NCBI RefSeq assembly: GCF_000150275.1
Contig: NW_002060951.1
Coordinates: 1,436,297-1,500,296, forward strand
From: Trichoplax adhaerens
Lineage: Eukaryota; Animalia; Placozoa
DNA length: 64,000 nucleotides
Reading direction: 5' to 3'
Positions 1 to 64,000 of this stretch are shown piece by piece. The notes beneath the pieces are model-generated. The model searched no databases, was not told the origin of the DNA, and saw nothing but the letters and a program-made list of their open reading frames with translations. A program made the translations under genes and the position numbers. Position 1 is the first letter of the stretch, and the number at the start of each line of letters is the position of its first letter.

Positions 1-1705
1 GCTATATGACTTTGAGTTATGAAATGATGTAGGAATTGAAAGATCAGAACGTTACTAACAATATTGGTTGTCATATTGATACTGTACAATCAGGACAAAT
101 AAAACTCTTTAAGGTTCATGTTGCAATTTGTAATTTTGACAATATAATAGATCACCAGTTTATGTCATGGCAGCATATTATGCAAATACAGGCTAATTAA
201 TGCTACATCAGACTACGCTTACCAAATCAAATAAACATTTATCGTTATACGTATAGATTGGGTATGATAGACTCTACTGTTGCTTATAGCAATATAAGCT
301 ACGCATACACGGATGTGTTAAAGATGACTGACGTCAAGATATACATGTATAGAATATGAACATGATCGATTTTATTTAGCGACTAATTTAATGGATCAGT
401 TAATTAATTGAAAATATTCACATGACTAATAGGACCGCTCACCAGCTTATTATTTGAATTAGAATCTATCCATAGCGCCCTGAATTCTAGCTTTAAAGTA
501 GTTTAAGTGTTAGCCATTTGCAACTAATTAAAAAAAATTCTGGATTCAATGTAATATACTCATAATTTAAGGTATTTTTCTACATTTTCCTAGCGTAGGC
601 GAGCATACTTATTAATATATAGTTTAAATTCTAAGATCAACTAACAATCTCATGCCATTGTACAAGAAAAACGCAAAAATGCGATTTATTATGATCTATT
701 ACCTAATCTGTACACGTTGGTTGTAGATATTCTAAATAAGAACTGCCGGTAATATATAGTAAAATCAGTCCAGATGACATGCTACTCAGATTAATAAGAG
801 ATATAAAGTAAAGTAACATAATTATATTCATTAATAATGATAAATAACGAATTAGACAGCTACTGTTTTTAACTTGTCGATTATACATGCTTATAGGACG
901 TAAAAGCGCATTTTTATCATTAAATATTCGAAATGTATAGTTTTCTGTGAAGTTCTACTACATCATGAGAAGAACAATTTAAACAGCTATCTATAATTTA
1001 TAATTTAAATTCAGAAATATCACAATATACAGTAACGGAAACAACTCTTAAACTACTTTTGTGAATATTTATGTATTAATTAGATCTAAAATATTTCTTC
1101 TAAATTATACTGTATAAGAATACCTTCAAAAATTATCGAGATTGAAATGCATGTAGATATATACAATGCTTATAATAAAGAATAAAAGGATTCTTCAAAT
1201 TTTACAAATACGCTACCAATGCTTCTTCTCATATTTTAGAAGCAAGACATGGTGTCGTTTAAAAATATTGACACTGTAAGCAAGCTCTGGCTATGGCCTA
1301 ACTTTTAAAAAATACTCAACATGTCTAACAAGCAGATTTAGCTAAGTTAAGTCCACGCCGAATACTAGATTATATCACAGGAATATAATGGTGCTCTTTA
1401 CACGCAAAATGAGGTGCAGTTGTATTTGACAGCATTGATCAATATACAACAGCTATCCAACTGGTAAATAAGTTACATCGTCTTCCCGAGGTATCAGATA
1501 CAAGGCTTTATTGCTAGTTAGATTGATAATATCAGCAATTGCTTATATACTTATACGTGTAAATATCTTTTCAATCAATGAAAATCCTGTCTTTACATAA
1601 TACCTGCGGCGCATTATTAATTCTAATTACGTGAAAGATATACTAGATTTTAAATCTGTGATCTTTCAAATAATGATTAATCCTTATTTTATAAACATTC
1701 GTTCT

Positions 1706-14611
<12,906 letters not shown>

Positions 14612-16769
14612 GGTGTCGGGCTTAAAAATGTATCAGGTACGATATTTTAGTTAGCAGTTGGATAGTTAGCACAAAAAATCAATCTATAAGATAATATCTC
14701 AATGGATTATGCTGTAGACTAACAAAGATACTGAGATAGATGAAATTGATAAGAGAATTTACTCAAGCCAAGTAATTTCAGAATCGATACATGAATGTAT
14801 CCAATCGATGTGATGTTGCAGTTGTTTGATGTTTTCTTTCACTTATTGTTAACTTAATTGGATGTTAGAATTTTAATTGAATCGACGTAAATATTCAAAA
14901 AATAGTAGATGCAGATTAACTTCTTTCTCTTTTTACAGTATTTTCCTTTGGATTCTTTTCTGAAATAGTAAATATTGCCAATAAAAGCCTAAAACATATT
15001 CCAAAATGAGTAATCAATTTTAAAAATAAATGTAAAACATAAATATCAGAAGAGAATACGATGGTATGTATCTGAGTCGGTTACAGTCACAATAATAAAT
15101 AGATAAGTTTACTTATATGATTCTATACCTATCCTTTTTAATCTTCGATTATGTTAAAGGATTAAACCTGATCTCATTTGAATAGAATACAAATTAGAAT
15201 TGGATATTATTATAGAGAAGAACATTCGTTGAATATTTTATTGTTAATAATTTGGGGTATCCCAAACGATTATAATTATCAGAATGAATATCTGAATGAA
15301 TTCTGAACAGGATGTCGAAAGAGTAGAATACAGAAGTAATTAAAAAAAGGGCTTTGAAGTATTTGTAATAGTTAATGACTGACTCGTGAGGTTTCAAAAT
15401 TTTAAAGTAAAATGTAGAGATAAACTTATTTTTATGATAGTTCGATTTTATACCGGATGCTTTTTTTTATCATTAGCGCTAAATGAAAAGATATTACTGT
15501 ACGCATATTAACTAGCGTGCTGATATAATACAGGACTGTACTTTATCATAAGAACTCTTTGGCAGTGTTTTCACTTCTTTTTACAATATCGTTATCTAAA
15601 TATACCTTTTTGAAACAGATGTGAGTGTAGTTTATTAGCATATGTACCTGTAATAATTCATAAACTTACGTCTGGCTTGACAAATTTCGAAGTTAATTTT
15701 CCCCAGGGAGGATTGCATAGACATATAGAATCATTCGCTAATTGACTAGTAGAACGATCAGTTTATATTACGTTTTCTATATTTTAATGCTTCAAGGTTT
15801 TTTTAAGCTAGTTTATAGCAATTTTGAAAGATATCGCTCAGTTGGCAATTTCATACTTAATTGAGAGGTAGAAAAGAGATTTCGTTTTTCTTCCTTTTGA
15901 TATCCTCTAGCTAGTGTTATAGAGTACTTAATGGCAGAAACAAGATAATTAATTGTGTTATAATAATGGTAGAGTTAGACGACTTGGTTGCTGGGATTTT
16001 TAAACTCGTTGATGATGACAAGATGATGATAACCTCTAAAAAAATGAATTACAAATAAGAAATTAAGAATAGCAGCTTATTATCGATGACAATTTTGATT
16101 TTGGTATCAAAATGATAAAATCGTCAATATCCACGGAAATGTTCTAGTTTGTCTTACATCTAGATTACCTTATTTTCGATGATTCGTTTTTCGATTGATA
16201 TTGTAAAGTCTTGAAATAACTTTTATTTTACAAATAAAGACGATAGCGTAGTCTTGAATCAATATTTCTTTACTGTTTTAAGAAAAGTAATTTCACTCAA
16301 GGTAGAGTTGATTGGATGCATGAATACTGCAAAATAGATTGTTAAAATAGTAATTAATAGCAAGTTTTAATATTACTGTTTCACGTTTAAATAATTCTAC
16401 AGTATGGTCAGTGGAGAAGTGAAGATGGGCGAAGTACGAAAAAAACGCCGGATGAAAATCCATATATTGCCATCAGCGGCATACAATATCAATAAAGTGA
16501 TATAAAAAGACTGCAATGCAATCATGTCGATTGTTCATGTTCTATTCAATTGCAATTTCTAATTTACTATCCAATTTTCAATCTAGCCTTTATAATGTGT
16601 GATTGAGTGATACATATGTGTACAAGGATAGACTATCTCTCTTGAACTAATTTGAATCAAATAGGAAAGGGAGGGGTGGAGAGAATACTGATTAACTATA
16701 TACAATTTCAATACGACAAGAGAGGAAATCCATATCAAATGGAAAAATGAATGCTTGACAATGAATAAC

Positions 16770-16850
16770 AATAATCATCGACGATGATGATAATAATAAC
16801 AATAATAATATTATTAAAAATGATAATAATATTAATAACAATTATAAATA
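16770..16850. repeat. Imperfect (AAT/GAT)n microsatellite
   Basis: Run of gatgatgataataataacaataataata... seen directly. Confidence 0.7.
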
Positions 16851-17179
16851 AACTTGAGACACCAATGATCGATTACTCGACTATGATATTAATTAATACC
16901 ATTTGATCCAACAATACAAGTTGATTTCAATAAGGTGACAATTACTGAAATATCGAAAAAAATTTCTTCCACAAATTTTGTCGGCCCATTATTAATGGCT
17001 TTAATTGTCGGCTATTTTTTTGAACAGTTTGTCATTAATTCTAAGTAAGAATGAACAATACCTACAACATGGTGATGATCAAATTCAACAATGTCTACAG
17101 CACATAGTTACCAATTCGCTCCTGGCAAAAATAAAAAAATAAAGATATAAATGGAAAATGAAAAATAAATAAAAAATAA

Positions 17180-17390
17180 TCATGATCCTATATCAGAGTC
17201 TAAATAATTATAAATATGGGAAAATTATTTTTCCTACAAGCAATACAAGAAAGTGTTAGAGGCATTCCATGATAAAAATATGATTTAGCTATTGAGGGTA
17301 TAACGGACTAAAATAGAAGATTGAGAAATTTACATAGAAAACATCCAGCGATCGGCTCGAATACAATAGAAAGCGATAACATAAATTAAT
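17180..17390 (+). pseudogene. Degraded TPR-repeat (kinesin-light-chain-like) coding relic
   Basis: Frameshifted pieces NMGKLFFLQ / YKKVLEAFH and KYDLAIE..*..LRNLHRKHPAIG resemble the NxGxxxxxQGxYxEAL..HPxIA TPR consensus. Stops and frameshifts are present. Confidence 0.35.
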
Positions 17391-17549
17391 ACACTAAAAA
17401 ATATCAAAACAATTCAAAATGAAGGACAACGCAAAAGATGGATGGGTTGAGTTTTTCTCTCACCATAATGGTTACGTTATATTGTACTATAACAGCAATA
17501 ACTAATTATTATCGGTCAAGAGCTACAAACTCATCAATCAATTAATTAA

Positions 17550-17865
17550 AATGAAATCTCGAGACTTCCAATATTTCCTAAACTGTTGGACAACTTGTGC
17601 TTATTTCTTTCCTCGATTTCCATTTCTATTCGGCCATTAAAGTCTATTACTACGATGCACGTATACAACAAATATCGTACATAGAGATATTATAGATCCT
17701 TTAACTTGATAATTTGAATTTTTCACCCTACCGAATTCACAATAACTCAATTCTAATTACAGTTCTAGTATAGTCAATATTAGTTGGAGGTGTTATTTTG
17801 TAACTCGTACATATCAATGGTTCGATTATTGATGAAAAAGTTCCACTAGGCGTCCATTTTTGTAC
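17550..17865 (-). pseudogene. Possible relic of a Caspr/neurexin-IV-like gene (end of F5/8C domain, start of laminin G domain)
   Basis: The first piece reads IEPLICTSYKITP..RTVIRIEL[frameshift]CEF. A phase-1 GT-AG intron follows, then VIDFNGRIE..LEISF. This resembles Caspr RIEVYGC..VINFDG. Confidence 0.3.
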
Positions 17866-19005
17866 AATAATATACACGTAGGATTGAAAGTCAAGGTAAT
17901 TTATATAAAGGAAATAAAGGACGTTTCTAATCGATGTTAACAATTTTGTGCTATAAATATATATCACTGAAATACAGTACTCTGAAACCATTTAATAACA
18001 AAAGCGTGATATTATTAAGCTAACAACGAATAACTTATAAGGCAAAATCTTTAACCATGTAATTCTCTTTACTGTTATAAAAATTTAATATACTGATTGT
18101 TTCTTATCGTTCTAGAAGGTTAAAGTGCTGAATCTATAAAGTGATGACAATAAATAAATAAACAGCAGGCTATTCCAACGTACTCGCATATTGATATTTT
18201 AATGCTGCCCGGTAGAATTATTTCGATTATGACAAAGTTACCTTTTTAGGTGCTAATATGAAGGGAGGTTTTCGAAAGTAGGCTTATTGTTTGTGGTACG
18301 TAAATATTAAATTGAAATGCAACATTTTATCATTGAACGAAGACAATTATAAACGCGAGAAAACTTTGTTCTCCGTATTTATGGTAAGGAAGTGCGCAGT
18401 TTCTGACTTAGAGTAGACCAACGGAGTTGTTTTATTTATACTCGTATTAATAGGATAAGCCTAAAGTTAACTTGGCTCTATCTTTATCTTTGTTAAGGTG
18501 AGTTTTCAACATCGTAATACAGCAAGTCATTCAATACAATAGAAAAGTCTTTTTATTTGTCATAATCATCATTTTCACTAATAGCCACTTTTACATACCT
18601 TTTTGGAACAATATTACGCAGTTAGCCAATCTCCTACGTTATTTGCTACCTTTGCTTCAATACCTGAACAGTTTTGCATTATAACTTATTGCATGTTATC
18701 TCATCCACGTATTCTACTTGTATTTAGTCAGCCGTTTCTGGTTACTTTTCAGTTACAATTTATGCAGGATGAATGAATCTTTCCTTTATAGCACTAAAAT
18801 ACTGAGTTTAAAGAATAATAAAAGAATAAAAATTAGGTATAGAAACAAGAAAGTGCACATCAATTGTGGCAAAATAAAACATCGGATCGTTTCTCACTTG
18901 ATAAAGAAATGAAAGATCAATAAATTATAGTTCTGTCTCGGATTATATATATAGATTATACTATTTGGCACGATGACCATAATGACCGGGCAAACTAATA
19001 AATCA

Positions 19006-19098
19006 TTCCCGGGAATGGCCGGGCGTTCCCGGGAAAGACCGGGCGTTCCCTGGAATGACCGGGCGTTCCCTGGCATGGCCGACTCCCGGGATTGGCCG
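19006..19098. repeat. GC-rich 20-bp tandem repeat, about 4.5 copies (TTCCCGGGAATGGCCGGGCG consensus)
   Basis: Units start at 19006, 19026, 19046 and 19066, with a degenerate one at ~19084 and a partial copy at 18981. Confidence 0.9.
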
Positions 19099-22000
19099 TA
19101 ACATATACGTGTCATATATGTACTACTACAATAATTCATTATAAGCTCGGAAAATAAGAAATAATTTGCTTTTAACGTTTTATTTCTTTGCTTACTATCT
19201 TAGTAACATTTTAAACTAGAGGTGCTAGAATGAATGTCTAAATTATGACCTATACGTACATATATTCTTATTAAGAGATGATAAAGAGTAAAAATCAGAT
19301 CATTGGTTAGTCATTCCAGTATGCCAACGTTTAGAGTGATTAATTAATTATCAACGTACAGTAGAAGTTGATGAATGTTGAAGGGTAAGTATCCAGACTA
19401 TCCATTTTGTTGATAGTTCCTTATCGCTCTAGCGTAAGAATTGGGGGGATTTTATTTATTCAAATTGATGGACATTACAGGACAATACATGGAAATGGAC
19501 TTTATTCCTTTTATCAACGCTTCCGTAATAAGATGCTGCTACCAAATCGTAGGTGGAGTTAAGGCTTCATTACGTATACAGATTACAATATAATAAAATT
19601 CATTATGATCTTAACTAGGGTCCTTTAAGAAATTTCAGCATAACGCGTACGGTAGCACGAATGACAGAAATTAGACTATAAATGATAGATGAACAAATAA
19701 TTCCAGTAACTAATGGTCTATTAATTCTTTCTACAAAGTCCTTTTAACAGTAATCAGCTTTTTGATTTTTCCCTTTATATCAAATCCATCTGTAGTATAT
19801 ATGATTCTTTCTGTAGATTTACAACATAAAAATATTAACAGGCCTTGACGATTTATTTATACCCATTTGCTATAGCGATCTCAATGATCGCTCAGATATA
19901 TAATGCACAAATTATTACTGGTGCAACTCTTTATATTATCATAAATCAGCGTAAATTTAAAAGTCTACAAAAACGAAAGGAGTAAAATTGGTTATATCCT
20001 ACTGTACGCCCTTTAGTACGTGTTTCATTCACTGTAAGATTTAGAGAGCATACAAATCATAATTAGACTTTTCTTAAATAAAAGGTATGATAATATCAAA
20101 GAGAGCAGATGTCCTCTTTCATTTGTGAATATATTATTCTGATATATTTGATATAAATTTATATTTATAAGATATAACGAAAATAGCAAAGGTAGTAAAT
20201 ATTTTAGCTTGTAATAGAAGGTATACTATAATTATCTTTCAGAGTGATAAATATGGACAAGGCAAAACATAACTTTGTTCTAGGTTGTCACCATGTTCTA
20301 ACATGAATTCATAAAATCATCAAAAGAACAGCTTATTATATGCTTATAGGTAATTAGGGGTAGTCTAACGACGTATCTACTAACTTCTTGATACCATAAA
20401 GGCAAGTAAACGCGAAATCGTTTATACTATTTCAATCGTGTATAATGTAAAATCGCCCTTCTTCGTCTTTTGCAAATTAATTATTACATATCTGAATAAA
20501 TGTCAAAGCAACATTTGTTTATATCATTGCGAGCAAATATGACTTTACTTACAGTAATATTATTCATTTATTCAAGCAGGAAACAATTAGATTTAAGAAA
20601 TTTTTAGATTTGACTTAAACTATTTCTATTCTATCCGTTTAATAACTTTGTTCAGCTGATATTAATTCTGTGATAATATCACGCCAATACTGCAACTGAA
20701 TTTTTGCAATATTCCTTTATTCAATTTATTAAAAGTTTTCAACATTTCAGTCGAGTATCCTACGAATAATTATTGTCCTATTCATACTACTAATGCTCTG
20801 TAGGAGATATTTTATTACGTGAATGTAGTGAAGATGTTTATGTATAAATCAATTGAAGTATTAACAAACTGGACAATTAATTTATAATCACCCCCTAAAT
20901 AATCGAATGTGTTATAGGTAGCAGAAGGTATATTTAGATTATATGGAATACCATCAAATTTCGTTAACAATATTATAGCGTAGTAAATATGTAGAATGTG
21001 GATTCTCTGTACATTCGTATTCAACAAAGATACTATAGCTAATTAAATGACAGCTGGAGCACTCACCGAAATCACGTTCATTCATTTAGTTTTTGGCTGA
21101 TATACTTTTTTACTTTCCTTGCTTCACCAATATAAGAATAATGGTACAAAAAATTTTAGTTTTCATTTGGAGTGATCTACCTATATAAAGAAAAATTTTT
21201 TATTATCAAATCAATGTTACACAGTACATCCTACTAATACTCGTTACTGCACTTTAAGGGCAATAAATTATTAATATTCTGTTCCAATCAGATCGGTTAT
21301 AACATATCTATTCCACTGATGATATAATTAGCTAATAAATGATTACAAATAGTTTATACAGAGCAGAATTTTTTAGTGAAATAATACCATCAATTTTTAT
21401 ATAGCTATAAATCCAGCAATTATTATTATAATTCTATTGTTAATTGAGATTAGAAGGCTATACACTATGAAGTGCCTTGCCATTGAATTATTGGATAAGC
21501 AGGCACCTAATATATTAATGAACGGCCAAGTGTAATTGTGTCCATTGATGGTTTTAAAACTGTCTGCGAGTGTTTTAATATAATAATTCACTTCATCATA
21601 ATTATTAATTAATGATAGCACATGAAATTTACAGCTTGTAAAGATTAATAGTAGCATCCTAAACATTTACGCTAATGCAATTGCAGGTCTTGATTGAGTG
21701 CAACAAACGAAAAGTATTTCGTCGTTTAATTATCGTATAGTAATATCTAGAGGTCATGAAGGTATATTGCATTAATAAAATCCTAATAAAGAGTATTAAT
21801 TAGTCTATAGAATCTCTAGATCCCTGTATATCAGCTGACAAGTCACAACATTTAGTATTAGCATAGTCATTTTTCAAGTAATCCCTATTGTAATATAGAA
21901 ATATGCAGTCTAGTATGAAATATATGTCATACCAGATGTTGTGTTTCATAATCTTGAGTTAATACTAATAACTACAGAAGGTTGGTACTACCCTTAGCTA

Positions 22001-25000
22001 GTAAAGAAGACAGGAAATTATGTACTATGTATATAGTCAAAGTTAATAGAAAAAGGAAGTAAAGTTTGGTAAAAGCCGAATGCTTCTATTCCTACTCATT
22101 TTTCTCTTAGATCGAAATTTCGTAGCTCTTGTACCTACGCTGTCTTCAATTGTTTCGTTGTATATTAATTATAGGATTGTGAAAGCAAGGGACGAAATTA
22201 GTATACGTAGCAGTATCTACAGCTATAACTAGTCAATAAGTGTAATTAGATCCATACTTACAGTATATCACATAAATTATACTATGCTGTAGACAATCAT
22301 TATAATCTTAGCATGAAAACCGCAGCAGTAATAGCGGATGCGGATTTATATATAAACGTATTATATATATATATCTACTAGTTTAGCATACTTGTTGTTC
22401 TACTCAGCACACCAGTTATATCTGACTTAGTCGGGCAGAAATTGCAGCTCATGATAAATTTTAAACACGAAAGGCAGTCCTCAAATCTTGAATTTTACCT
22501 GTTATTACTTTCACTATATATATATTACGTTAATACTCGTACATTCATGATAGTGATGCTACACAATCAGCATGCAACCGGATATAGCAGTTTCAAGATA
22601 TTGATTCAAGACTTTAATTTTATTACCAGAAAATTTCCCTGCTTCAATAAACGGGCTCAAAATTATAGCCTAGATGTTTTCAAGAATGAAATTCATGCAT
22701 TGATTTTTAATTATAAAATACAGTACTGAATATAATTTTAGTTTTAATATACAGTACGTCTATTATACTAGTGTATAATATCGCAAAATGTGCTCTACGT
22801 AACATAGTCCATAGGCTACTGTAACTAGCGATAAAACGTGCTTAAGGCAAGGACTACTAAAAGAAAATAGAAGGATATAGCTTGATTTAATACAGTGATT
22901 TCACAGTACCTTGAAAGTGTGATGATTTAGTAATACTGTAACATGAAGTAAAGCAATTGTATGATGTAAAATAGTCGGTTAAGCTTATTAAGCTTATAAA
23001 AGTAATTGTAGATTTTGGTTTGTAACTGTACACAGTATATGGGTATAAATCTCGCATACTCTCTTCATCGTTTGTAAACTGGAAAGTCAGAAAGATTTTA
23101 TCGAATCAAGCTTTTCTTACGGCACGTATAAAATGGGTAAAATGGGTAAAATATAACAGAGGATGATCCTTGATCTCCTTTGAATTCTATCAAGTTTATT
23201 TCTGTTGAGCCAACTGCTATTTCATGAACTGACTTTTCTATAAGATTTTTCGGTTGAATAAGCCCCTGGCTGCAGTTAATAATTAAAATACTCGGTATGT
23301 AGAGTGCAAATAACAACTCTGGCGTTAGCACGTACGAATATGTATGATTGTCGCCTCCATGTTTATAAGATGCACACTCTAGTCTGGACCAGATTAGACA
23401 AAGTTAACTTCCGTGTACACATTGTACAGTTGAAAATGTTACGTTTTTATATCATGTTATACGGTATTGCATTATTCTAGCATGTTATTAGGACATCAGT
23501 AGTTGACTGAATATATCTTATGTACAGCAGGTATTCATCTCACAACGCTCCGACATTATAGTTTACTGTGCAAATGATTCGCCCACGTCACTCGAATATT
23601 AGCACAGCAGTGGTTGAATGAAAAGGAGAAAAAAATAATGGATTAATAATTAATTGCATATCATTATTGCAGTACTGTACTTCAGTAGAGCTTTTTTGTC
23701 CGGAAAAAATAAATGGCTGTGGCCGTAATAATTTTAATGAGGGTTCAATATACATGTCATATTAGAGTTTGGCAACACTATTCACATACTACACTCGCAG
23801 TAGAACATTTAACTGATACAGAATCGATACATGGAGGGAGGCCAGCAGTTCCTTCCTGGTTCAATCATAGACGTATCTACTCAACGTATGCAGTACAATA
23901 ATACCTTCTAGTCAAGCATAGTAATCATGGTAGCATCCACTTAACATTACTGTACTATAATGTATTTTAGGAGTCGATCAAAACGAAAATTATTTTCTTT
24001 GTTGATGTTGCATCAATTATTATAATATTAAATTTAAATCATTTTGTGTGTGTATGTTGTACAGTTGAATAAAGTACATTATTTTGTCTACTCTGTCCAA
24101 CTATTTTATTCAATATTGGGAATTTAGCATTGATCAACGATGAAACAAGCATATGAAAGGGATTTTGTGCTAGTGTAAATATAAATATATCGTTCATGAA
24201 AGCAAGACTGAAGGCACAATTAATTATCTACTGTTATTGATACTTACCGCTACAAAGTATAAAAATTTGTAAGATGCAAGCCCGTCTAGTGTGGTAATAT
24301 CAACTACTAATACTAACTACGTAAAACAACAAGTGGTGCCGTAATAACAACAACAGCATACGTCAAGATATTTCAAAAATTTGAAGTATGACAGATTTTC
24401 TTATTTGTTAAGGCAATTCTGTGGACATTGACAAGGAGAATATAACACTACGCTCATAGTATACGGTCATAGACTATAGTATTGGAAAATTCGGATCCAG
24501 TTTCAAGTACTGTATGTTAAGTCACCGATTCGCTAGAATTGAGTTTGTTATGGTCAATTTTTCAAGTAATAAAAACAATATAAACTTACCTACACCATCT
24601 AACCTTACGCGTATGCTACTATATTGATTGATAGGCACCTGTAATATGTTAACAGAATCGTCTACCTTATCCGCGAGATATTTATGTGAAAATGATATGC
24701 ACTAATTAATAACCAAATCTGTGACGTCTTTAATGCGCTAGAAGCAATGGAATTGCAATCAATGCTGAATTATAGATAATTACTAATTACTAAGTTTATA
24801 CTGTTTCACTATACTATACAGTATACAACTTCGTCGGAGACATAATTTGGTAACAATGTGGCACTTGTGTACAAGCGCTATCGTACTGTATATGTGAAAT
24901 GAAAACTCGTCGAATAATAACAATGTTTACTCTGTAAACCAACAAGCCCTGCAGCAGCATAGAAATGATAGGATCAAGTCCAATAAATTACAATTTCAGT

Positions 25001-27114
25001 TGAATTTTGATTGAGAATGTAATCGTTGACAAAATACTTACATGTACTTGAATTTAGATCTAGATTTTTTTGGAGGAACCTTCGGTTACAATTTGTGGGT
25101 AATGCAGAAGTTAACGAAAGTAAAACAATGTCTCTTTCGGTATCCAATATACAGTGATTAGTTTACGGCCTGTATAATGTTGCCAAGTTGCTATAAATCT
25201 TGATTTAAAACAGTTGATTACTGCATACCGGCAATTTCTTAAGAGTACCTAGCTTTCATTTGCAATGTATCGTGTTAAAGAAAAAAAAATTCCAATCTTG
25301 TTTTTAATTAAATGCCTCTAGAAAGTAAGCAAGGAAGTTCCAAGCTGTTTTACAAGAATTTACTGCAATACTGTACAAATGTACATCTGTATATTTGCAC
25401 AAAGTGAACACTGTAATCTATAATATGGTTTAATGGTCTGATACTTTAATGTCAAACTTTACCAGTTATTATATACCTGGATACTAAAATAGAAACAAAT
25501 TCGTAATTACTGTTGTAGTCTTGTAAATACTTACAGTAACGGAAGCTGTTTTGTAATGCCTCAAATTACAGCACCGTATGCAAATTACGGGGGTGTTTGA
25601 TATATCTTTACAGTTAAAAAATGATATATATAGCTGCAGACGTACTGCTGTGCCTTTCCGCATTCTTAATTGTATCGCACCCTGTGATACTATGCCGCTA
25701 AGTAGACAGACTTTAGATTTTTAATTAACGTTTAACATTAAAGTTAATTGCACATATGAATCATGGGCGACCGACTTGGTCGGTAGGCAGTTAGCAAATG
25801 AATGCGCGCCTGATTTATAAAATGATTGGCATTGATTGCTTTACTTTGTCGAGGTTGAAGTACTAGTTATAAATAGCAATACCTTGTTCTGTATATTGTC
25901 TGCTAATTCGAAATTTGATCGTCCACAACGCGTTTTTATTTTTTTAATTAATGAAGATATCATGAGGGATTCCTAATTGCCTAATATAACTCAAAAAGTT
26001 CCTCTTTCGTCAGGAATGATCGATAATTAATTAATGATAAAATGAAAGAGGCACAGTAACGTAAATAAATACTGTACCAACTACTTTGATAACAGGATAT
26101 TACTGTAATATTACTAATTGATGACCGTTACTGTATTACGTAGGAACTAGTAAAACGCTTATTACAGCATAATTATACGTATAGATATATCCAAATTGGA
26201 TATTATTGCACAATATACAAAGCCACAATGATCTTGGACTTCAATTTTTAGTGACGACTGCAAGAGTAATTATATTAGCTATTAAATTGTAAACATCTAC
26301 TGTAGCTATAATAGGCCTAATTAGTATGATCTGGGCTATTCTGGCACATACGGAGTATGGCGGCTGTTATTTACCATCTGTACATTGTTATACTGCGGAA
26401 TATATTTCAGGGACATTTGCACGTCCATAAGCGCCGTTAATTATTACACGTTGGTTACTTTATAGAGTCAGACAAAGATAGAAATAATCAATTTATTGAT
26501 ATCAAATTCTTGAATTTCAGCCACGTGGCAAATGATCCTTTGACATGGTTGTGGCCCACGGTGTTCTAGTTTACAAAATTGTTTTAGCTTCTTGGTTTTA
26601 CAGCAGCAGTAGAGTCGCTGCTTCTCGGACGGAAGTGATTTGTAGATGAAACAAGTACTGTAGTGCAGTAGGATTAGAAGAAAACGAGAAGAAATAATCA
26701 GATCGATTCGCATTTCAAGCATGTAATGTAATGCCCATACAGTACTGTACAGTAACGGTCTCTCGCGTCCACTGTACACAGTACAGTACAGTACAGCATC
26801 AAGGAAGCAGGGACACTACCTTAGGAAGAAAAGAGAGAGGGATAAAACTATTCCAACACCTATTCAGACCTCGTTTTCTTTTACAAGTCCCTGAATAAGT
26901 TCTAGCCTATTTCTGATTAATTCATTCTTTTAGGTTGCTACCTGTCGTCCAATGGATCTGTAGAATATCTACTCTACCAGTGCTCATACAGTATGTGGAG
27001 GCTGGCGAATGGACTGGTTATTCAAGTGTACAGTATAGTGCGTTTGCAACCGTATACTATACTCGCCATTACTCGGATCTACCGTACGCTAACAGCATGG
27101 GAGCTACACTACAG

Positions 27115-27530
27115 TCTACAGTACTGTACTGTACAGTACTACGGTACACCGTACAGTACGGACTCTACCGTACAGTACAGTACACTTTACAATACAATAG
27201 TACTGTACTGTACAGTACTGTAAACTATAAATTATTACAGTACAGTACTGTACTGTACACTGTACAGTACGGTCTACAATACTTTGTATGGTGTACCACA
27301 TCAAAAACCTCAATCCGTCCCGACATCCGTACTGTATCCCTGGTACTACAGGCAGTACAGGATACAGTTATACTGTACCTGTCGAAGGTTTGGTTCGGTA
27401 CTGTAATAATTTGTAGTTTACTACAGTATTGTACAGTATTGTAAAGTACTGTACGGTTGAGTCCGTACTGTACAGTCTGCACTGTACTGTACTATACTGT
27501 ATCCTGTAGTACCAGGGATACAGTACGGAT
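27115..27530. repeat. TACTG/CAGTA pentamer low-complexity array upstream of RPLP0
   Basis: Dense gtactgtact/tacagtacag units in both orientations. These generate the overlapping spurious 'STVLY/TVQY' ORFs. Confidence 0.9.
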
Positions 27531-27556
27531 GTCGGGACGGATTGAGGTTTTTGATG
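27299..27556. repeat. Perfect 54-bp inverted repeat pair with a 150-bp spacer (MITE-like or foldback)
   Basis: 27299-27352 (catcaaaaacctcaatccgtcccgacatccgtactgtatccctggtactacagg) is the exact reverse complement of 27503-27556. No clear TSD. Confidence 0.9.
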
Positions 27557-27592
27557 CCCATGAAGCATCATGGGACGGTGCGGTCCATGTGA

Positions 27593-27633
27593 TTCTTCCT
27601 CCTTTACTTCTTTTCTAGCGGAATTTCTTCAAG
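27593..27633 (+). promoter_or_regulatory. RPLP0 polypyrimidine initiator (TCT/5'TOP-like) and non-coding first exon
   Basis: Pyrimidine tract ttcttcctcctttacttcttttct, then donor AAG|GTAGG at 27633/27634 and acceptor TTTTTAG at 28135. This layout is typical of ribosomal protein genes. Confidence 0.7.
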
Positions 27634-27994
27634 GTAGGAATGGCTGATGAAAATGTGATAATTCTTCAAAATTCTTCACTTCGTCATAATAATCTTGATA
27701 ATTTATAGTTTTAAACGGTGTATTAGATTATTTGTTATATAGAGGTTAATTCTTTACTTGCTTTTAACGTCCCGTAAGACTTTTATTCCACAAACTTTCC
27801 ACTCGTTTCCGTCCATTTGCACGCTAAAATTGAAATAACCCTATCACTGGGTTGAGTCCAGTACAGTACTACAATTTTCCCTATATAACATCTACAGTAT
27901 AGCACGTCGTCATGGCACGGGCACTAGCGTTCCTGTAAAACATGGCTATCATGTGCGCGTTCGTATTTTATGCAAGAGACTTATAAGTAATTGA

Positions 27995-28107
27995 TGTTCT
28001 AGCCGTTGTAGTTCAGCTTAGCGTAGAGATAATGCTCTGGAAATCAACGGAGATGATTAGTGTTATTCTGTGAAGATAGAGTCCTCAACGTTAGTTTACT
28101 AACACTA
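27995..28107 (+). ncRNA. Candidate intronic box H/ACA snoRNA in RPLP0 intron 1
   Basis: Hairpin 1 is closed by CCGTTG(28003-8)/CAACGG(28045-50). An H box AGATGA follows at 28051-56. Hairpin 2 (TAGTG/TACTA lower stem) ends with ACA at 28102-4, 14 nt from the base of the upper stem. No target identified. Confidence 0.4.
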
Positions 28108-28166
28108 ATCGAAGTGTTTGTATATTATTTTTTAGTCTTTAAAATTCCATCCTTGCCCAATCTAAA

Positions 28167-30014
28167 ATGGTCAGGGAAGACAGAGCAACTTGGAAGAGTA
28201 ACTATTTCATTAGGCTCATCGTAAGTATTTCAACATCTTGGCATAAAATAATGTTCGCTACTTTGGCAGCAATTTATTAATAGCAGTGGAAGACTGTATT
28301 TGCTAGCGCGCTTAAGACGTGGCTTTGTACGATTAGTTGTTCAAAAATTGCAATATTCTTTTTGCAGAATTTACTTGATGAGTTCCCAAGAGTCTTCATT
28401 GTCAACGTTGACAATGTTGGCTCAAATCAAATGCAACAGATTCGCATTAGCCTTCGTGGTCATGCCGGTAAGTTGAATTTAATATTACTAATCTTATTTC
28501 TCATGATGATATCTAGGCCGCACATATATTGTGAAACAGTATTGGAAAAATTTTCATAATACCTTTCAATTGATATTCACAGAAGTTCTCATGGGAAAGA
28601 ATACTATGATCCGCAAGGCTATTCGAGGACATATGAACAATAATCCCAACCTTGAAAAGTAATTACGCGACTTTCTACGATAGAATTGACTTGTGTTGTA
28701 CAATTAACCATTGTACTAAATCTATATCACATAGCTTGCTGACTCACATTCGTGGTAATGTTGGATTCGTATTCACCAAGGAGAATCTAAATGATATACG
28801 TGACAAGATTCTTGCAAACAAGGTACTTGCTACATTAATTGCGTTACATGTGTTATAATCATGATTAGAGTTATTTACTAGGCTGGTACAACTAATACAC
28901 GTTATTTAATTACAGGTTGCTGCACCAGCTAAAGCAGGAGCATTGGCACCTATCGATGTATTCCTTGATCCTCAAAATACTGGACTCGGACCGGAGAAAA
29001 CGTCTTTCTTCCAGGCTTTAACAATCCCGACTAAGATTTCCAGAGGAACCATCGAAATTTTGGTAAAAAAAATAAAGACAATAGGATAAATTTGGATCAT
29101 CAGTGGTTAGTATATTGGTCACATCTATAACAGCTTAACCTTTCTCATTCTAGAATAAAGTTCACTTGATCAAGAAGGACGAGAAAGTTGGAGCTTCTGA
29201 AGCTACGTTACTGAATATGTTGAAGGTTTCTCCCTTTACATACGGTCTAAAAATTTTGAAAAGTAAGTATTGGAACGTTCTTCTGCTAGCTAGTGTCTTA
29301 TAAAACTTGTAATACTTTATATAATCTACTTTGCACTAATTGATTACAATTTATAGTCTATGATGAAGGCAGCATATATGATCCAGCTGTACTGGATATT
29401 ACTGATGATGATATCGTTAAGAAATTTCTTCAGGTAGGTATTGTATATACATACAGTATAATTACAGTATCCAGTATATCACTGTTGTAATCAGCCCAAA
29501 GCACCTATTCGAATTGCATTTGGATTACACTATTATGATTGATATACAATTTGCAAAATCGCTGATGTAGGGTGTTCAACATGTTGCTGCTGTAAGTTTG
29601 CAAATTGGTTATCCAACTACGGTTTCAGTGCCACATTCGATCATAAATGGGTTTAAGGTAAATTTTGTTAGTTTGATTTTATAAGATTGAAGTTATTAAC
29701 GTTTGGATTTGATACATATTTTTTTCTATAGAATGTACTTGCTGTGGCTGTCGAGACCGACATCAACTTCCCTGAAGCTGAGAAAGTATGTAAATAAGTG
29801 TATACATTACATTGCTGTTTGATAGGCTTTGTATTGAGAATATTTTTCAATATACTTTTAGGCCAAAGCATTTTTAGCCGATCCAAGTGCATTTATTGTT
29901 GCTGCACCTGTTGCAGCAGCTGGTGAAGCTGAAGAAGCAAAACCCGCTAAGGAAGAAAAGCAAGAAGAAGAAGAAGAATCTGATGATGATATGGGCTTTG
30001 GACTTTTCGATTAG
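28167..30014 (+). CDS. RPLP0: 60S acidic ribosomal protein P0 (uL10), multi-exon
   Basis: Translation reads [14 protein letters not shown].., [66 protein letters not shown], and C-terminal [22 protein letters not shown] lies at 30069. Confidence 0.99.
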
Positions 30015-31290
30015 TTCTTAAAATTGTGTAAGATGTACACATACTTTGTGTATTTGATTCGAACTGATAATAAAAAGTCGTTGTAAAGATTTACGTTTAA
30101 CCACATAGTTTCTTCCTTTGCGTTGATGTTATTACTAGTTTAATAACTCGTTCAAAACTTTCATAGAATCATTTTACTTTATCAGAGATATTGCAATTAT
30201 AATGTTTATTAAACGTCAAAGTAGAAAAGTATTTTGCAAATGGTAGATATAGAGAAGTTTATTGCAACTGCAATAAGAATATAAGCATATACTATGATCA
30301 CTTGTAAATTTACTTTCACTGCAGTAGGTTTACTGTAGCAGAGCAAATTTAATCAGACGTTTTATAACATTTAATATATATGTATATATCTAATTAGACT
30401 TGATCTCTCGATTTGAGGTCGGCGTTGAAGCAAATTCAGTAGCAGTCTAATAAGAAATTGATACCCTAAGTAGAGTTACTTGTTTAGTATTCTAGTAAAT
30501 GGTCATCGCAGCACAGAATCAACCGCTATGATACGGCTTAGTTGTGTAAGTCAACAATTCATCAAGTAGCATATTTTAATGCTAGCAATGAAATATAAGG
30601 AACAAAAACGTTGGAATCATAAAAATTTTGTCATCCTTAACTGCTAAATAGGCTATCAATTACTCTTACTGTAAAATTTTTGTACTACTTGTACAACAAT
30701 CGCATAGCTTGCGTTATTATGTCGCTTATATTTAGCAAGAATAACATTCCCGCATGTCGAATTAATCATAGTGACGATAAAATGTTTTACTATGACATCT
30801 AATTAAAAACAAACAACTCTAAGACAATTCTTGGCATGCATAATGTAAATTATGTGGCAATGATTGTCAATCGATCAAAAATTTAAAAAAGCCTTATCTT
30901 ACTCAGTTAAAATTAGAAATTTAACTTTAAATTGATTAGCAGCGGAGCAGTGCCTTTGTACTTAACAAAACGTAAAAAAAGAAAATGGTCTTGCGCAATT
31001 AATTTTATGTGCTCAATGATTAGGAAATACTATCATATTACAATTATAATTATTTACGAAAGTGTAGCAACATTCGGAGTTCCCGGTCGATCGTTGTCGG
31101 CAAACTGTATTAGAGTTAGACATATGTATGTCGTACCCTCTAATACTACACTATCCAAATGAACAAATTAAGGAATGTGTCAGTTTGCCGACCGTACGAC
31201 TGTTAGCTTAAAGATTAGATTTAAAGTTGTAATTCAATATTATAAAAAGCTTTTTAGCTGCAAGTTTACTCATTCGTCATTGCTTGAGTG

Positions 31291-34200
31291 TTAAACGGGT
31301 GGGATATCTTTCATTGATGTATTATCACCCGTTTGGCTTCTAAGAGATACACGAGATGGTGGTCTACTCTTGCGGCTTCGGAGTGAAGCTTGCGATTGTC
31401 GTATATTTGGCTGTGAACCAAGTAAGTTTTCAACATCTTGAGCACCACGCTGTATGGCTTGTCTTACTTTATCATCCATTCCAACAATTCCCATATCGCC
31501 AAATACCTATGGTATAGACACAGTTAAGAGTTAATTTTTATTATACCGACAATATGTATTTGTATACGATATAGATTATCATAAATATCTATTAATTAAA
31601 AGGTCTAATTTTAGTTCACTTAAATATTATTACTTGCAACGAGTGTAAAATTAAATTTAACAGACATATTAGAGCTGCAATGAAATTATTAATGTATTTA
31701 TTTAGCAGCCTTGTTAACTCCGAAGACTGATCCAGATTCGTAATTTGAATCAATTTATATAAGTTACTCGTACTGAAGCTATCAATGGAAATAGTTCTCA
31801 AATACGACGATTTCATCAATAATTATATACAGGCAATCATTACCTCTACAATAGCACCGTCTGGTAGTCTAAGAAAATGCCTGTATAACTCTCGGAGTCC
31901 ATCCAAATGTAACGAATGAATGGACAAATGAGTTGTAGTTTCTCTCTTTCCCTTGTCTGTCGATTCTATTACCTCTCCCCATTCATTCTCTTCCATCTAT
32001 TTATTCCAAATAGAGTTAGAAATGATTTATAATTACTTACTATGACATTATTTAGTTCAACTTGATTATTATCAATCTAAACCTAAGAAATGTATGGTGA
32101 AAACTGTATATTATACGTAACCTACTATGTGCGATTATGGTAAAAAATAGGTTTGTGATACTAAAAACGATTGTGTTAAATGTTTACCTGCTCTTCTTCC
32201 CAAACGTAATCGTAAACGGCAACTTTTCTACGTTCACCCTCTTCACCTCTCCATTTCTCTGCTTTTCTACAGATGAAATTTAATTCTTCATTGGAGATTT
32301 CAAGGTCATGGGGAATGAAGAAATCTCCAGGACCGCCATGTAAACGCTGATAGACATCTAACATTCTACCGTTATTATGGAGTCGTAAAAAGTACATGTA
32401 TAAAATAGCACATCCAATGAAAATGGTGAAAATATATAAGAAACTAGTCAGCAATATGCCGACCGCACCACTCTGCTGTAAGTTGAGGAAATGATTATAT
32501 AACTTGAATGCATCGCCTACAGGTGTTACGACTGATTTTGATCCAATTAAAGTTCCATTGACATAATTGCCGCCAATTTGTTCGATTTTACTTGAAAATC
32601 GGCCGGTAGCACAATCCACAATTAGGATAAGGAGAGGATCAAGTATAGTTTCAATACCAAAGGCAATAGTAAATTTAGATCCTAAACTTGGAAAGCTTCC
32701 AAATATACGCTGTGATGCCCAACTTGAAATGACCAAAAGTATAAATATAACGATGTCGGTCCCAGGTCCAAATAAAACAACTAACATCTCTTGACGCGTA
32801 TGCAGCAAGGAATCTTGATAGGTTAAGGTAACAGTATAGGGCTTGAATTCGAACCTAGTATTATTAACATGCAAGTAAGAGATATGCAATAAATTAATTG
32901 AAACGCAAAATGTACAAAAAAATTTTCACTAATAAGGATATAAGGTAAAATATAAATTGTAAATATTTATAATAATTACAGCAAATCCAATATTTCTTTA
33001 TACCTGCTCGGAAATATGCTTAGCCATGTAATGATATAAACATATTGCCCGATGTAATGGGCATACATTCTGGCAAAGAATACCAATATGAACATAACGA
33101 ACATTACCCAAAATTCTCTGGATCGCCATTGTGATAAACCCAACTCTGCCAGGAACTGTCTACCAACATAATCCATTTTTTCATTAGAATCTTGATCTGG
33201 TCTGGCTTTGTTCGAAAATGGAGTTCTATACATGAAATAAAGTAAATATGAGAATAACAGGGTACAATCGGTGATTTCCCTAATCACCTTAACTAATAAA
33301 CTGCCAAATGTAATGGTATAGTTTTTACTTAATCTCATTAATCGTATTTTCAGATTTTATTTGTGAATTTTATTAATCACGTACTGTACAGCCATGGTAT
33401 GCTGTTCCAGTTCTTCTTGATACGTTAGCTTTCGCTTTTGCATAGTCCTAAGAATTTGTGTTTTAGGCAACATGGTGTAATACTTTCGAGCGTAGACATC
33501 GATGGGATTATTGAGATGCCTCTGTTACATTTGCATAAGGTACAAGTTAACTCGAGGGATTAATAACAGGCACAAAAAATGTTCTTATAAAGTTGTAGAG
33601 ATAGTCTAACCTTGTAGTATAATCCTGGCTCTCCTGGTATAGGCTGAAAATCTTCATCTTTATTCTGCATGAAGGTTTCATCTATATCACTTTCGTCATC
33701 GGAGTCATCATCTTTCTCACTGGCTGTGCCTTCCAATAATTTTCTTGACATTACAACAGATGTTGGATCTGTTTGGAAGCCACTCTTACCTATTTTGCCG
33801 ACACGCTTTGATAAAATATGTTTCATAAATAAAGAAAGTCATTGATTAGTTGTGTTTATATCTGTATATGTCAATATCGCAAGCGTTGATTGTAATAGCT
33901 ATAATTTTTGATTTCAAATAATATTAACCTTTTCATCTGCTTGGTCATTTTTATTATCTTTGCTATCAGATCCAGTAGAGATAGCACTTATCAAACTATC
34001 TCGTCTTGACTCTCCATCTGTTTGTAGGTTAACACGAGATCCAAAGACAGGCTTTTCTCCGTCTTTAGTTTCTTCAACAACTCGTGTACGGTCAGGGAAA
34101 GCAATCATGTTGGAACTAAATTGTAACTCTACTTCATATTCCTTTTGGCCCGCCAAGTATCTACGAGCATAAATTTAGAGACGATTTGGATATATTTTGA

Positions 34201-37200
34201 AACGGAACGAGCATTAGTTGCTGTTACTAATAAGTTAATTGAGTCATAGTTTTTAGTAACTTAATATTAAAATTGTAGCAATTAGTCGCAATACGTTAAA
34301 TGTGCAATTACGATACCTTGGTAGCTTGATAACTTCAAAATAAATGTTACCCAGCCAATAATCGATGTCGTGAGTTAACAAGGCTTCAATTTTGGTATGT
34401 TTGTCAATACTTGGATCAACGTCACCCCTGATAAGGGGGCACTTATACCTAAGATAAAAATATAAGGTACATTAGCAAAGTCTAGAAGGACCTATGGTAA
34501 TATAAAAGTATACTGAACTTATTAAATGCAGCTTGCGAAGATTAGACAAAAATTTTAGATAATTTTCTAGATTTTAAAGCAGAATACTAATGAATATTTG
34601 ACTATCGGTTTATTCGGAGAACCACAATGATGAAAAAATATTTGGGCTCCATGCTTATCACTACAATAACTTTAATATTGTGTAACGGTGTAGTTGATAT
34701 TACCTTCCTTCGATAATGTTAAATTTAGCATCACAGATTGGGAAACATCCCCATCCAACAACCCGATCAACTGGTGTTACTTCACCACGGAGAATGAATA
34801 GCTCAAAGACCAATATCATACCAGGGCGTACATCGGGCTTCGATGGACACACCGTGAAGACGCTTTGATTGAACTAGTAATCGAAGTTATATATAATATA
34901 TAAGTTACTATATGCATCAATTTCTAGCTTTAATTTTTTACTTCGTTTACAGTAATATGCTAACCTTCATATCGACATTGAAGAAGTTCCCATCATGAGA
35001 AACTGGAAGCGTTGCACCACCCCATTGTTGGCCTTTTAGGTTTGACCAACGAAGAACATGGCCACCTAATCGATCATACATGGATACCATAACGACATAT
35101 CGCCCGACTAATAATTGAAGAAATAATTGATATGAATGATTATCCGTAGATTAAGTATGTAGAAATGGTCAGTAATGAAGCGAAAGAATTCGTAACAAAT
35201 GAAATTATGAAGTCTGTACCAGGTAATTTGTCTTTGATAGCTCGTACACATTTAACCTTAACTTGGATTGGTTGGGGAGTTTTATCCCAATCGACTTTCC
35301 AACGGCGTCCTTTACTACCTCCATAAGCATTATCAGCCATAATTAAATCTCCATAAAGTGTCTAGGAGTATAGTACAAGTAAGAAGAAAAATTAATTTAT
35401 GAGAAATAACGAAGGACTTACACCTCTAATCTATAATAATGCGGTGATTGAAATTAACTGTAAGACACAGCTATTTTTTCATAACGAAAAATGGCAGACA
35501 CAGACGACTGTGTTACATTTAAACATATTCACAATAAATTTACATATCTAATAACCTTAACTTCACCCTTGCGTCTTTCTAATGCAGTCATAAGTTGATT
35601 TTCAGCGCGCTTAAATGATTTATGTAAATGATCTTGTTGTATACGATTCATTTGCAAATTGGCTGCCTGTTAAGTTAAGAGAACCTCGATTATGTTAGCT
35701 ATGTTGTAATGTAACGAAGTTAAACAAGTAATTAACAGCAATTTGTAAGATATAAAGTATTATACCTCTCGTTTTCGAACAGATTTTTGCTTTTCCTTAA
35801 TATATTTGACGACATTCTTCTTTGCGCCTTCTTCTTTTAATAGAATTTCTTCTTGTAATTTCTTTTGCATTGTAGCCTGTTGTTGTTGATACTCTATATG
35901 CTCAGCTTTAAGTCTCATCTCTTCTTCCTGTTAATAAATACCATAAAATTAAGTTACAAAGACTAATTTCATTTAAAAACTTATATTTGCAACAGATAGT
36001 TAAAAGTAAATGCGGCACCCTTACAGAATCCTACATTACTATCCTAAGATATTTAGTGAAAAATTTTCAGCACCTGTATTTCTTCAAGGGACACTTTGCC
36101 AATCATTAGTACATCATCTTGTACCTCTCGCTCGAAATTATCCACATATGGTTCAAACTCTTCATCAATTAATTTTGTTTTTAATTCACTAATTTTTTTG
36201 TAATTTTCTTGCAGTTCTGGGCGAGCGAATAGAGTTGGTGGTTCAGCTGTGCTTTCCAGCTCGGTTTCGCCACTTTCTATAGCTCCCATCAATTTATCCA
36301 AATTCATTACTTCTGGATTATTTTCTGGTGGAACTAAGTACAAGAGTTACATAACATATTAGAGATCATTCGAAAAGATTTCGACGTAGATATGTAAAGT
36401 AAAGATTATTTTGAATTTTCTGGCACAAATGTTTTGTTGAAGGAATTATCAACTAGCCCGTTTCAAATATTTACCATATTGTGGTAGCTCATCCCTAGGA
36501 ATATTGCCATATTTCTGTGTGATTTCGCCAAGATCGGGAGACATGTAGGGAATTTCTTCAATAGCTAAAAATATATAATTCAAATTATCACTATGTTTAC
36601 ACGATATGCTACACTGTTTTATTATATTCATAATCATACTAATTGCGGTATCTTTCGGTGTATTAGGATCGCTGTTTTCTTCATTGCTCTACGAATTATT
36701 TAATACAGAATATTAATTAAATACAGCATAGGTGAGTTATTTTTAAAAAGTTTAAGGATGGTATGAGATATGATTAATTCTATCGCTAATCTGAGCCAGT
36801 GAAGAATGGAAGTACAATCAAGAACAATATTTGTTGAAATATGGTCAATAAACCTGTTGATTCGATTCGGTAGCCGTGCTTTCTTGATCTGGCTTTGTGT
36901 TTGGCTCGTCCACTTTATCGATCGATTCAGCTTGTTTTTGAATGTTTTCGGTAGTTTCCGCTTCTTCAGGACGCACATTAGGCTGTTCTTGATTTACTTG
37001 ATTTACTATCTCTTCATTGGAATCCCCTGTAACACTTGCGCCGGGGCTATTTTGTTCCTTGTTCTCAGTAGTTTTCGCTTCTTCTGGCTGCACATTAGGC
37101 TGTTCTTCATTGACTTGATTTACTATCTCTTCATTGGAATCTCCTGTAATACTTGCGCCAGGGCTATTTTGTTCATTGTTCTCGGTAGTTTTCGCTTCTT

Positions 37201-37558
37201 CTGGCTGCACATTAGGATGTTCTCCATTGACTTGATTTACTATCTCTTCATTGGAATCTCCTGTAACACTTGCGCCAGGACTATTTTGTTCATTGTTCTC
37301 AGATATTGTCGGAGTTTCATCCGATACGGAGACGCCATTACCAGGCTCTAAAGTTGCTTCATCTTGAGTTGGTTGAGGTGTATTATCCTCTTGGATTTCA
37401 TTGCTGTTGGCATTGCTTTCGTCATTATTTTCTTCATTTGTTGGCGTATTTTCTTGTTGTGTTTCGGCAGCAGGGGTATCTTGATCCTGATTTGTTTGTT
37501 GTGTCTGCTGCTCGATTTCTTGTTCAGCTTTGCTCACATTATCTAAATTATCGGCCAT
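31291..37558 (-). CDS. OFCC1: OFCC1/ojoplano-like multi-pass membrane protein with acidic N-terminus and coiled coil, multi-exon
   Basis: Recognisable blocks are WKVDWDKTPQPIQVKVKCVRAIKDKLP, MVSMYDRLGGHVLRWS, ELGLSQWRSREFW, GDAFKLY, YFLRLHNNGRMLDVYQRLHG..FFIPHDLEIS and RELYRHFLRLPDGAIVEVFGD. Introns are GT-AG. Family assignment is from memory. Confidence 0.85.
36945..37301 (-). repeat. Three 117-bp (39-aa) coding tandem repeats in exon 1 of the OFCC1-like gene
   Basis: ENNEQNSPGASVTGDSNEEIVNQVNGEHPNVQPEEAKTT occurs three times. The anchor cttgcgcc sits at 37035, 37152 and 37269. Confidence 0.95.
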
Positions 37559-37900
37559 CTCTAGACCACGATAATACTTTAGTGTAAGGGTATAAACACG
37601 ATTGCGAGTTTACTGGCCTCGTCTTATATCGTCGATTAGAAATTTTGAAAATTTTGCGGAAAAAGTAAGGTTATCCAATGAGGTTCAAATAGCGTTAAGG
37701 AGTTTGAAAATTTGAGAAAATTTTTCCGATGAAATAGAGGAAACCGGATTTATTATTTTTTAACACGACGATTAAAAAAGTGTCGATCTCTAACACTATC
37801 TTGTATAATATAATATACAGTCGTGGGTATAGTTTATTGCTTTTATCTTGAGGCGCTGCATCTTATTTACGATCATGTCAAGCATTGTGCACTTCTCTTC

Positions 37901-37938
37901 GGACGTCACGGCGTTGCTAAGTTACACCGTTGACGTCA
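37901..37938. promoter_or_regulatory. Putative OFCC1-like promoter: X-box-like site flanked by CRE sites
   Basis: GACGTCA at 37902-8, GTTGCTAAGTTAC at 37913-25 (near RFX consensus) and a perfect TGACGTCA at 37931-38, about 350 bp upstream of the ATG. Confidence 0.45.
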
Positions 37939-38879
37939 TCCCATGATCTAACGATAAGTCATATACTGTAGAGTCTACCTGAAAAAGGTTCGGTTCGGTT
38001 CAATACCTTTATGGTCTATACAGACTATACTCATATGTCGAGATTTCAGCACTTTTTTACAGTAATAATAATATTATTATGTGCATGTGGAGTAAAATAC
38101 TACTAGTCAGGACTATTCAATTTATAAAATAAAAGAGAGTTAATTAATATACATGCAGTCATGTTACTGCAAACACTAAATAAGATCCAAGGCGTAAACT
38201 AGCCGAGCCGGACAGGGTAGGGCAAAGACAGTAGTGACCAGTGCTCCATACAATCCTAGCAGGTTGGTTAAAGCTTTGTACTTGAGACTTGAGTCAAATG
38301 TCGCTCCAAACTCCGATTGATATTTTTATGACGACAGGCGACTATTTCTTTACTCAAACGCCTCAAATGATGCTGTAACTATATGACCGTGGAGATTATG
38401 CATTTATGTATAAATATACAGCAATCAGGGATCTGGAAATGATCGTTCAGTAGACCGGAAATGTCGGTCTATTTTGTCAGTCATTTCAACTGCGGTCATC
38501 CAAATGAGCTGCACAAATGTGCGTGCGTTTTTTGACTGCTTAGTATTAGCGCTGTACCTAGCACAATCGACAGTACAGTACTCTACTCAGCATATGCTCA
38601 TTGCATTACAATCATTGAACAGTCACGGACGAGAAGGAGACCAGGACGGATCGCTGCCTCGGATGGATGGACTTTTTACCAAATGAGGTACTACCGAAAA
38701 ATGACTACTTAGTATGAATCTTCCGTGTCTGTTTTCTAAATCACTCGTATTCAATTTGAATAACATTCATGACTTAAAAGTGACTGCTTCCAAGCAGAGC
38801 TTAAGCAATGGAATACAATGTAATATTACTTACTTAATTTACTAAAAATCAGTCAATTGAGAATGGAGCGTCTGCATAC

Positions 38880-39165
38880 TTCAATACTGTACACTACAGT
38901 GTACAGTACTCTCATAACGAAGTGTTTCGCTCAATATTTTGACGAGATACTGTACTGCAGGCCGAAAGCGCCTGTCCGTCCGAGAGTACTGTAATCAGTC
39001 CAAGTCCGTCTTCTAGTAGTCCATGGCATAGTACAGTACCAGGAAGGTTGTACTGTACTGTACAGTGTACAGTACTGTACCATGGTCGTCTCATACTGTA
39101 TACGGTACTGCACCGTACCGTACGATACCGTATACAGTCCTGCTGGAATTAAAGTGCCAGGGCTT
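38880..39165. repeat. TACTG/CAGTA pentamer array upstream of MTMR9
   Basis: For example tactgtactgtacagtgtacagtactgtacc at 39051-39081. Confidence 0.8.
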
Positions 39166-39495
39166 ATCGCGCCCCATTCTACTACCGTAGTACAGTACTA
39201 CGGTATCCACTCAGTGAACAAGCCTAAGGGTTTAGTCCAGGTGGTCCAGCCAAGTCCGCAATTTCAACTACATCAAGAGTTAGTCTGTAGTTCAACCTTT
39301 AGGGATTAATTATTTATTTATTTCCCTTCATGTGATTCTGATTGCAGTATTCAATAGTTGTGGATCAGTCAAGTGGGAAATCTATCCATCCTATACGTAA
39401 ATAGAATTGAAGCGATACTCTACCTCGGATTAAATCATTCTGTGCTATTTGATTTATTTCAGTCATCCAATCACTTTTCCATACAGTACATGATC

Positions 39496-42400
39496 ATGGA
39501 GTTTATGGATATTATTAAAACACCTCAGGTGGAAAATGTAACGTTTACCATGGTAGGCGAAAGAAAGTCCGTGTCTGGAACTTTATGCTTAACATCGCAC
39601 CAGTTGATATTTTTTGATAAAGAAAACAAGAAAGACGAATTATGGGTATGTCTATAGGAATAGGTAGATAATGGTGTGTACTTTATAGTTCAAATACTAT
39701 AATACTTACTTTTATAAAGATCTATAGTAACAAGATTGTATTGATTGCAATTGCACACTATGATACAGCGAGTGTTGTCTAATTCACATTGCAATACCTC
39801 TGTCAAGTACTGAATTTTATCACTCCCTTTTCAATGGCTTCCTAGCTACATTATTAGTGGTGGAATACAGTAGTAGGTCTGTTAGAACTGTTGCATGCAA
39901 TGCACGCCTTTTAGTAATATCATGATAGATCATAGAGAGATACCCTAAGTGTACCCAGAAATAGGATATGGGTTGTTAACAGTGCAGTACTGCAGTGTAT
40001 CTACTGTATATATATATATATATATATATTTACGAGCGTAATTGCAAACTTTAATTACTATAACTAGAAAAAAAATAAAGAACACTTAAGTTACTCGCAA
40101 GCCATCGACCCCAACGTATATGCATCTGTACTCTCTTTTCAAGTTGACTTCATCCATGACTTAATCATCAGATTGTTGAGAGAATCTTTCGCCTGCTAGG
40201 AATACAATAATAATCACTCGTATAGCAATTGCAATAGTAGAAATTGGCATACTACTGTACATGATAGGGAATGCATTGTAGAGACTTTGTATAATATTGG
40301 AGATTATTTACTGTACTAGACCTGGTATAATATGCTGTAGTCAATGATTAATTTTCCAATATGATAATGGTCTCGGCTAGGATTTACATACTGTAATACT
40401 AGATGTCACAGATATTGTACAATTACAGTAATATCCAGTAGATCTGCCCATATCAAGAGTAGAAGATCGTAACTCTTGTGCGTTATCTAATTTCATATTC
40501 TACGGCATATCCAAACTATGCCTACGTGCATAGACAGTATACAGTGCAGTATATGCTATACAGAATACTGACGTTTATTCGCCCTGTAACATAAGATCAT
40601 TTTCCTCTTTATGTCTTAGATTTTCATATCCAGCATTGACTCCCTTGAAAAAAAGATCACTGATTCATCCCTGGTAGTTAACATTAGATGCAAAAACTTT
40701 CGCAATATCCAGCTAACAATAGGAGATATAACGAAAGCTTCTGATGCGTTCGAATCCATTGAAAAGTTGGTAAAAATCAGTGAAGGTAAATTGAAGATGT
40801 TCTAATTAATTTCTGTTGGATTGCACGCCTTTATGACATTGTTGATATTCGGTATAATCTTTTACATTTCCCTCTTTTTCACAATTGTACACGTCTACAT
40901 AAAGACTTTCTACAGGGTTCATATTGTAGAATTAGAACGTAGATGCTATAAATTAATCGACTACTTACTATTTTACAATACTTTATTATGCAAACTGTAT
41001 TTCAATTATTAAATACGTGTATTTGAATTGTTTACTGCAGACGAAATCGATAAGCATCACGCCTTCTATTACAACCCTAACTTTGCTATAACTGAAGACG
41101 GCTGGAAATCGTTTAACTTAGAAACAGAATATGCTAGATTAACTGCTGGATCTCGCGACTTTCGCGTATTAGAAGTTAATAAAGGATTTAAGGTACGTGC
41201 CAACTTACTTTGTCATTGATCGACATTTCTACAGCCACGTTGAAGCATAGTGACATTCGTGCAGATTACCGTGTATCTCATCTCAGTATATTATAACATT
41301 TTATTCCCTTTTTCTATCGTTAATGACGGTAGTTGAATACTTGACAGTCTAGTACCAATTGCCTAAAAGCTTATCATTAAATACATTTCTAGATCTGTAG
41401 TTCCTACCCGGAACGGTGCCTTGTTCCTTCTTCAGTCAACGAGAATATTATCTGTAAATCAGCCAAGTTTCGTTATCTAGGAAGATTTCCTATAGTATCG
41501 TATATCTACCATGCGAAAAAGGTTTGTGCCATTGTTTTCGTATTGAACGTAATTTTCTTTCGCTATTCTAATCTTGGAAAAACTTTCTTAATAATAAAGG
41601 CTGTACTGATGAGGAGTAGTCAACCATTATCTGGACCGAACGAATTGCGTTGTAAGGAAGATGAAAAGTTGTTAAATGCCGCAATATTTGGTCCAAAGCA
41701 TTGTTACATTGTGGATACCAGATTAACTAATTACGCTACCAATATTAAAAATAAAGGTTGAAGTTGATACTAACGCTTATAAGCACTACTATGCAGGAAA
41801 TTCTTATTGTTTATTCTAATACACTAAAAAGGTGGTGGTGTTGAGCCATCGTGTTACTATCCGCAATGGCACCGTATCCACCGTGGGATTGAAAACTACA
41901 ATTCGTTAAAGGATAGTTTAACAAAATTAGTAGAAGGTCAGTAGTAACGTATGAACTACTAGAGTTACCTTACTTCGCATAGCAGTTGTTAACCAAACAA
42001 TTATATATAGGTGTATTTCTTGTAATACAGTACAGTATATTGCGTGCCCTTGTCGCAAGGTTCAAATTAAACTGTTTCATTTCTTATTATTCGTATCCTT
42101 TCTGCAGCCACCAGTGATTTCGATTGTTCATCGAGCGCATGGCTTAGCCGAGTAAGCAGTAGCAATTGGCTCAATCATGTTAGATCTATTTTGAACACTG
42201 CTTGTTTCGTGATTGGCTATTTATTTGATGAAGGTATTTCGTTCACATTTTATTCCGGAGAATGCTATCCTTGATTACCGTAACAGTTTTTTGACTTATA
42301 ATACTATTTTATCTATTATAATGGAAAATTTTGCTTATGGGATTAGCTACAAGATTAAATTGTGTTGGGATTCTTTATAGGTGCTACGGTTCTAGTCCAT

Positions 42401-43825
42401 GGTAGTGATGGTATGGACGCGACTCTTCAAATAACATCTCTCGCTCAAATTATGATAGATCAAGACTGCAGAACAATTCGGGGGTAGGCTTTAATTATAT
42501 TATGGTTGTTCTCGATAATACGTTGCTATTTTAGTTTTCTTTGTCGTCAACCGATCTTCATTAGCTTAAGTCGGCAACATAAAGTAAGAAATCGCATACA
42601 TTAATTTTTTCGAATAGATTTCAAGCTTTAATTGAAAGAGAATGGTTGTTGGGTGGTCATCCGTTTTCGTCTCGTTGCTCTAAGCTTTGTAATACTCAAG
42701 ACATTTCCACCTCTCCTGTATTTCTTTTATTCCTTGATTGTGTTTGGCAGGTAAGAACTGTAACAGTTTTTAAGTTAGAAAATGTATTCAATCTAACAGT
42801 AAGTTTTAATTATACAGCTTCAGCAGCAACATCCTTGCTTCTTTGAATTCAACGAAGAGTTTTTAAGAGTACTAGGACATAAAGCATACTCATCTGAATT
42901 TGGTAAAATCCTTTAGGGATAGTACTATATTAAACAGTAAGCCAATAACATCAGATTTATCCGTTGATAGGTACTTTCCTGTATGATAGTCATGCTCAAA
43001 GACTACAGGCTCAATTGCCTAAAAGAACGTGCTCTCTTTGGTATGTAAATTATCTTTGCTGTATTGCATAAACTGTTATTGTTAGATTCATTTGTAATCG
43101 AAACTGTTCATTGGAACTAAACTTTTTATTTGCAGGTCTTACATTAATCAAGCTACCGTTATTAATGATTATATTAACCCGTCATATGAAATGAGAAAGC
43201 AAATAATTCGTCCTTCCACTGTTCCACATTGTATTGTATGTATGAAAATTTATCTTTGCCACTACAATGTATATGAATGGTCAAGTCATGGCTAACTATA
43301 TTTATATATTGCAGAAATTATGGTTATCAATGTATTGTCCGTGGCTAGGAATTAATGAAATTGAGAAAAGGAAGGTGACTACGTTGCGCGATATCAGTAA
43401 TGCAAATTTGACTTTAAAACAGCGCAAAGAAGTTCTTCAAAAGTAAGTCAGTTAATACTTATTTTTACAAATTAATTAATACCTCCTTTACTTAGCTTGC
43501 GTAACAAATTATAGTCAGGTTGTACAATATAATATACTATACAATACATCAGTACTAGATATGCCGACAATATGTTATTTGAACTTAAATATATTTCAAA
43601 AGCTTTCATAATATCTCAGCTTAGAATTTTGTATTACGCTCTCAGCTGATCATAGAACGTTTCTAGTTAATTAATTGAAGATGATATATGTTACATCGTC
43701 TCGACGATTTTATTGAGCACATGGTGTGACGTAGTAAACATTTGATATTCTACTAATTATCAATACATGCTTTTGTCAATGGTAGGAAACTTTTAGAACT
43801 GAAAGATGAGAAAAGCATGAAGTAA
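39496..43825 (+). CDS. MTMR9: Myotubularin-related protein 9 (catalytically inactive), multi-exon
   Basis: Starts MEFMDIIKTPQVENV. It has a PH-GRAM region (GTLCLTSHQLIF), AKFRYLGRFP, LMRSSQPLSGP and GGGVE. The signature reads VLVHGSDGMDATLQITSLAQ in place of the active VHCSDGWDRT. It continues REWLLGGHPF and PVFLLFLDCVWQ to a C-terminal coiled coil. Stop at 43823-25. Confidence 0.93.
40007..40029. repeat. (TA)n microsatellite in MTMR9 intron 1
   Basis: tatatatatatatatatatatat. Confidence 0.9.
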
Positions 43826-45720
43826 AGCCTCTGTAGTCGGTATCTATTCGATTAAAATTAGATGGCTAAGAAATAAAAAAAGTATCATTGGCTAAAACTA
43901 GCGAATAAGGTTGCACAATTATGTCCATTAAGAAAGTTTATTGGATTTCGAGATTATCTGTAGAATGTAAAGTAATAATGCTATTAAATTATAAAATCAG
44001 TACGTAGTGCTGCTATACTGTCTTTTTAAGTGGCCTCTGTGCACTATTGCTACAGTGCCATCCTGTAGTATTAAAACTCTAGGATATGTTTTTCTAGTAT
44101 TATATTCTTGCCTGGAAGTCCAAGTGCAATTAGTACTTAATACGTATATCGGTGTACGCTAATGACAGTTTTCTTAACTGTAATACATTTGAGCGAAATA
44201 TGTAAGAAGCAATACGAAATATTTGATGATGTAAATACTAGTTAATTCTAATGTAATCATCCATAGCAGTTAAAGTGTAATTTTCCATGTATATTTTCTA
44301 TATGTGTATGAAACTGTTATTATATGGCTAAGATGTAATTTAAATTTTCTTGTCAAAGAAAGGATATATCTGATTACAGTTGTTACTTAATTAATTGCAT
44401 TACGTTGCTCAATAATTTTAAATACTGATTGAATCACAGGATAGAATCAATAAAATGAAGCAGTATACTGATTGTAAATTTAAGCGCACAATGAAAAATA
44501 TTTTTAGTTTTATAACGTTAATGATCTACGTGTGTGCGCTTTACCAATTTCATTATATGAATAGATTGAAATTTTGGCAGACCTTTTGTTATAATCAAGT
44601 AAAATGTAAACACGAAAAACTTACTGTCATGATGAAATTTTTAATCAGTTCAATACTACGCAGTTATATTGTCGCTTTTATGATGTCGTTACCGATATAT
44701 TATGGAGACTATTGGCGCAATGCTGATTTTTACTTTTTTATCACATGTTCACTTGTACTAAGTCATTGAAAGATTGTAATGTGTCACCATGCACACCTTG
44801 ATAATAAACATTAGATTTATGTATAAACTGTCGGATGAATAGTCGAAATATAAACTCTACAAACCGGATATTATCATACTCGTGTCACTCAAATTCAACT
44901 TGAAAATTTAGCTTCCTCAAATCTTGATCAATATCAAAGTACTTTAATAGTTGATAACCAGAATATATTTATTATGCGGGTCGACAAAGTTCATTGACTG
45001 TTTATAAAGTACGTAAGGCATAATTATACGAATACTAAGCGTGTACTGCAGACAGAAGTAATTTTGTTTATTCTTTCTAATTAAATGTGCCGCAGAATGG
45101 CAGCTAGTTTTCCGTGTTATTATGTTCATATAATTTTTTAGGGTTTAGTTGGAGCCTGTTTACTCTGTTATAGAATACAGATGTAAAAGTCATGGCTCAT
45201 TCTTGCTGTTTTATTCTACGGAATCTTAGCCCAACCCTTCGTCTTAACATAATCTTAAAAGATTTCTTGTTAATTTTGTCAAAGTTAAAGACTGCTTGCT
45301 GTAGGTCATTAATCAATCATAAAATTGCAATAGCGTAGAGTGCAGTAGCATACCGTACTGTGTAGTCCATACTAGACCTGTTGCTATTTCTAAATCTAGG
45401 AAATACTCTCAAGCTACCGTTACAGTCCTGTACTGATCTGAACGATGGCAGTAGTAAACCCTTGGTGTGAACATTAAACAAGATGACTAATCTCTAGTTT
45501 AAGTAGCAATACTACCATATTTCCAAGGGACTTTGCTCAGGTGTTTACTTTTGTCACTTTCGATCAATATTCTAATTAGGTTTGTCAAGGTCAAGAGATG
45601 ATCATTTAATGAAAATTTATTGCTGTAACTCTATGAAGACTGTGAATGTAAATAATTCTAAATTCAATTTTGTATCGCTATTTCTTAACTTAATTAGAAA
45701 GTAAACATATTACTAAATGA

Positions 45721-46060
45721 TTTCGGATTAAAGAAGATGTAGATAGAATTTATAAATCCAAAATAGTCATAACTGATGAAATAGTACTTCAACAGAATGG
45801 AGAAAATAGAGTTCCATTTCTCCACATAGAATTTTCGAAGAATACCAAATTACTATTGCGTTTGTATGTCGGATTATATATTAAAATGGAGAAATACTCT
45901 TCGATTTGTTAATATTTTGATAAATATATTTTCAACGTTGTGTAGCTATGCAATGGGTATTTTTTTTATTATTGATAATTAGGATGAAATTATATCTTAA
46001 AGAGGAGACGCCTAATTGTTCGCTTCATCAATTTACAATCAAGAATTATAGATCAGTAAA
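45721..46060 (+). mobile_element. Degraded Penelope-like retroelement reverse-transcriptase fragment
   Basis: A 63-codon start-less open frame reads FRIKEDVDRIY..QNGENRVPFLHIE..LYVGLYIKMEKYSS. Frameshifted pieces follow: LINIFSTLCSYAMGI, DEII and NLQSRIIDQ. The order matches PLE RT thumb motifs (ExNxxLPFLD..GLYxxWxS..KINLIxTLxxRA..NGYPxxFID). Confidence 0.5.
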
Positions 46061-46119
46061 TCTACAATACCATTTGACAGGGTGATTACAGTTTGATACG
46101 AAATGACTATCTACATTTA

Positions 46120-47440
46120 CCGTAACCTTTATTTAACGTTAAAATATACAGCAGTATCGGTGGTGGTAGTACCCCCAACAAATGCACCACAATGCACTCG
46201 TATTTGTTTTGATGTATTATCATCCAATTTTTCTACTCTATCGTAATCATTTATGATCGTCGAGTTGATTAATAGCTCCAATATGTTATGCTACTGTATC
46301 ATCAACACTGGTGAATTTTGGTATTGATAGCTATTGCTCAACGGCATGCACGAAGTCGAAATGGATTACCTATGCAAACTATCCTGCCTATAAAAATAAC
46401 AATATTAGCGCTAGATCGCGGTATGCTGGTAGTCGCAGATTACAAAATAAATACAAATAGTACTTAAAGCACTGCAGATGAATTAATAGAATCTAGAATT
46501 GAACACTGTATAGCTTCAATAACAACTGGCATGGACCTACGAGCACATAATAGCCTCGATTGATTTGTATTTCATTTCAGTAATAAAGTTACGACATGTT
46601 ATCCCTAGAGAAAAATCAGAGAATATTTCAATCATAAACCAATTCATAATATTGATTGATGTAGATTAGCATAATACTCCTGTGATAATAGACCGCATAA
46701 ACTTAATCATGGCATTGTATTTATAGCAGTAATTCCAGGTGTCTACCACGGCATAAGTAGTAATTTTAACCTTAAATCAATACGGTGTTTATATTCTTAT
46801 ATGGATTGGCTTTTAACGAAATAGTACGGTACAATTTTCTAAAAGAAAGTCTGTGGATAGTGATAGTTGCTATTCTATCATAGTTGTTACTCGAATATTT
46901 GACTTACCAATACTTTTGGTATATAGGAAAGTTATTACTAACGGAATTAGAATGATTGAAAAGATAGAGTTTAATCCAATAAATAATTTCTAGTAGCTGT
47001 GATATTGATTTTAAGCTATATATTACCCTACAATTTACACTGTGTATTAATTGCTGAAGTAACTTTTAAATCTATTGGATTTCATTGTATGTATAAATAA
47101 CCGCTTCAATTATAATTATTACGTTCTAAAAACGTTCAGAAATTGATAACATAGATGTAATCTACTGCTCTTCATACTACTATGAATAAAGTTGGCGCTG
47201 GTATATTAGTGGATTACGACTATAACAACTGATATTAATTAATAAAAAATATTAAGAAATATATCGGCAGACTGGTTGCTGCAGGCATATTACTAGTTAT
47301 AAAGTAGCAATTGACTGCGGAATTACGCATATTTTTTACCTTTAGGCTAATTCGCCACCGTCTATGAAATAGTTTATCACAATATTCAGAATTACATCTT
47401 TCTTTATGATCCTGGCCTTGTTGACGAACGTATCTCCTAC
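46120..47440 (-). pseudogene. Relic exons of unknown family downstream of the YTH fragment
   Basis: AG/GT-bounded segments at ~47440-47340, 46770-46680 (VKITTYAVVDTWNYCYKY), 46604-46536 and 46387-46120 (GRIVCIGNPFRL..KQIRVHCGAFVGG), with scattered stops. Confidence 0.3.
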
Positions 47441-47605
47441 TGTTTATTAAGCAATACTGGTACATTATAATTATATACATATATTTATATAATAGTAATT
47501 AAATCACGATCATCTTTTGATTATATTATACCGGTAATGTTCACATCCACGAAAGTAAGAAATGACTAAACTTATAACTAATTATGACTTGAAAAGCACA
47601 CATAC

Positions 47606-47980
47606 AAGTCGTACTGTGTAAATCTACATCAAGTAGAAATCCTAGCCGTTCCAATTTCATCCTTTCTTTTTTCTCATAGTATTCAAAATCATTAAATATT
47701 GAGGTCTTGTGTTCGTAGTAATGAATAATTTTTGATACAGAGTGACCTTTCTCATCAACAATTTCTTGACAAATCATGTGAATTTATTACTGATTTGTAG
47801 TCATTATTTTCTAAGCATATATTACGGTATATACTTTAATGCGAAGTTGGGTATATCTTGAATGTAAATCCATCGAATCGTAAATTTTCCTTTCCAGCTA
47901 CTATGCTACCATAAGTGATCTGATTCTTTATAGTTTACTTCGGATGTTATCTTGGCTGCATCATAAAAATGATTATTCAG
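47606..47980 (-). pseudogene. YTH-domain (YTHDF-type m6A reader) pseudogene fragment
   Basis: Reads NHFYDAAKITSEVNYKESDHLW*HSSWKGKFTIRWIYIQDIPNFALKYI/CLENNDYKSVINSHD/CQEIVDEKGHSVSKIIHYYEHKTSIFNDFEYYEK. Compare YTHDF [79 protein letters not shown]. TAG at 47908-47906 and two frameshifts. Confidence 0.9.
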
Positions 47981-50087
47981 TCACATAACTTATACGCATT
48001 ATATAATATGATTTTTAACCTAAATGCTAACAATTATGGTTAGTTGCGAAAATTTCTGAAAGATTTTTGCCTTCTTTAACTACATGATTGAAGGGAAAAC
48101 AAATGGATAAAGAATTTATAGATTAAGATAGACCAAAAGCTTTGCAGAGTTTACGGATTTTACGCAATGGTATATGAAAGTTTATGAGGCCGATGGAAAG
48201 AAGACGTCAAAATGCTTAACCAAGATTATTACTGATTTCAATTGAATGTTTAATTTGAGTACTTTTTTAAAAGGATTTAAGTGCAAATTTTAATCGTTAG
48301 TACTGAACCATAGTTCGTAACGCTTTGATAAGAAGACGGCCAAAATACAGCACTATGCTGAGTTTTAATTTTACTTCAGGTAGACATTGCATCAATTATA
48401 TACAGATTTCGTATCTTTGTATTTTGTTATATAATATTGAATTTTGTTTTTAAGCAACGATAAGAATGAACTATGGTACATTAAATCAAATCTCTTAATT
48501 TAATATATATATTTAAATCCTTTGGATACAAAAAAAGTTCAAACCCTTTATTTAAATTTCTAATTGATTCGTTAAAGTTTAATTGAAATTGACCTACAAA
48601 CTACTGTAGACTGTTGAATGCCGTCTATTTATTGGTGTATTGGAGACTTACTTACATTTGGGTACTGAGATTCAACAAACTCTATCTTGCGGTCATAATC
48701 GTAATTATCCATATATAATACACGAATATATTATTTAATAATTTTACTACTTAAATGAATATATAAATGATGATGTCATGACCCTTTCCGCAATTTGTGT
48801 TAACGCATAATAGTATACACATATTACGCAATAGCATTATATGAAAGTGGCCATCTGACATTATAATGTAGAATTGTTTAAGCAGTGAGCTTCAATATTC
48901 TCGCGGTGTTCGTTAAAGTTAGTGCATGATATTTAAGAGACAGAGAGATTAAATTTATAGATTCTGCCGGCAAGTTATGTTTATTCACAATAATGAATTT
49001 ATTTACGAGTGGTATGATATTCATTAACAACGTAATCTACAATATTAGACGTTACAAGACCCATCCATAGACCACCATAAAAACGGTGAAATTCATAAAA
49101 TATACATTACTTGCAACAGTCGGTTAAACGACTTCGCGCACAAAATTTCAACAGTTTAAAGAATTACCTTGACTACAATATTGTATTTTTCTTTGCTACG
49201 TACATATTTGTATTAAATGCAAAGAGCATCATACCGCTACGTCTATCATACTTCTAGTAAATTTAAATAGCATGTACTGTATAATGTCCATAAGCTTGCT
49301 TCAGCTATATAATTGAACCATCTTTCAAATATACAATATAATAGTGTGGGTATACGTTTATCATTTATCCATAAGGGAAGCAAAGTATAGCCACATAACA
49401 GTAACAGCGGCAATTAACTAATTATTACTATTATCAAAATACAGTACAACGAAATTTATATCAACTTCGATAATCTACATACATATCCCATTACTAAAGT
49501 CTTGAATTTGGGTACAAAACGAATGATGACGCACATGGCATCTCATTCTCTAGCATAAAAATGATATTCTACTTCAGTAGAATATAAGTAATCTGAGTTC
49601 TTATAAAAAATGAATTATAATTAGATGCATCTTAATTAACGAATTACATAGGAACTATGAAATGATATCTGAAAAGGAAAGATCAAATAATAATCATCCG
49701 TTACATTATAATTTTACAACCTTATGATACCTAAAACATGATCTCCAAACTATAAACCAGCGTTGAACAAATATACAGTAAATAGATATCTAATGATACA
49801 TAAGATTTACATATGCAATAGTGCGCTATCTTAAGAATTAAAAGCGTTATCTCCATAAAACATTGTAAATTTGTACGTATTTTTGAAAAGTGACGACAAC
49901 TTGTGGTCAGTCAGAATTTATGTTACACTACTGCATTAATATAATATGCATAAAATGCATTACAGAACACTGAATGCAACTATGCGGGCTGGTATACGAT
50001 ATACGTTTAATAGAAGTTACTTCAGGATCACCAGATACGCTATACAGTAACCAATAATAAGGTAAAATGAACCATTGTCATCAGTTC

Positions 50088-53000
50088 CTAATCTAAAAAG
50101 CGAGTGCATGCCTTCTTCCAGCGGCATTGAGTGCACCAAAGATGACGATTTTCCATTCCGTAGACCTTTCTACACTTTTTACCATCACCTTTGCTCTTTT
50201 TTGTTATATACGTATTTTGTTCTTTAATAAAAACACTTTCAGTTGGTGACGAAGGTTTTACGCTAGCAACATCATCTACTACTTTATCCATTGTGACCTC
50301 AACCTCTGTAAAATAAAATTCTTCTTCTCCGTTGTCTAATTTCTCAGTATTGTCTCTGAATATCATAAAAATATATTACATATTATAAGAAATGAATAAG
50401 ACCAATTAATCTTAATATGCAGTATACTGTTATAAGTTTATATTTGTCTCGAGAGGTTCTTAATATGGTAGTGATATATATTATAACTAGATAACTGTGC
50501 AAAAAAAACGATAATAAAAACTATGTTATAGAATTGGCATAAAAAAAATAGGCTTCTATATGCTAATATGTAATGCTAAATATCACATGTCCTTATACGA
50601 AACTAGACAGCAATCAAGAAATAATTAATTTACCCAAAATGGATAGTACGGATATGGCGGATAATTCCTGGATAAGTAGACAAGACTTTCCTACATTTCG
50701 GCCATGTGCAACAGTAGACGGTTTTGATAGGTGACTGAAGAGATAATATAGTAAATATAAAATGAGTTCTATAAATAGAGCGTAGGATAGATACATCATT
50801 CGCTTAAGTTTATTAAATATCTATATCATCTTACACAATCATTATACCAGATTTAGGATGTAAGCTACTCGCATAAGGCTAAAACTTACACAATTCGCAG
50901 AAATGTCTGCTTGTTCAGCTTTAGTCTGCTCTTGAACTGGTGGCAATTTAGAGCACTCAGTACGAGGCGATTCATCGCAGATTTGCCGATACGATATATC
51001 GCTATTACACAAGGGTCGAGGAGAATCTATGATGGTATGAATCATTGAAGCGATTAGTATACTAATAAACAAAAATGGCTCCAAATTGAACAATGACAGA
51101 TACGGAGGAAATCAGCTACGTCTTCTAATCTACTGTACTATGTTCTTCCGCATCGAACCGAAATGAAACATCAATGTCCTAAATTAGCATATCAATTACC
51201 GCTTTCTTCAACACCTTTGCCTAATGGAGAGTTACATAGTGTTGTCAATACCAATGCGGCTTCTTCTTCACCCATCACATTATCTTCATCTAAACTAGCT
51301 CGCCTTCAAACACAATTGCATTAGTGTTAGCTTAGGTGTAACAAGCTTGCAAACGTTCATTAATGAAGATCAATGTTATCAAGATAGCATACATACTTAA
51401 GGATTAATGTTATTGTTAGGTGACAAAGGCAGATTTACGAGTATGTAATCTAAAATATATATATATATATATATATATGGTATACAAACAATATGGAACC
51501 AGTGCTACTAGCGACTACAGTAGTACATCAATAACGTAATGTACTGTAGATGATGATGTTGTCCAGCACCTATGTGTCATAGTGTATATACAGTACTGCG
51601 AATATCACATCTAAGCGTGCATACCATAGTGCTGTTTTGAAAGCACATGAAACTTGCACCATCAAGTTGATCCGGTCGTAGTGAAATTAATTCATACTCT
51701 ATAATCATGTACTGTAAATTTGTAATGAGCTGCAAGCGACAACGTGCATTCTATAATAGTACGACACAGTATGGCAGCACCGTGTGTTTCGGTCAATGTT
51801 GACGAAGGCATCATTACTCAGGTATTGTACGAAAGGGAAAGTAAGGCGAAAGTTGATGTCTTTTAGGAATGTAGGTTAAAATGATACAGAATCCCTGAGC
51901 TTGTGCAATCATCAATTTGCATTGAAATTAATTAATTACGTTGCAAGCAACAAGATGACGCATGCTGCTTTTCCCAACGCTTATTTGACCTTGACTGCAG
52001 ATCGCCTTTTCAGAGTCAGTTTTTACTGATTACGTAGTTCATATCAGCATGTACTGAACGTGGCAGATGATAATACAGTATTATTATTATTTTACAGTAC
52101 TATTCCACAACTGCAATACTGTACATTACTGTACATACAGTACTGTACTGCAGTTTGTCATCAGTTCCAGCAGATTGCTTTTATACTGCTTACTGCTTAG
52201 TGCTTACACAATGGAAACTATGGAAACATACGGTACAGTAATGGCTTACGGTGCACTAACCGTAAACTAAATTTTCTATACATTTATGGTATTGTTTTGC
52301 GGCACTGTAGCTGGGCGGGCGTCACCGATGATACAGTACATTAATATCGCATACAGTACTATGCACTGTATGCAATACTGTACTGGAGTGGAATGGGCGC
52401 TGTACCAAATAAAACTTTCTACCGTACTACACACATGCTTCTCTCTAACCAAAGTACGTAAGCACAGTTTCAGTACACGTATTGAGTATCCTTTACCAAC
52501 ATCTGCACAAAAGGTACGAAACTGTACTTTGTCCCAAAAAAAGAAAAATTGCCGATAGAGTCTGAATTAATTATTGAAAAATCATGGAAAATGTGCTAAA
52601 ATAGTCGACCGGTAAAGTAAAAGTATAGTATTTCAATGTGTGACCTATAAGAATATTGGCAGATAAAAGAAAAAAGGGGCTACATGATATTGCGTACTGC
52701 AGTCTATTAGCAAAAAACTATTGACGCAATTTAGAAATGAACTGTTGCGAGTTGCTACTTACGCCAAACAACAAGAGAAATTACTGTCGTCTTAATTGAA
52801 CGCTGTCATGATAGCAAAATTTTAAAAGGTTGTGCACTTTTCAAGTTCGATCACTGATACAGACTATACAGTAGCGACTAGCGACGTACAGTGCTTGCTG
52901 CATTAATTATAGGTGCAGCAAGTAGTGTTAACAACCTACCTCTTCGCTGCTTTGTAGATCACTTCGCGGGATAACGAACGCTTCAAACCATTACGATTTC

Positions 53001-53412
53001 TATATTTATTTGGAGTATCGGGGACCAAATTAACCTCAGCAACATTGCGAATGATAGTTACTTCTGGCTGCTTGCATAACTGTAATCGGACTTCTCCTTC
53101 ACGAACGCTGTGATCGATCACGTTTGCGGCTACCTGAGATCCATAATAGCTAACGTATGCGATCTGACCATAACGCAAGGGGTAGCCATTATCAAGGCGC
53201 TGAAAATTGTTTCCGACGATACGGTTGTAATCTACTCGTGAATACTGGCCGTTATCGAATATCATTGTATAAGTTCCTTGACCGTAGTTTAAAGCATCAT
53301 CGCCATTAACAAGCACGCCTGGATAAAAGTAGCCGTCGTCTGCTCTTGCCGCTACACGAACACATTTTACGCTGCTATTCAACGTCCGATGTTGTAAACT
53401 TGCTAGAGACAT
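50088..53412 (-). CDS. ZNF395/ZNF704/SLC2A4RG (HDBP/GLUT4-EF) family transcription factor with C2H2 finger and C-clamp
   Basis: Exon 1 (53412-52940) has a DUF4772-like [15 protein letters not shown]. The exon at ~51304-51230 has CR1 ([15 protein letters not shown]). Exon 50735-50634 has the finger [26 protein letters not shown]. The last exon has CR2 ([10 protein letters not shown]) and the C-clamp [30 protein letters not shown]. Confidence 0.93.
51455..51478. repeat. (TA)n microsatellite
   Basis: atatatatatatatatatatatat. Confidence 0.9.
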
Positions 53413-53659
53413 TATCAATCGTAATTTTAATCTCAATTTTTATCTGTGAGAATAGTTCGAATAATTCTATACTTGACAGAAGGTATGGAAAGAAGTTGAG
53501 AGACTGCAATATCTAGAGAAAAAATCCACAGAGTAAAGAAAAGTAGCCGCGACGGTTTTTGTTCCTGCTTAATCAACAACTACAAAAACTACCGGTTTTT
53601 CTGGAAGAAGGATACAGTAGAAGGTAGAGTTTGTTTTGAGATGATCATGGAGGTGTGGT

Positions 53660-53716
53660 GTCACGTGCTGCTAAATTGGGGGGCGTACGTAAGCCGATTC
53701 CCTAATTTGATTGGCT
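53660..53716 (-). promoter_or_regulatory. Proximal promoter of the ZNF395/704-like gene: E-box, GC box and CCAAT box
   Basis: GTCACGTG at 53660-67, GGGGGGCGT at 53678-86 and AGCCAATC on the minus strand at 53709-16, all within 60 bp and about 250-300 bp upstream of the ATG. Confidence 0.6.
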
Positions 53717-53999
53717 AGTTACGGTCGATGATTGAAATGTTCATAAGCGATTTCACTGTTGAAAGTGATTGAATACAAAAGTTATAGTCATCCGATCTAT
53801 GGCGGCATTCATAGCAGAACGGCCCCCGTTGAATCGATCTCATTAATATTTGTTTGTTTTTTCTGTCATCTCCGATGTCACTGCGTCTGTACCATCTGAC
53901 ACTTCCGCTATTCATTAGCGAGCACTTTTTCTTCTTTACGCGTATTCAAGTCACGGTCACGGGCTATTGAAAAAGGGGGTCTAGATTTTGAGTACAGGT

Positions 54000-56530
54000 C
54001 ATGGTACTGTACATTGTGTACTGTATAGTGTACAGTACTGCAGCCATAACGAAATCAGTGGTTACTCGAGTAAAAAATCTGCTCCACGTTTTTTTTTTTT
54101 TTATCAGTTTTTTTTATTATTACAATATTAGTATATGTTTCGCTCGTTGTACTTCGTGTACTATCCATAGACTGTGTCCAGTACTTGTATTTGATACGTT
54201 TACTGTGCTACTACAGCACCATTACATCTGTATCATTCTTTACCGGAATTTCGACGGAATCAGTGCTATGCAACAGTTGATGATGCTGTCCATTTTGAAT
54301 TGTTGAACTGGAGTACACTGACTGTGTATAGTATAGCTTATACAGGTTACACGGGTCGAATTCATTATAACGCACCGTATACTGTACTGTATTATCGTTA
54401 AAAATGTTACATGGCCATTGGAGACCGTAGGTAAAAAGAAAATCATCGGCACAAAAACTTACAAACAGTACTGTACATTAAATTTAAATTTAAAACACCA
54501 ACTGCAGCGCCGGCCGGTAGTATGCCGGGCAATCGTGGACTACCGAGCCTACAAATTATTAGCTAAGTGTACAGTAGTGTAGCGTACCGTACATGCAGTA
54601 TAGTAGTTTACATTCAGGGACTGCGTGAAGAGGAGAAGAGTAATAAAAGAAGAGATTCTGGAGTGAAATAATTTTTAATTTTTATTGTGCTTTTTGTGGC
54701 ACGGCGCTCAGTAGCGCTACGTAGTGTAATAGTCCTACAGTATCGTGTAAAGAAGTGACAAACAACTCGCTAGCTTAGACAAAGAAAAATACGAACCGCC
54801 CCAGGGTATTTAATGACAAACAAGAACAGAATCATACGATACTAAGAAACATAAATACAGATAGAGTACCGTACTGTACAGTACTGTACTGTATGTACAG
54901 CAGTCCTCTGCACTCTGTAGTCTGCATTTTGCCGGGCTGCTTTACAGTAGGTGGGATCTACCGTCTGTGGGAGTTCTGCGCCGTATTCACGATAACAATA
55001 ATAATAATAATAATAATAATAAGCATATTGACATTTTTACGCGGAATAATAGGTACACCTAACCACCCGTATTTTTTAGGTTACATAGCTTTGCGTTGGC
55101 AGTTACACCACGGTACGGTAGATTTAATGCAAAGTAGTTCATCGAGTGTTAAAAAACAAGAATAAGGCTACGAATGAAAACTTTACACAGCACACGATAA
55201 GCATATTGTACAGTAGTTGCCGTACAGTGTACTGTACTGTATGTTAGGCTAGGATATGAATACATACTGTACTGTACAGTACAGTACAGCGTCAATCAAT
55301 GTATCACGTAAGTGCACATTTCATTAACTTAGCTAGTATCACGTAATCAAATTGAATTTTCATTAACCCAAAAGTTAGAGCATAAGCACTGAACTGAAGA
55401 TGCTAATTTCATGTTCAGATTGTCAGTTTGAATCACAAATAGTGCTTAATCATGGTTTAACACAAAAGCATAATCGTTTCCTTTGAAATACCTTATGTTG
55501 TACTGTACCTGTACCGCTATACGGACAGACAGATTGTACAATTGAGTACAGCAGCGCACATTGCACATGCAATATTCGTAATCGTAAGTACTGTGAGAGT
55601 TAAAATCTTAGCACTTTCGGAATGTCAGTATTACGTACCAGACAGCAAACTTGTGAAAAATACTAAAAAACGAAGGGATAGACTTTAATGTATTTTTTTT
55701 TCACTCCTTCAATTCCAGATTCGTCACCGTTTCATATTACTGTACTGGATGTACTGTATACTGTATACTACTGTACTGTACAGTATTCTGTGAGTGTACA
55801 GCACTGTACAGTATTCTACTGTAATACAAGCAGAAGCTTGGTCTAATTCAAGGCCGGACTGAGTCGCTGCTTGTCTGCATTACTGTAAGTCTGCTTTATA
55901 GTGCAAAACCTACAGCCTATTTCTGTACAGTAGATGAAAATGTGTCGATTAATTACAGTATATTTACAGTGCAGTACTGTACAGTACAGCAGAATGTATT
56001 TATTTACAGGGGCGTAACTGGGTGTTGCCACTTGTCAACAAGTCAATGTCCAAGCACAAGTAGAAATTTTGTAAAACTTACGGTTAGAAAAATAATGGAT
56101 ATTGTCAAATGTCATTTCGTTTTGATGATGGTGTATAATGTAGTACATTACCGTAGTCTGCTCATTTGGTTATTCACGGTTCTATCTAATTTTGATGCGA
56201 GAAATATTTATTTATTTCAACCGAACAAACATATTTGCTCGACCCCGACGATCTTTGCTTTTACTATACTGTATAATGTACATCTTGCTTACGAGTCAAC
56301 GACGACAAAGGACACTTGTGATATACCCTTGATATACAGACATGCTATATGTACTGTACAGTACTATACAGTATACTGTATATACATACAGTATATGTAC
56401 AGTACAGCTGTAAAGCCGTACAGTATACTGTACTGTATCGCAATTATTGAAATACTCTACTACACCGGCCATTATAATGCATCATGGTTAGTTATCTTCT
56501 AGCTTACAGGACAGTACGTACTGTATATGT
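54000..56530. repeat. Dispersed clusters of TACTG/CAGTA pentamer arrays, plus (AAT)n at 54997-55022
   Basis: Clusters at ~54003-40, 54868-900, 55205-290, 55737-822, 55960-990 and 56350-435. Confidence 0.8.
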
Positions 56531-57452
56531 TCTCGCATGAATATCCAATTGTCCTGCAGCATGGCAGTCGATGTTGATAACAAATAGTGATGCAGAGATT
56601 AGACATTTAAACCTGCAACAATTTAAGCTTATACCCAGTTTTGTGTTCACTGTGAGTACTTGCAGCTCATGGTTCGATTTTATTTTCAATATACGCATCT
56701 ATTATATTTTTGTTAATTAATCATCAGTTTGAGATATACTATATTGTCATTGTTATCCTACCGGCTAACGTGATACATTGACTTTAAAAATTGATTTTAC
56801 TGCATTTGTAGTCAATACTACTGATAGTAATACTAACATCCTCGGAAAGCCCAAAATAAGATGTTATCTTGAACGACAAAATTTTTAAAATAAAATTTTC
56901 TATGCCTTCAACGGTGGTACTTTTACATATGTATTGATATTGCCTAGGCCTTTTTGATGTAAGCTATCGCAGCAAATATTCTACAGTAGAAGCACAAGCA
57001 TAAGCTATATTATGAAATATGATTTTATTGCTGTGATTTCTTTATTTAAAATGAGAAATTTCGGTCAAAAACAATGGAATACGACTACGTACTTAGCACT
57101 TTTCAGTGTGATGTAATTAATTAATTAATAGGGGTCTAAAATTAAAAATAATTGGATCGATAATATAATGTAAATGGCAAGCGTGTTCATTCCTATATAT
57201 TTACAGTTGAAGTAAGCACCTTTAAATGGAGTAAGATAACGTGATTCAATCTAGAGACTTACTAACGATAAAGTTATTTTCAATGCTAGCAGTGCTGCTT
57301 GTTTCTTTCAAAACAGCCTGTTTGCGTTCTATGTAAGAAAGCCAGCTATAGGTATATGTATTTCCATACTTCGATGAAATATCTATTTAATGGATATAGA
57401 CGTACATAATACGATATAAGCCATTAAAAGTAACATAATATGTGATAGTTTA

Positions 57453-58990
57453 GGCTTACCTACTTGGTATGTACAGAGCAAATTATGCTTGGTTCAAACT
57501 TTGTTCAGAGAGGATGGTGGAATCTCTTCGCTTCGTTAACTAATTGTATGGCTTCCGAAATCCGTCACGTAGCTAAAGATTGTTTAGCCTTCTAACAAGC
57601 GTAAACTGCTCCACTTACTACCTTTAGTGCGATAATAGCCCAACGACTTGTAAGTTGTTTAGTATTTACTATGTAGCTTGCTAGTACGGATAAACAAATC
57701 AATAATGAATTCTATCATTCATAACATGACATTGAAATAACGAAATAGAGAGTCTCATTACGAAATAAAGATTTTGATCATTGGTTAGCAGTATCTTTGC
57801 ATAAACATTTTCTTTCGGAAGTACATACCATGTCATTGCAATTTGAAATATTTTCATTACTTAGTGCATTCCATTATCTTATAAATGTAACTGTACTCGC
57901 TTTTCAACGCTGAAATTATTCACAGAAACTAATTCACTTAAAATACGACTCCAAAACTCATCAAACTCTTGTTAAATATGTACAAGTTGAATGATATAAA
58001 AATATTTAATTAAATTAAATAACAAGTAACTTAAACTGTCAAATTCAAGAGACTCTTAATTATGTAACTCATAATGCATCATTTTGATATAGCGATGTAA
58101 ATATACTTTAACTGTAACTACTAAATTGCAATTCCTTAGGAATAGACCATATTATCATGCTTAATATATTCAATTTCTACGTATTACAGAAATTGCTATC
58201 ATTTTAATAGATACTATAAAAACAATATCAATGGCGCAGCAATTTCGTTGTATAAAATTAGGAATATAAGTAATGAACTGATATCACTACGAGAGAGACG
58301 AGATAAATTCGTCACGATCGCACATTAATGGATAAATCATTTATCTCAAAAATACGGCAGTTAGCATACTTCATAATTGATAACTCTTTCCGTTATCTTC
58401 TCTAGAGACATTTAAAGAATTTTTAGATAATTGTGACAAACTTACTGACACAACTGGAAGCGCTAATTCTGGCTATCCAGATCCATTGGCTTTCAATGCA
58501 ATATAGTGTCTTGCATCAGCTCTAAATAAAACAGACAATAAATTAAGGGCACTCAATTCTAACCTCACTAACTTTAAATATTATACTGGAGCTATATAAA
58601 TTTTCAACGCTGCCATGCAAAAGACTAATTTTTAGAATTAAACGTACGTATTGGAGCACGTTGAAGAATCCATTCTTTAATAATAAAATAGCGTAATTAG
58701 ACTCGAAGATATTGACAAAATAACTTAGTGTACAATTCGTACGGTACTTTAGATAATTCTCTACGGCGCTAGGACGTGTAGATTTATTTATGGCTAGTAA
58801 AGTTGAGCTCCATGAAATCATTTTACTAAATATTTTATAAATCTTTACAATAATCCAACGAAACTGAAGTATGAGTAGTAAATTGATTAATTTCGATATT
58901 AACACTAAGCTATCTTTCTCATAAAGGGCTCACTCAGCTTTACAGATGGAGCAGAAGTAAGTGAAGTGCAAGTAATGCAATTTTGAAGCA
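57453..58990 (+). pseudogene. Decayed Venus-flytrap exons of a GABA-B-like class C GPCR
   Basis: Pieces read AYLLGMYRANYAWF/GWWNL..NCMASEI..AF*QA*, then DPLAFNAI*CLASALNKT..LTNFKY..I*IFNAAMQKTNF*, then GSLSFTDG..VMQF*. The conserved Trp of YDAIW is TAG (58504-6); TAA at 57593-5. Confidence 0.85.
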
Positions 58991-59126
58991 TACATAAAAT
59001 TTTTTATAAATAGTTTCTATAAGCCTATGATTAGATTAGGACATTGTAAAGGTACTGCAAATTCTATCTTAAATTATTGCTAACAATTAATACTCATAAT
59101 AACGATATTTTTATTGTTGTCTAGAT

Positions 59127-61002
59127 ATGTTTATTCCTCTTACATTATGTAAAGACATATTGACGAATTCTAGCTTTAATAAATTATATTATCATAAATT
59201 ATTCTACCATAGGTAATATCTCGTCTACTGTGTTGGTTGCAATTGGATCGTATAAGAGTAATGGTCAAGTAATAACTTTCAATCAAACTGAACCACTCAT
59301 TTGGCCAGGTTATTTATCTTACGCTATGATATAAAATCTATAAGCTGTATATCTAAAGTTTTTCAATAGCTATCTATTATAGATATAATTTCGCTTTATT
59401 TTTATCGATTAAAATCTTTATTGTATAGGAGATCAAGGTCATATTCCGATTGACGGATTCGAAACTAGATTCATAAAGAAGTATATTTGCTCTGGGCTCT
59501 TCACAGCTATGTCAATTGTATCTGCAGTTGTCATGATAATCGCCCTAATGTTCTTAGCAATTAATTTTATACATCGTAAATTAAGGTAATTACTGGATCA
59601 TTACATTAATTATATGAAGTCAATTTTTTATCGTATATCTAGAAATACGGCGCTCTATTAAATATTGTTATAGATATTGCTGATAGCTTATCGCAACTGT
59701 TTTTAATTCGTTTATGTTAGGGTTATCAAAATGTCGAGTCCAAGAATAAATAATCTCATATTAATTGGTTTTATATTATACTTTGTGGCTGTTGTTATGT
59801 TTGGAGTAGACTCTGGTACAGTTAATAAAATCTATCTACCAGCGATTTGTACTGCTCGTGTTAGTCTATTATCTATAGGATTTACACTATCATTCGGCGC
59901 TATGTTCGCTAAAACTTGGCGAGTCCATGTTATTTTTACAAACAAGACGAGTACAAAAGTGGTAATTAACTTCTTTTTATTTAATTTAACTCGAATTTAT
60001 TCGTATACTCTTGTTAAATAACATTTCATCATATTATACAGTAGTGTTTAGATCAAGATTTCGTATTCTATAATGCTAGTATAACAACGAAATAGCTTTA
60101 CGATTCGATTAAAGTTAATTTACTAAAGTACTTTGATGTAATTTAATATATTATTAAAGGTTATCAAAGACCATTCTCTTTTTGGTTTAACATTCTTGTT
60201 ATTTGTGGTTGATTTGATTATTTTGGGAGTATGGATAGCTATTGATCCGTTTACAGGTCAATATGAAAAGTTTACATCCTATGTAAGTTATTCTTATTAT
60301 TTACAGTATATTAAATTTAAATGGTCGCATAAATTTTATTGTATTTAATATAAGTAATAATTAATTATTTATTATAAATTTGTTGAATGTTTGTACTTTA
60401 TTTAAATAATAGCCATCTAAGCTTGGATCCAATATTATTATACAACCGCAAACGGTGATTTGCAGTTGTCAGTATAGTTCTATTTGGCTAGCAATTATCT
60501 ACGGATATAAATTTCTGTTACTTGTATTTGGTACATTTTTGGCATGGGAGACACGAAGTGTTTCGATTGCAGAATTAAACGATTCTCGTCATATTGGATT
60601 AGCTATCTATAACGCTGTTATATTCGCAACAATCGGTGTATTAGTGGGTCAATTGACACAAACTGGTATAGATGGAGGATATATTATTAATTCGTCATTT
60701 ATACTAATTTGTGCGACATCTAGTATGTGTCTTTTCTTTATACCGAAGGTAAGGATAACTATACTAAGCGTTAATAGAGATTTCGAGATTGCCTTGGTAC
60801 TGTAGCTATAAGCAATAAATTTTAGATTAAAATATTGGAAGAGTTAATGTAAGGTTTATTTATAATTAATCGATTACTATATTATACTGATTTGTGAACT
60901 TTTCATTTATTATGTTGTGTTTCTTAGATTCAGCTTATCAGAAGCTCGAACTATTCTATATTGTCAATGCGTAGTAGAGGATCATCTATGCAAAGACCTT
61001 AA
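59127..61002 (+). CDS. GABA-B-receptor-like 7TM region with all exons open; possible ectodomain-less receptor of ~349 aa, or the intact half of a pseudogene
   Basis: Phase-compatible exons: 59127-59148 (putative), 59213-59308, 59429-59585, 59721-59961, 60160-60282, 60413-60748 and 60928-61002. Motifs are WPG..IPID, IKMSSPRINNLILIG, FGAMFAKTWRVH, YKFLLLVFGTFLAWETR, LNDSRHIGLAIYN and FIPK. Homology is secure; functional status is not. Confidence 0.7.
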
Positions 61003-63185
61003 TCAAGTATACTACAGGCTAATGGCGGAAGCACTAAAAGACAGATGACTGGAAGTGGTTCTCATGCAGAAAGTATAGCCTAAGAATAGCGAGCAATATT
61101 AGTTTAGAGTTCAGTTAAGGAATTATAGCCTATGTTGTCAAAGTAAAATTAAGTCCTCAATTGAAAGCTATCGTGCTTTAAGCTGTGAATCCTTTAAATC
61201 CGCGTAAAGCTTTTACTTGTTTTATTATGTATAGGCAAAAGAATGTTGTCTACTTGTGGCGTATTAAAACAAATATGCTAATTCCAGAACATTTTAATTA
61301 TATGTAAACAAAGTCGATTTATATAGTTTGTAGGATTATCATGAGACTTAAAATTAAAAAATTATTGTAATGGCGCATATCATGCTTTACTTCAATTTAG
61401 TATTTAATAATACTAACTATACATGCCATTGTTTGCTATAGTTAGAGACGATGGCATCTGTTATAATAAGTAATAAGCAAAGTGTATACCGAATACTATG
61501 TTGTTATTAGATATATTTATACGCAGAGTTGGCTGAATACATAGTATATCTGACCGTAGGACGTCAGATATTAGCTTGATAATTATAATTAATCTAAAGT
61601 GTATTTTAGGTGTTGCCAAACCCAATAAAATATGTAGTGTCTATGTAATATCTATAAATGATCACATTCGATTGAAATACATGCAGTAGTATATATGAAT
61701 GGTACGGTATTAACTATAATATCGAAGTTATAAGATACCATGCATTAAAAAAGCTGTAGAGAATATTAATACAAAGACTGAAACATCAGTTAATTCTTCA
61801 TTGTGACACATGTATATCATTTGTTTAACTTTAATATTTTTGCCCTTGTTTTATGTACCAGATGTTTTACGACAAGAAACTTTACGATTAAAGCAATCGC
61901 TTTTTCTCAATATAGGATTGCTTACTCATATTGATGCTATTCAAAAAAGTAATCCTTTATAAGGTTATTAATTCGTTACGAGAATAAATTAATATTATGG
62001 TAGTTAAATATATTAAATATTGATTACTTATATTCACTGTTGAAAACTCAACTGGCCTTAAATCAAGGTTTGCAGATTAGCATAGTAATATCGTGGCTAA
62101 TTACGTAACTGTATTTCGTAGCCATAATAACATTTCCGTAGTTATTTTACTACTAATGGTGAATAACGTCTACACGTTAAAGCTACGGTACAATAATTTT
62201 ATTTCTACAAATTACTATGAGAAGAAAACATCTACATAAAATGCTATTTTATGCTATAGATAAAAGGTGCTGAATTGATATCTTTTAGGATTCAATCTCT
62301 TTTAAAATTTAAGATTTAATATCTTTCATCCAAACAAACAACTTATGCAGTTAGTCTTGCTGCAATTCTCAGTATATTACAAATGTTGTTCAACCTTTTA
62401 ATTCGCTTTCCGCCGAGGTTATGCATCAATTCAATTACTAGGTTAAATTGCAGCATTCACGAATAATCAAGTCATCATAAAGGTTTTCAATATTGATTTC
62501 TACTTCCATTTTAATCAAAATTGAATCTTAAATATACGGTAGTCTTTAGTTGATATGACAATTGTGACATGGTACGTACCTTGATTACTTTATTTTTATT
62601 TCCATTGTTTCATACAAATCAAGTTATAGTAATTGAAGTCCAAGCATAGAAATAAAAATCATCAGTTTCGTCGAATAACTGAAGCAAAATTTTACAAAGC
62701 AGAATCATAAATTCGCTCCCTTAGTATCTAAAAGACAATAATAAGCGTAATTAATTTTACTGACGTCATTTGTAATCAATTTAAAATTTACTAACAGAAA
62801 TATACTAAGTTATAAGAAATATTGACTTTTCATAGTCAAAACTAGACATTGACATTTCGATTTTATATTATTTATACATACTGACAGATTAAACAATTAA
62901 CCCGTGGGTATCGCTACAGATGAAGTTGAGCTGTTCTCAATTATGCAAAACTGTCAACAAATTGAAATCATATTCAATCTTTTTCCAGTATTATCTACTT
63001 ATAGTAAATACTTGTATGATTCAATCTTTGCATCAATTTACACTTTGTATTTTATTACACTGCACATTGTTATTACCAAGGTATAAATAAAAGCAACATC
63101 AGTAATACGAATTCATTAATCGTTTTTCGAACTGTCGTAATTTTGATCATTTACGTGATATTAACGACATCAAGAAGTTAAGAAT

Positions 63186-63953
63186 ATGATTAAGAAAGAC
63201 CTTTACTCAACTTCAACACTGTGTTTCTGTTATTTGGCGTTATGTATTCTTCCAGTTTACTCGTCTGGTACCAAGACGCCGTTACATTTAGGAGGTACAT
63301 ATCCAGCAAGTTACGTCTACCTTAAAAGTTCGATGAAGATGATGAAAAATGTAGCAGATATGGCAATACGTGATATTAATGCGAGAAGCGATGTTCTCGA
63401 GCAGTATGAACTCAAGCTAAAGTTATTAGATGACGGGGTAAGCACTTTGCGTTAACGGTTAATCGTGCTCATGTGTCTTAAAGTTTCAATTTTTTCTATA
63501 ATATTAATTCTTAAATACGGCAACGGTTGTGGACATTACATATTTTCTCCTAGTAGTATAACAAAATTATTGCTGGAAAAGTCTTTGTCAATGAAGTTCT
63601 ACACGGTCCACAACTTATGGCTTTACTGGGACCTTATACGTCTCATTCGTCTTCAGTGGTTGCTACTATAGCTCGTTACTGGAATCTTATTCAGGTTTTG
63701 ATGATAGTTTATTATTACTTGTAATTTAGACTGATTTCCTTTGATATCTCTAGTTATTTTTCTTATTTTCTGATGCTATAGCTGTCAGCTGGGGCCACAT
63801 CAACACAATTCAGCAATCGAGAGGAATTTCCCTACTTCTATAGTAGCCTATTGACGGATATTACATATAACTCTGTTCGTGTAGGATTAGTGAAAAGATT
63901 TGGATGGAAAAGAGTAGCTATCTTGTATCATAGCGATGTATTATTTGACAATG
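63186..63953 (+). CDS. GABA-B-receptor-like class C GPCR, 5' part (continues past the window)
   Basis: Signal peptide, then ADMAIRDINARSDVLEQYELKL (exon 63186-63437). Exon 63557-63694 has LLGPYTS..ARYWNLIQ. Exon 63782-63953 has LSAGATSTQFSNREEFPYF..FGWKRVAIL. Confidence 0.9.
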
Positions 63954-64000
63954 TTAGTAAGCGTACTGACATATCTTAGCGTGGTCTATATTTCATAAAA

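Follow-up and report, generated by a model that had tools for sequence, protein, structure and literature searches.

Unprocessed pseudogenes that are homogenised by conversion with a functional tandem neighbour are known from the pairs CYP21A1P/CYP21A2 and GBAP1/GBA1. Such conversion has also been reported in chemoreceptor GPCR clusters, e.g. V1R (PMC2644715). In Trichoplax adhaerens, 37 GABA-B-like receptors have been reported (PMC10133484).

The locus described here, gene A, lies in a 64-kb stretch of T. adhaerens DNA (hereafter the window). Together with its paralog B it resembles CYP21A1P/CYP21A2 and GBAP1/GBA1 in being a same-orientation tandem pair in which one partner carries disabling lesions, and in having a short, near-identical tract, exons and introns alike, between old, diverged flanks. 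It differs from them in belonging to a placozoan GABA-B-like class C cluster, in the 5′ truncation of the pseudogene and in a direction of transfer that can be given only as probable. With the orphan class C receptor GPR156, gene A shares a GABA-B-type 7TM domain without a ligand-binding Venus flytrap (VFT). However, GPR156 is an old, conserved and expressed gene with its own start, whereas gene A has VFT relics upstream, a start that is no more than a candidate and an intact frame that appears borrowed. Like the GABA-B subunits GB1 and GB2 and the Trichoplax GABA-B-like receptors, gene A has a 7TM domain of the 7tm_3 fold, and the VFT is joined directly to TM1 without a cysteine-rich linker. 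Unlike them, and unlike any full-length class C receptor, it has no intact or usable VFT, no start codon and no signal peptide. We consider it probable that gene A is a 5′-truncated pseudogene whose TM2-TM7 part was patched by recent conversion with its neighbour B. A new headless receptor is the less likely reading; the locus is most probably a pseudogene of the ordinary kind.

Gene A, its paralogs and the decayed Venus flytrap

Gene A is a copy of a GABA-B-like class C receptor, and its exons 6-14 (e6-e14) were located at 57454-61083 on the forward strand by homology to paralog B; all features below are on the same strand. It stands at the upstream edge of a small tandem group, followed by B and, ∼20 kb further on, by C. 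Paralog B, 8.5 kb downstream of A on the same strand, is intact, and its exons join to an uninterrupted frame of 775 codons (count only). All 14 exons of paralog C are open, and both B and C have the full architecture of VFT and 7TM. No further decayed copies were found between B and C or after C (L003, L004) by searches with the exon translations of B and C and by blastn. A locus at C1408:3729652, considered as a short 7tm_3 locus, was rejected, since it is a normal mGluR-like gene of two exons with a VFT ORF of 587 aa upstream.

As in other unprocessed pseudogenes, exons 6-14 of gene A are collinear with those of B, the splice positions are identical, the introns are in place and lesions are present. 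Exons e6-e8 and e14 carry the disabling lesions, and e1-e5 have been lost. Gene A would thus derive from a GABA-B-like class C receptor gene of 14 exons as an unprocessed, 5′-truncated pseudogene, and the locus would make no working receptor at present.

The sequence-only reading had described three VFT exons with stops and frameshifts, and this was confirmed. The e6 relic (57454-57649) is 69% identical to exon 6 of B (L001 5563-5763) in blastn/tblastn comparison; it lacks 5 nt after 57493 and has TAA codons at 57593-57595 and 57602-57604, with both acceptor and donor still present. The e7 relic (58408-58643) is 75% identical to exon 7 of B (L001 5961-6197) and has TAG at 58504-58506 (TGG in B), TAA at 58597-58599 (GAA in B) and a 1-nt deletion after 58628, which puts two further stops in frame. 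The e8 relic (58927-58987), aligned to exon 8 of B (L001 6438-6498), has TGA at 58984-58986 (CGA in B), and its donor GT is changed to GC at 58988-58989. The relics thus carry five primary and two secondary stops, two frameshifts and one lost donor. Exons 1-5 do not occur anywhere in the 64-kb window, where searches with the exon translations of B (to E 20, word size 2) gave random matches only. With them gene A lost its start codon, its signal peptide and about half of its VFT. The loss of the ectodomain claimed earlier is therefore real. The relic pieces gave no match in a Pfam search, in which e3 and e7 of B did match, e7 to ANF_receptor.

In simulation ∼3.9 stops are expected in the relics, and five are seen. 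The A branch has accumulated 70 changes vs 40 on the B branch (1.75-fold faster), and the changes of A are spread evenly across codon positions (46:24 vs 17:23 in B; Fisher p 0.027). The A-B synonymous distance (dS) of the relics is 0.81.

The open 7TM frame and the tract shared with B

Six exons, from 59213-59308 to 60928-61002, have AG/GT borders and compatible phases and encode the stalk and TM1-7 without a stop, as had been noted from the sequence. Together with a tiny exon at 59125-59148 they give 349 codons with one terminal stop (length and stops counted by script), so that a complete TM1-7 frame is open in gene A. Exon-by-exon profile search with Pfam 7tm_3 (PF00003; cut-off 33.5 bits, the gathering score) placed e11 (59721-59961, TM2-TM3) at 68.1 bits and e13 (60413-60748, TM5-TM7) at 76.5 bits, both above the cut-off, which identifies a class C 7TM domain. 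Exon 12 (60160-60282, TM4) scored 19.1 bits at the expected profile positions. Among solved relatives, e13 was closest to GABA-B2 (E 6e-26), followed by GABA-B1 (E 1e-23 to 1e-17), and much further from GPR156 (E 3e-9). No match to the NCD3G cysteine-rich linker was found in e9 or e10, and the frame leads directly into TM1. This absence, with the GABA-B subunits as closest relatives, places gene A in the GABA-B-like subfamily.

The TM2-TM7 block looks pristine because over 1.28 kb, in exons and introns alike, gene A is almost the same as its intact neighbour B. This tract (59694-60971; L001 7176-8453 in B) is 1278 nt long with nine mismatches and no indels (99.3% identity). It comprises the last 27 nt of intron 10, e11 (98.8% identical to B), intron 11, e12 (identical to B), intron 12, e13, intron 13 and the first 44 nt of e14. 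Differences are as frequent in exons (4/744, three of the four nonsynonymous) as in introns (5/534; Fisher p 0.50). The edges are abrupt, identity falling to 55-80% on both sides, and the dS of e11-e13 is 0.006 vs 0.8-0.9 outside the tract. When the whole 105.6-Mb genome was compared, the block was common to A and B only. Equal identity of exons and introns, sharp borders, old flanks and a same-strand paralog 8.5 kb downstream are the marks of gene conversion, and as judged from these alignments the tract is a recent one. Either unequal exchange or gene conversion between non-allelic copies would have produced the identity of the block. Such an event would be very recent, given 0.7% divergence in the tract vs a synonymous distance of ∼0.8 elsewhere in the pair. 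The transfer probably went from B to A; the four exonic differences (one derived in A, one derived in B, two ambiguous) do not by themselves fix the direction.

Since the tract is a recent conversion with introns as alike as exons, its open frame would have no bearing on constraint. An unselected tract with ∼2-6 substitutions since conversion stays stop-free with P 0.73-0.90 in simulation, and the omega of 0.9 for e11-e13 comes from four changes and has no power. The sequence-only reading had taken the open frame as a sign of selection on the 7TM; this is unsupported, as ∼700 of the ∼950 stop-free nt belong to the tract shared with B. The comparison it proposed, exon-by-exon dN/dS and lesion density against the tandem paralog, bears out the decay of the VFT and finds e9-e10 free of lesions; it says nothing on constraint in TM2-TM7, where conversion leaves a dS of 0.006. 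In general, an intact ORF beside a close paralog is no proof of selection unless the introns are compared too.

Stalk, first transmembrane segment, start and tail

Two exons outside the tract bear on whether gene A may be a living, headless GABA-B-like receptor with a new promoter and a start exon in the old intron 8, which we regard as unlikely. In that case it would be a 7TM subunit, either constitutive or a partner, that conversion with B merely refreshed. In favour of this reading is a frame that is complete over TM1-7 and has canonical splice sites, but most of this frame is the uninformative tract. The two exons are e9 (59213-59308, VFT lobe end and stalk; 80% identical to B) and e10 (59429-59585, linker and TM1; 66% identical to B, with an in-frame 6-nt indel). 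Both are old sequence (dS 0.88 between A and B), and their 253 nt have no stop and no frameshift, with all four splice sites intact. Unlike the VFT relics they are not accelerated in A: 26 changes on the A branch vs 30 on the B branch differ from the 70:40 of the relics (Fisher p 0.026-0.046; bootstrap P 0.016-0.020), in a test of only 56 substitutions with an outgroup at saturated synonymous distance. The A-branch ratio of synonymous to nonsynonymous changes, 9:14 vs a neutral expectation of ∼1:3.4, also favours a living receptor, with the same few substitutions and saturated outgroup. Had e9-e10 drifted as long as the relics, they would be stop-free by chance with P 0.16-0.25 (simulation) and wholly lesion-free with a probability of ∼0.01-0.1 (a rough estimate, multiplied out by hand from stops, frameshifts and splice sites). 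Such drift without any lesion is unlikely. That e9-e10 are lesion-free and unaccelerated counts against the pseudogene and leaves some room, at low probability, for a headless receptor. We take the signal for selection as weak. Older, patchy conversion could also have kept e9-e10 intact, since intron 9 and the 3′ flank retain more similarity to B than introns 7-8 do.

A headless receptor would need a start of its own, and the start exon proposed earlier, the tiny ATG exon at 59125-59148 within the ancestral intron 8, is no better than chance, even though its in-frame join to the 349 codons holds. When the 225 nt upstream were shuffled, one or more in-phase ATG...GT candidates arose in 56% of cases. 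Another such candidate, the one used by the public model of the locus, is present in gene A at 59027-59045, and the intact paralogs B and C carry several in the same intron. The tail also argues against a working receptor. Exon 14 (60928-61083) is shortened, as described earlier, by a premature TAA at 61000-61002 where B has CAA, the frame staying open up to 61081-61083, where the ancestral stop aligns with the stop of B. This reads as a plain CAA to TAA nonsense mutation, 29 nt beyond the tract edge. A further point against is that a word search of 5.8 billion proteins for relatives of 177-563 aa returned only the public model of the locus itself (TRIADDRAFT_58937) and one distant match of 36% identity. 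In favour stands vertebrate GPR156, found among the solved relatives of e13, as a VFT-less GABA-B relative that works. It is rather unlikely that gene A is transcribed as a VFT-less 7TM subunit that arose independently of GPR156, with selection on the stalk and TM1 and with TM2-7 matched to B by recurrent conversion. If so, recurrent conversion would suit a partner subunit that still needs to dimerise with B, and a GABA-B-type subunit without a VFT would have originated independently in a neuron-less animal.

Staged decay is less likely still. By this account the VFT died first, the 7TM part served for a while as a headless or partner subunit and then died, the tail nonsense mutation being its first lesion, and conversion later overwrote a part of it. 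The unequal A-branch excess of the VFT relics and e9-e10 and the premature stop just beyond the tract are consistent with this order. The account shares the weak statistics of a living receptor, however, a start codon or promoter is indicated at no time, and the pattern is more simply accounted for by patchy conversions of older date. An assembly artefact, in which reads of B or of its other allele were misplaced into A, is very improbable: 0.7% divergence is of the size of allelic variation and small duplicate contigs with identical match statistics occur elsewhere (e.g. C1030 vs C1410, C1231 vs C1412), but both tract junctions lie in continuous, N-free sequence, A-specific homologous sequence flanks the tract in register on both sides, and the nine differences with unique flanks are consistent with two real copies.

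The public protein model of the locus

The locus of gene A is not new to databases, as it is already there as TRIADDRAFT_58937 (XP_002114933.1, UniProt B3S433), a 7TM-only hypothetical protein of 322 aa. A search of the contigs with this protein for loci encoding it elsewhere gave no match, and the gene id was not mentioned in the literature searched or in the supplement of PMC10133484. The public model is 100% identical to our homology model of gene A over exon 13. It differs in starting in the e8 relic, with a donor at 59045, in missing the 3′ third of e11 (part of TM3) and in a non-homologous last exon at 61511-61576. Such features are typical of an ab initio prediction made where there is no gene. 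The Trichoplax genome is noted for a record number of GABA-B-like receptors, and it is a caution for such counts that TRIADDRAFT_58937, a public 7TM-only 'family 3 GPCR' model, most likely represents a truncated pseudogene.

The tandem receptor copies

The genome searched comprised 105.6 Mb in 1414 contigs, with the window at C1406:1436297-1500296. Trichoplax adhaerens is reported to possess 37 receptors of the GABA-B-like type, above every other animal analysed in that study (PMC10133484). Gene A, the receptor copy with broken Venus-flytrap (VFT) exons, is collinear with exons 6-14 only of its intact tandem paralog, gene B. B starts with an ATG at 63186 and joins as 14 exons in an uninterrupted 775-codon frame, with Pfam ANF_receptor matches in exons 3 and 7. 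A third copy, gene C, about 20 kb beyond B, has all 14 exons open. Neither tblastn (E 0.01) nor blastn detected B- or C-like receptor exons in 10 kb lying between these two genes (C1406:1507201-1517000) or in 10 kb past C (C1406:1526901-1536800).

Another headless candidate (C1408:3725500-3732500), with a 7tm_3 match and only a 373-aa open frame, was rejected as a normal mGluR-like gene, in which a 587-aa VFT+NCD3G ORF is followed by one intron and the 7TM ORF. The small contigs C1030 and C1231 had 7tm_3 matches whose lengths and stop patterns equal those of the large-scaffold loci C1410:4992901-4994400 and C1412:8318027-8318455, respectively; haplotype copies left unmerged by the assembly are the probable explanation.

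Decayed VFT exons and the 5′ flank

The three VFT relics of A lie on the forward strand. In the exon 6 relic (57454-57649), comparison with B revealed a deletion of 5 nt along with two TAA codons in frame. In the exon 7 relic (58408-58643), TGG has become TAG, GAA has become TAA, and deletion of 1 nt puts two further stops in frame; the exon 8 relic (58927-58987) carries CGA to TGA and a donor change from GT to GC. The stops and frameshifts reported by the sequence-only reading were thus confirmed as five primary stops, two deletions and two secondary stops. Sequencing error was ruled out as their source because the independent lesions are too many. Exons 1-5 of B had no counterpart in the whole 64-kb window when searched down to E 20, so A also lacks a start codon and signal peptide.

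The 5′ flank at about 54800-56450 is crowded with a short dispersed palindromic repeat (54841-54900, 55204-55290, 55738-55823 and 56350-56438). This repeat is about 90 nt long, has a TACTGTACAGTA-like core and is scattered over many contigs in either orientation, with at least 100 copies. Upstream of the receptor relics, where the sequence is richer in GC, there is a 166-aa open frame (52936-53436, reverse strand).

The near-identical tract and the 7TM frame

Divergence between A and B was uneven along the gene. Identity was 69%, 75% and 56% in the relics of exons 6, 7 and 8, 80% in exon 9 and 66% in exon 10. The 1278-nt tract at 59694-60971 was 99.3% identical, with 9 mismatches and no indel, and the 48 nt directly past it were about 67% identical (16 differences). 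The tract contains the end of intron 10, exons 11-13 with introns 11-13, and 44 nt of exon 14. Its introns were as alike as its exons (5 differences in 534 nt vs 4 in 744 nt; Fisher p 0.50), and introns 6-9 beyond it could be aligned to B barely or not at all. By the Nei-Gojobori method, A-B dS was 0.006 for exons 11-13, 0.81 for the VFT relics and 0.88 for exons 9-10. No further copy of the block was found in the 105.6-Mb genome, the next best match being C (80%, exons only). This pattern is the signature of tandem paralogs, here 8.5 kb apart, that recently underwent non-allelic gene conversion or an equivalent unequal exchange.

Of the four exon differences in the tract, three were nonsynonymous. 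A carries the derived state at one of the four and B at another, the remaining two being ambiguous, and the conversion direction cannot be read from them. Against C, the tract lineage had 39 changes at the first codon position, 26 at the second and 88 at the third (omega 0.15), a strong third-position bias that fits a functional donor. We consider it probable that A is a 5′-truncated unprocessed pseudogene in which gene conversion with the working neighbour B has lately replaced the TM2-TM7 block. A converted tandem pseudogene is a well-known kind of thing.

The exon model of A was rebuilt from splice sites, and the joined frame was only counted by script (length, stops). AG/GT borders were present at exons 9 (59213-59308) and 10 (59429-59585), both phase compatible, and at exons 11 (59721-59961), 12 (60160-60282) and 13 (60413-60748), which match Pfam 7tm_3 profile positions 37-106, 113-146 and 151-251. 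Exon 14 (60928-61002), also AG/GT bounded, ends at a premature TAA. Together with a tiny upstream exon, these forward-strand exons gave compatible phases and 349 codons with one terminal stop, in agreement with the earlier claim of stop-free 7TM exons and an ORF of about 349 aa. The closest solved relatives of exon 13 were GABA-B2 (E 6e-26) and GABA-B1; GPR156 was more distant.

The open frame had also been taken as a sign of selection on the 7TM, and this claim was not upheld. The B-like tract accounts for about 700 of some 950 stop-free coding nt, and in simulation an unselected tract with 2-6 substitutions on A since the event stayed stop-free with P 0.73-0.90. Given the VFT relics' 70 changes on the A branch, the simulation predicted 3.9 stops; five primary stops were observed, so the model is calibrated. 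That the TM2-TM7 frame is intact therefore does not count as evidence of selection on A. It is unlikely that A is a living headless receptor. Introns should be compared with the paralog before an intact ORF is taken as selection.

Exons 9-10, the gene ends and the public model

Evidence for the sequence-only reading came from the old exons 9 and 10 (253 nt, outside the tract), which had no stop or frameshift and kept 4 of 4 splice sites. Stop-freeness alone had P 0.16-0.25 under neutrality; stops, frameshifts and splice sites together gave a rough hand product of 0.01-0.1, which varies with the assumed drift time. With C as outgroup, A-branch to B-branch changes were 70:40 in the VFT relics and 26:30 in exons 9-10 (Fisher p 0.046, or 0.026 without the ambiguous part of exon 6; bootstrap P for equal excess about 0.02). 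Distance-based branch lengths were 0.25 (A) and 0.13 (B) in the relics and 0.16 and 0.20 in exons 9-10, and A-branch synonymous to nonsynonymous changes were 20:47 and 9:14. Decay has thus gone less far in exons 9-10 than in the VFT relics.

The stalk and TM1 may have stayed under constraint for longer, older and patchy conversions between A and B may have taken place, or the lesser decay may be chance in 56 substitutions polarised by a saturated outgroup. In favour of patchy conversions, residual similarity per base in intron 9 and the 3′ flank was 2-3 times that of introns 7-8, and a 35-nt island of perfect identity (61020-61054) in a tail otherwise 67-86% identical suggests such an older or patchy history. 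That the 7TM of A outlasted its VFT for a time and is dead now seems quite improbable, and an assembly artefact is a hardly credible source of the near-identical block.

The tiny start exon proposed earlier (59125-59148, forward strand, 24 nt, AG/GT borders) is present, carries an ATG and is in phase. It lies within ancestral intron 8, just outside the region in which blastn again finds similarity to B (from 59175). It is real but uninformative: when the 225 nt preceding exon 9 were shuffled, 56% of the shuffles gave at least one ATG stop-free to an in-phase GT, and 14% did so with a GTAA donor. A second candidate in A (59027-59045) likewise has a GTAAAG donor, and the same intron holds two candidates in B and seven in C. 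An AG upstream of a first exon carries no meaning. The shortened C-tail was borne out by comparison with B: the TAA at 61000, 29 nt past the tract edge, is CAA in B, and the ancestral stop of A (61081-61083) aligns with that of B. The change is a plain nonsense mutation and costs the tail 27 codons.

TRIADDRAFT_58937 (XP_002114933.1, B3S433; 322 aa; window 58940-61576) is a 7TM-only public model of this locus. Its identifier was found neither in the literature searched nor in the PMC10133484 supplement, and a word search with the model as query returned, among proteins of 177-563 aa, nothing beyond the model and a single distant match (36% identity). It is 100% identical to A in exon 13. Its start is out of frame in the exon 8 relic (donor 59045), the 3′ third of exon 11 (part of TM3) is missing, and a non-homologous terminal exon (61511-61576) replaces exon 14. 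Such departures from the homology-based exons are typical of an ab initio call.
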